A program made the position numbers and the translations under genes. Of a DNA stretch of 64,000 bases, positions 1-64,000 are shown piece by piece. How positions within the stretch are numbered: position 1 is the stretch's first letter; every line of letters starts with the position of its first letter. The notes under the pieces were generated by a model, which saw only the letters and a list, made by a program, of their open reading frames with translations, had not been told where the DNA came from and searched no databases. The DNA is from Gammaproteobacteria bacterium. GTDB taxonomy: Bacteria; Pseudomonadota; Gammaproteobacteria; JAJFKG01. The stretch lies in contig OZ220716.1 in assembly GCA_965116795.1 (NCBI GenBank), positions 1,450,503 to 1,514,502 on the forward strand, written 5' to 3'.

Positions 1-1149
1 TGCAATAGAAGCTTTAAAACTAGGACATGGTGGAATTAGCTATTTAGCAGATATATTGGGATGTGCGAGGCAAACCATATCAAAAGGGATATATGAATTA
101 GAGACTAATACCCTTGTTTCCAATGATCGTGTAAGGCGTCCTGGTGGAGGAAGAAAACCTCATACCACACAATACCCATCGATTAATAAATCTTTTTTAA
201 AATGTAATTGATAAACATATTGCCGGAGACCCAGTAAGCGGCGGCAATAAATGGCTTAAATTAACTCAGCAAGATATTATGGGCTTGCTAAAAAATAAAG
301 GCATTGCTGTTAGTTATAATATTGTGAGAAAGCTACTTAAATCAAATAATTTTGTTAGGAGAAAAATGCTTGGAAAAAAGAGTTGTGGTACTTTTGAAAA
401 GAGGAATGAACAATTTGATTATATCAACACCAAACTAAAGAAATTTAGCACAACTAAAAACCCTATTATAAGCATGGATACTAAAAAAATAGAATATTTA
501 GGTAATATTTATAAAGCAGGTAAGACATACTGTACTAAACCAATTGAAGTTTATGATCATACCAACAACAGTTTGATTGAGGGAGTTGCTATTCCCCATG
601 GCATTTATGATTTAAATAGGGAAGAAGTTTATATTAATATTGGTAAACATCATGGAACCACCAGATTTGTATGTGATTCTATTAAGCAATGGTGGGAAAA
701 ATATGGAAAAATCCATTATCCACAAGCTGATGAAATACTTATTTTTTGTGATGCAGGTGGTGCTAATTCATGGCGTATAAATGTTTTTAAAGTTGAACTC
801 AATAAGCTTTGTAATGAGTTAAAAATCAAGATCACTATATGTCATTATCCTCCGTATACATCAAAATGGAATCCGATTGAGCATCGTGTATTTCCTCATA
901 TAGCCAGATCTTTAGAGGGAGCCGTTCTTAGAACACATCAACAAGTTAAGACTTTAATTGAAAGTGCAAGAAGAAAAGGATTAGAAGTAAAAGCAAATAT
1001 AACTAACAAAAAATATTTGCTCCAGCCTTCTGTACCCAAAAGTGCTTTAGAGGATATTAATATTATTTATGATGGTTCCGTTCATGGTTTTAATTATTCT
1101 TTAGTCCCTATCGCCACTTAAAATGTTAACTTTATTTCGTGGGCATTCC
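1..1149 (+). mobile_element. ISAzo13-family IS (left end outside window); transposase frameshifted near 193-202
   Basis: Frame 2 from base 2 reads AIEALKLGHGGISY...RVRRPGGGRK (ISAzo13 N-terminus) and stops at 209. The DDE part is in another frame. Right IR TTATTTCGTGGGCATTCC ends at 1149. Confidence 0.85.
279..1121 (+). CDS. ISAzo13-family DDE transposase, catalytic portion
   Basis: Motifs ISMDTKK, PHGIYD, DAGGAN, HYPPYTSKWNPIEHR. Confidence 0.88.
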   Translation: MGLLKNKGIAVSYNIVRKLLKSNNFVRRKMLGKKSCGTFEKRNEQFDYINTKLKKFSTTKNPIISMDTKKIEYLGNIYKAGKTYCTKPIEVYDHTNNSLIEGVAIPHGIYDLNREEVYINIGKHHGTTRFVCDSIKQWWEKYGKIHYPQADEILIFCDAGGANSWRINVFKVELNKLCNELKIKITICHYPPYTSKWNPIEHRVFPHIARSLEGAVLRTHQQVKTLIESARRKGLEVKANITNKKYLLQPSVPKSALEDINIIYDGSVHGFNYSLVPIAT

Positions 1150-2343
1150 ACGTAATAATAATAACAGTAAGATACACTAACGTCAGTTACTGTGTAAATT
1201 ACTTTAATTATAAATTAATTTAATTTAAGTACCGCTTTATTTAATAACCCACTCAGCCTATCACGTATACTCCCTTGTGCTATTTTGTCTTTGCATACAG
1301 ACGAACACCCAAAGCAAACACACACGTAACGCCAACAAGATGAACATTCATCATACCTCTGTCACTTACCTCATTTCCCTCACTTCGCTTACCTCATTGC
1401 CACTAACGCCATTTCACTTCAATTTCACGCTTAACATCACCATCAAGAGATAATTAGCGCAGGTGTTAAAAGATAATAGCCTTAAAACGCCCATAGGCAT
1501 GCTTTAAACGCGCTAACTCTTTTTGTTAATGTATTGCCATTGCTTAACACAACATCGTCTCTTGAAGCGCTTATACGACGTTTTTGTTGTTTAACAAAAT
1601 TAACGCTTGCAAAATACTTAACACACAAAAATATTTTTGATGCAGAAGTAAAACAAGTAGCGGTCATTGTTTTTTTTGATCACACACTTGTGTACTCCGG
1701 TTGTGCAAGTAGATCACCAGTGAAACGAAAAGACATAAGACAAGCGCAAAGATAATAGGGCTTGTTTAAATTAGAAATATTCATGGCAGAGGGTAAAAAC
1801 AAATATCCACCAAACGCCGACAAATAGTTTTAAATGCGTTAAACATTTTTATTAAATTTTCTCATTACTTGCCACGATATCGTTGTTTAAATCGCTGGTG
1901 TGGCGTGTTAAGCCAATCACGTTACTTGCGTGACTAACACACAGTGCTAACACATCACATTTTTGTGTGCAGAAGTTAAAATAATCAACAACAGGCTCAT
2001 TTTTTATGAGTTGTCATCCCCAATGCCCACCCACAATAGGGTTACAACTTTTGCTATTTTTACTTGTGATGAATTTTAATGCAGCGTGTTTTCTTACAGT
2101 ATTATGCGGTTATCGTGTTACATCTTATATGATACAAAAACCGCAATTCGTGGTAGACTTTTCGCTATGGTTGACAGAGGTGGCACAGGGGAGCCGCTGG
2201 CGGATTTGCAAGAAGGTAAAACCAACGTCGAAACACCGCTATCCATCTCACAACACAGCATGACAGGCGTTAACAGAGGGCACAAAGAAGCGAGAGACGA
2301 ATGACGGTCGATAAAAGAAATATCTGGAATATCAAATGGTTAC

Positions 2344-2570
2344 GGGTCCTTCCTGAAGCTAAAAGGCATACGGGCTCCTAGAGCGCAATATTTCGTTAGC
2401 GATAGACCAAAAAAAGTGGTTCGCGGTTCGCGCCTAACATCCCAACACACACGACGTAACACGTTGAATCTTATTTAAAAATTGATGACGCATGACACAT
2501 TTAGGTGCGAACCTAACACCGATGTGATTCGTGCTTAGTACAATATGGTTCGCACTTTCTTCTGCGAACC
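2344..2570 (+). other. Lambda-type cos packaging site (cosQ, cosN-like, cosB-like repeats)
   Basis: TTACGGGTCCT (lambda cosQ GGGTCCT at 2344-2350). TACG-GGCTCCTAGAG-CGC about 22 nt downstream. GGTTCGC/GCGAACC repeats at 2418, 2425, 2507, 2547, 2564, just upstream of the packaging genes. Confidence 0.65.
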
Positions 2571-2612
2571 CTTTTCTAAATTTCTTTTATCAACACCAAC
2601 AGGTTTTATCAA

Positions 2613-3905
2613 ATGGAACTAACCGTTCAACACACACCGGTTACCGATTTAATTCCCTATGCCCGCAATGCGCGTACGCATAGTGATGTACAGGTGGCAC
2701 AAATTGCCGCGTCCATTATGGAGTTTGGGTTCGTCAATCCTGTATTGATTGGCAATGATAATGTCATCATTGCTGGTCATGGCCGTGTACTAGCGGCACA
2801 GAAGTTAGATATGAAAACGGTGCCAACCATTATGCTGGTTCACCTAAATGAAAATCAACGCCATGCGTTAGTGATTGCCGATAACAAGCTAGCGGAGAAT
2901 GCCAGCTGGGATGAAACATTACTGCGTTTGGAATTACAAAGCTTAATTGATGATGATTTCAATGTGGATTTGTTAGGGTTTGACGATGTTGATTTGGATG
3001 CCTTGCTGGATGGCTTGGATGATGAAGATAATACGACATCGGCTACTGAAGAGGCTTTGCCAGAGCCGCAAACTAATCCGGTTAGCCAATTAGGACAACT
3101 GTGGGTGTTAGGTGATCATCGCCTGTTCTGTGGTGATGCCACAGTGCTTGCCAGTTATCAAACGCTGATGCAAGCAGAGAGTGCTCATATGGTGTTTACC
3201 GATCCACCCTATAACGTTAACTTTGGTGATCCAAAAAGAGGATCATTGGTGCAGCGTACACTCAGCAAAACCAGTCATCCGATTTTAAATGATAACTTAG
3301 GCAAAGAGTTTGACACGTTTATCCGTGATGCGTGTGCGCATATGCTCGCCTATACGCAAGGTGCGTTTTATATTTGCATGGGACTCAGTGAGCTAGAGAC
3401 GCTTAAGCGTGCCTTTTGCGAGGCAGGCGGTCGCTATTCTACGTGCATTATGTGGGTAAAGAATCGCTTTGTGTTAGGCCATGCGGATTATCATAATCAG
3501 TACGAACCTATCCTCTACGGTTGGAAAGAGGGTAGCGATCATTATTGGTGTGGTGCACGCGATCAAAGCAATGTGTGGTGTTATGACATCATGTATAAGA
3601 ATCACTTACACCCAACGATGAAGCCAGTGGAATTGGTCAGTCGTGCGATTGAGAACTCCAGTCAACGAGGGGAGGTAGTATTAGATCCCTTTGCGGGTTC
3701 GGGTACAACGTTAATTGCGGCTGAACAAAACGGGCGATATGCCCGATTAATGGAACTTAATCCCTGCTATGTGGATGTCATTATTCAACGTTGGCAGATG
3801 TTGACAGGACAACAGGCTTATCTTGAAGAGACTAAACAAGCCTATGATGAGTTGTTAGCGTTAGCGCGAGATGAAGCAACTGATGTTGATGGAAAAGAGG
3901 ATTAA
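2613..3905 (+). CDS. Phage DNA methyltransferase (N4/N6) with N-terminal ParB/Srx-like domain
   Basis: PYARNARTH...IIAGHGR (ParB-like); DPPY, HPTMKP, DPFAGSG methyltransferase motifs. Confidence 0.9.
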   Translation: MELTVQHTPVTDLIPYARNARTHSDVQVAQIAASIMEFGFVNPVLIGNDNVIIAGHGRVLAAQKLDMKTVPTIMLVHLNENQRHALVIADNKLAENASWDETLLRLELQSLIDDDFNVDLLGFDDVDLDALLDGLDDEDNTTSATEEALPEPQTNPVSQLGQLWVLGDHRLFCGDATVLASYQTLMQAESAHMVFTDPPYNVNFGDPKRGSLVQRTLSKTSHPILNDNLGKEFDTFIRDACAHMLAYTQGAFYICMGLSELETLKRAFCEAGGRYSTCIMWVKNRFVLGHADYHNQYEPILYGWKEGSDHYWCGARDQSNVWCYDIMYKNHLHPTMKPVELVSRAIENSSQRGEVVLDPFAGSGTTLIAAEQNGRYARLMELNPCYVDVIIQRWQMLTGQQAYLEETKQAYDELLALARDEATDVDGKED

Positions 3906-3910
3906 ATCGT

Positions 3911-4444
3911 ATGGGGATCTCGATTCGTGAATATGCCAGACGCCGCGGTGTCAGTGATATGGCAGTGCGTAAAGCGATTAAACAAGGACGTATTCATAAA
4001 GAAGCCGATGGCACGATTGATAGTGAGCGTGCTGACAAAGACTGGTTAACGAATACGGTATCTCCCCAATTAAAATCGGTTCCCAAAGCGGCACTCGATG
4101 CTGTCAGTGCGACGTTACGTGAAGATGATAAGTCAACGGATGCATCAGGTAATACGTATTTAGAAGCGAAAACAGCCAATGAAATTATCAAGGCTCGGAT
4201 TAACCGATTGCGTTACCAGCAACTAAAAGGCGAACTGATTGCACGCAAGTTAGCGTGTGATCATGTTTTTCAATTGGGACGTCAAGAGCGCGATGCGTGG
4301 CTCACTTGGCCTGCACGGGTGGCCAGTCAAATGGCGGCTGAGACAGTAGATTTAAACCAGGCCTGTCAGTTACAAATTGTGCTTGAGCGTTATGTGCATG
4401 AACATTTGTCCGCATTAAGCGAAATTGAACCGGATTTTGATTAA
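3911..4444 (+). CDS. Terminase small subunit-like protein
   Basis: N-terminal HTH (SIREYARRRGVSDMAVRKAI); directly upstream of the large terminase. Confidence 0.75.
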   Translation: MGISIREYARRRGVSDMAVRKAIKQGRIHKEADGTIDSERADKDWLTNTVSPQLKSVPKAALDAVSATLREDDKSTDASGNTYLEAKTANEIIKARINRLRYQQLKGELIARKLACDHVFQLGRQERDAWLTWPARVASQMAAETVDLNQACQLQIVLERYVHEHLSALSEIEPDFD

Positions 4445-4465
4445 GGTAAATGAAGTGAACAGCGT

Positions 4466-6493
4466 ATGCGTGAACAAGATGTCATTGATGCTTGGCAATT
4501 AAGCTTAAAGCCCGATCCGTTATTAACGATTTCCGAGTGGGCGGATGAGCATCGTACCTTGTCACCGAAAGCCGCTGCTGAACCTGGGCGTTGGCGTACC
4601 CATCGCACACCGTATTTGCGTGAGATTATGGATGCGTTATCCCCGCACTCGCCGATTCAGCGAGTTATCTTTATGAAAGGTGCGCAGATTGGTGGGACTG
4701 AGGCCGGAAATAATTGGATTGGCTATGTCATTCATTTATCGCCTGCGCCAATGATGGCCGTGGCTCCAACAACGGAGTTAGCTAAACGTAATTCTAAGCA
4801 GCGTATTGATCCACTTATTGAAGATTGTGCCGCATTAAAGGAACGGGTTAAGCCAGCACGTTCACGTGATTCAGGCAATACCGTGTTATCAAAAGACTTC
4901 CCAGGCGGCGTGTTGGTAATGACTGGAGCTAACTCGGCTGTTGGGTTACGCTCCATGCCAGCACGTTATCTATTTATGGATGAAGTGGACGGTTATCCTG
5001 GCGATATTGAGGGTGAAGGCGATCCGATTGTATTAGCCGAAAGACGTAGTGCAACGTTTCAAACACGACGCAAAATATTTTTAGTCAGCACACCAACGCT
5101 CAAAGGCTTATCACGGATTAACCGTGAATTTGAGCAGACTGACCAGCGTTACTATCATATACCATGTCCACATTGTCAGCATTTGCAAGCATTACGTTTT
5201 GGTCAATTACGTTGGGAAGAAGGGTGTCCTGTTGATGTTACTTACCAATGTGAATCATGCGATGAACACATTGCAGAGCACTATAAAACAGATTTATTAG
5301 CCAACGGTAAATGGGTGGCTACGAATGATAACCCGCAACAACGTCATACCGTCGGTTATCACTTATCAAGTTTGTATAGCCCGATTGGGTGGTTTAGTTG
5401 GTCGGATGCCGCCAATTTATATGAACAAGCCAAAGCGCATCCTGAGCTGATGAAAAGTTTTGTCAATACTGTATTAGGAGAGCCGTATGAAGAAGAACAC
5501 GATGCACCGGACTGGGAAGCAATTTACTGCAGACGCGAAACGTATCCACAAGGTATTGTCCCGCATGGTGGATTGTTTCTTACAGCTGGTGTTGATATTC
5601 AAAAGGATCGTATTGAATGTGAAGTCACTGCTTGGTCTCGTGATAAGCAAAGCTGGTCGGTTGATTATAAAGTGTTGGCAGGCGATACAGCGCGCTTGGA
5701 AGTCTGGCAAGCATTAGAAAAAGTTTTACAAAAAGATTGGCCACATGCTTCAGGTCATACGTTACCTATCAGAGTGATGGCGGTAGATAGCGGTTATGCT
5801 ACTCAAGAAGTGTATAACTGGGTACGTCAACACTCACAAGCGATTTGGGGTGGCGGCGGTGCCAGAGCCAATCAACCACGTACGGTTGTGGCGGTCAAAG
5901 GCAGTGACAGAGATACGGCATTAATATTAAGTGCCTCTAAAACAGAACTCAGCGGTAAACGTCGTGGATTGCGTGTATGGAATGTCTCCAGCTCCATTGC
6001 CAAGGTAGAATTGTACCGCTGGTTAAAGTTGGAATGTCTCATTAGCGATGATGAGTCTCAACCTACTGGCGCTCCGGCAGGTTATTGTCATTTCCCGCAA
6101 TATGAGCCAGAGTATTTCAAACAACTGACAGCCGAGAAGCGCATTATTCGCGTACACCGCGGTTATCCTAAAGCCGTGTGGGAGAAAGACCCAACGCGGC
6201 GTAACGAAGCGTTAGATTGTCGCGTGTATGCCAGAGCGGCGGCGAGCATTTATGGATTAGACCGGTTTAATGAACATCACTGGCAACAGTTTGAAGCGGC
6301 ATTAGGTAAACCGGTGCCAGAAAAAAGTGATGCAGTGACATCAGCGTTAACAACAACACCAACAAAAGTTGTCACAACACCACCATCGGGTAGAAGTGCC
6401 TTCTTGCGGGCGATGATACAACAACGCCCCATGCAATTATCGGATGACCCGTATTTACAAGGGGACGATGATTTTGATACGTCTGATTTTTAA
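4466..6493 (+). CDS. Terminase large subunit (lambda gpA family)
   Basis: RTPYLREIM, KGAQIGGTE, DEVD Walker B, STPT, CPHC/CESC, RNEALDC. Confidence 0.95.
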   Translation: MREQDVIDAWQLSLKPDPLLTISEWADEHRTLSPKAAAEPGRWRTHRTPYLREIMDALSPHSPIQRVIFMKGAQIGGTEAGNNWIGYVIHLSPAPMMAVAPTTELAKRNSKQRIDPLIEDCAALKERVKPARSRDSGNTVLSKDFPGGVLVMTGANSAVGLRSMPARYLFMDEVDGYPGDIEGEGDPIVLAERRSATFQTRRKIFLVSTPTLKGLSRINREFEQTDQRYYHIPCPHCQHLQALRFGQLRWEEGCPVDVTYQCESCDEHIAEHYKTDLLANGKWVATNDNPQQRHTVGYHLSSLYSPIGWFSWSDAANLYEQAKAHPELMKSFVNTVLGEPYEEEHDAPDWEAIYCRRETYPQGIVPHGGLFLTAGVDIQKDRIECEVTAWSRDKQSWSVDYKVLAGDTARLEVWQALEKVLQKDWPHASGHTLPIRVMAVDSGYATQEVYNWVRQHSQAIWGGGGARANQPRTVVAVKGSDRDTALILSASKTELSGKRRGLRVWNVSSSIAKVELYRWLKLECLISDDESQPTGAPAGYCHFPQYEPEYFKQLTAEKRIIRVHRGYPKAVWEKDPTRRNEALDCRVYARAAASIYGLDRFNEHHWQQFEAALGKPVPEKSDAVTSALTTTPTKVVTTPPSGRSAFLRAMIQQRPMQLSDDPYLQGDDDFDTSDF

Positions 6494-6536
6494 TATCACA
6501 CAGTATGTTAATAAAGAAATTGTAGAGTAAGTAACA

Positions 6537-6770
6537 ATGCCAATAACGGACTTAACCACATTGCAAACCAGATTGCAAGAAGCGGATGATGCTTATCATT
6601 TATTAATGACAGGCCAGCAAGAAGTCAGTGTGCACATCGATGGCTATGGGGCTGTCACCTACACTTCCGCCAACATGACACAGTTAGAGCGCTACATTAC
6701 CAATTTAAAGATGATGCTCTCTCAGCAATCCGGTCGTGGTGGGCGTAAAGCCATTTTTGTCGAGTTTTAA
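6537..6770 (+). CDS. Head-tail joining protein (gpW-like)
   Basis: 77 aa between terminase and portal; AYHLLMTG...VTY...LERYI pattern. Confidence 0.8.
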   Translation: MPITDLTTLQTRLQEADDAYHLLMTGQQEVSVHIDGYGAVTYTSANMTQLERYITNLKMMLSQQSGRGGRKAIFVEF

Positions 6771-6771
6771 T

Positions 6772-8298
6772 ATGCGCATGCATCCAAGCAAACACGCTGA
6801 CACCGCGCACCGCGGTGCATCGCATACCGCTAGCGAATTACGCTCCTGGCAACCACCTAAAGGGTCAGCCGACAGTGATTTGTTACCTGAATTAGATACC
6901 TTAGTATCGCGCTCACGTGACTTAGTTCGCAATCATGGTGTTGCCAGTGGTGCCATTCAAACGTTAACAGACAACATTGTTGGCTCAGGGTTACGTTTAG
7001 CGGCACGGCCTGATTATGTTCTACTCGGTAAAACAAAAGAATGGGCCGATGACTGGGCACGGCAAGTGGAATCTCACTTTCGTACCTGGGCCGAGTCAAC
7101 AATGTGTGATGCGGCTAATTCACTGACCTTTGCAGGACTCACGATACAGATATTTCGTTCCTCCCTATTAAACGGCGAAGCGTTAGCACTGCCATTGTGG
7201 TTACCCAACAGAGGTGACTTTGCCACAACACTACAATTAGTAGAACCCGATAGATTAAGCAATCCTAACGGTAAACAAGATAATCAAACGTTGCGCGGTG
7301 GGATTGAAATTGACAAATACGGTGCACCAGTGGCGTATTGGATTAAACGTACCCATCCTGGTGATACATTTATGTTGGCACAAGATGATGATTGGCAACG
7401 ACTTTCAGCGACGACAAAGTTTGGTCGCCAACGAGTGATACATATTCATGACAAAGAACGTACCGGACAAACCCGTGGCAAACCGTTATTAACCAGCGTA
7501 CTGCCGTTATTTAAAACCCTTGACCATTACGAGCGCAGTGAATTACAAGCCGCTGTTGTTAATGCGATGATTGCCGCCTTCGTTGAAACCCCACTGGATA
7601 ACGATGCCATTAGCGATTTATTTGGGGGTGACGTTAATGATTACATGAAAGCGCGCAATGAATGGCGATTACGCTTGCAAAGTGGTGCCATTATTCCAGT
7701 CTTTCCTGGCGATAAGGTGTCGGCGTTTACACCAAGTCGGCCTAACAGTGGTTATGGCCAGTTCGTTGAGAATGTATTACGGCATATTGGCGCCGGACTT
7801 AACTTGCCCTTTGAACTGTTAATGAAGGATTTTTCTAAGACGAACTACTCCAGTGCTCGCGCTGCGCTAATGGAAGCGTGGCGCTTTTTTTCAGGGCGTC
7901 GGCAATGGTTAGCCACGTACTGGGCAAGACCCGTGTATGCACTGTGGTTAGAAGAAGCGATTAACAAAGGATTAATTGAAGCCCCACACTTCTATCAACA
8001 AAAACAAGCCTGGACACGCTCCAAATGGATTGGTTCAGGACGTGGGTGGATTGACCCTGTTAAAGAAGCGACAGCCTCGCAAATTCGAATGGACATAGGG
8101 TTATCGACTTTAGAAGAAGAATGTGCGGCACAAGGATTAGATTGGGAAGAAGTATTAGAACAAAGAGCCCGTGAGCAAGCCAAGCAACGGGAACTTGGAC
8201 TGGCACCAAACAATACCGTCACGCAAACGGGTGAGCCGTCACATCATGAGGATGACAATGAAAGCAATGAAAGTGGAAACGACAATGGAAAGGACTAA
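6772..8298 (+). CDS. Portal protein, lambda family
   Basis: RSRDLVRN, GQTRGKP, NYSSARAAL, GWIDPVKE. Confidence 0.95.
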   Translation: MRMHPSKHADTAHRGASHTASELRSWQPPKGSADSDLLPELDTLVSRSRDLVRNHGVASGAIQTLTDNIVGSGLRLAARPDYVLLGKTKEWADDWARQVESHFRTWAESTMCDAANSLTFAGLTIQIFRSSLLNGEALALPLWLPNRGDFATTLQLVEPDRLSNPNGKQDNQTLRGGIEIDKYGAPVAYWIKRTHPGDTFMLAQDDDWQRLSATTKFGRQRVIHIHDKERTGQTRGKPLLTSVLPLFKTLDHYERSELQAAVVNAMIAAFVETPLDNDAISDLFGGDVNDYMKARNEWRLRLQSGAIIPVFPGDKVSAFTPSRPNSGYGQFVENVLRHIGAGLNLPFELLMKDFSKTNYSSARAALMEAWRFFSGRRQWLATYWARPVYALWLEEAINKGLIEAPHFYQQKQAWTRSKWIGSGRGWIDPVKEATASQIRMDIGLSTLEEECAAQGLDWEEVLEQRAREQAKQRELGLAPNNTVTQTGEPSHHEDDNESNESGNDNGKD

Positions 8299-8503
8299 GC
8301 GGTGGTTGTATTGGGTGGATATAGCGTTAATTTTTTCAGGGTTAGCCGCCGTTGTTCTTTTAATGTTGACGTACTTGTGGCATTTAATCACGCCGCTTGC
8401 CTATTTGTCATTACACCAACTGCAAGAAATCAGACACATTCTGTTGAGTGCCGTGCTAACCGGCATTTTGTCGTCAAGGTTCAGAAAACTTCAAAAATCT
8501 TGA
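8285..8503 (+). CDS. Small membrane protein inserted between portal and protease
   Basis: 72 aa with hydrophobic segments (DIALIFSGLAAVVLLMLTYLW); overlaps the portal stop. Confidence 0.5.
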   Translation: MERTKRWLYWVDIALIFSGLAAVVLLMLTYLWHLITPLAYLSLHQLQEIRHILLSAVLTGILSSRFRKLQKS

Positions 8504-8577
8504 TAATAGGTGAAGGTGTTTCCGTGTGTCGGGAACCCTGCAAACAATCCCTGCATTAACTCAAAAAGGAATATACT

Positions 8578-9759
8578 ATGCGCGCTTGGAACAAAGCCAC
8601 TGGTGAGCCGTGGGCAATTACCCATAATGCTTTAAGCAACATACTCGATATTGCGGCAAGACAAAACCAGTCACCAGAAGTCGTCGCTGCCAAGTTAGGA
8701 CGTGAGTTACAGAACACGCGCCAGATGACAATACAAAATGGCATTGCCATCATTCCTGTTGTGGGTGCGCTCTTTCGTTACGCCAACGTATTTACCCAAG
8801 TCAGTGGTGCCTCCTCGTATGAGTTAATTGCCACCGATTTTAGAGATGCCTTTGCGGATAAGGATGTGCAGTCCATTATATTAAACATCGATTCGCCTGG
8901 CGGTGAAGTCAATGGCTGTTGTGATTTAGCGCAAACCATTTATGAAGCACGTGGCAAGAAATCCATTATCGCCTACGCTTCAGGTGATGTGGCATCAGGC
9001 GCGTATTGGATAGCAAGCGCTTGTGACAATATCTTTGTTTCTAAAACCAGCAGTGTCGGTTCCATTGGCGTTGTCGGTGTGTATCGTGATAACAAAGATG
9101 ACAATAGCATTGAAATTGTGTCATCACAAAGTCCGCATAAGCGTGTTGACATACAAACTGATGATGGCCGCGCACGATTGCAACAACGCATTGATGCGAT
9201 GGCCACTGTGTTTATCAACGCGGTGGCAACATATCGCAACACTTCACCTGAATCAGTACAGCAACGTTACGGGGGTGGTGATGTATTTATTGGAGAAGAT
9301 GCCGTTAAGCACGGCTTAGCTGATAACATCAACACATTTGATAACTTGCTTGCTGGGCTGCAACAGCAAATTTCTCAACCCATTTATTCACACTCACAGG
9401 AGACATCCACTATGACTGATAAAATAACTGATATCACTGCATCAACCGATGCAGCAAATTTACTAGAAAAAGGCAAAGTGCAAGAACGTGCTCGCATTCA
9501 AGCTATCTTAACGTGTGACGTTGCCAAACATCGGCAACGATTAGCACAGCACTTGGCGTTTGCTACCAACATGGATGTGGAACTAGCCAAACAAACGTTA
9601 ACGTCTGCACCGACAGCATCACCCCAAACAAATGATACCACTGGCTTTCAAGCGGCCATGAACAAACTTGAAAACCCTGAGATTGTGCCAGGCAGTGCAG
9701 CAGATAATGATGAGCGCGATGAAATTGACAGCGTTGTTAAACGCATCGCGAGTTACTGA
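8578..9759 (+). CDS. S49 prohead protease/scaffold (gpC-like)
   Basis: IDSPGG, ASGAYWIAS, GSIGV; C-terminal ERARIQAIL scaffold segment. Confidence 0.92.
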   Translation: MRAWNKATGEPWAITHNALSNILDIAARQNQSPEVVAAKLGRELQNTRQMTIQNGIAIIPVVGALFRYANVFTQVSGASSYELIATDFRDAFADKDVQSIILNIDSPGGEVNGCCDLAQTIYEARGKKSIIAYASGDVASGAYWIASACDNIFVSKTSSVGSIGVVGVYRDNKDDNSIEIVSSQSPHKRVDIQTDDGRARLQQRIDAMATVFINAVATYRNTSPESVQQRYGGGDVFIGEDAVKHGLADNINTFDNLLAGLQQQISQPIYSHSQETSTMTDKITDITASTDAANLLEKGKVQERARIQAILTCDVAKHRQRLAQHLAFATNMDVELAKQTLTSAPTASPQTNDTTGFQAAMNKLENPEIVPGSAADNDERDEIDSVVKRIASY

Positions 9760-9808
9760 TGGCACTTTGGCTAATCGGATATCTATTAATTAAGCGGAGG
9801 AAACCAAC

Positions 9809-10192
9809 ATGAGCGCACAAGGCTTTACTGAGCAGGGGTCAATTACCCCCGATAATTTATTTGCAGGGGAATTTCCCTGTGTACAACGTACAGAGACTAT
9901 CACTGGTGGCATGAGGTTACCCCGTGGTGCGGTGTTAGGCCGCATCAACGACTCAGGCCTTTTTACATTAAGTAAATTACGTGCCAGTGATGGCTCCCAA
10001 CTCCCCGTTGCCATCTTAGCTGAAGACTGTGATGCGACTACTGATACCCAAGCGGTGGTCTATCATGCCGGAGAATTCAATGCCAAGGCCCTGACCTATG
10101 GCGAGGGTCACACGGCTAAGTCTGTGTGGGAGTGTCGACGTGCCGCGGCAGGTAACAACACCTTATTTCTACGTAACAATCAAGAGGCTTAA
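9809..10192 (+). CDS. Head decoration protein (gpD-like)
   Basis: RGAVLG, DGSQLPVAILAED, GEFN; position between protease and capsid. Confidence 0.88.
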   Translation: MSAQGFTEQGSITPDNLFAGEFPCVQRTETITGGMRLPRGAVLGRINDSGLFTLSKLRASDGSQLPVAILAEDCDATTDTQAVVYHAGEFNAKALTYGEGHTAKSVWECRRAAAGNNTLFLRNNQEA

Positions 10193-10196
10193 TCCT

Positions 10197-11228
10197 ATGG
10201 ATATCTTTTCCACATTTGTTTTAAATCGCACGATTGAATGTTTAGAGCGTTCATCATCATTTCTGTTAGATACTTTCTTTACCTCAGTACAGATGGAAGA
10301 AAGCGCGGAAATCCACTTTGACATTAATGAATCTAAACCACGACTAGCGCCATTCGTATCTCCATTGGTAGCCGGTAAAGTCGTGGATGCGCAAGGTTAT
10401 AGCACTCAAAGCTTTAGACCAGCGTACGTCAAAGACAAACGCCGCTTTGATGCTAATACCCCATTAAAGCGTGTGATTGGGGAGACCATTGGTGGCAGTC
10501 TTCCGGCTAACCGGCGTTTAGAAGCCGCTGTTAGTAAAGCGCTTAAAGACCAGCTAGAGAACTTAACTCGTCGTGAAGAAGTGATGGCCGCCGAAGTGTT
10601 AACCAAAGGCACCGTCACCGTATCTGGCGACAATTACCCAACGCAAGTGGTAGACTTTAAACGTGACCCGAAGCTCACCATTAAATTAAACAATAATGAC
10701 AAGTGGAGCAACCCAGAATCCCCAGCCCTTGACCAGTTAGAGGATTGGGCGAGTCTCATTCAAGAGAAATCCGGTGCAGTCGCTCGTCGTGTTATTTTAG
10801 ACCCTAAAGCCTGGCGGTTATTACGCAAGAACAAGCAAATCATTACGCAGCTTGATATTCGTCGTGGTACCACTATTAATATAGACGCTGACCCAATGAT
10901 ACGCGGACAAGGTAATGAAAAAGCGCGCTATGTTGGCTCTATTGGCGATTTTGATTTTCATGTTTACAATGATGTCTATGTGGATGATGAGAATACCGTA
11001 CAACATTTGCTACCTGACCATACCGTATTACTGGTCAGTCAACAAAACTTAGAAGGCACACGGTGTTATGGCATGATACGAGATGAAAAGGCAGACTTTC
11101 GGGCAATGCGTTACTTCAGCAAAAGTTGGATGGAAGAAGACCCGGCAGTCAGATGGTTGTTATTACAATCAGCCCCATTGATTGTGCCCTATCGTCTGAA
11201 TGCATCCTTATGTGCTTTGGTGGCATAA
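10197..11228 (+). CDS. Major capsid protein (lambda gpE family)
   Basis: LAPFVSP, FRPAYVK, VDFKRD, DPAVRWLLLQSAPL. Confidence 0.93.
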   Translation: MDIFSTFVLNRTIECLERSSSFLLDTFFTSVQMEESAEIHFDINESKPRLAPFVSPLVAGKVVDAQGYSTQSFRPAYVKDKRRFDANTPLKRVIGETIGGSLPANRRLEAAVSKALKDQLENLTRREEVMAAEVLTKGTVTVSGDNYPTQVVDFKRDPKLTIKLNNNDKWSNPESPALDQLEDWASLIQEKSGAVARRVILDPKAWRLLRKNKQIITQLDIRRGTTINIDADPMIRGQGNEKARYVGSIGDFDFHVYNDVYVDDENTVQHLLPDHTVLLVSQQNLEGTRCYGMIRDEKADFRAMRYFSKSWMEEDPAVRWLLLQSAPLIVPYRLNASLCALVA

Positions 11229-11229
11229 G

Positions 11230-11556
11230 ATGTTACCTGCATTTTCACAAGCGACCGATAGATTGTTTGCGCGCTTAGGGGTACAAGCGAAGTATCATCC
11301 ACAAGGCAGTAGTAACAACATTACTTTGCCAGTCATTTTAAAAATTCCAGACCACATTGTGGATTTTGGCGAAGCCCACTTGCATACAGCCACACAAGTA
11401 ATTGACGTTAAATGTAATGATGTTAAAGAGCCGAAAATAGGTGATGTCATTACCATTGATAAATCATCTTATCGCATCCAAAGCGAGCCGGTACGTGACT
11501 TACATGGATTGCTATGGAAGATAGACGGTAAGCCCCTACAAATCCCATCTAGCTAA
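11230..11556 (+). CDS. Head-tail joining/closure protein
   Basis: Synteny; PKIGDVITI...YRIQSEPVRD...W pattern. Confidence 0.75.
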   Translation: MLPAFSQATDRLFARLGVQAKYHPQGSSNNITLPVILKIPDHIVDFGEAHLHTATQVIDVKCNDVKEPKIGDVITIDKSSYRIQSEPVRDLHGLLWKIDGKPLQIPSS

Positions 11557-11609
11557 TAGTGTTTAAAGCGATTAATTTGCCATTGTTTTAATAATGGAGA
11601 GCAACAACG

Positions 11610-11828
11610 ATGAGCAAATCACTAGCAAACAGCCTACCTATTTCAAAGGCAAAGCCGCCATCAAAGCGAGGTGGCTATTCGCGGTTAATTGACCCTAAGA
11701 AGCGAGCACATGTTGAAGCGTACTTAGCGAGTGGGCAAACCCAACAAACCTATTGTGCGGCGCATAGATTGAAGGTATCGAGATTTAAGGGATGGAAGCT
11801 GCGCTACCTGATTAAAGTATGCAATTAA
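11610..11828 (+). CDS. Small HTH protein resembling IS66 TnpA accessory protein
   Basis: HVEAYLASGQTQQTYCAAHRLKVSRFKGW resembles the TnpA HTH; GGAG RBS upstream. Confidence 0.5.
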   Translation: MSKSLANSLPISKAKPPSKRGGYSRLIDPKKRAHVEAYLASGQTQQTYCAAHRLKVSRFKGWKLRYLIKVCN

Positions 11829-12466
11829 AAGCGGCATTCAGTGGTCGTTTAGATAAATATCTCAAAGACAATTTAAAAGAAGCCGAGCATGCGGTTACCA
11901 CTGGCATTAAGACAGCGACCAATAACCTGAAGCTGCAAATGCGACAGCAAGTGGTGTCAGCGGGCTTAGGCAAACGCTTAGCCAACAGTTGGCGTGGGGA
12001 TGTGTATCCTAAACAAAAGGCCAGTTTACATGCCGCCGGTCATGTGTATGCACGTGCGCATAAGATTCTGACTAACTTTGAGCAAGGCACATTGATTCGA
12101 GGACGCAAAGGCTTGTGGTTAGCGATTCCCACTCCCAATGTGCCGAAACGTGTTGGCGGTAAACGCCCGATGCCAGGTGATATTGAGCGGGCGTGGGGAG
12201 TGAAGTTGCGATTTGTCTATCGTCCTAACGCGGTATCACTATTGGTATTAGATAATCGACGTGCATCCTATAACCGTAAGACCGGCGAATTACGTGGGTT
12301 TCGTAAAGCCAGTCAATCGGCATTACGCACAGGACGTGGGTTAGCGACTGTTGTGATGTTTTGGTTAGTGCCACAAGTGAAAATGCCCAAGCGACTGCAT
12401 TTTAAAACAGCCGGTGAACGTCAGCAACGACAACTCCCTAAATTAATTATTGACAGTTGGCCGTAA
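11819..12466 (+). CDS. Phage neck/tail component (DUF6441-like)
   Basis: AGLGKRLANSWR, WLAIPT, LRFVYR, LVPQVK; synteny. Confidence 0.75.
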   Translation: MQLKAAFSGRLDKYLKDNLKEAEHAVTTGIKTATNNLKLQMRQQVVSAGLGKRLANSWRGDVYPKQKASLHAAGHVYARAHKILTNFEQGTLIRGRKGLWLAIPTPNVPKRVGGKRPMPGDIERAWGVKLRFVYRPNAVSLLVLDNRRASYNRKTGELRGFRKASQSALRTGRGLATVVMFWLVPQVKMPKRLHFKTAGERQQRQLPKLIIDSWP

Positions 12467-12477
12467 GGAATAATGTG

Positions 12478-12909
12478 ATGAGCACGCATGAATATGCGAT
12501 TGTAACCGTGATGGGTTTTCTGCAAAGTCACTTGCCCGACATCACCATAAAGCGCAATGCGGTATTACCCACCTCGATACCAGAGAATGGCTTAATCATT
12601 GTGCGTGATGGCGAGTTGGGTGAGCCTAGCATGATATTGTCGCCACCGCGGTATGCCTATTATCATCACATTGCCATAGAGGTGATAGTGCAACCCAGTG
12701 ATGAGCAAAAAATTGATACGATGTTAGATGATTTACTGGTACGAATGGGTAACGCATTACAGCTCCCTTTTCCAGCCGATGATGGCATTAGCTGTTATAG
12801 AACAGGTGTCATTGAATTCACCACAGAGCCAATTGAAGGTGGCCGTACGATGAAAATCGCGCAATTCCCGATTATTGTGGAATATGTTACATGTGCTCCG
12901 TTATTGTGA
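12478..12909 (+). CDS. Tail terminator/completion protein
   Basis: RNAVLP...IVRDGELGEP...LSPP; precedes the tail tube gene. Confidence 0.7.
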   Translation: MSTHEYAIVTVMGFLQSHLPDITIKRNAVLPTSIPENGLIIVRDGELGEPSMILSPPRYAYYHHIAIEVIVQPSDEQKIDTMLDDLLVRMGNALQLPFPADDGISCYRTGVIEFTTEPIEGGRTMKIAQFPIIVEYVTCAPLL

Positions 12910-12944
12910 AGCGAAATAATGTTCACTATGAGTAAAGGTACACT

Positions 12945-13397
12945 ATGACTGTATCAACCATGAGTGCAGCCAAATTGATTTGTCAACTGAGTGATTGGCA
13001 GGTTACTCCTTTAAAGCTGCAAAAAATATTATATCTTGCGCACATGGTGTATATGGGAAAATCTTATGGAGAACCACTTATCAAAGACCTATTTGTAGCA
13101 GGAGATTATGGATTGATTGTGCCTGCACTCTATTATGCTGTGAAGCATTATGGTGATAAATCGATTAGAGCAGGATTCTATGCCGTCAGTGATGTTGTGC
13201 CTGATTCAAAGGAAGGGCGTGAAATAAAAATGGCAGTTGATTATTTATTATCTCAATCATCTGGTCGATTAGTGGCATTGACGCAAAGAAAAGGGGGTGC
13301 ATGGGAGCAACACTATTTACCTGGTGCACCAGAGAGGTTGATACCCAACAAAGCGATTTTAGCTGAGTACAACGTTATTTTTAATCGAAGTAGATAG
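12945..13397 (+). CDS. Panacea/SocA (DUF4065) antitoxin-domain protein, orphan
   Basis: TPLKLQKILYLAH, PLI...F.A..YG..VP.LY, LVALT...AW motifs. Confidence 0.8.
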   Translation: MTVSTMSAAKLICQLSDWQVTPLKLQKILYLAHMVYMGKSYGEPLIKDLFVAGDYGLIVPALYYAVKHYGDKSIRAGFYAVSDVVPDSKEGREIKMAVDYLLSQSSGRLVALTQRKGGAWEQHYLPGAPERLIPNKAILAEYNVIFNRSR

Positions 13398-13427
13398 TAT
13401 TTCGTATTTTTCAAATGGGAGGAATGT

Positions 13428-14489
13428 ATGTCTCGAGCATACGGCTGGAATGCCAGTCTATTATTTGGTTTTGAACAACGCTACGGTACCCCACCTGAAA
13501 AGGGATACCACTTGGTTCCGTTTATTTCATCAAGTTTGGACTCCGAGCAAGGTCTGATTGAATCCAATGTCTTGGGACTAGGCCGCGACCCGACAGCCCC
13601 ATTCCAAGATGTCATCAATGTCGATGGCGATGTTGTTATTCCAGTCGAACTTCGCAGTATCGGTTTATGGTTAATGGGGTTATTTGGGGAGCCAGAGACA
13701 ACGGAGGTTAATCAAGCGTATCAACATGACTTTACGTCAGGCAAAACCCATTTACCCAGCATCAGTTTAGAAATTGGGTTACCGGATGTGCCAGATTACC
13801 CTCTTTTCACCGGTAGCCGTATTAACTCGATGGCGTTTAACTTTGAACACTCGGGTGAAGCGCAAGTCACGGTGAATGTATTGGGTCAAGGTGAGCTGGT
13901 GAGTAACACCACGCGGGATAAGAACCCGTCACAGTTTGCCTATACTCGCTTCTCTCAATTTCAGGGCTCGATTAAACATGCTGGCGAATTTCTTGCTGAT
14001 GTGACATCAGCCTCCATGACCTACAGCAACAACTTTGAGAAAATCCAAACTATCCGCGATGATGGCAAGGTCGATGGCATTGACCCCGGGATTGCCTCGC
14101 TCTCAGGCACTATCTCAGTACGTTACAGTAATTCAAAGCTGATGGATTTAGCCAGAGAAGGCAACCCCATTGATATTGAGTTGGCTTACACCATTGATGA
14201 ACAGCGCAAGCTGGTATTAACCGCACACTCAGTGTATTTACCCAAAGCCAAACGCAGTATTAATGGTGCCGGTGGCATTGAAGCAGCTTACGATTTTCAA
14301 GGGGCCAAGTCAGAGAAGTTTAACCGGATGTTAACGGTGACACTGGTAAATGATATCCGTGGTTATCACTTACATGCATTATCACCCTCAACATCGCCCC
14401 CGAAAAAACCACCACAAGAGACCGAGCAACCACAAAAGGAACCCAACGATGCTGAAACTATCACTCTCTACGACCCCTCATTGGATTGA
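13428..14489 (+). CDS. Tail tube protein
   Basis: SNVLGLGRDP, LPSISLEIGLPDVP, YSNN.E, GGIEAAYDFQ; synteny. Confidence 0.85.
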   Translation: MSRAYGWNASLLFGFEQRYGTPPEKGYHLVPFISSSLDSEQGLIESNVLGLGRDPTAPFQDVINVDGDVVIPVELRSIGLWLMGLFGEPETTEVNQAYQHDFTSGKTHLPSISLEIGLPDVPDYPLFTGSRINSMAFNFEHSGEAQVTVNVLGQGELVSNTTRDKNPSQFAYTRFSQFQGSIKHAGEFLADVTSASMTYSNNFEKIQTIRDDGKVDGIDPGIASLSGTISVRYSNSKLMDLAREGNPIDIELAYTIDEQRKLVLTAHSVYLPKAKRSINGAGGIEAAYDFQGAKSEKFNRMLTVTLVNDIRGYHLHALSPSTSPPKKPPQETEQPQKEPNDAETITLYDPSLD

Positions 14490-15021
14490 GCTAGGCATGC
14501 AGGTGCGCGTGAAAGTGCGCCCATGCAATAGCGCTATCTTCTATCAAGCCAAAGCCTTCATGCAACAGCGTTTGCAACAATTGGGTGAAGAATATCGTAT
14601 TCATAAAGATAGTGGTGCTGATAGGAGCCACTTACCTAACATAGAAGATGAAACTGTCCGCGAAGCCTTAGCGGAGCAGTATCTCACATTGGGCTTAGCC
14701 TTGGTGGGTATCATTGAATGGGAAGGTGTACTAGATAATGATGATGATAACAAAAACGAAGATGTCATTGCACCGGTGAACGAAAATAACATCACCCAGT
14801 TATTTGAAAACTACTGGGTGATTGCTGAGACGTTCCGTCAACAATACACCGGGATGCGAGAGTTGTTAGAATCGGAAAAAAACGCCTCACGGCTCGCTTG
14901 CAATGGCACTGCAACGGCGGGTCGGAGTATTGCGCCAACTGTGCCAGACAACAGCTCCCCTGCGCGCAAGGAGAAAAAGGTGAAGACGGAAAAAAGTGCC
15001 CGTACCTCGAAAATACATTAA
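14449..15021 (+). CDS. Tail assembly chaperone (gpG-like)
   Basis: Between tube and tape measure genes; EKN slippery site at 14877-14883. Confidence 0.8.
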   Translation: MLKLSLSTTPHWIELGMQVRVKVRPCNSAIFYQAKAFMQQRLQQLGEEYRIHKDSGADRSHLPNIEDETVREALAEQYLTLGLALVGIIEWEGVLDNDDDNKNEDVIAPVNENNITQLFENYWVIAETFRQQYTGMRELLESEKNASRLACNGTATAGRSIAPTVPDNSSPARKEKKVKTEKSARTSKIH

Positions 15022-15221
15022 AGACGGTAGAAGGTTGGCAAGCGTGGGATGTAGCTAACAAAGTATTAACGCAATGTCAGGAGTGCTTCCCATTAGATAT
15101 AGCATTGCAGTTGAGTGAAAGCTTAGGTTACCATCAAGCAGCTATGGCAGAGTTATTGCCATCAGCGGCCATTGGTATCGCGCTTGCTCTTAAAGAGATG
15201 CAGAAAAAATCGACTGATTAG
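14880..15221 (+). CDS. -1 frameshift extension of tail chaperone (gpT-like, Cys-rich)
   Basis: The -1 frame is open from the slippery site: KRLTARLQWHCNGGSEYCANC...CPY...EGWQAWD. Confidence 0.75.
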   Translation, partial: KRLTARLQWHCNGGSEYCANCARQQLPCAQGEKGEDGKKCPYLENTLKTVEGWQAWDVANKVLTQCQECFPLDIALQLSESLGYHQAAMAELLPSAAIGIALALKEMQKKSTD

Positions 15222-15358
15222 CAATAATAACCAGCATCAGAAACAGTAGTTAATCGTATTGATGGTATTGGTGTGATCAATGCTGCCATTTTGCCCGTAG
15301 ATAGCTTAAAATGTTTTTTAATATTCAAACGGTCGATAGTGTGCAGGGGACATTTCAA

Positions 15359-15748
15359 ATGAAGAAACTCATTTACATTGTGTTAGTGATGACTGCGATT
15401 GTTGCATGTTCAGATCACACACAAACCACTGTTGATGATACGTTACCAGAGTATGATACCGTTTCGTATTGCCAGAAGTTCGCTGGCCATTTTAAAAAAT
15501 ATGGTATTCAAGGTGAGCATCATTTTAATAAAATATTTAATGATTGTTTGCAAGAAGAAAAATCAGATTATAAATGGCTAAAGGCTCACTGGAACTTAGT
15601 ACCCTCAAAATTAAAAATACATTGCAAACAAGCAGTTAACACTTCTAGAGAAAATTATGGGGTGCTTAAGGGTTGTTCTTTTGCTGCTATATGTTTCGAA
15701 GATCGTGAAGACTTGAAAATTTGTGCAGAGCGCAGAAAACAAAAGTAA
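15359..15748 (+). CDS. Cys-rich lipoprotein (inserted accessory gene)
   Basis: MKKLIYIVLVMTAIVAC lipoprotein signal; AGGGGA RBS; AT-rich flanks. Confidence 0.7.
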   Translation: MKKLIYIVLVMTAIVACSDHTQTTVDDTLPEYDTVSYCQKFAGHFKKYGIQGEHHFNKIFNDCLQEEKSDYKWLKAHWNLVPSKLKIHCKQAVNTSRENYGVLKGCSFAAICFEDREDLKICAERRKQK

Positions 15749-15902
15749 ACATACACTGCTAACATAACATGGTTTTACACTAATCAATCAAGAATAGTGA
15801 TATTGCGTTCCTGAGTTCTTCTCAAAAATTACCACTGTCACAATTTAAATACACTTATCACACAAAAAAATACTCATTTATTGAGTGCAGCAGGAGTCTA
15901 TT

Positions 15903-18782
15903 ATGAATACGAATAGCAAAACATTATCGATTCGTTTGGCAGCCACTGGTGGTGATCAGTTACGCCGTGAATTTGACAAGCTTGGCACACGCGGTCAGCG
16001 TGCTTTTGATAACATTAAAGAGGCGACAAAGCCTGCCTCTAAAGGGATCAAAGCGGTTGATATTGCCGCAAAGTCCTTAAATCGTACTCTCAAACAAGCA
16101 ACTGGTGTTGCGGGAACGTATTTCAGTGTGCTTGGCTTGATTCGGTTATCCAAATCACTTATCTCGACCAACAGTGAGTTTGAGCAATTACACGCTAGCT
16201 TAGAAACAGTCACCGGCTCTTTAAAAGGCGCAGATGATGCCTTTGCAATGATAGAACGATTTGCTGCCAGCACGCCCTTTAGTGTAGAGCAGTTAACCGA
16301 AGCCTTTATCAAGTTAAAAGCAATGGGGCTTGACCCATCAGCTGATGCACTACGCTCTTACGGTAATACGGCTTCTGCCATGGGCAAAGAGCTGTTGCAA
16401 TTTGTCGATGCGGTGACCAATGCGGCCACTGGTCGTTTCATGAACTTAAAGTCCTTTGGTATTAATGCCGAAGTGCAAGGTGACAAAGTTGCATTTACAT
16501 TTAACAAAATAAAAACGGTTGTTCGTAAGAATGCCACTGAGATTGAAACGTACCTGCGCCACATTGGTAAAACGGAGTTTGCTGGCGATATGGCCAAGAA
16601 GATGGATATCATCAAAGGCATTTACAGCAACATCAAAGACAACTTAGCCCACATTGAACGTGAAATCGGTGCGGGTGGATTTAGAAAAGCGATCCATGAT
16701 GTGGGGGTGAGCATCCGGGATGCAACCGGTGATGCAGATGAGGCGGCTCATGCCATTGGGGAGACATTGGGTAATGCCATTCACATCAGTGCAGCGGCGT
16801 TTGGGTTTTTATATCAACATGCCGGTTTAGCCGCTGAGGGATTAGAATATCTTTTGGTGGCACGCACGGTCGCCAAAACGTTTGGATTACTCCAGAATGC
16901 GGTGACCGGCCATAGGGGATTGACAGTCCGGTTACGATTACTCTCGCGCTACTCGGTTGGCACCGCGGCCAAGATGGTTTTGCTTGATGGGGCAACGAAA
17001 GCGACCACGGTGACGGTGCTTGGTTTGAAGCGTGCGCTGGCGTTAGTGGGTGGTCCGGCAGGCTTAGCGGGTATAGCAGGGTTTGCACTTTATAAATTAG
17101 CTGCAAGTCATGAAGCGGCCACTGTTGCGGCTAAACGGCATACGACTGAGCTTAACAAATTACTGGAAACGATAAAACAAGCGACCAATGGTGCTGGACA
17201 ACCAATGTTACGCAATGAAGCGATTGCACGTCTTACTGATGAATTAAACAAATCAAAACAAAGCTTAGCTGATTTAATGCAAGAAATCCGTTCTGTTTAT
17301 CCTGGCAATTTATGGGATCACACCAAGGAATTGTTTGATTTTGGTTTGATGAAAGATTTGGAAAAAGTCCGTCAAGCATTTCGATTGAGTAAAGATGATC
17401 TTGATAAGCATTATGAAGCAGTATGGGATTTAAATATAAAACATCCAGAGTATACCAAACAAGCTGAGGAAATTACCGAGCAGATAAAAAATGCTAAAAA
17501 ACTAAAGTCAACAATCGAAGAAACTGAAGCTAAGCTAATTAAATTAAAAAATGGTACGCTTAACACAAACCCAATCAAACAGGACTTAAAACAAATCATT
17601 CCTGCGTTAGATGAGAAACAAATACAACACATCAAGGAGACGATTCAATCATTAGAAGCACAAGCTGTAGCACTGCAACGCGTCGTTGCTGCTCGCAAAG
17701 AAGGTAATGAAGCGGTACAACGTGCCTTGATACTAAACGAGCAAGAAAACACATTCGCTAAGCTTGGCATTGATATGAATCAACAACAAACGAAAGAAGC
17801 CTCCAAGCTCATCAAACAGACTCAAGCGTTAATTCAACAAAAATACGACTTGCAACAAGCGGATAAAGACGCCATTGAAACAGCGAAACGACACAAACAA
17901 ACGATACAAACTATCACGCGCGCATTGAATGCCACCAAATCTGAAAGTGAGCAAGCCCGCATTGAAGCCGATACCTGGCGTCAGAGTGCCTTGGCAGGAT
18001 TAGATAGCACGAGCCAAGGCTATGCTACTTTTGCCAGTGACATTGAAACTGTTTACCAGAATATGTTGAAGCAAGTACGTGAGAAAGATTTAGCAAGTTC
18101 TAAACGTTGGCAAGATGGAGTAACGCGCGGATTGCGCGATGTGGTTGATGAAGCCAATGACATGGCATCTCAAGTAGAGAATGCGGTCACCAATGCTTTT
18201 TCTAACATGGAAGATGCCTTAGTTGAGTTTGTGATGAAGGGTAAGCTTGATTTCAAATCCCTGGCTGACTCTATCATTGCGGATATTCTTCGCATCCAAA
18301 TCAAACAAAACGTTACGGCACCCTTAGCGAATGCATTTAGTTCAATTAACTTCAGTGGTTTATTTGGTGCAGCCCATACGGGAGGTGTTATTGGTCATGA
18401 TGCATTAACAAAACGGGCTGTTAATTCCTCTGTCTTTGATGGTGCTCCGAAATTTCATGGCGGGGGTGTCGTTGGCAATGAAGTGCCAATTATTGCTAAA
18501 CGCGGTGAGACGGTATTTACCCCAGGGCAAATGCAATTGTTAGGAGCAGGCTTAGCATCACGCAATGCGGCTCCCACTGTTACGGTACATGTGCATAACA
18601 ACGTTTCTGGTGTGCACGCTAAAACGCATACAACCAAAACACCTGATGGCAATGTGCAACTGGATATTATTGTTGAACATGTTGAACAAAAGCTTGCACG
18701 CAATATCACGCGCGGTGATGGTTTAGCACCGGTGATGGAGCGGCGCTACGGATTGAATCCAGCCAATGGCAGTTATCGCTAA
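15903..18782 (+). CDS. Tail tape measure protein
   Basis: About 960 aa helical protein; FAASTPF, GKLDFKSLADSII, FHGGGVVG.EVPII. Confidence 0.93.
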   Translation: MNTNSKTLSIRLAATGGDQLRREFDKLGTRGQRAFDNIKEATKPASKGIKAVDIAAKSLNRTLKQATGVAGTYFSVLGLIRLSKSLISTNSEFEQLHASLETVTGSLKGADDAFAMIERFAASTPFSVEQLTEAFIKLKAMGLDPSADALRSYGNTASAMGKELLQFVDAVTNAATGRFMNLKSFGINAEVQGDKVAFTFNKIKTVVRKNATEIETYLRHIGKTEFAGDMAKKMDIIKGIYSNIKDNLAHIEREIGAGGFRKAIHDVGVSIRDATGDADEAAHAIGETLGNAIHISAAAFGFLYQHAGLAAEGLEYLLVARTVAKTFGLLQNAVTGHRGLTVRLRLLSRYSVGTAAKMVLLDGATKATTVTVLGLKRALALVGGPAGLAGIAGFALYKLAASHEAATVAAKRHTTELNKLLETIKQATNGAGQPMLRNEAIARLTDELNKSKQSLADLMQEIRSVYPGNLWDHTKELFDFGLMKDLEKVRQAFRLSKDDLDKHYEAVWDLNIKHPEYTKQAEEITEQIKNAKKLKSTIEETEAKLIKLKNGTLNTNPIKQDLKQIIPALDEKQIQHIKETIQSLEAQAVALQRVVAARKEGNEAVQRALILNEQENTFAKLGIDMNQQQTKEASKLIKQTQALIQQKYDLQQADKDAIETAKRHKQTIQTITRALNATKSESEQARIEADTWRQSALAGLDSTSQGYATFASDIETVYQNMLKQVREKDLASSKRWQDGVTRGLRDVVDEANDMASQVENAVTNAFSNMEDALVEFVMKGKLDFKSLADSIIADILRIQIKQNVTAPLANAFSSINFSGLFGAAHTGGVIGHDALTKRAVNSSVFDGAPKFHGGGVVGNEVPIIAKRGETVFTPGQMQLLGAGLASRNAAPTVTVHVHNNVSGVHAKTHTTKTPDGNVQLDIIVEHVEQKLARNITRGDGLAPVMERRYGLNPANGSYR

Positions 18783-18899
18783 CGCCTTGATGTATGCCAA
18801 AATACCCCCACACAATCCATCAGAACGGGAAAAATACTTGATTTGAATGACATTGTCATTCATAATGATCGCATTGAGAGTTAAAAAGAGGGTATCTAC

Positions 18900-19163
18900 A
18901 TGGCAACGAATGCGATTGTTCAGGCACGTATTGATAGTGGTGTAAAAGAAGAAGCAGCGACGGCACTGGCAGCCATGGGGTTAACGGTATCCGATGCGGT
19001 GCGGTTATTGTTGGTGCGTGTTGCACACGATCATGCCTTGCCTTTTGAACCACTTATCCCAAACAAAGAAACCATTGCCGCAATGAAGCAAGCTAGGAAA
19101 GGAAAATTGCAATCCTTTAAAACAGTCAAGGATTTGATGGATAATTTGAATGCGGACGATTGA
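18900..19163 (+). CDS. dinJ: RelB/DinJ-family antitoxin
   Basis: ARID...KEEA...GLTVSDAVR...LPFE..PNKETIAAM. Confidence 0.9.
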   Translation: MATNAIVQARIDSGVKEEAATALAAMGLTVSDAVRLLLVRVAHDHALPFEPLIPNKETIAAMKQARKGKLQSFKTVKDLMDNLNADD

Positions 19164-19443
19164 GCAAACAACGCGGTTCAAACGTGACTACAAAAGAGAA
19201 TTAAAAGGACAGCATAAAAAAATAGTCGCGCAGCTTGTATCAGGCGTTGTGACGCTTTTAGCACGCGATAAGAAATTAGATCTAAAATATTGTGATCACG
19301 CTCTCAGTGGCGAATGGCACGATCATAGAGATTGCCACCTGAAACCCGATTTAATCCTCATTTATAGAAAACCGACTCATAAGCGTTTGCAATTAGTGAG
19401 ATTAGGCTCGCATTCTGAGTTGAGTTTAACAGGAAAAAAATAG
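19150..19443 (+). CDS. yafQ: YafQ-family mRNA interferase toxin
   Basis: FKRDYK, DHALSGEW, RDCHLKPDLILIY, RLGSHSEL; overlaps the antitoxin gene. Confidence 0.92.
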   Translation: MRTIEQTTRFKRDYKRELKGQHKKIVAQLVSGVVTLLARDKKLDLKYCDHALSGEWHDHRDCHLKPDLILIYRKPTHKRLQLVRLGSHSELSLTGKK

Positions 19444-19745
19444 CTATTATTTTACTGCATAACCGTATCCAAGCAATAATACTGGCATCCACAAAGTTTC
19501 GCATGACACAACAAAGTTAAAAATAAACGTAGAAAAAAACCGAACAAGCCAAATTGCTGGATAACACTCTCGACTTATCCGGTGTCCTACAACATGATGG
19601 TTTTCATGTTGCTAAAAAAATTGCATAACGTTTACTTTATCAGTGCCTTCTTTTTTTATGAAAATGAATAGACGGGCAACTGTAGCGCATCTTTTTTGAC
19701 GATGCACGTACAACATCCATGTATTTTAGTTGATGATTTAACCTC

Positions 19746-20219
19746 ATGATAACTTGGCCAGATAAACTCCCTTTCCCCACGGTTGAAGGCTACAGTATTC
19801 AGCCAGGCGATGCGATTGTACGCACCGATATGGAAGCAGGCTCTGCGCGTCAACGTCGCCGCTTCACGCAAGTCCCCAGCCGTATTCAAGTACGTTGGTT
19901 AATGTCACAAACCCAGTTTGCACTATTCGAAGCGTGGTACCGCTGGGAGGCGCGCGAAGGCGGTGCCTGGTTTGATATCACCTTGTTAGGTGGTTTGGGA
20001 TTGCTATCGCAACAAGCGCGTTTTACCCAACCTTTTCAAACACAATTGGTTACAGGCACATTATGGGAAATTCGCACCGAGCTGGAAGTACGTGAACGGC
20101 CTGTGCTGACTCACGACACATTACATCTGTTGTTAACCGAAGACTTGCAGGGGTTGATGAATGCCATTGATGGCTTGCATCGGTTGGTGCATTACACCTT
20201 GCCACGTTATTTTCATTAA
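19746..20219 (+). CDS. Distal tail protein
   Basis: WP..LP.P, RTDMEAGSARQRRRFT, FEAWY; follows tape measure. Confidence 0.75.
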   Translation: MITWPDKLPFPTVEGYSIQPGDAIVRTDMEAGSARQRRRFTQVPSRIQVRWLMSQTQFALFEAWYRWEAREGGAWFDITLLGGLGLLSQQARFTQPFQTQLVTGTLWEIRTELEVRERPVLTHDTLHLLLTEDLQGLMNAIDGLHRLVHYTLPRYFH

Positions 20220-20262
20220 TGGGTTGTATTTAACAATCTATCATCAACGTTAAGAGTAAGCT

Positions 20263-20793
20263 ATGACATTGCAAAAGGATTTAGAGCAAGCAGTTGCGCA
20301 AGTGACCCAAGACAGTCAAACGCTACATGAGATTGTGCATGGTGATGAACAGACGGTGGTATCCACCGAAGGGGGTGATGTTAGTTCGCCTGCCAAAGTC
20401 ATCTGTGATATGGAGCAACAGATTCAGCAACAGGTATCTGACTTAAATGTGAACTTGGTGGCACTGAATGATGCCGTCGCCCAAGCAGAGCACTACGCCG
20501 GTGATGCTAAACAGCAAGCACAAGCAGCCGTTACCCTGGTCGGTACGGTGAATCTCCCAGCGGATTTGACTGGGGGTGGTGGCAAGCTGCTAGCGGTTAA
20601 TAGCAAAGAGAACGGTTACGTCTTAACGCAATCGAGTAACACCGTATATGGGTTATCTAAAGACGGCGCCAAATTAAAAGTGCATATCAATGAAGCACGT
20701 TGTGATGTGAATGATTTTTTAACGTACTGCATTGCACCGACGGGTATCGTTATTGAAGTCGATAGCCGCGGACACTTATTAGTAACAGTTTAA
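20263..20793 (+). CDS. Tail-associated adaptor protein (hypothetical)
   Basis: IVHGDEQTVVSTEGG..S.AK head-binding-like start, coiled coil; synteny. Confidence 0.55.
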   Translation: MTLQKDLEQAVAQVTQDSQTLHEIVHGDEQTVVSTEGGDVSSPAKVICDMEQQIQQQVSDLNVNLVALNDAVAQAEHYAGDAKQQAQAAVTLVGTVNLPADLTGGGGKLLAVNSKENGYVLTQSSNTVYGLSKDGAKLKVHINEARCDVNDFLTYCIAPTGIVIEVDSRGHLLVTV

Positions 20794-20809
20794 TTGATGC
20801 GAGGTCAGC

Positions 20810-22474
20810 ATGACTATTTTAGATTTAGGCAACATCCGCATGAATTGGTGCGGCGTATATAACAATGACGTTACTTACGTGCGTGATGATGTTGTTTCTT
20901 ATCATGGCTCAAGCTTCATTGCGAAACGTGATGCGGCTGGGGTTACTCCTACCGTTGGCGATGATTGGGATATGTTAGCGGCGGGTACGCATCAACTGAT
21001 TGAGCAAGGTGACTTGTTAACCCATGATGGCAATGCCACGATACGGCTACCCTGTGGCAACCCAGGCCAAGTGCTACAAGCCGCTGATAACCAACAACCG
21101 CAATGGCGTGATGTGGGATTGCCTCCTTCACAAGCGGTGTGGAAATTATCCGAGATTAATGGCTTAGGCGGCTGGTATACGCGTGTCTATCTCATGCGTG
21201 ATGGCACGATTAAAGCGTGTGGTTTGGGGAGTAATCATGCAAATGGTGACCCTGTTGCGAAACACACCTACTTACCCAGTCGAATCACCACCTTAAATAA
21301 TGAGGTTCGCTTTGTCGCGGGGTATTCAGGGGGTCAGCAACACTATGCGCTAACCCAAGAGGGCGATGTGTGGTCATGGGGGTTTAATAACTATGGTCAG
21401 TTAGGCCACGGCGATACCGCCAGTCGGGCGGTTGCGCAGCGCATTGACTTTTTCTTCGACAATGACATCCAGATTAAACACATTGTCACCGGTCGGCCTA
21501 ACTACTATGACTACGGGTGTGCATTTTTCTTAACAACGCAAGGCGAAGTTTATGCATGCGGGTATAACAGTAATGGTAGTTTGGGTAATGGTACCAATGC
21601 ACATCAATACACGCCAGTACGTTGCGGGGCATTGACTAACATTGTGAGTTTAGCGGTATCGGGTCAAGCGTACAGTGTCTATGCCATCGATGAAGAAAAA
21701 CAATTGTGGGTGTGGGGGTGGAATGGCACGGGTCAGTTAGGATTAGGTGATATCACTGAGCGTCGCAGCCCTATCTTGCATCCCAGCTTGCATAACGTCA
21801 CCAAAGCGGTGATTACCTGCGGTTATCAGACAGATGGCAAAATTGCTGTGGGTAATGGGTTAGTGTTATTAGACGATGGCACCCTGTGGTCAACGGGTTA
21901 CAACGGTTATGGCCAGTTAGGGCATGGCGATACGACAACCCGCAACAGTTTCTCGCAAATCCAACATACAGCCACGTTTGTGGATATAGCTGCCGGCGAT
22001 GGGCGATATCCCAGCTCAGCGGCTATCACCGATAAACGTGAGTTGTATCTGTGGGGATATAACGGTTACGGACAATTAGGCACAGGCAATACGTCGCATC
22101 AACATGCACCGACTAAACCGAGCACGGATTTCCAAGGCAACGTCGATAAAGTGTGTTTTGGTGGTGGCACGAGTTATGAAGGCTGCATTGTTCAAGCAGG
22201 CAATGTGTTATGGGCAGCTGGGTACAGTAACCGTGGCAACTTAGGGATTAGCTCCGTATCTAATGTCAACAATCGATTTGCTCAAGTGTTGGGGTTATCT
22301 GGTGAGATTGAAGACTGGGGGTGCTTCGGACAAGGTCAGGCAGATTGGGGGTTGGGGGTGCTCTACACCGATGGGCGTGTGGATGCATGCGGGCACAATA
22401 CGAGTTACGGTGCAACCGGCACTCAGAGTGGCAACTTGCACAATGTGATTGTCCTCAAGAATGTGATTTTTTAA
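20810..22474 (+). CDS. Tail fibre/receptor-binding protein with RCC1/BLIP-II repeats
   Basis: Repeated WG.N.YGQLG.G units; N-terminal Y..DDVVSY.GSSF module. Confidence 0.8.
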   Translation: MTILDLGNIRMNWCGVYNNDVTYVRDDVVSYHGSSFIAKRDAAGVTPTVGDDWDMLAAGTHQLIEQGDLLTHDGNATIRLPCGNPGQVLQAADNQQPQWRDVGLPPSQAVWKLSEINGLGGWYTRVYLMRDGTIKACGLGSNHANGDPVAKHTYLPSRITTLNNEVRFVAGYSGGQQHYALTQEGDVWSWGFNNYGQLGHGDTASRAVAQRIDFFFDNDIQIKHIVTGRPNYYDYGCAFFLTTQGEVYACGYNSNGSLGNGTNAHQYTPVRCGALTNIVSLAVSGQAYSVYAIDEEKQLWVWGWNGTGQLGLGDITERRSPILHPSLHNVTKAVITCGYQTDGKIAVGNGLVLLDDGTLWSTGYNGYGQLGHGDTTTRNSFSQIQHTATFVDIAAGDGRYPSSAAITDKRELYLWGYNGYGQLGTGNTSHQHAPTKPSTDFQGNVDKVCFGGGTSYEGCIVQAGNVLWAAGYSNRGNLGISSVSNVNNRFAQVLGLSGEIEDWGCFGQGQADWGLGVLYTDGRVDACGHNTSYGATGTQSGNLHNVIVLKNVIF

Positions 22475-22479
22475 CAAGG

Positions 22480-22986
22480 ATGAATGAAACAATGACAAGT
22501 AGAATTAAATCGTATTTACACAATCGGCAACCGCAGTTTACAGAAAGCACGGTACCACCGATTTGTTTAGGAGACATCAATGGACGCGTATATTATGTGT
22601 TTACTCATGGAACAAAAATACCATCAGGTGGCAAAACTGTAACGAAGAATGAGCATCACGCTCTGCAAGAAAATAGCATGCTTATCAAACAAGTCAAAGC
22701 TGAAGCGATGCGACGCATCTTAAACGTTGCACCGTACTGGAAACAAAATAATGCGTTATCGGATTTATGTTTATTGAATAACAAAACTGATTTAACCGAT
22801 GAAGAAACATTACGTTTGGGTAATGCTAAGCAATTATGGACAACGATTCAGCATTTGCGTAAACGTTCTGATGACATTGAGGCAGGCTTATTGCAAGGAG
22901 ACGCTGTTGATTATATGCATGATTCAGCTTGGGAAGAACAAACGCAAGAGAAAGCAGAAGCACAACAAACCCAAGCGACAACGTAA
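22480..22986 (+). CDS. Tail fibre assembly chaperone-like protein
   Basis: EAMRRIL...P.WKQ.N...W..I..LR..SDDIE pattern; follows the fibre gene. Confidence 0.6.
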   Translation: MNETMTSRIKSYLHNRQPQFTESTVPPICLGDINGRVYYVFTHGTKIPSGGKTVTKNEHHALQENSMLIKQVKAEAMRRILNVAPYWKQNNALSDLCLLNNKTDLTDEETLRLGNAKQLWTTIQHLRKRSDDIEAGLLQGDAVDYMHDSAWEEQTQEKAEAQQTQATT

Positions 22987-22988
22987 GT

Positions 22989-23531
22989 ATGCCAGACCCA
23001 ACCCTCAGTCAAGCTATCCAAGAAGCCTATGCCTCATCGCCCAGTGATGTCGTGATATTACATACATTAGAATTGCGTCATCCCAAATTTGTCGATGACG
23101 AGGGTAATGTTATGGCAGTGAGGTTAGTGCGTGATTATCAAAACTTGCAAGCGAAGTTGGAAGAGAGTGCACCATTGAATGCTAGTGAAGTCGTTACATT
23201 CATTGCGATGAGTTTTGATTTAAGTTTACCGACTGTGGATACGGCACCAGTACCGGAAATTACGGTGACGATTGACAATGTTAGCTGTCAATTGATGAAG
23301 CACTTGGATGCCGCAGTCGACAGTGGCGATAAAATTGAGGTGACGTACCGGCCGTATTTAAGCAACGATACATCGACTCCACATATGGTGCCGCCGATTA
23401 CATTAGCGTTATGTGATGTTGAAGCCGACGTTATGCGTATTGTGGGACGTGCCAGAATGCTCGATATTGGTAATAAACGGTTTCCAGCCGATAGCTATAC
23501 TATTAAACGTTTTCCTGGATTGGCACGGTAA
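22989..23531 (+). CDS. DUF1833 minor tail protein
   Basis: EAYAS...TLELRHP, IDNV, YRPYLS, RFPGL. Confidence 0.85.
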   Translation: MPDPTLSQAIQEAYASSPSDVVILHTLELRHPKFVDDEGNVMAVRLVRDYQNLQAKLEESAPLNASEVVTFIAMSFDLSLPTVDTAPVPEITVTIDNVSCQLMKHLDAAVDSGDKIEVTYRPYLSNDTSTPHMVPPITLALCDVEADVMRIVGRARMLDIGNKRFPADSYTIKRFPGLAR

Positions 23532-23592
23532 CGTATCAATCAACCCTTTCTTTGAATTCTTATTCTTTAATCAAAAAAACAGAGTAACCCCT

Positions 23593-24009
23593 ATGTCGCA
23601 TTGGGCGTGTCAGTATATTGGTTTGCCTTGGCAATCAGGTGGCAGGTGTTTATCAGGTTTTGACTGCTGGGGCTTAGTAAAGCATATACAGCAACATCAC
23701 TTCAATCGCACATTGCCTGACATTCCAGTCGATGCGGTTAACTTAACACAGGTGGCTAAAGCGTTTAAGCAACATCCTGAGAAGCAACGTTGGCAATTAA
23801 CTGAAAATCCTACTGAAGGCGATGCCGTATTATTACGTCAATCACGTTATCCGATTCACGTTGGGATATGGATTGCTATTAATCCAACTGAACAAGGCGT
23901 ACTGCATTGTGTGCAAAAGAGTGGCGTTGTATTTCAAACGATTAACAGTTTGCAGGTATCAGGTTGGCAAATTGAAGGCTGTTATCAATTTCAAGGTGAT
24001 TCACTGTAA
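23593..24009 (+). CDS. NlpC/P60 tail-associated peptidase
   Basis: YIGLPW..GGR...GFDCWGL, HVGI, VLH. Confidence 0.88.
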   Translation: MSHWACQYIGLPWQSGGRCLSGFDCWGLVKHIQQHHFNRTLPDIPVDAVNLTQVAKAFKQHPEKQRWQLTENPTEGDAVLLRQSRYPIHVGIWIAINPTEQGVLHCVQKSGVVFQTINSLQVSGWQIEGCYQFQGDSL

Positions 24010-24280
24010 TGGCACAAATTATCGTTCTGCATAACCCTTTTTTGTGTGAGCGTGGGCGAGATGTGATTACTGTTGATCATCCTATTACCATTGCAACGTG
24101 GTTAACGCAGACTAATGTTGTCACATTTGAATTGCCAACAATTTGTTTGATCAATGGCCATGCCGTGTTACGTCAAGATTGGCAAACGACAATGATGCAA
24201 GCCAATGATGTTGTGACTTTCATCACGTTACCACAAGGGGGCGGTGGTGGCGGCAGTAAAATCTTACGCTCTGTATTAAT
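24009..24280 (+). pseudogene. 5' part of tail-tip/host-specificity protein (gpI/gpJ-like), cut by IS110
   Basis: ...LPQGGGGGSKILRSVL joins in frame to MIAVMVAAP at 25748 when 24281-25749 is removed. Confidence 0.85.
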
Positions 24281-24420
24281 CAACTATGGTTTTCAAATGT
24301 TTAAAAATTTTTCTTTTAGCGAAGAAATATACAAATATGGCTAGGTACAGCACATGGCTATAAGCAAAGATAAAGAAAAAAGTAGATACTAAGACGCCTT
24401 ACAAAGCACAAATGAATATA

Positions 24421-24510
24421 GGTTAAGCGTGGTTATTGTCAAGGGTGGCTTCACTAACAGTGGTGCATTCAGCATTGCACTGCAACCCTTGACAATAACC
24501 ACGCTTAACC
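24421..24510. repeat. Perfect 26-bp inverted repeat in the IS110 3' non-coding end
   Basis: GGTTAAGCGTGGTTATTGTCAAGGGT (24421-24446) / ACCCTTGACAATAACCACGCTTAACC (24485-24510). Confidence 0.9.
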
Positions 24511-24572
24511 CAAAATGTCATCATGCCTTGTAAGGCTCGTTCTGTGCTACATCTTGCGATTAAAGTATTATT

Positions 24573-25532
24573 TTAAGTAATTGTAGCGTTTGCATTTACT
24601 TGGCCTGTTTCAATAAAATGATCGCGCATTCTTGCATTCGCTATCACAATAATTTTTCGCATTAATGCCACTAACGCTACCATCTTTCTTTTACCAGACT
24701 CAACTAAACGTCTATAAAAATCGCCTAATGCTCCTTTACTTTTAGCTGCAGCCATTGCTGCAATAAACAATATCCGTTTCACTTCTTCTCGACCACCTCG
24801 AGTAAATCGATAACCTTGCTTAGTGCCGCTATCGTTAGGATGAGGGGCTACACCGGCTAAGGAGGCGATTTGTTTTCGATTTGCCTGACCCAATTCCGGC
24901 ATAAAAGCCAACAATGTTGAAGCAACTACTTCACCAACACCGGGTATCGTTTGCAAAATCTTTTTTGTTTCAAGCAATGAGTTGTCTTGCTCATAGATCA
25001 GATTGATTTTCTTTTCGATTTGCTTAATTTCCTCGGTAAAATACGCTATCATCCTGTCGATGCTCTCTGTAAGAATTTCTTGTTCTGGTGATTGCAAACG
25101 ATTCTTTTCTTGCACTAACATTTTGGTTAACTCATTACGGCGCAGAAGTAGTTTTTGCAGTATTTTATTTGCTGGTTCTTTGTATACCTCTAAATCAGCA
25201 TGACGCTCATAACCGTACTTAGCTAAACCTAATGCATCAATCGTGTCTGTTTTACCCAGTTGGCCAAACGAACGAATAAAGTGTTTTACTTTGCGTGTAT
25301 TAGCTCGATGTACAGCATAGCCTTTTTCTTGCAATGCGCGAATCAACGCTAATTCGTGTCCACCTGTCGTTTCTAACACTATCAGTGCTGAGGATAGCTT
25401 ACTTGCCCATTCCTCAAGATAACGTGCGATACCGACAGCGTTATTCTCATAAACGCTGACTTCTTTTTCCCCATGGATGGCACTGTAAAACTCATACTTA
25501 CCAATATCAATTCCTATAAATTTCTGATACAT
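24573..25532 (-). CDS. IS110-family recombinase
   Basis: IGIDIG, LETTG, KTDTIDA (DEDD); IPGVG, DSG, GGR. Confidence 0.95.
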   Translation of the reverse strand: MYQKFIGIDIGKYEFYSAIHGEKEVSVYENNAVGIARYLEEWASKLSSALIVLETTGGHELALIRALQEKGYAVHRANTRKVKHFIRSFGQLGKTDTIDALGLAKYGYERHADLEVYKEPANKILQKLLLRRNELTKMLVQEKNRLQSPEQEILTESIDRMIAYFTEEIKQIEKKINLIYEQDNSLLETKKILQTIPGVGEVVASTLLAFMPELGQANRKQIASLAGVAPHPNDSGTKQGYRFTRGGREEVKRILFIAAMAAAKSKGALGDFYRRLVESGKRKMVALVALMRKIIVIANARMRDHFIETGQVNANATIT

Positions 25533-25554
25533 TACATATTCCCTCGTGCGTTTA

Positions 25555-25715
25555 ATGTTTGTTTAGGATTGTAAACGGGCGTTTAGCCCTTTCAACTATT
25601 CAAACGTATCGAGGTCGATCTAGGGTACCCAGATTAACACGGTTGTTAAGACCTATGATTGCACGGTCGCCCACGATCGCGCAGCTAGGTTAATTCAGCT
25701 TAGCGGCTCACCTCT
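25555..25715 (-). ncRNA. Predicted IS110 bridge RNA (boundaries approximate)
   Basis: Two internal loops whose segments match the reconstructed target and donor junctions (see findings). Confidence 0.8.
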
Positions 25716-25747
25716 TAAAGTGAATATTAACAAAATTTCAACTTACA

Positions 25748-27739
25748 ATGATTGCGGTGATGGTGGCCGCCCCTGCGATTGGGGGCGCCGTTGCGGCAGG
25801 GCTTGGCATTACCAGTAGCATTGGTGTTGGCTTAGTCACTGCCGGTGTGGCTTTAGCCGGTACCGCGTTAGTGAATGTATTAGTACCACCGCCGATGGCT
25901 TCTATCCATGGATTTGATAATACACCGGCACCCAGTCCGACGTATTCACTGCAAGCCAGAGGCAATCAAGCCAGACTCAGTCAACCCATACCTGTCATTT
26001 ACGGCAGGCACATTGTCTATCCTGATTTGGCCAGCACACCGTATTCCCATTATGCCAACAATGAACAATATCTCTATCAGCTACATTGCATTGGTCAGGG
26101 GGAATATGAGATTGAGTCCATTCGTATTGAAGATACAACTATTAGCTCCTTTCAAGAAATCACTTATGAAGTAGTGCCACCTGGTAGCAATGTGACGTTA
26201 TTTTCAGCAAATGTCATCACCGCACCCGAAATCGCGGGCCAAGAGTTGTTATCAACCAATGATGGAGGTGGTTACGTTGGTGGCTTTGTGGTGAATCCCG
26301 CGGATACGGTTGCAACAGAGTTGAGTATCGATATCATCATGCCACGTGGCCTTTACTATGCCAATGACAGTGGCGGCCTAGATGCACGCACCCTAACGTG
26401 GATAATTGAGGCAAGACAAATTAATGATGAAGGTAACCCATTACAGGATTGGCAACGCTTAGGCAGTGAAACGCTTACAGCAGCGACCAATACCCCACAA
26501 CGGTTAACCTGTCATTACACTGTGCTACCCGGGCGTTATGAAGTCAGAGCGCTTAGAACCAACAACAAAGATACGTCAGCACGCAGTGGCAATGAATTAC
26601 GTTGGGCAGGATTGAAAGCCACGCTTAATCAATCTACTGACATGGGTAACGTCACCTTGCTTGCCATTAAAATGCGTGCTACCGATAACTTATCACAACG
26701 TGCATCGCGATTAGTTAACTGCATTGTTACGCGTAAATTACCAACGTGGAATAACCAAACGGGTTGGAGTGCACCAAAAGCCACTCGCTCGATTGCCTGG
26801 AGCTTAGCCGATATTGCCAAAAATGAATACGGCGGTAACTTGCCAGACAGTCGCATTGATTTACAAGCGCTAGCTAACTTAGATGCGATATGGCAACAAC
26901 GTAACGATTGTGTTGATGTGGTCTTTGACCAACCGATTACAGTGTGGGAGGCCATGATACGTGTTGCCCGTTGTGGGCGCGCAGTGTGTTTTATGCAAAC
27001 AGGGATTGTCAGATTTGTTAGAGACGAACCCAGAGAAATTCCAGCAGCACTCTTCTCACCACGTAATATTGTTAAACACAGTTTAAAAATCCACTACTTA
27101 CTTGCAAGTGATGATACCGCTGACAGCGTGATTGTCGAATATTTTTGTAATCAAACTTGGCGACCCGATGAAGTCGAAGTCAGTTTGCCTAATAGTACCA
27201 GTGAACAGCCGGCGCGGGTGAGATTATTTGGCTGTACCGATAAAGAGCAAGCCATACGTGAGGGCAAGTATATGGCAGCGACGAATCATTATCGCAGACG
27301 GCTAGTCACCTTTCAAACAGAATTAGAGGGACTAATCCCAACCTATGGCGATTTAATTGCCATTACACACGACATGCCATCTTGGGGTCAAGGCGCTGAA
27401 GTTGTTAGCGTTGAAGGTAACATACTTATGTTATCGGAGCCACTGGCCTGGGATGAGAATAAATTGAATGAGCACGTCATTGGCCTGCGCAAGCAAGATG
27501 GCAGTGTCAGTGGAACATATCAAGTGCTGCCAGGTAATAATGCGAATCAAGTTATTATTCAAGGTGAATTTAATTTTCAACCCTACACCGGTGAATCACA
27601 AGAGCGCACTCATGTCGCGTTTGGTGTCGGTAATGCGTGGAGCACATTGGCTCGCGTTACTGCTGTACGTCCTAGGGGCGATGTCATTGAAATCAGCGCG
27701 GTTACGGAACATCCAGCCGTGCATACGGCTGACGCATAA
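25748..27739 (+). CDS. Host-specificity/central tail-tip protein (TipJ-like), 3' part
   Basis: NQARL.QPIPVIYG, YL.QLHCIG.G, TRSIAW, RRRLVTF.TELEG. Confidence 0.88.
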   Translation: MIAVMVAAPAIGGAVAAGLGITSSIGVGLVTAGVALAGTALVNVLVPPPMASIHGFDNTPAPSPTYSLQARGNQARLSQPIPVIYGRHIVYPDLASTPYSHYANNEQYLYQLHCIGQGEYEIESIRIEDTTISSFQEITYEVVPPGSNVTLFSANVITAPEIAGQELLSTNDGGGYVGGFVVNPADTVATELSIDIIMPRGLYYANDSGGLDARTLTWIIEARQINDEGNPLQDWQRLGSETLTAATNTPQRLTCHYTVLPGRYEVRALRTNNKDTSARSGNELRWAGLKATLNQSTDMGNVTLLAIKMRATDNLSQRASRLVNCIVTRKLPTWNNQTGWSAPKATRSIAWSLADIAKNEYGGNLPDSRIDLQALANLDAIWQQRNDCVDVVFDQPITVWEAMIRVARCGRAVCFMQTGIVRFVRDEPREIPAALFSPRNIVKHSLKIHYLLASDDTADSVIVEYFCNQTWRPDEVEVSLPNSTSEQPARVRLFGCTDKEQAIREGKYMAATNHYRRRLVTFQTELEGLIPTYGDLIAITHDMPSWGQGAEVVSVEGNILMLSEPLAWDENKLNEHVIGLRKQDGSVSGTYQVLPGNNANQVIIQGEFNFQPYTGESQERTHVAFGVGNAWSTLARVTAVRPRGDVIEISAVTEHPAVHTADA

Positions 27740-27791
27740 CATTCAATTCATTTATTTTTTCATTTAACTTTGCAACAGAGAGGAAATCACT

Positions 27792-28094
27792 ATGGCAACC
27801 GACAATATTAAATCATCTAATGAAGGTATCAAATTAACACAAGCCGAACTCGATGAATTAATTGAACAAGCGTCTACCCGTGGCGCACGCAAAGCACTGA
27901 TGGAGATGGGCTTGCTTGATGATACGGTTAATGACTTGCGCACGCTAAGAGGGTTAGCTAAGACCATTAAAACGATGCAGCACACCTTTGTGCAAACGAT
28001 GGTGCGTTGGTTAACCATTGGCATGTTGGTGCTGTTTTTCGCTGGGATTTCTGGGAAGTTGGATTCATTGTTCCATTTAAACAATAGCAAATAA
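27792..28094 (+). CDS. Small phage membrane protein (lysis cassette)
   Basis: ELDELIEQA..RGARKAL..MGL; C-terminal TM segment. Confidence 0.6.
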   Translation: MATDNIKSSNEGIKLTQAELDELIEQASTRGARKALMEMGLLDDTVNDLRTLRGLAKTIKTMQHTFVQTMVRWLTIGMLVLFFAGISGKLDSLFHLNNSK

Positions 28095-28101
28095 GGAAAA
28101 A

Positions 28102-28569
28102 ATGATGTTAACGTTATTGGCTACATTACTTGGATTTGTATCTTCTGCTTTCCCAGATGTATTAAAGCTGGTTAGAGACAGAGCTGACCGACAACATGAG
28201 CTAGCCATCCTTGATAAACAACTGGAGATGCAACGCCAAGGACACAATCAACGGTTAGCCGAAATCCAAACCCAAGCTGACATGGCTGAAAGCAAAGCAC
28301 TGTATCAACATGCAAGTATTCCAAGTCACGTAAAGTGGGTCGAAGCGCTGCGTGCATCGGTAAGGCCGGTAATTACGTATGCATTTTTCGCTTTGTTTGT
28401 CTTTGTTAAAGTGATGGCATTAACTGCATTACTGCAACAAGGCTTCACAATAACAGACAGTGTCCTCACGATTTGGGATGAAGAGACGCAAGCGTTATTT
28501 GCTGCCGTAATGGCCTTCTGGTTCGGTAGCCGCAATGTCACAAAATCCCGTCAATTGCATCACTTATAA
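28102..28569 (+). CDS. Holin-like membrane protein
   Basis: DRQHELA, LRASVRPVITY, FWFGSR; TM segments. Confidence 0.7.
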   Translation: MMLTLLATLLGFVSSAFPDVLKLVRDRADRQHELAILDKQLEMQRQGHNQRLAEIQTQADMAESKALYQHASIPSHVKWVEALRASVRPVITYAFFALFVFVKVMALTALLQQGFTITDSVLTIWDEETQALFAAVMAFWFGSRNVTKSRQLHHL

Positions 28570-28608
28570 CTGCACGAATAGTTCATTATAAAAGTCTCTC
28601 CTTGAGCT

Positions 28609-28649
28609 TGGCAACAGGCGCCCAATGTTGGCGTTTGTTGCCATTTTTT
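28609..28649 (+). terminator. Intrinsic terminator
   Basis: TGGCAACAGGCGCC / GGCGTTTGTTGCCA hairpin followed by a T run. Confidence 0.7.
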
Positions 28650-28830
28650 ATTTGTTAAGCCCTTATCTCCCATACTCTTCCATGTAACGCCACAACGCCA
28701 ATTATTTTAGCTACATTAATCGCCTACACATCAGCGATAACTGCTGAAAATAACAGTTATTTTAGCTGGCTATACCGCGCAACCAGAGCCTTACTTAGCA
28801 CACCTTGAAAAATAAAGAAGGACTATTGCC

Positions 28831-29130
28831 ATGTCAACTGACATTGAAAATCGCACGCCAGTTATTTTCTATATTAATAACACCCGTTGCAATGATGACG
28901 AGTTGCGACTCTTGCTAACGAACTTTGAAATGACTTTACAGTACGTGGCTAATTTTACAAATACGGTGTTCCGATTTGACTTTAAATGTTCAATGCCAGC
29001 ACACAATTTGTTGTTTTCGTTTAGTTTAGTAATGAAGCGTCATCGCATTGATAGTGCCTGGCAGTGGCATGGCACGTTTAAACACCACAGCGGTTTGAAA
29101 CAATTGCAGGTTATGGGAATTTTGTTGTAA
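28831..29130 (+). CDS. Hypothetical protein coupled to lysozyme
   Basis: AAGGA RBS; TAATG stop-start overlap with lysozyme. Confidence 0.5.
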   Translation: MSTDIENRTPVIFYINNTRCNDDELRLLLTNFEMTLQYVANFTNTVFRFDFKCSMPAHNLLFSFSLVMKRHRIDSAWQWHGTFKHHSGLKQLQVMGILL

Positions 29131-29397
29131 TGCGACACGTTACTCAAACAGGAATTGATTTTATAAAACAGTTTGAGGGCTATTCAGCAACAAGCTACGT
29201 CTGCCCTGCAGGTTATCCTACGATTGGATATGGCCATGCTATCAGAGCCGATGAACATTTTGATGGTGGTATTGATAAACAACAAGCAGAAATATTATTG
29301 TGTCGTGATGTGCAAGTAGTAGAGCGTGCGGTGCTGCGATTGATTGATGTACCATTAACCGATGGGCAATTTGCAGCGCTGGTATCTTTTACGTTTA

Positions 29398-30741
29398 TAT
29401 ATGGGCTCGCTGGTATTGCAAGTGTTTTTTAATAACGAAATGAAGTATTGCGTCTATATATCTGGCATCGAAACTAACTTGTTTGTGCCTTAATGATCTG
29501 CGCGCTTTCTCTCCTGGTTAATCTTTTGGCTTTAATAAGCCTTAATGTAAGTTAGGTTTCAAGAAAGCCGGTCTTACCTATTTCATCATTAATACTTGCT
29601 TGCAAATCGTTTGAATCCTTTAATTAAATTAACTATTTCTTATGCAGCAGCACAGTAATCTTTCTGCTTGCTTAATAATGCCCACACAATGCGCGCATTT
29701 CGACTCGCCACTGCAACGGCTGTCTTATTCATACAACTTCGCTCAATTTTCTGTATAATCCATTGACTACGCCTGTCTTGTTTATCTCCACACCTAAGCA
29801 TTACTGAACGGGCACCATGTACAAGTAGTGTACGAATATACTTATTGCCTCGTTTGCTTATCCCAAGTAGCCTATTCTTTTCTCCACTTGAATGTTGTTT
29901 GGGAACTAAGCCTAACCACGCTGCTAAATGACGACCATTTTTAAAATGCTCTATATTTCCTATAGCCGCTATTAATGCACTTGCTGATAAAATACCTATG
30001 CCGGGTATTGTCATTAACCGTTTACAATCTTCATTTGATTCACATAGCTGTTTAATTTCTTTTTCAACATTGCTGATTTGTTTATCGATTAGTTGCAATT
30101 CATTATAAAGATTTGCAAAAAACGACCTTGATAAATCACTCAATTCATTCTCTGCATCTTCAAGAAAATCTTGTAAGCAACTACGGATAACCGATATACC
30201 TTGAGGCGCTATTAAACCATATTCGGCTAACAACCCACGTATTTGGTTAACTAATCCTGTGCGATTATGTACTAATCGACTGCGTATTCGGTGTAAGCCT
30301 TGAATATCTTGTTGCTCAATTGTTTTAATTGGAATGAAACGCATGTGTGACCGACTTGCTGCTTCAGCAATGGCTTGGGCATCATGTGCATCATTCTTAT
30401 TAGCTTTTACGTACGGTTTTATAAACTTTGCATTGATTAACTTAGCTTCATGACCCAAAGAACGAAATTTTCTTGCCCAGTAATGCGCACTTGAACAGGC
30501 CTCCATCGCAATAATACACGGTGGCAGTTGAGCAATTTCTTTAACTAATTTTTCACGACGTAATCTTTTCTTAAACAGCGCTTTCCCCTGTGCATCAATT
30601 CCATGAAGTTGAAATACATTCTTCGCAATATCAATTCCTAATATCTCTATATCCATCTGCAATTCTCCTCTAATTAATAGACTTTCAGTCAAATAATGAC
30701 TCACTGAAAGTCAATGTTAAATAGGCGAGTCCATATCATTA
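29398..30741 (-). mobile_element. IS1111-subgroup IS110 element
   Basis: Sub-terminal IRs ATATGGGCTCGC (29399) / GCGAGTCCATAT (30725); TTA at both junctions; long 3' non-coding region. Confidence 0.9.
29640..30656 (-). CDS. IS110/IS1111 recombinase
   Basis: GIDIAK, MEAC, KNDAHDA, IPGIG, SSG, SKRGN. Confidence 0.95.
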   Translation of the reverse strand: MDIEILGIDIAKNVFQLHGIDAQGKALFKKRLRREKLVKEIAQLPPCIIAMEACSSAHYWARKFRSLGHEAKLINAKFIKPYVKANKNDAHDAQAIAEAASRSHMRFIPIKTIEQQDIQGLHRIRSRLVHNRTGLVNQIRGLLAEYGLIAPQGISVIRSCLQDFLEDAENELSDLSRSFFANLYNELQLIDKQISNVEKEIKQLCESNEDCKRLMTIPGIGILSASALIAAIGNIEHFKNGRHLAAWLGLVPKQHSSGEKNRLLGISKRGNKYIRTLLVHGARSVMLRCGDKQDRRSQWIIQKIERSCMNKTAVAVASRNARIVWALLSKQKDYCAAA

Positions 30742-31547
30742 ATTTGGGTAGCGGGGCGTTACAACGTTCAACACTGCGGCGCAAGGTGAATCGACAAGAG
30801 CATGCTGATGTGCCAGCGGAATTTGTGAAGTGGGTGTATGCTGATGGGCGTAAATTACCAGGTTTGGTGAAACGTAGACGATGTGAGGCGATGTTGTACC
30901 TTGGCGCATTTTTGTGATGAGCGCCATTGTACCCGTGGTCGTGGCTGACTGTGGCAAATCGACATTCTATTTTTGCACAAGCTGTTGGAAATGGTTTGCA
31001 AGTGGGTTGGGTTTGTGGCATAAAGTTGAAATGTGATAGGTCAGGTGGCGTCGTATTGATTATCCTGTCTGTTACCATAACATTTATAACCATAAGTAAG
31101 ATAACCATAACAAAAGATTGATTGCCCCAGGTGCGTTGTTGTCAAGCAAGGAGATGCTTATGGTGGCGGGGTTGTGTATTGTAAGAGGGGCTGTCCCTGT
31201 TTTTCGTCAGTGTGTTAACGCCAGTCTTGGCATTAACGTAGGCCTTTGTTTCTTGTTAAGTATTCCTGTGTTGTTATTAAGGTCACTGGTCTGTGTTGGC
31301 AGGGTGGTGGTTTTTCTGTGTGTTTCTTCTGATGTATTTTCACAGTTAACGTATTGTCAGCGTGCAGTAGTGGCTTGTTATGACGGCGAGGATGAGAACG
31401 GTTGTCTGCTGCTCCCGTGTGGATGTTAGATAATGCGGTTAAAAAGTAGATGGCGAGATTTTGGTGGGACACTTCCCCCGTTCGCCTCTCTGCCGTTAAC
31501 GGTAAGAGTGAAGTGAAACGGGCTTTTGGTTTTTTTTATTTGGCTAA

Positions 31548-32412
31548 GAGCCTGTTCAAAATCCAAGAGTAAAGAGTTAACATCTGCGCTGTTATCATTT
31601 AAGAGGGAGTTAAAATGCGCAGGGGATATCCAAGCGACATAAGTCGAGAGCAATTTGCGTTAATAGAGCCATTATTGCTGAGTGCTAGAAAGCAGACGCG
31701 TCCAAGACAATATGATTTATATGATATTTTCTGTTCGGTACTTTATTTATTGAAAACAGCCTGTCAATGGCGAATGTTGCCCCAAGATTTTCCAAAATGG
31801 CGCAGCGTCCACGCCTATTTTCAAATTTGGAGTGAACAAGTTGATGGAGAACCAAGCCTACTTGAGCAGGCTTTAAAAAAAATTGGTTGCCGAATTACGC
31901 GTTGATGATAATCGCAAAGAAAAAACCAGTTTCTGCATTGTCGATGCGCAAAGTGTAAAAAACACAGATACAGCAGAAAACAAGGGTTACGATGCGGGCA
32001 AGAAGATATCTGGTATCAAGAGACATATTGCTGTGGATACCCAAGGATTACCGCATGCTATTCACATTACAACGGCTAATATAACAGACCGTGCAGGTGC
32101 AATTATTATGTTTACGAAGTCAAAAGACAACTTGAGTACAGTTCAAAATGTGTTAGTGGACGGTGGTTATACGGGGCTCCTTTTTGCTGAGGCGATACAG
32201 GAAATCATTGGTGCGACTGTTGAGGTGGCTAAACGCAGTGAATTACATAAGTTTGCTGTGATACCAAAACGCTGGGTGGTGGAACGTTCATTTGGTTGGA
32301 TTGAAAAATGTCGGCGACTATGGAAAAACTGCGAAAGAAAAATGAATACAAGTTTGCAAATGGTGGTGTTGGCTTTTTTAGTGTTGGCTATTAGAAGATT
32401 TTGAACAGGCTC
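31548..32412 (+). mobile_element. IS5-family element (865 bp)
   Basis: IRs GAGCCTGTTCAAAAT / ATTTTGAACAGGCTC; TAA duplication at 31545 and 32413. Confidence 0.92.
31615..32404 (+). CDS. IS5 transposase, two ORFs joined by a frameshift at the A-run near 31875-31882
   Basis: YPSD, CQWRMLP.DFP.W; DAQSVK, GYDAGKK, KRWVVERSF. Confidence 0.88.
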
Positions 32413-32663
32413 TAAGGATAGGGAGATGGCATGATAAACCCTCATCGGCCAAACAGCTTCGAGTTAGAATAGTAGCTCGGAGCAGATAGGTGATAGGTTG
32501 AATGAAAATCTTAAGGCATTACGACCTTGTCAGGGAGATTAACTCAAACTTACCACCGAACGGCCACCATGAGGCATTATGACCTCGCATAGGAGTTTGG
32601 TGTTTAGCCGATATTGATTCTACTCCGAATGGTATTAGAAATACACCAATTGGAGGAAAAGGG

Positions 32664-34563
32664 ATGACAAGATATATTGGAGTTGACTTGCATACGAATA
32701 GTTTAACAGCATGTTATTTAGGTGATGGTGAAGAAATGCGTTTTAAAACGTATGGACTTACTGGTGCAGCGTTGCGATGTTTTAAGCAAAGCTTACAAGC
32801 AAATGATGAGCTTGCTGTTGAGACGACAGGTAATACGGAATTTTTCATTGAACAGATAGAGGATTCAGTAGCACGTGTTGTAGTGGTGAATCCACGGGAA
32901 TTTAGAGTGATCCGAGACTCAGTAAAAAAGACAGATAGGCACGATGCAAAGGCATTGGCCTACTTTCTGAGTAAAGATATGTTGCCAGAGGCGCGCAGGA
33001 AATCGAAAACTTATCAACAAGTAGGTGGTTTGTCGCAAACGCGTGATAAGTTTGTCAAATCCAGAACCTTTTTTATGAATAAAGTCCACGGGATTTTGAA
33101 TGGATGTGGTATCAAGTTAAAGAAAGAAAAACTGGGTACAGCAAAAGGATTAGAGCAAGTTCTGGGTGCGCGCCACGAAGCGCTGTATTACTAGCGGTTG
33201 AAAGTACCGCCGGTGAAGTAGAGCCCACTACACACCGTACTGAGTCTTGGGCGAGCTGTGGTAACACAGTTGGTTAAGCGTAGATAGGGAGATATTAGGC
33301 CGTAGGCGAAAGCCGAAGTGATTGAGCCTCGAAAATTTGCTTGTCGGAGTGGTCGATGGTTTGCCTTAGCCAGAAGACAACACCACGCATGACGAAATGG
33401 GAAGCCATGCGTAGCACTCCCGGGGTCCGAGAGCATGGCATGATATTAAAGTAATACAGTGAACGTGGGAGGTCCTGATTATTCGCAAAGGAAAGCGTAT
33501 TAGACAACAAGCTTAACAGCAAGGCGTCTGAAAAGATAATCAGGAAGTCAGAGGAGGCATAGTATTGAAGAAGATGGGTAATGCCATTGGAGAGAAGGCC
33601 TCCAGGCAAGCAACACCTCGAGAGGGACACGTGATGAGAACAACAGATTCTCAACTAACAACGGCAACGCAACTTGAGAGGATAGCTTGGTTGTCCGCGC
33701 AAGATAAGGTAAAGATATTTAGGTGTTTAATGCACCATGTCGATGCTGAGTCCTTGCGGGCATGTTACTCCCTGTTGGATGGAAGAAAGCAACAGGAGTA
33801 GATGGGATGACAAAGGAGCAATATGATAAATGAGTTTATCATCTACTTTTTTTTGAAGTTCACAATCAGTGAAACGGAGTTTGTCGTGAGCCCATTGCCT
33901 TAATAGGGCACGATGTGGTTCTAACGAGGAGCCGGGGCACAAGTGAACTAAGAGCAAGATAATGTGACACCATCATAGGAAACCAGATGGAAACAGTGAA
34001 AACGAACTTTGCTCTAAGGTACGCGAGGAACCGGCTTACTCACTTATGAGTTAGACGAAGTATCGAGTTTTGAGATTAAGATGCTAGTTACTCAAATCCG
34101 TTCGTTAAGCGTCTCCATTAAAGGGCTGGACAAGAAACTTGTTGAGATAGGCAGTCGCCTGAAAGGACACAAGAATTTGACAAGTATTAAAGGTATTGGT
34201 GAACGCTCGGCGGCTATATTGCTGTCAGCGATCGGAGACATTAATGATTTTGCAGACGAAGGAAAGCTATCGGCTTACTTTGGTATTGTTCCACGTGTAT
34301 CTAATTCGAATGAGACTCAACGTAGTGGTCGGATCACTAAACGAGGCACAAAAATAGGTCGCACGACGCTGGTGCAGTGCACATTAGTTGCGATCCGATA
34401 TAGTGATTATTTACGGCGATTTTACGAGAAGATTAAACGAAAAAAAGGAAGTGGTAAGGCAATTATTGCAACAGCTAGGAAATTACTGGGGATCATTTAT
34501 AACACCTTGAAGAATGATTGGGTGTTTGAGGATTTTGGAAATTTTGTGCTAGTTAGTCATTAA
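32664..34563 (+). CDS. IS110 recombinase interrupted by a group II intron (exons 32664-33167 and 34045-34563; 340 aa when spliced)
   Basis: IGVDLH, ETTG, KTDRHDA | IKGIG, SNS, ITKRG, ATARK; junction reads L-G-Y. Confidence 0.88.
33168..34044 (+). mobile_element. Group II intron, RT mostly deleted, copy 1 (877 nt)
   Basis: Starts (GT)GCGCG. Domain V-like GAGCCCATTGCCTTAATAGGGCACGATGTGGTTC at 33888-33921. Ends CTTACTCACT. Same sequence as 48082-48958. Confidence 0.88.
33634..33832 (+). pseudogene. N-terminal remnant of group II intron reverse transcriptase
   Basis: TQLERIA...F..LMHH...L.ACY..LDG, then frameshifted KATGVDGMTKEQY; no YADD domain. Confidence 0.8.
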
Positions 34564-34700
34564 AGGTCTGTGAATATGTGGACAACGCTACGCGTTGACA
34601 CACGATATTCACAGACATAGCAATAAAATTTATCTTTATTAGAAGAAAAGATAAAGAAATATGGATATCGGAGTTGAATTTCAACATAGGAGTTAGAGGG

Positions 34701-37700
34701 ATGTTTAAACAAGCAAAACAAGCAGGACAGTGCATGGGTACCTGGGAGGGGCATGCGAAGCCTGTTAGAGCCTTGGCGGTGCTGGATAATGGACTTATCT
34801 TAAGTGGGAGTTTTGATGAAACCATTAAGTGTTGGAAGATTGATGAGAGAGGGCAAGCGAAGTGTATTGGCACCTGGGAGGGGCATACGAGTTATGTTTA
34901 TGCCTTGGCGGTGCTGGACAATGGATTTGTCTTAAGTGGAAGTAGGGATAGCACCATTAAGTGTTGGAAGGTCGATGAGACAGGCAAGGCGCAGTGTATT
35001 GGGTCCTGGAAGGGGCATACGGAGTCTGTTAGAGCCTTGGCGGTGCTGGACAATGGACTGGTCTTAAGTGGTGGTCAGGATAGAACCATTAAGTGTTGGA
35101 AAGTCGATAAGACAGGACAGGCTCAATGTGTGGGCACCTGGGAGGAGCATGCGGGTGACATTAATGCCTTGGTGGTGCTGGACAATGGATTTGTCTTAAG
35201 TGCAAGCAAAGATAAAACCATTAAGTGTTGGAAGGTCGATGAGACAGGACAGGCGCGGTGTATGGGTACCTGGGAGGGGCATGCGGGTTTTGTTAATGTC
35301 TTGGCGGTATTGGACAATGGATTTGTCTTAAGTGGAAGTGATGATAAAACCATTAAGTGTTGGCAGGTGGATAAGACAGGACAGGCGCGGTGTACGAGTA
35401 CTTGGAAGGGGCATACGAGTTGGGTTAATGCCTTGGCGGTGCTGGACAATGGATTTGTGATAAGTGGAAGTGGGGACAACACCATTAAGTATTGGAAGGT
35501 CGATGAGACAGGTAAGGCGATTAGTACTTGGAAGGGGCATACGGATTATGTTACTGCCTTGGCGGTGCTGGAGAATGGATTTATCTTAAGTACAAGTTTT
35601 GATAACACCATTAAGTGTTGGAAGGGGGTGCCTATTCCTGAAGCAGTGCAGGAGAAGAAGAAAGCGGCTAGACAAGAAAGAAAATTGGGATTTGAGAAGC
35701 GGTTAGCGCAGCAAGATAAGCAGGCTAAACAGTCTCAAGCTAAGAAGTTATTGCCCAGCGGTGGTTCGTCGTCCAGTAGTCATGCATCTTCTGTTAGTTC
35801 ATCGAGTGCTTTACAGGCTAGTGCATCGTCAGGTAGGCAAGTGAGTCAAGGTGAGAGGGATGCGAGTAGTGTTATCGCCAAGGAAGCAGGGCGGTGTATT
35901 AGCACCTGGGAGGGGCATGCGAAGGCTGTTAAAGCCTTGGCGGTGCTGGATAATGGATTTGTGATAAGTGGAAGTCAGGATGTCACCATTAAATGTTGGA
36001 AAGTTGATGAGACAGGACAAGCGCAGTGTTTGAGCACCTGGCGGGGACATGGGGATTCTGTTTATGCTTTGGCGGTGCTGGACAATGGATTTGTCTTAAG
36101 TGGGAGTGAGGATAAAACCATTAAGTGTTGGAAGATCAATGAGACAGGACAGGCGCAGTGTATTGGCACCTGGCAGGAGCATACGGGTACTGTTTATGCT
36201 TTGGCAGTGCTGGACAATGGATTTGTGATAAGTGGAAGTAAGGATGACACCATTAAGTGTTGGAAGGTCGATGAGGCAGGTAAGGCGCAGTGTATTGGCA
36301 CCTGGCTGGGGCATAGGGGTGGTGTTAGAGCCTTGACGTTGCTGGGCAATGGATTTGTCTTAAGTGGAAGTGAGGATAAAACCATTAAGTGTTGGGAGGT
36401 CGATGAGACAGGACAGGCGCAGTGTATCGGCACCTGGCAAGGGCATACGGAGCCTGTTTATGCCTTGGCGATGCTGGAGAATGGATTTGTCTTCAGTGGA
36501 GGTGGATTTGGGGATAACACCATTAAGTGTTGGGAGGTCGATGAGACAGGACAGGCGCAGTGTATCGGCACCTGGGAGAAGCATACGGGTAGTGTTTATG
36601 CCTTGGCGGTGCTGGACAATGGCTTTGTGGTAAGTGGGAGTTTTGATGAAACCATTAAGTGTTGGGAGGTCGATGAGACAGGTAAGACGAAGTGTATTGG
36701 TACTTGGAAGGGGCATACGAGTTCTGTTACTGCCTTGGCGGTGCTGGACAATGGCTTTGTGGTAAGTGGGAGTTTTGATGAAACCATTAAGTGTTGGAAA
36801 GGGGTGCCGGTGCCGCAGGCGGTGCAAGCAATGAAGGTGGAAGAGGAAGTGAGTGTGCCAACTCCTTCGTCTGCCTCATCATCATCTGCTTCAAAGAAAA
36901 GTCGCAGTGAAGAAGAGAGTAAAGAAGAGAGCGTCAGGAAAAAAGAAAGGGCAGGCAAGGAAAAGAAAGAAAAACGCACGAAGAAGAAAAAAGAAAAAAA
37001 AGAAAGTGATGGCAAGAAAAAGAAATCCAGCCGTCGTCATCGCGACTCAGAAGCCGCACTGCCGACATTGCCCAAAGGGGAAGTAAAAGCCCTGCACGGG
37101 TATCTGGCCCCCGCTGATTCGGGTCAATTATCGTTACAATCCGGTGAGAAACTCACCCTGTTGAGTGATGGCGGGAATTGGTGGCGCTGTCGCAATAAAA
37201 GCGGCGTGGAAGGGGTAGTCCCGAGTAATTATGTGGAAAGGGTGCAAGCTAACAGTCCTCAGGCAGATGTAGAAGCGGCCTTGCCTCCGTTGCCGGTTAC
37301 TTCGCCTAGTCCAAGTCAGGAAAAGCGATACGTTAAGGCGTTGTATGCGTACCAATCCATGCAACCTGAGCGCCTGAGTTTCACGGTAGATGAGTGTTTT
37401 GAAGTGGTACAAAAAATGCCGCAGAGTGGTTGGTGTGAAGGGGTGAAGTTTGATGGGGCTCGTGGATTAGCCCCGATGAATTACCTTGGCGTCATTAGCA
37501 CAGAAGAAACGATACAATGGTTGTCTTCGCAACAAGGGAGTGGCTCAAAGGGGAGTTCAAGTCACAGTCAAGAGTCTACCTCGTCAGGTTCATCGTTGGG
37601 CCATTCCACATCCAGTGGTAGTCGTCATCAATCGCACAAGTCGAAGTCAGATGTCAATGAAGAAGGTAGGCCCAGTGTTAATGAGATTCCGTATGAAGAG

Positions 37701-39305
37701 TTGGATTTTACAAAGAGCAAGCGATTGGGCAAAGGCGGATTTGGCGAAGTGCGTCGTGCTTTATGGAATGGTGACGAGGTTGCGGTAAAGACCTTGTTTG
37801 AAGATGAATTGGAGCCGGAGATGAAGCGGGATTTTCTCAGTGAAGCGAGCATGATGATGAAGCTGAATAGCCCGAACATTGTGCGCTTGTTTGGGGTAAC
37901 TATTAATCCGTATTGCATGGTGATGGAGTTATTGGACAGAGGGTCGCTGCATGGATTATTACACAGTAAAGAGCCGTTGCCTTGGTCGTTGCGGCACCAA
38001 TTTGCGTTCGATATTGCCAAGGGGTTGGCGTTTTTACACAAACGAGATGTGTTGCATCGCGACTTAAAGGGTATGAATGTACTATTAGATGGGCGTTACA
38101 AGGCAAAGTTATCAGATTTTGGTTTATCTAGGGTAAGGAAAGATACTTTATCTCGACAAAGTCTTGCCCCGGGTTTTGCTGGAACGTTGGAGTGGATAGC
38201 CCCGGAGTTATTTCAAGGCGCAAAGGGCACAAAGGCGTGTGATGTGTACAGTTATGCAATGACAGTGTGGGAGATATTGAGCCGGAAAATGCCATATCAA
38301 TCAATTGATAAGCGCCATCCTATGGCGATGTATACCATAGGTGATATGGTCAAAAGTGGTGGACGGGAAGTCATTCCTGTGGGAACGCCGTCGGTGTTAT
38401 CTGATTTAACTGCGCGGTGTTGGGCGCCAGAGCCGACTAAGCGACCTGTCATGTCTGAGGTGGTTAATTTGTTAGAATCAAACCCAATAACGGATGCTGA
38501 ATTTCCCCTTGTGCCTGAAAAGGCTCCATCTGCACAACAAGGTGGGGGTTATGGTGTGAGTTCAGGGAAGGTGGGCGATGCTGCGCCACCCCCGTTACCT
38601 TCTCCGCCGCCTGTGCCAGGACAAGTGCCGTTGTCAGGTGGCGGGTATGGAATGGTCTCAACCAATGTGGGTAGGCAAGTACCGCCTACCTCAGATGGAG
38701 TGCTTTCGGGTGGTTACGCACCGTCGATGAATGCGCCTCCTGTGCCAACGCCAGGTAGTAGTGCGATGGGAGGCTATGGGGCATCAACAGCGGCGCCATT
38801 ACCAACAATGTCAAGTAATCCGTATGGGTTTCATTCAACGACACCATCACCTCAACGGACTGTGCCACAACAATCAGCAGCACCTCAGGGTGGAGGCTAT
38901 GGGATGATATCAGTGCAAGCTGGCGATGCTGCACCGTTACCTTCTCCGCCGCCTGCGCCAGGACAAGCGCCGTTATCAGGTGGCGGGTATGGAATGGTCT
39001 CAACCAATGTGGGTGGACCAGTACCGCCTACCCCAGGTGGGATGCTTTCGGGTGGTTACGCACCGTCGGTGAATACACCGCCTGTGCCAACAACGCCAGG
39101 CAGCGGTGCGATGGGAGGCTATGGTGCATCAATGACCGCTGCTCCATTACCGACGGTATCAAGCAATCCGTATGGGTTTCATTCAGGAGCTGTTTCACCA
39201 CCGCAACCAGCTGTGCCACAACAATCGCCTGTCCCTCAGGGTGGAGGCTATGGGATGGACTCAGTGCAAGGGAGTGCGCCACCGCCACTACCTCCGGCAC
39301 CATAG
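34701..39305 (+). CDS. Eukaryote-like protein: 2x7 WD40 repeats, Lys-rich linker, two SH3 domains, TKL-type protein kinase, Pro/Gly/Tyr-rich tail
   Basis: GH...V.ALAV...SGS.D.TIKCW repeats; ALHGY..LSL..GE..WW..GVVPSNYV and ALYAY..LSF..GW..GLAPMNYL; GKGGFG, VAVK, HRDLK, DFG, WIAPE. Confidence 0.9.
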   Translation: MFKQAKQAGQCMGTWEGHAKPVRALAVLDNGLILSGSFDETIKCWKIDERGQAKCIGTWEGHTSYVYALAVLDNGFVLSGSRDSTIKCWKVDETGKAQCIGSWKGHTESVRALAVLDNGLVLSGGQDRTIKCWKVDKTGQAQCVGTWEEHAGDINALVVLDNGFVLSASKDKTIKCWKVDETGQARCMGTWEGHAGFVNVLAVLDNGFVLSGSDDKTIKCWQVDKTGQARCTSTWKGHTSWVNALAVLDNGFVISGSGDNTIKYWKVDETGKAISTWKGHTDYVTALAVLENGFILSTSFDNTIKCWKGVPIPEAVQEKKKAARQERKLGFEKRLAQQDKQAKQSQAKKLLPSGGSSSSSHASSVSSSSALQASASSGRQVSQGERDASSVIAKEAGRCISTWEGHAKAVKALAVLDNGFVISGSQDVTIKCWKVDETGQAQCLSTWRGHGDSVYALAVLDNGFVLSGSEDKTIKCWKINETGQAQCIGTWQEHTGTVYALAVLDNGFVISGSKDDTIKCWKVDEAGKAQCIGTWLGHRGGVRALTLLGNGFVLSGSEDKTIKCWEVDETGQAQCIGTWQGHTEPVYALAMLENGFVFSGGGFGDNTIKCWEVDETGQAQCIGTWEKHTGSVYALAVLDNGFVVSGSFDETIKCWEVDETGKTKCIGTWKGHTSSVTALAVLDNGFVVSGSFDETIKCWKGVPVPQAVQAMKVEEEVSVPTPSSASSSSASKKSRSEEESKEESVRKKERAGKEKKEKRTKKKKEKKESDGKKKKSSRRHRDSEAALPTLPKGEVKALHGYLAPADSGQLSLQSGEKLTLLSDGGNWWRCRNKSGVEGVVPSNYVERVQANSPQADVEAALPPLPVTSPSPSQEKRYVKALYAYQSMQPERLSFTVDECFEVVQKMPQSGWCEGVKFDGARGLAPMNYLGVISTEETIQWLSSQQGSGSKGSSSHSQESTSSGSSLGHSTSSGSRHQSHKSKSDVNEEGRPSVNEIPYEELDFTKSKRLGKGGFGEVRRALWNGDEVAVKTLFEDELEPEMKRDFLSEASMMMKLNSPNIVRLFGVTINPYCMVMELLDRGSLHGLLHSKEPLPWSLRHQFAFDIAKGLAFLHKRDVLHRDLKGMNVLLDGRYKAKLSDFGLSRVRKDTLSRQSLAPGFAGTLEWIAPELFQGAKGTKACDVYSYAMTVWEILSRKMPYQSIDKRHPMAMYTIGDMVKSGGREVIPVGTPSVLSDLTARCWAPEPTKRPVMSEVVNLLESNPITDAEFPLVPEKAPSAQQGGGYGVSSGKVGDAAPPPLPSPPPVPGQVPLSGGGYGMVSTNVGRQVPPTSDGVLSGGYAPSMNAPPVPTPGSSAMGGYGASTAAPLPTMSSNPYGFHSTTPSPQRTVPQQSAAPQGGGYGMISVQAGDAAPLPSPPPAPGQAPLSGGGYGMVSTNVGGPVPPTPGGMLSGGYAPSVNTPPVPTTPGSGAMGGYGASMTAAPLPTVSSNPYGFHSGAVSPPQPAVPQQSPVPQGGGYGMDSVQGSAPPPLPPAP

Positions 39306-39503
39306 AGAGTGCGCAGGTGGATGATATGACAGCATTGCTCCCACAGGCAAGGGTAGTTTTTAATAAAAAAAGAGGAGAGGGCTTGATAGTTACTCACTGT
39401 TGTGAGAGCGCACACTGTCTTCTCGAATACTAAGGATAGCGTGATGGTTTTATTTTTTAAGATGAGTTAACCCGTTTTTGACAAATAAGCAAGGAGAGAC
39501 AGT

Positions 39504-41504
39504 ATGGACCCATTAGGTACGGCGCAAGCCATTGTAGACGTGTGTGTGTTGATTTATCAGCAAGTAGAGCTGGTTGAGGCGAATAAGCAACAATGCAAGC
39601 GTTTAGCGGAGCGCATCAAAATCATTGAAAGTGCTATCAAGGAGTTGATTGCCCGAAAACTCTCGGTCCCCGGAGAAAGTGGGCCACTATCGGGTGAGTC
39701 GCTTTCTTACGGACCGGCGTTGGCGTCTTTAGAGATGACCTTGAAAGATGCATTGGCCTTGGTCGCGCAGTTTTCGCCCCCCAAGCCAGTTGAAAAGAAA
39801 TCTAACAAGTTTTCACTCTTGTCAGGAAAAAAATGGGCGGTACGCATGATGACAGCCCGATTTGATGCGGATGATTTTGCGGATATTTATGAAAAATTGG
39901 GAGAAGATTTGAGTCAAGCCACCCTGGGGTTAAGTGTGCAACATTTATTTGACCAAGAGCAAGACCGTGAAGATAGACAGCAAGACCATAAAGCCTTGTT
40001 GGCTAATCAGGCGGCTATTTTGCAAGCCAATCAGGAATCAAAAGAAGGCATTCAGAAATTAAACATGAGTGCGGCCGAACAAAAGCAAGTCATCGAGCAA
40101 CAGCATGCGTCGATGATGCAGTGGCTGCAGGAAAAGCTCGACCCAAAATCAAAGAAAAAGGCCGATGTCTCAGAGAAATTGTTAACACCATTTCACCAAC
40201 TGGATGTAGACGGTATCCTAGCAAAAGGCTCGTTTGGGCATGTTTATCTGGGCAGATGGTTAAAGCAGGAGGTTGCCATCAAGATGTTAGAGGGCGAGTT
40301 AACCGAGGTTGAGCGCGCTGAATTTGTGCGAGAAGTTACTATCATGAAACAATTGCGCAGTGACTTTATTGTGCCACTGTATGCCGTTTGTGATGAGCCG
40401 AAACGGGCTTGTTTGGTGATGAAATACATGGCAAACGGGTCTTTGCGCTCACTGTTGGATGATAAAGGTCGTTCTTTGATACTTCAGCAAAAAGAGCAAC
40501 TGATAATGGATGCAGCTTTGGGGTTACATTACCTACATAGTCAAGGGGTCATGCATCGGGATTTTAAGAGTGACAATGTGTTGATTGATGGGGAGGGCCG
40601 TGCTCGGCTCACTGATTTTGGGTTATCAAAACGCGCAGAAGCGTCTCATGGGACTTCGATAGGTAAACAAACGTTGGATATTCAATGGATGGCTCCAGAA
40701 ATTCTGCGCTCTGGCAGTAATCGTGCCTTTACCAATGCAGCGGATGTCTACAGTTTTGGTGTGGTTGTGTGGGAGGTTTTAACTGGCAAGAAACCATATG
40801 CGGGTTTGAGCGAGTTTGAGGTGAGTAATCAGATAAAAGTGTTTGAGCATCCTCCTATTATCTCGGATGATATTCCTGCGCCATACCAACGATTGCTTCG
40901 AGCCTGCTGGCATAAGGATAGATGGTCTCGCCCGTCAATGGGGGAAGTTGTTGAGTTATTACGAGAATGCCAAACGCCGGTTGCGAAAGCAGAAACAGTG
41001 AGTCATGCCCAGCCGGCAGCCGGTGGTGTTGCGGGTGCCCAACCAGGCTTTTGGTCAGCACCGCGTTCAGGTAGCAGTGCAATGCTAGCAGAGAGTGCGC
41101 CAGCGATTGCGCCAGCAGAAGGAGAGGTATTCTATTTGGCAGCCAAGGCGTATGACCAAGAGAAGAATGATCCCAAGGTGATTGAGAATTATCAACAAGC
41201 AGCGGCATTGGGTTATGCCAAAGCCAAGACAGATTTGGGGATGTTTTACATGCAGGGGAGTAAAGGGTTGGCGCAGGATAAACAGCGTGCGCATCAGTTA
41301 TTGACAGAAGCGGCTAAGGGCGGTCATGCCAGAGGGATGCGCAGTTTAGCCTATCAGCTTGAGATGGGTGATGGAGTAAAGCAAGATATCCCGCTTGCCC
41401 GGCATTGGTATGCTGAAGCAGCGAAGTTGGGCGATGCCTTTGCAGGGCAAAAGGTGCAACAATTCAGTGCGGCGCCACCGTTACCGGCAATGGGGCATGG
41501 CTAA
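39504..41504 (+). CDS. MLKL-like N-terminal four-helix bundle + TKL-type kinase + Sel1-like repeats
   Basis: IYQQVELVEANKQQCKRLAERI (MLKL N-terminal domain-like); KGSFG, VAIK, HRDFK, DFG, WMAPE; YQQAAALG..AKTDLG.FY..G, WYAEAAKLG. Confidence 0.8.
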   Translation: MDPLGTAQAIVDVCVLIYQQVELVEANKQQCKRLAERIKIIESAIKELIARKLSVPGESGPLSGESLSYGPALASLEMTLKDALALVAQFSPPKPVEKKSNKFSLLSGKKWAVRMMTARFDADDFADIYEKLGEDLSQATLGLSVQHLFDQEQDREDRQQDHKALLANQAAILQANQESKEGIQKLNMSAAEQKQVIEQQHASMMQWLQEKLDPKSKKKADVSEKLLTPFHQLDVDGILAKGSFGHVYLGRWLKQEVAIKMLEGELTEVERAEFVREVTIMKQLRSDFIVPLYAVCDEPKRACLVMKYMANGSLRSLLDDKGRSLILQQKEQLIMDAALGLHYLHSQGVMHRDFKSDNVLIDGEGRARLTDFGLSKRAEASHGTSIGKQTLDIQWMAPEILRSGSNRAFTNAADVYSFGVVVWEVLTGKKPYAGLSEFEVSNQIKVFEHPPIISDDIPAPYQRLLRACWHKDRWSRPSMGEVVELLRECQTPVAKAETVSHAQPAAGGVAGAQPGFWSAPRSGSSAMLAESAPAIAPAEGEVFYLAAKAYDQEKNDPKVIENYQQAAALGYAKAKTDLGMFYMQGSKGLAQDKQRAHQLLTEAAKGGHARGMRSLAYQLEMGDGVKQDIPLARHWYAEAAKLGDAFAGQKVQQFSAAPPLPAMGHG

Positions 41505-41781
41505 AGCGGCGGCATTTGTATTGTTACTGGATTGAAACGTGTTGCCTCATGAAGGAGGCTTCACTTCACATTGAGAAAGCGGTGATGTTTAGGCAAATGC
41601 AGAAAGAGTGTGTTAGTGATAAGCCAGTACATTGTGTGTTGATAGCAGGCAAGCATACCGTAGTTGAATTTTCCTCCATGCTTTTCAATATTGCTCTGCC
41701 TCTGAGATTTAGTGAGTCCTTCTCTCGCATTATGGCGGTATGTTGGGTATAATTGGGTCAATTGTGACAAGAGGGGTTTCA

Positions 41782-42531
41782 ATGACAACACGCTATTTGA
41801 ATCCGAAAAATGACTTGATTTTAAAAAAAATCTTTGGGCAACACCCTAATATTTTAAAGAGTTTTTTAAACGCCATCCTCCCTTTGCCAGCAGGGCGTGA
41901 CATTATCGAGCTGGAGTATTTGCCAGCAGAGCAAGTCCCGGTTATTCCAGCCTTCAAAAACACGATAGCCGATGTAAAGTGTAAAGACCAGGCAGGCAAT
42001 ATCTTCATCGTACAAATGCAAATCGAGTGGACGGCAAGTTTTGCTAAATGCTTGCTGTATGATGTCAGTCGCTCTTATATTCAACCACGTCGGGAAGACT
42101 CATATAAGGCGCTTAATCGTGTCTTGGGTGTTGGGTTAATCGATGGTGTGTTTGATGAGAGTACAGAAGAATTTTGTCACCACTACCAGTTTGGGTGTAA
42201 CACAAATACATCCAAAATCTTTGATGATGTGCAGTTATTATTTATTGAACTACCGAAGTTCAAACCACAGTTGTTGACTGGCAAAAAGATGCAGGCACTG
42301 TGGTTGCGGTTTATGTCAGAACTTAATGAAGAAATCAAGGAAGTCCCTCAGGAGTGGTTAGAAGTGCCCGAAATTCAAGAAGCGTTGAGATTGGCTCAGG
42401 AGACGGCCTACACGCCAGAAGAACTAGATTCATATAATACCTGTCGGAGTGCGGTGCCACAGGACTATAAAAGTGGATTGTTCTTACAAATTCGAAGCAG
42501 AGAACCACTCGAGATTTGCATGCCTGTCTGA
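41782..42531 (+). CDS. Rpn-family PD-(D/E)XK nuclease-like protein, possibly degenerate
   Basis: YLNPKND...KKIFG, SFLNAIL, IADV, FIELPKF; usual ExQ motif reads QMQ. Confidence 0.85.
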   Translation: MTTRYLNPKNDLILKKIFGQHPNILKSFLNAILPLPAGRDIIELEYLPAEQVPVIPAFKNTIADVKCKDQAGNIFIVQMQIEWTASFAKCLLYDVSRSYIQPRREDSYKALNRVLGVGLIDGVFDESTEEFCHHYQFGCNTNTSKIFDDVQLLFIELPKFKPQLLTGKKMQALWLRFMSELNEEIKEVPQEWLEVPEIQEALRLAQETAYTPEELDSYNTCRSAVPQDYKSGLFLQIRSREPLEICMPV

Positions 42532-42603
42532 TGTAAGAGGGCTTTTAAAATAGGAAAGAGTTAATATGATTTTGAATTTAGGTAAGTGTTAAGGAGCTTT
42601 TTT

Positions 42604-42894
42604 ATGAGACCTTCTACAGTGTTTGATTTACACCGAGCAGAAATTAGAACTATTGTTGAGCAACACCATGCTAGAAATGCACGGGTTTTTGGTTCTGTTA
42701 TTTCAGGTAAAGATACGGAGTCGAGTGATTTAGATTTGCTAGTTGATACAACCCAAGAAACAACCTTGTTTGATATTGCTGAAATCCAAAATCAGTTGCA
42801 GAAATTACTAAATGTCCCCGTTGATGTATTGACACCTAATGGTTTGCCCAAACAATACCGAGCACGGGTTTTACAGGAAGCAACGCCAGTATGA
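42604..42894 (+). CDS. mntA: MNT nucleotidyltransferase antitoxin
   Basis: FGSVISGKDTESSDLD (GSx10DxD); VDV. Confidence 0.88.
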   Translation: MRPSTVFDLHRAEIRTIVEQHHARNARVFGSVISGKDTESSDLDLLVDTTQETTLFDIAEIQNQLQKLLNVPVDVLTPNGLPKQYRARVLQEATPV

Positions 42895-43259
42895 GCAAAA
42901 CTGATGCTATTCGTATTCCTGGTTATTTAGGTCACATTTTGGAGGCGCTCAATCGTATTTTCAAATACATCGATGATATTGATGAGATTAGTTTTTTACA
43001 AAACACTTTAGCGCAAGATGCCGTAGTACGTAATCTTGAGGTGATAGGTGAGGCATCTCAAAACCTGAGTCGTTATCATCAAGAGTTTGTTGCTGCACAT
43101 TCAGATGTGCCATGGGAAAAAATGTATTGGATGCGAAATCGCCTTGCTCATGGTTATTTTACTGTTGATTTTGAAATTGTTTGGCGAACGCTTGTAAATG
43201 ACTTGCCTGAGTTAAAACAGCAGATACAAGCAATTTATGACAAATTTGCCTGTGGATAA
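42891..43259 (+). CDS. hepT: HEPN/DUF86 RNase toxin
   Basis: DAVVRNLEVIGEA, RNRLAHGY (Rx4H); ATGA overlap with the MNT gene. Confidence 0.88.
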   Translation: MSKTDAIRIPGYLGHILEALNRIFKYIDDIDEISFLQNTLAQDAVVRNLEVIGEASQNLSRYHQEFVAAHSDVPWEKMYWMRNRLAHGYFTVDFEIVWRTLVNDLPELKQQIQAIYDKFACG

Positions 43260-43339
43260 CTTTATGTGATTGCAAAAAAGTCGTGATAAATCTTTATAAA
43301 ATCATAGTATTATGAAAAAGGCATTTTTAGCAGATTTAG

Positions 43340-43366
43340 GGTGCACTACTTTCTATGGCACGCACC
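43340..43366 (+). repeat. Recurrent palindromic site, copy A
   Basis: GGTGCACTACTTTCTATGGCACGCACC, preceded by GCATTTTTAGCA. Confidence 0.8.
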
Positions 43367-43856
43367 ACCTTATATCGTTGAATTTGTAGTAAACAATTTT
43401 ATCGTTTATAATGTCTGCAGCTTCAAAGCGTTGTGTGCGAAGTACGGGACTGTGGGTTGATGAATATCAGTGATTTTCTCAGATTTATTACGCCGAAAAT
43501 CGCTATTCCTCTGAAAAATGTGAGGTTCAGCAGTTTGCTGGTAGTCATGGAGTGCTACGGAAGTTCTGTTATAATTCACGCTTTATGGTTAAGGAGTATG
43601 TGATGACAGTAGCCATATTTATGGCCTGCTGTATCAAGCCTGACAGACCACATCATTGGCCAAGTTTAAAGTAACCGGAGTGCACAGCCAACGCCATGGA
43701 AAAAAGACTGGTTTTGTCCTTTGAGCTAATAAAGGTTTGGTTGAGAATTTCAATTTTTAGGATTTCTCGGAATGAAAAATAGTTAGTTCATGTTAATTGA
43801 TTAATGTTAGGGTTATTGAGTAGTAGTTACAAATGAAAGAGTAACTGTAGATTTAA

Positions 43857-44841
43857 ATGCGAATTAAGAGCCAAGATTTAAACAAAGCCAATCCAATCGT
43901 ATAATTTGAATTCTTTTAATCGCCAAATTAAGGAGAATTCATCATGGATTGGCAGGAACAATTAATATCATTATATTTATTCGTATGCAATGAGTACGAC
44001 TTGGGATTACACGTTTACTGTGAACGATTTACAAATCATGCTGACCTAAGCTTTTCAGACGCAGAAGTGATCACGCTGTATCTTTTTGGCGTAATCCAAA
44101 GGCATAAACAAGTGAAAGAGATTTACCGTTATACATTCAACCATTTGCGTGACTGGTTTCCCAAATTACCCAGCACGTACACGGCCTTTGTACAAAGATT
44201 AAATCGAGTAGCTGGTGTATTTGCACCACTGGTAGCAGTGCTTTTAGAGCATTATTCGGAACGATTTGCGGCAAAGAATAACTCATTATTAATCGACTCA
44301 ATGCCCATTATCATGGCGCATCGTGGTAGACGATTTAAGGCGAAAGTGGCTCCTGAGATTGCAACAAACAATGGTTATTGTGCAACGAAAAAACTGCATT
44401 ATTATGGTGTCAAACTGCATGTATTGGCACGTCGCAAACCTGGCGAACTTCCATTGCCAGATTACATTGGTCTGACTGACGCAGGCATGCATGATAATAA
44501 AGGGTTTGAACTGATTGCACCTGAATTACAGGACGATAATGTGTATGGTGATAAAGCCTATAACGATTGTTTTGTTGTTGAAGAGAAAAACTTTACGCTT
44601 TATACACCCGTTAAAAAAGAAAAAGGACAAACTGTTTTAGACACGGCCGATCAATGGTTATCAACGGCTATTTCAAGTGTACGACAACCTATTGAATCAT
44701 TCTTCAATTGGATTGAAGATAAAACCGGTATTCAAATCGCATCAAAAGTCCGATCGTTCAACGGATTAATGGTGCATGTGTTTGGAAAACTCACTGCCGC
44801 GTTATGCATCAAGTGTGCAATCGTTGGCTCTTAATTGGCAT
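43857..44841 (+). mobile_element. IS982-family element
   Basis: IRs ATGCGAATTAAGAGCCAA / TTGGCTCTTAATTGGCAT; TTAA on both sides. Confidence 0.88.
43944..44834 (+). CDS. IS982 transposase
   Basis: FSDAEVIT, IDSMP, YYGVKLH, YGDKAY, RQPIES.F. Confidence 0.92.
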   Translation: MDWQEQLISLYLFVCNEYDLGLHVYCERFTNHADLSFSDAEVITLYLFGVIQRHKQVKEIYRYTFNHLRDWFPKLPSTYTAFVQRLNRVAGVFAPLVAVLLEHYSERFAAKNNSLLIDSMPIIMAHRGRRFKAKVAPEIATNNGYCATKKLHYYGVKLHVLARRKPGELPLPDYIGLTDAGMHDNKGFELIAPELQDDNVYGDKAYNDCFVVEEKNFTLYTPVKKEKGQTVLDTADQWLSTAISSVRQPIESFFNWIEDKTGIQIASKVRSFNGLMVHVFGKLTAALCIKCAIVGS

Positions 44842-44869
44842 TTAAGTAAATAAGTATAGGAGCGATGTT

Positions 44870-46489
44870 ATGTTTGGTGACAAAGAAAAAAAAGAATTTT
44901 TAAACGCTGTTCGGAATGAAGAAGTAATGACAGTTGTTAATATGTTGGAGAAGACGTTAGCTGAGGCACTACATATAGCTGCCGAGACAGGCCATGAGCG
45001 AATGGTTGAATTGCTCCTTGAAAAAGGCGCTGTTATTGATGCAAAGGATAGAGATGGGCGTACAGCGCTACATATTGCTGGTAAGAGAGGTCATGAGCGA
45101 GTGGTTGAATTGCTCCTTGAAAAAGGCGCTGTTATTGATGCACAGGGTGGAGATGAGCATATAGCGCTACATATTGCTGCTGCGAGAGGTCATGAGCAAG
45201 TGGTCAGGTTACTGCTTGAAAAAGGCGCTGATATTAATGCAACGGATAGATATGGATATACAGCGCTAGATATAGCTGTTGAGAAAGGCGATGAGCAAGT
45301 GGTCAGGTTACTGCTTGAAAAAGGCGCTATTAATGCAAAGGATGGATGTGGAGATGGAGTGCTACGTATAGCTGCCGAGATGGACCATAAGCGAGTGGTT
45401 GAATTGCTCCTTGAAAAAGGCGCTGTTATTGATGCAAAGGATAGAAATGGGGGTACAGCGCTACATATTGCTGCTAAGAGAGGTCATGAGCAAGTGGTTG
45501 AATTGCTTCTTGAAAAAGGCGCTGATGTTAATGCAGAGGATAAAGATGGATATACAGCGCTATATATAGCTGTTGAGAAAGGCAATGAGCAACTCGTCAG
45601 TTTACTTCTTGAAAAAGGCGCTGATGCTAATTGTGTACAGAAGGATAGAGAAAGATATACAGCGTTAGATATAGCTACTAAGAACGGCCATAAGCAAGTC
45701 GTCAGCTTGCTTCTTGAAAAAGGCGCTGATGTTAATAGTATACAGAATAGCTTTAAATTTACAGCGCTACATATAGCTGCTGAGCAAGGCGATGAGCAAC
45801 TCGTCAGGTTGCTGCTTGGAAAAGAGGCTGATGTTAATATAAAGGATATTCATGGAGAAACAGCGCTACATAAAGCTGTTTGGAGAGAATATAATCAAAT
45901 AGTTTACTTGCTACTACTTGAAAAAGACATTGATACTGATGTACAGGATGAAGGTAAGCAGACTCCATTAGAAAGAGCGAAGAGTATGCGTAACGAAGAG
46001 ATGATAAAAATGTTGGAGCAGCCTATCCTAAGTTTTGGAGGTAGGGTTAAAGCGGTAAAAAGGGCAGAATTGCAGGGAGAAGGAGCTCCTGAGCTTGAAA
46101 AGGATTGTCAAGAGATTTCCAGTTTGCCTGACAGTAGGAGCCTTACTGATGACAGAGAATTGGGTTTGTCAGCTTCAAAGTCTGAAGCAGACATGAAAGA
46201 AGAAGCGTCAGCATCAGATGAAGAAAGTGAGCAAGCAGGCATGGATGGCGGTGATTCTGGAGCTGGAAATGCCCCCTCTCAATTTAATACTGGCTCAGCA
46301 GATGATGTTCGCTTCTCTCTTCAGCAAAGTATATTTGCTCAGGGCCCTTGCCCTTCTGTATCACCAAAACAACAACCTAAGTCAGCAAACGATTTAGCAC
46401 CTGCTGGTGATTCAGATGTTAATCCTGATGACATAAGCAACGCGGAACATGGAGAAGAAAATCTATTGCCAGCATTTGGTGGGAAGTGA
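44870..46489 (+). CDS. Ankyrin-repeat protein (about 10 repeats) with acidic disordered tail
   Basis: TALHIAA..GHE.VV.LLLEKGA repeats. Confidence 0.92.
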   Translation: MFGDKEKKEFLNAVRNEEVMTVVNMLEKTLAEALHIAAETGHERMVELLLEKGAVIDAKDRDGRTALHIAGKRGHERVVELLLEKGAVIDAQGGDEHIALHIAAARGHEQVVRLLLEKGADINATDRYGYTALDIAVEKGDEQVVRLLLEKGAINAKDGCGDGVLRIAAEMDHKRVVELLLEKGAVIDAKDRNGGTALHIAAKRGHEQVVELLLEKGADVNAEDKDGYTALYIAVEKGNEQLVSLLLEKGADANCVQKDRERYTALDIATKNGHKQVVSLLLEKGADVNSIQNSFKFTALHIAAEQGDEQLVRLLLGKEADVNIKDIHGETALHKAVWREYNQIVYLLLLEKDIDTDVQDEGKQTPLERAKSMRNEEMIKMLEQPILSFGGRVKAVKRAELQGEGAPELEKDCQEISSLPDSRSLTDDRELGLSASKSEADMKEEASASDEESEQAGMDGGDSGAGNAPSQFNTGSADDVRFSLQQSIFAQGPCPSVSPKQQPKSANDLAPAGDSDVNPDDISNAEHGEENLLPAFGGK

Positions 46490-46620
46490 CGGTATCAGAT
46501 GATGGGATAATGTTGATGTTATCATTATCCGCGCAGTTGGGGTGAGCGTCAAAGAGGAATTAACATAAATCAACTAGAAAATAAGCGTGTTATGTGCGGC
46601 GTGCATTTTAGCAAAAAGTG

Positions 46621-46647
46621 GGTGCACCACTGTCTATGGCACGCACC
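46621..46647 (+). repeat. Recurrent palindromic site, copy B
   Basis: GGTGCACCACTGTCTATGGCACGCACC, preceded by GTGCATTTTAGCAAAAA. Confidence 0.8.
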
Positions 46648-46926
46648 ATCGACAATAACCTGCCCATATCTCTTGGTATCCATTGATTTTCTAAAAAAAT
46701 ATTATTAGAATAGCAGGCTAAGATTTAGTGAGGTTGCTAGAGTAAACAAATTTAGATAATGGTTCAAATTTATTGATATTATACGATACTTTAGTGTCAC
46801 ATTGTTTATTTTTGCAAGTTGAAAACCGGAAAACTATTTATTAACAGTTTTAAGTCAGTACTAACTGTTTGAGTGTTTTATACTTTGCACTGTTGTTCAA
46901 TTACCATAAAAATAGAGGAGTAGTAT

Positions 46927-47967
46927 ATGTTTAGCAAAGAGATCAGTGAAGAAAAGAAAACGGAATTCTTAGAGGCTGCCGAAAAAGGTAATGCTGAAAA
47001 ACTATCTGAACTGTTAAGCCAAAATCCCTCATTGGCGCAAGCAAAGCAAGATAACGGACTTACAGCAATGCATCTGGGTGCTCAGGGAGGCTACTTGGAT
47101 GTTGTAAAACTGTTGGCAGGGCATATTGATTTCAATCAGAAAGACGATGGTGGCTTTACTCCACTATGTTGGGCTCTCTGGAATGAGTTTTATAATATTG
47201 TGGAATTTCTACTTGCCCAAGAAGAAGTTGATATTAGTTCAGTTAGTTGTACTGACGACGATTCGCCATTGCTGATGCCTATTGGGAGTGGAGAGCTTGA
47301 AATTACGAAACTGTTAGTTAGTAAGGGTATTTCTATTGGTGGCGAAATATTCCATTGTGCCATCGTTTCAGAAAATGAAGAAATTACAAAGGTGCTGCTT
47401 GAGAACTGCGCTGATGTTAATGCACAGGATGAAGATGGAGATACAGTGCTACATATTGCTGTTAGGGAAAACAAAATTTCGATATTAGAATTGTTAATTC
47501 AAAAGAAAGACCTTAATCCTCGTTTAAAAAATAAAGATGGGCAGACTCCATTATTGTTAGCACAGAAGCTGTATAAAGAAGATTCAACACCACAACGAGA
47601 GAAAATTTTAGAAATATTGCAAAACCCTGCTCTGCTTCCTGGAAGTAGAATTAAGAGAGCACAGACTCTAAAAAGGAATAGGGATAATGGTGCAACAGGA
47701 GCATGTCCAGAAGACCTCTCTTTTAAAAAGAGTTGCCAAGGAATTTCCAGTTTGTCTGACAGTTCAAACCTTACTGATAACCCGGAACTTAGTTTGTCAA
47801 CCAGCTCATCGACTTTACTTGAGCAATTTAGTGGCATTATTCATCAACAGGGGCAAGGGTCTGAGACTTCACCCGCTCAAGAAGAGCAAATGAGTGAAGC
47901 GCAGGGAAAAGAGGAGGAAAGTGGTAACGAAGAAGAGAAGGGGCCACACCTAGCTGAGTTCTCCTAA
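46927..47967 (+). CDS. Ankyrin-repeat protein with Glu-rich C-terminus
   Basis: GLTAMHLGA, GFTPLCWA, GDTVLHIAV, GQTPL; tail segment homologous to 44870-46489. Confidence 0.9.
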   Translation: MFSKEISEEKKTEFLEAAEKGNAEKLSELLSQNPSLAQAKQDNGLTAMHLGAQGGYLDVVKLLAGHIDFNQKDDGGFTPLCWALWNEFYNIVEFLLAQEEVDISSVSCTDDDSPLLMPIGSGELEITKLLVSKGISIGGEIFHCAIVSENEEITKVLLENCADVNAQDEDGDTVLHIAVRENKISILELLIQKKDLNPRLKNKDGQTPLLLAQKLYKEDSTPQREKILEILQNPALLPGSRIKRAQTLKRNRDNGATGACPEDLSFKKSCQGISSLSDSSNLTDNPELSLSTSSSTLLEQFSGIIHQQGQGSETSPAQEEQMSEAQGKEEESGNEEEKGPHLAEFS

Positions 47968-48029
47968 CGTATATTGCGCAAGTATTGAGCTTGCTGATTG
48001 CTACAATGTTTGAAGAATACCATAGTTTT

Positions 48030-49362
48030 CTTTAGAAAATTATCGGGTTAGCTTAGGTGTGCATTTTAGCAAAAACAAGGTGCGCGCCACGAAGCGCTGT
48101 ATTACTAGCGGTTGAAAGTACCGCCGGTGAAGTAGAGCCCACTACACACCGTACTGAGTCTTGGGCGAGCTGTGGTAACACAGTTGGTTAAGCGTAGATA
48201 GGGAGATATTAGGCCGTAGGCGAAAGCCGAAGTGATTGAGCCTCGAAAATTTGCTTGTCGGAGTGGTCGATGGTTTGCCTTAGCCAGAAGACAACACCAC
48301 GCATGACGAAATGGGAAGCCATGCGTAGCACTCCCGGGGTCCGAGAGCATGGCATGATATTAAAGTAATACAGTGAACGTGGGAGGTCCTGATTATTCGC
48401 AAAGGAAAGCGTATTAGACAACAAGCTTAACAGCAAGGCGTCTGAAAAGATAATCAGGAAGTCAGAGGAGGCATAGTATTGAAGAAGATGGGTAATGCCA
48501 TTGGAGAGAAGGCCTCCAGGCAAGCAACACCTCGAGAGGGACACGTGATGAGAACAACAGATTCTCAACTAACAACGGCAACGCAACTTGAGAGGATAGC
48601 TTGGTTGTCCGCGCAAGATAAGGTAAAGATATTTAGGTGTTTAATGCACCATGTCGATGCTGAGTCCTTGCGGGCATGTTACTCCCTGTTGGATGGAAGA
48701 AAGCAACAGGAGTAGATGGGATGACAAAGGAGCAATATGATAAATGAGTTTATCATCTACTTTTTTTTGAAGTTCACAATCAGTGAAACGGAGTTTGTCG
48801 TGAGCCCATTGCCTTAATAGGGCACGATGTGGTTCTAACGAGGAGCCGGGGCACAAGTGAACTAAGAGCAAGATAATGTGACACCATCATAGGAAACCAG
48901 ATGGAAACAGTGAAAACGAACTTTGCTCTAAGGTACGCGAGGAACCGGCTTACTCACTGCACTACTTTCTATGGCACGCCATTCACCTATCGCTAAACTT
49001 GCTATTACGATTTTCAACACCCCGAAAAAGCCCAGAGATACTGGGGTTTTTGCCGAAAATCGTGGTACACGGGGCCTTAAAATTGAGGTGATTTTTCGGG
49101 GGTTTTTTCGCTAAAAAGGCTAAATCGCTAAAAGCATGGTACTTTAGCGAATGGAGTACCGCGCTCTAATGCTCTGATACTGTAGTCTTTTAGCGCGGTA
49201 CACGTTTTACTTGCCTATGGCACCCATAGACAGTAGTGCACCCTGGAGTACCGAAGTTGTTAATCGTTTGAATTAGTAGGGAAAATAGAAAATCCCTGGT
49301 TATTTATTTTCTTAAATTGTGTTTTTTTAGTGGTAGACGATTTGCTCAGATAATAAGTAACA
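48030..49362 (+). repeat. About 450-bp non-coding repeat, copy 1 (interrupted by the intron); contains site C and an inverted site at 49225-49243
   Basis: Co-linear with 55920-56371; multiple GCTAAA/TTTAGC and GGTAC motifs. Confidence 0.8.
48082..48958 (+). mobile_element. Group II intron, RT-deleted, copy 2
   Basis: Same sequence as 33168-34044 (offset 14914). Removal restores AAGGT|GCACTACTTTCTATGGCACGCC. Confidence 0.88.
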
Positions 49363-49604
49363 CTTAACACCTTTTAGCCTTGCCATAGGGAATTGCACTT
49401 AAACTGGTGTAGGCATTTCTACAGCGATTTCTGATTGCTGAGCACTGTTAGTGTGCGCTTTGCTATTTTCTTGATTATCGAATTTAGCACGTTTTTGAGG
49501 CCGAGGTTTTGAAAGTAATCCGTGTGATGATACATCTTCTTCCTTAATCTGGCCAGCTTGATGTGGCTCTTCACCACAAGAACTTGCTGACGTTGATGTA
49601 CCCG

Positions 49605-64000: not shown

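Follow-up and report, generated by a model that had tools for sequence, protein, structure and literature searches.

This locus raises the question of whether an IS110-family insertion sequence (IS) flanked by AT dinucleotides carries, in one of its non-coding ends, a bridge RNA whose guides choose the landing site, and whether such an element departs from the known bridge recombinases. The element lies in the window, by which we mean the whole 64,000-nucleotide stretch of DNA analysed here; all coordinates are those of the window, and the orientation of the IS is the minus strand. A sequence-only reading had proposed a bridge RNA with four legible guides, the layout of IS621 and an AT core. 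We conclude with high confidence that the element is an intact IS110-family IS whose left-end two-loop RNA is a predicted bridge RNA of the IS621 type. It is a new orthologue of a known kind of bridge recombinase, and it leaves the known mechanism unchanged.

The element and its recombinase

The element and its surroundings comprise the following features.

24281..25749, minus strand: whole IS110-family insertion sequence; its 1,469 bp take in the left AT core copy (25749-25748)
24280-24279, minus strand: right copy of the AT core, outside the 1,469-bp element, with the boundary placed by comparison of occupied and empty sites
24281..24572, minus strand: right non-coding end, 292 bp, terminating in the left-donor sequence CATAGTTG (24288-24281)
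24573..25532, minus strand: recombinase gene, 319 aa, identified by Pfam and by alignment to IS621 (8wt6) and ISCro4 (9t56)
25750..25757, minus strand: left half of the target (CCGCAATC), within the interrupted prophage tail gene
24273..24280, minus strand: right core copy AT plus the right target half TAATAC, from the junction reading
24009..24344, plus strand: upstream piece of the split tail gene, with an I-like N-terminal domain, ending inside the right end of the IS
25748..27739, plus strand: downstream fragment of the tail gene, J-like, 663 aa (Pfam Phage-tail_3 and FNIII-A_GpJ)

The genome contains four copies of the element, each of 1,469 bp and 100% identical, and seven homologous sites are empty (gcaatc-AT-taa), which sets the boundaries to the base. 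In the window the left junction reads caccgcaatc-AT-TGTAAG, with the core at 25749-25748, and the right junction reads CATAGTTG-AT-taatac, with the second core copy at 24280-24279. There are no terminal inverted repeats; each junction has the same core, and the empty site has a single copy of it. The AT core of the earlier reading is present at both junctions of all four copies and at the right end of all relatives examined. The element is thus cleanly delimited, and it adds an apparently active orthologue to the bridge recombinases.

The recombinase matches PF01548 (RuvC-like DEDD, E 1.7e-17, residues 6-148) and PF02371 (Tnp, E 4e-18, residues 191-273), both exceeding the curated Pfam cut-offs, and it aligns with IS621 (8wt6, E 1.5e-33) and ISCro4 (9t56, E 8.7e-33) with the catalytic motifs in register. 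The catalytic residues predicted by alignment are D9, E54, D96 and D99 of the DEDD domain and S235-G236 of the Tnp loop, corresponding to D11, E60, D102, D105 and S241-G242 in IS621; D9 falls in GID (FIGID, placed via the ISCro4 alignment), E54 in ETTG, D96 and D99 in KTDTIDA, and S235-G236 in DSG. With IS621 of E. coli (Durrant et al. 2024; Hiraizumi et al. 2024; 8wt6) the protein shares the RuvC-like DEDD domain, the coiled coil and the Tnp domain with its catalytic serine loop, as far as these are described in the accessible parts of those papers; where the two proteins align, their identity, estimated by eye, is about 30%. It had been called a compact recombinase, a description that fails against the 326 aa of IS621, which is about the same size. 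ISCro4/IS622 (Perry et al. 2025, 10.1101/2025.05.14.653916; 9t56) is a distant orthologue, homologous over residues 5-300 with FIGID kept and having the same two components; the accessible part of that preprint gives its cores as CT, and also GT for human sites.

The left end (215 bp) is shorter than the right end (292 bp), which differs from IS621 and is the reverse of the left-over-right order used as a criterion for the IS110 group, and the guides described below lie in the left end despite the longer right one. A long hairpin occupies approximately 24419-24512 of the right end (fold -73.2 kcal/mol, z -9.9) and is confined, in this genome, to the four IS copies; two matches of microRNA models in Rfam to this hairpin were taken as long-hairpin artefacts. 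We also asked whether the guides could instead lie in the right end, as in the IS1111 type, and rejected this: the matches there are just two 7-mers (TTGTAAG) and a single 9-mer (CACAGAACG), close to chance level, and there are relatives without a long right end (L022-L025 end between a few and some 30 bases after the stop codon).

A predicted two-loop RNA and its guides

The predicted RNA and its parts, with the left and right target guides abbreviated as LTG and RTG and the left and right donor guides as LDG and RDG, are as follows.

25724..25729, minus strand: predicted -10 box TAATAT (consensus match, computed junction)
25556..25716, minus strand: predicted bridge RNA of about 160 nt, its 5' end inferred from the -10 box and its 3' end placed at the last conserved stem
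25616..25679, minus strand: target-binding loop domain, with outer stem 25679-25665 / 25630-25616 and inner hairpin 25653-25641
25662-25655, minus strand: LTG GCAAUCAU (DNA GCAATCAT), 8/8 identical to the left target plus core
25653-25641, minus strand: GGU/ACC hairpin between the target guides
25640-25633, minus strand: RTG GUGUUAAU (DNA GTGTTAAT), pairing with AT-TAATAC in the window copy through 7 Watson-Crick pairs and one G-T wobble
25632, minus strand: C at the handshake position of the target loop, 3' of the RTG
25561..25605, minus strand: donor-binding loop domain, with stem GUUUG 25605-25601 / UAAAC 25565-25561
25599-25592, minus strand: LDG AUAGUUGA (DNA ATAGTTGA), 8/8 identical to the left donor plus the first core base
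25589-25577, minus strand: GGGC/GCCC hairpin between the donor guides
25574-25568, minus strand: RDG UUACAAU (DNA TTACAAT), 7/7 complementary to AT-TGTAA and followed by C25567

The LTG, both donor guides and the two hairpins are thus present where they had been read from the sequence, with the match counts then given. For the RTG the proposed seven matches and one wobble describe the window copy and are specific to it; at two other copies, where the target reads AT-TAACAC, the same guide pairs 8/8, and at one of these the pairing extends to 10/10 (CCGTGTTAAT). In both loops, and for both target and donor, the 5' sides are identical to the top strand and the 3' sides complement it. The LTG, RTG and RDG cover both core bases, and the LDG covers the first alone (AUAGUUG-A-a), as it does in IS621 (ACAGUAU-C-a in the IS621 copy). 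Pairing of the RDG runs unbroken for 8 bases and takes in donor position 7, which differs from the discontiguous pairing in IS621. A further difference concerns the handshake, where the target-loop position alone fits: C25632 is able to pair with donor G7 and is kept in 6/6 relatives with a target loop, whereas C25567 of the donor loop faces target C7 without a pair and pairs with donor G7 instead.

To assess how often such matches arise by chance, the left end was shuffled 5,000 times at the dinucleotide level, and matches at least as long as those observed were counted. The LTG was equalled in 66/5,000 shuffles, the LDG in 95/5,000, the RDG in 492/5,000, the RTG 8-mer against the target of copy 3 in 83/5,000, and the RTG 10-mer against the target of copy 4 in 4/5,000. 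The RTG of the window copy scores just a 5-mer by exact match because of its wobble position, and this length is reached in 4,420/5,000 shuffles. All four matches together occur in 0/5,000 shuffles, which argues against a reading that we regard as extremely improbable, in which the protein alone chooses the target, the left end is a 5' untranslated region with promoters, and the matches are chance or leftovers of the ends. Against it also stands the homology of the protein to enzymes that need the RNA, as was shown for the IS621 recombinase (PMC11208160). In its favour, a promoter-like sequence TTGAAA-N16-TACAAT overlaps the donor-loop guides, so that conservation there could partly serve transcription, and single-sequence folding is unremarkable: it yields no two-loop fold, with z of -0.94 (left end, 217 nt) and -2.09 (158 nt), not clearly beyond shuffles.

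Since the single-sequence folds differ, we relied instead on comparative structure. The consensus of five left ends (RNAalifold) consists of a 5' hairpin, an outer stem, the target-loop stem with its inner hairpin and the donor-loop stem with its inner hairpin, and compensatory changes occur in 14 of the 40 predicted pairs among these 5 sequences. The order of 5' hairpin, target loop and donor loop is that of IS621, as are the dinucleotide core common to target and donor, the T at its second position and the left donor of 7 bp (Durrant et al. 2024; Hiraizumi et al. 2024, in their accessible parts). The left ends of the two elements are not alignable by sequence, and pairwise alignment is uninformative. 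The proposal of an IS621-type layout is supported at the level of sequence: the guides have the order and polarity of IS621, and the IS110 domains, loops, covariation and ends agree.

A -35 hexamer, TTGATT, forms solely on joining the right-end TTG (24283-24281) to the core AT and T25747. The resulting promoter, TTGATT-N17-TAATAT, is absent from the linear element and arises in the computed circle junction as a consensus match, and TTGATT is followed by a -10-like hexamer at a spacing of 17-18 nt in 6/6 elements (consensus match TTGATT-N17/18-TAnnnT). IS621 takes its -35 box from the right end and is reported to rebuild a sigma-70 promoter at the circle junction in this way (PMC11208158, PMC11208160). 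By homology, the element would be excised as a circle, whose joined ends would create the promoter that transcribes the left end. The first loop would then read both strands of GCAATC-AT-TAAYAC, its LTG pairing to the bottom one and its RTG to the top one. The LDG and RDG of the second loop would pair with the joined ends CATAGTTG-AT-TGTAAG, and strand exchange at the common AT core would fall to the 319-aa DEDD/serine recombinase acting as a tetramer. It is by homology that we attribute transcription, the RNA ends, protein-RNA binding and catalysis to this element.

Relatives and the strand of the RNA

In relatives whose proteins are 48-58% identical, among them an element of Wolbachia phage WO, the stems and the donor loop are kept and the target loop varies, and the loops covary with each element's own flanks and right end. 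The donor loop is nearly invariant across 7 aligned relatives. The target guides compare with the flanks as follows, the LTG against the left flank plus core and the RTG against the core plus right flank.

L025: LTG 8/8, RTG 6/8
L024: LTG 7/8, RTG 6/8
L023: LTG 6/8, RTG 6/8
L038, WO-phage element: LTG 7/8, RTG 7/8
L046: LTG 8/8, RTG 7/8
L052/L060/L061: LTG 8/8, RTG 5/8

The right target guides of the relatives thus match at just 5-7 of 8 positions, and the LTG of L023 mismatches the core at the left junction (AA vs GT). For the window element and its relatives together, the LTG matches 6-8/8, the RTG 5-8/8 and the LDG 7/7 with an A/G covariation: the guide ATAGTTG occurs with the right end ATAGTTG in the window, L022, L025, L009 and the WO types, and ATGGTTG with ATGGTTG in L023 and L024. 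This covariation represents few independent events, because the number of relatives is small and L023 is closely akin to L024, as the WO types are to one another. Its pattern is difficult to reconcile with targeting by the protein alone, since the LDG and right end change together and the target loops differ among near-identical WO-type left ends, tracking the flanks. As a positive control, we applied the same guide reading to a true IS621 copy (L040, protein E 4e-220 against 8wt6), and it recovered the published guides and donor.

The closest annotated relative is the IS110-family element of WOcauB1 (gp20, AB161975), at 48% identity. This element and the WO-type copies (viral contigs L046, L052, L060 and L061) share with ours the donor CATAGTTG-AT-TGTAAG, the donor loop, the stems and the AT at the right end; they also have a long hairpin in a long right end and are inserted in a phage tail module as here. 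They differ in their target loops and targets, which read ATCAAA-AT-GGCTAT, AAAAAA-GT/AT-GGAAAA and CAGAAT-AT-GAACCG. In the WOcauB1 copy the reading frame looks disturbed near its start, and the annotated CDS begins at alignment residue 33. A scan of viral contigs for the DBL motif gave 27 stretches, of which 23 were dropped for want of TTACAAT after the motif, and a protein-pattern scan of viral contigs found none. One locus (H17) was left out of the left-end comparison, its sequence ending 105 bases upstream of the gene. The other two genomes of the family and of the order gave no match (3 genomes each, the window's own counted), a plasmid DNA search gave a single 79-base match, and a plasmid protein search gave 2,299 records, all below 60% identity. 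In the literature we found nothing on IS110, Wolbachia and bridge RNA together.

The comparative data also bear on the strand. Apart from the two microRNA models mentioned above, the only Rfam family matched in the region is sX15 (RF02234), at 25543-25693 on the plus strand over the full length of the model (44.3 bits, E 1.5e-5, cut-off 55), and the model, aligned end to end with the left-end region, reproduces two stem-enclosed loops and a closing stem. A second genome (G018) has a 120-bit sX15 match, which again is antisense and lies 20 nt from a DEDD_Tnp_IS110 ORF. Transcripts of sX15 and of its complement asX7 have both been reported from Xanthomonas, with more reads tabulated for sX15 (80 and 8 vs 4 and 4; Schmidtke et al. 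2012, PMC3300014), and in the accessible part of that paper sX15 is described as an orphan plasmid sRNA. These observations, together with one pair of the inner target-loop hairpin, C-A when read sense and U-G when read antisense, favour a reading in which the functional RNA is read from the plus strand, antisense to the recombinase as in sX15, and guides or regulates recombination with the strands swapped.

We regard an antisense RNA as quite improbable for this element. The sX15 match is below the family cut-off, and an Rfam scan of the closer relatives L022-L025 and L038 and of the IS621 copy gave no sX15 match (E up to 1) and no bridge-like family. In 31 curated pairs of 5 sequences there are 11 G-U against 3 A-C cells, favouring the recombinase strand; the conserved junction promoter is directed sense, and a scan of the plus strand within the left end gave no promoter-like site. 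Moreover, in IS621 the bridge RNA is transcribed sense from the left end, on the same strand as the recombinase (PMC11208160, PMC11208158). The Xanthomonas sX15 locus has no adjoining IS110 gene and is followed by an IS3 element, and the literature that we found does not link sX15 to IS110; were sX15/asX7 to be tied to the left ends of IS110 elements, an orphan sRNA family would gain a new annotation. The sense-strand bridge RNA is therefore the reading that we retain.

Landing sites, the AT core and the interrupted tail gene

All four copies are inserted in a single orientation at (C/G)GCAATC-AT-TAA(T/C)AC, so that the other three insertions share the motif GCAATC-AT-TAA, as the suggested check asked. 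Each copy interrupts a prophage tail gene of its own (an I-J-like fusion), always at one codon block although the genes have diverged, and the target motif is a conserved block of that multi-copy gene (SVL-MIAV). The flanks of the copies diverge from 4-6 bases off the boundary (TAATAC vs TAACAC; caccgc vs cacggc) and differ overall by 10-25%. The 14-nt target is matched exactly by 5 of the 7 empty homologous sites and by one further site elsewhere, outside any tail-gene homologue, at genome position 2040597. The genome thus supplies its own controls, with 4 occupied copies against 6 exact unoccupied sites, and the latter imply that the activity of the element may be low or recent.

The spread of an element among paralogous genes could also reflect homologous recombination or gene conversion between the tail genes, the guide matches then going back to one ancestral insertion. 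The target paralogues have flanks 75-96% identical over 400 bp, which could support conversion, and all four copies are identical. We nonetheless hold conversion to be very improbable, since the flank differences start 4-6 bases off both boundaries, one occupied site has flanks just ~75% identical, relatives in unrelated contexts obey the same guide-flank rule, and the covariation would be left unexplained. Guide-directed insertion remains the preferred reading. A joint 24277>25747 obtained in run X7 skips exactly 1,469 bases; its source is paralogous empty sites that have diverged (19 and 6 other letters), and we rejected it as evidence of excision.

The core AT is found in 9/9 related elements whose right end was read, which is throughout this small clade, and contrasts with the CT stated for IS621 and related orthologues (PMC11208158, PMC11208160). 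We found no report joining a bridge RNA with an AT core, a statement that extends to literature outside the supplementary tables and data of Durrant et al., which may list natural AT-core elements; the accessible part of preprint 10.64898/2026.08.14.744561 has nothing on core diversity. The second-position T of the core is nearly invariant and the first position less conserved (PMC11208158), and IS621 recombines AT, GT and TT cores too, with lower efficiency (PMC11208160, PMC11208158). The earlier suggestion of a programmable tool with a different core is therefore borne out as to the core, and the argument for a tool is weaker than was proposed, because AT keeps the nearly invariant T and IS621 already recombines AT. 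If the enzyme prefers A at the first position, the sites reachable by bridge editing would widen, and the element offers four readable guides and a defined native 14-bp target and donor.

The motif at which the predicted bridge RNA is aimed codes for protein and belongs to a repeated prophage gene, which differs from the REP element targeted by IS621 and from REP-type repeats; no paper on prophage-tail target sites of IS110 elements is among the matches listed (by title or start of abstract). A target in a codon block of a multi-copy prophage gene provides many non-essential landing sites, with the gene split at each landing, and such a repeated gene would be one way to many harmless sites, tail-gene knockout being a side effect. 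We tentatively suggest, as a possibility that we think somewhat less probable than its negation, that this is a natural lineage of bridge recombinases adapted to the AT core disfavoured by IS621, in which the donor loop is fixed and the target loop alone is re-aimed, at phage tail modules in at least two hosts (the prophage codon block here and the WO phage in Wolbachia). It would then be a prophage-homing and prophage-disabling parasite, and could be of use in bridge editing as an orthogonal A/T-core enzyme.

Uninterrupted tail paralogues are single ORFs of 755-760 aa. In the window, the upstream fragment of the split gene has weak matches to Lambda_tail_I and ThiS, under the Pfam cut-offs, and the downstream fragment begins with an ATG formed by the core AT and the following G.

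The recombinase and the four guide stretches

The sequence-only reading had assigned an IS621-type bridge RNA with four readable guides and an AT core to the 5' non-coding end of this IS110 element. A script found all four guide stretches exactly where that reading had placed them, and the GGU/ACC and GGGC/GCCC hairpins claimed between the guide pairs are both there. Read on the minus strand, the left junction is caccgcaatc-AT-TGTAAGTTG and the right junction AACCATAGTTG-AT-taatacag; 215 non-coding bases lie upstream of the ORF and 292 downstream, the right end being longer than the left, unlike in IS621. The features, in window coordinates, are:

25532-24573, minus strand: recombinase ORF of 319 codons, from ORF reading
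25662-25655, minus strand: left target guide (LTG) GCAATCAT, same sequence as left target plus core
25640-25633, minus strand: right target guide (RTG) GTGTTAAT, complementary to core plus right target
25599-25592, minus strand: left donor guide (LDG) ATAGTTGA, same sequence as left donor plus first core base
25574-25568, minus strand: right donor guide (RDG) TTACAAT, complementary to core plus right donor
24009-27739: paralogue of a prophage tail module

As a chance control we made 5,000 dinucleotide shuffles of the left end and counted matches of the observed length. That length was reached in 66 shuffles for LTG, 95 for LDG and 492 for RDG, and jointly for all four guides in 0/5,000. RTG requires a G-T wobble on the window's copy, and because of this wobble the exact-match test is blind to the guide there, with an unremarkable 4,420/5,000. 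The wobble claimed earlier is seen on this copy, but RTG fully matches the targets of two sister copies, 8/8 and 10/10 (83 and 4 of 5,000 shuffles).

A Pfam search found both IS110 domains in the 319-aa protein, which matches the solved recombinases of IS621 (8wt6, E 1.5e-33) and ISCro4 (9t56, E 8.7e-33). Residues D9, E54, D96, D99 and S235-G236 align with the catalytic motifs of IS621 and ISCro4 and are predicted to be catalytic, with roles taken from PMC11208158. The protein had been called compact, which it is not to any notable degree, because the IS621 recombinase has 326 residues.

Copies and target sites in the genome

The genome, a single contig of 2.45 Mb with 41% G+C, carries four copies of the element, each of 1,469 bp and 100% identical. 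All four stand in one orientation at (C/G)GCAATC-AT-TAA(T/C)AC, which answers the check proposed for other insertions at GCAATC-AT-TAA. Their flanks diverge from 4-6 bases outwards and differ by 10-25% over 400 bp. All four copies interrupt prophage tail genes that are paralogues of one another. In seven more paralogues, which carry no insertion, the two flanks are joined exactly with a single AT. Intact, the tail gene forms a single ORF of 755-760 aa, in which an I-like N-terminal domain is followed by a hydrophobic stretch rich in glycine and then by a J-like body; the insertion falls at codon 92-97 (ILRSVL-MIAVM).

The exact 14-nt target is unoccupied at six places in the genome, five in tail-gene paralogues and one elsewhere, against a chance expectation of about 0.04. 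The site outside the paralogues, GCAATCATTAATAC at G000:C1:2040597-2040610 (-) on the genome contig, offers a natural place to test whether the guides direct insertion where the flanks share no homology. The same element is found in contigs of other public runs, within diverged flanks of the same tail gene, and one of these runs also holds paralogous empty sites. In one public run (X7), contigs break inside the element at window 24861, 25102, 25701 and 25726 with unrelated sequence beyond, which suggests rearranged or truncated variants in the organism of that run.

At the window's insertion, the ATG that starts the 663-aa downstream tail-gene fragment consists of the core AT and the next target base (24279-24281 / 25748-25750, + strand), and the same Met codon is internal in uninterrupted paralogues; the upstream fragment meets a stop after 27 codons of IS right end. 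The 2.45 Mb contain no fewer than 11 complete paralogues of the lambda-like tail module (flanks 74-96% identical): on G000:C1, nine lie between 1.09 and 1.54 Mb and the others at about 99.7 kb, at 361 kb and at 2.106 Mb, with extra fragments near 1.347 Mb. The nine fall within about 450 kb, spaced roughly 25-95 kb, and this load of related prophage-like regions is unusual for so small a genome.

The right end holds a long and very stable hairpin at window 24419-24512 (within 24395-24550: -73.2 kcal/mol, z -9.9), with inverted GCCTTACAA/TTGTAAGGC on its sides. The Wolbachia phage WO element has a comparable perfect hairpin, likewise starting GGTTAA, in its own long right end (L038:1759-1809); the relatives L022-L025 have no such right end. 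A genome-wide repeat is ruled out as its identity, the hairpin being present in the four IS copies only. Its 3' arm contains a promoter-like TTGACA-N16-TATATT (11/12, a consensus match only; 24442-24415, minus strand), directed out of the element, which in the circle would be directed into the left end.

Relatives, covariation and comparison with IS621

Close relatives are few, and neither of the other two genomes in the family and order holds one. The best relative in genome contigs has 56% protein identity, those in metagenome contigs 55-58% and 48%, plasmid relatives at most 40.5%, and the WO element, from phage records, 48%. A donor-loop motif scan of viral contigs gave 27 stretches, four of them real, and all four belong to WO-type elements. 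When the left ends are aligned, the stems and almost the entire donor loop are conserved and the target loop is variable. From five left ends, RNAalifold predicts a 5' hairpin, an outer stem, and target-loop and donor-loop stems each with an inner hairpin; compensatory changes occur in 14 of the 40 predicted pairs. Four of the 40 link the two donor guides together and are not counted as structure.

Guide matches of related elements to their own insertion sites
Locus; LTG against left flank plus core; RTG against core plus right flank
L025; 8/8; 6/8
L024; 7/8; 6/8
L023; 6/8; 6/8
L038 (WO phage); 7/8; 7/8
L046; 8/8; 7/8
L052/L060/L061 (one site); 8/8; 5/8

The donor side varies in step: LDG and right end both read ATAGTTG in five element types, and both read ATGGTTG in L023 and L024. 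As a method control we read a genuine IS621 copy (L040, protein matching 8wt6 at E 4e-220) identically, and recovered ATCGGGCCT against the flank ATCAGGC-CT, TTGCGTAG against CT-ACGCCA, and the published IS621 donor ACAGTAT-CT-TG. In two relatives, L023 (40-56, 1206-1221) and L046 (left junction near 1651, right near 3020), the left junction carries GT and the right one AT, and the L046 guides have GU in LTG and AU in RTG. This looks like natural recombination of a GT-core target with an AT-core donor, in which each junction would keep the core of its top-strand donor.

These results confirm the earlier observation and support its interpretation. The element shows the testable features of the family and probably works in the same way as IS621. 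Its core is AT, unlike the CT of IS621, and keeps the nearly invariant T. According to PMC11208160 and PMC11208158, conservation is lower at the first core position, and IS621 itself also recombines AT, GT and TT cores, with lower efficiency. The proposal of a programmable tool with a different core is weakened accordingly; the AT core itself is real. No paper naming a natural AT core or the present clade was found, in a search that left the figures and most supplements of Durrant et al. outside. The worth of the element lies in its clean anatomy, internal controls, AT-core clade and prophage-gene target.

Junction promoter and strand of the RNA

By homology with IS621 (PMC11208160 and PMC11208158), the element would excise as a circle, a promoter would arise at the circle junction, the transcript of the left end would fold into two loops, the first pairing with the target and the second with the donor, and a recombinase tetramer would swap strands beside the shared core via a phosphoserine intermediate. 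The computed circle junction holds TTGATT-N17-TAATAT, and the integrated left junction has ATCATT where the -35 box would stand. For 6/6 elements with both ends known, the joined ends are predicted to give a TTGATT -35 box and, 17-18 nt downstream of it, a -10-like hexamer. From the position of this promoter the RNA is predicted to start near 25716, the upper limit of the sequence-only reading. In L024 (148-175) the left end opens with a tandem duplication of TGTAAGTT, and the predicted -10 box is displaced 8 bases in that copy.

Unlike in IS621, a single handshake position fits. C25632, the base after RTG, is able to pair with the G at donor position 7 and is C in 6/6 relatives having the target loop, a conservation as expected of a handshake guide; C25567, its donor-loop counterpart, cannot pair with target position 7 and extends the donor pairing instead. 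A promoter-like TTGAAA-N16-TACAAT (10/12, a consensus match only; 25595-25568, minus strand) overlaps the two guides of the donor loop, and in the integrated copy the recombinase could be transcribed from it.

The strand cannot be read from the guide matches alone: an antisense RNA would fit the opposite strands just as well. We nevertheless consider it very improbable that the RNA is read from the plus strand, since the conserved junction promoter points in the sense direction, G-U outnumbers A-C by 11 to 3 cells in 31 curated pairs of five sequences, a promoter scan found no promoter-like site on the plus strand of the left end, and the IS621 precedent is the sense strand. On the other side, the sole Rfam match of the region, sX15 (RF02234; window 25543-25693, 44.3 bits against a cut-off of 55), lies on the plus strand, and in another genome of the class (G018) a 120-bit sX15 match (L032:1501-1662 +) is antisense to, and 20 nt from, an IS110 DEDD ORF (L032:939-1481 -).

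The literature treats the family as an orphan sRNA from a Xanthomonas plasmid; PMC3300014 reports both sX15 and its complement asX7 as detected in Xanthomonas, and ten homologues in a Stenotrophomonas genome. None of the papers found that name sX15 or asX7 links them to IS110 left ends. In our reading, the Rfam sX15 family appears to represent an IS110 left end in reverse complement, and with it the predicted bridge-RNA region. A further location listed for sX15 is L021:1879-2037.
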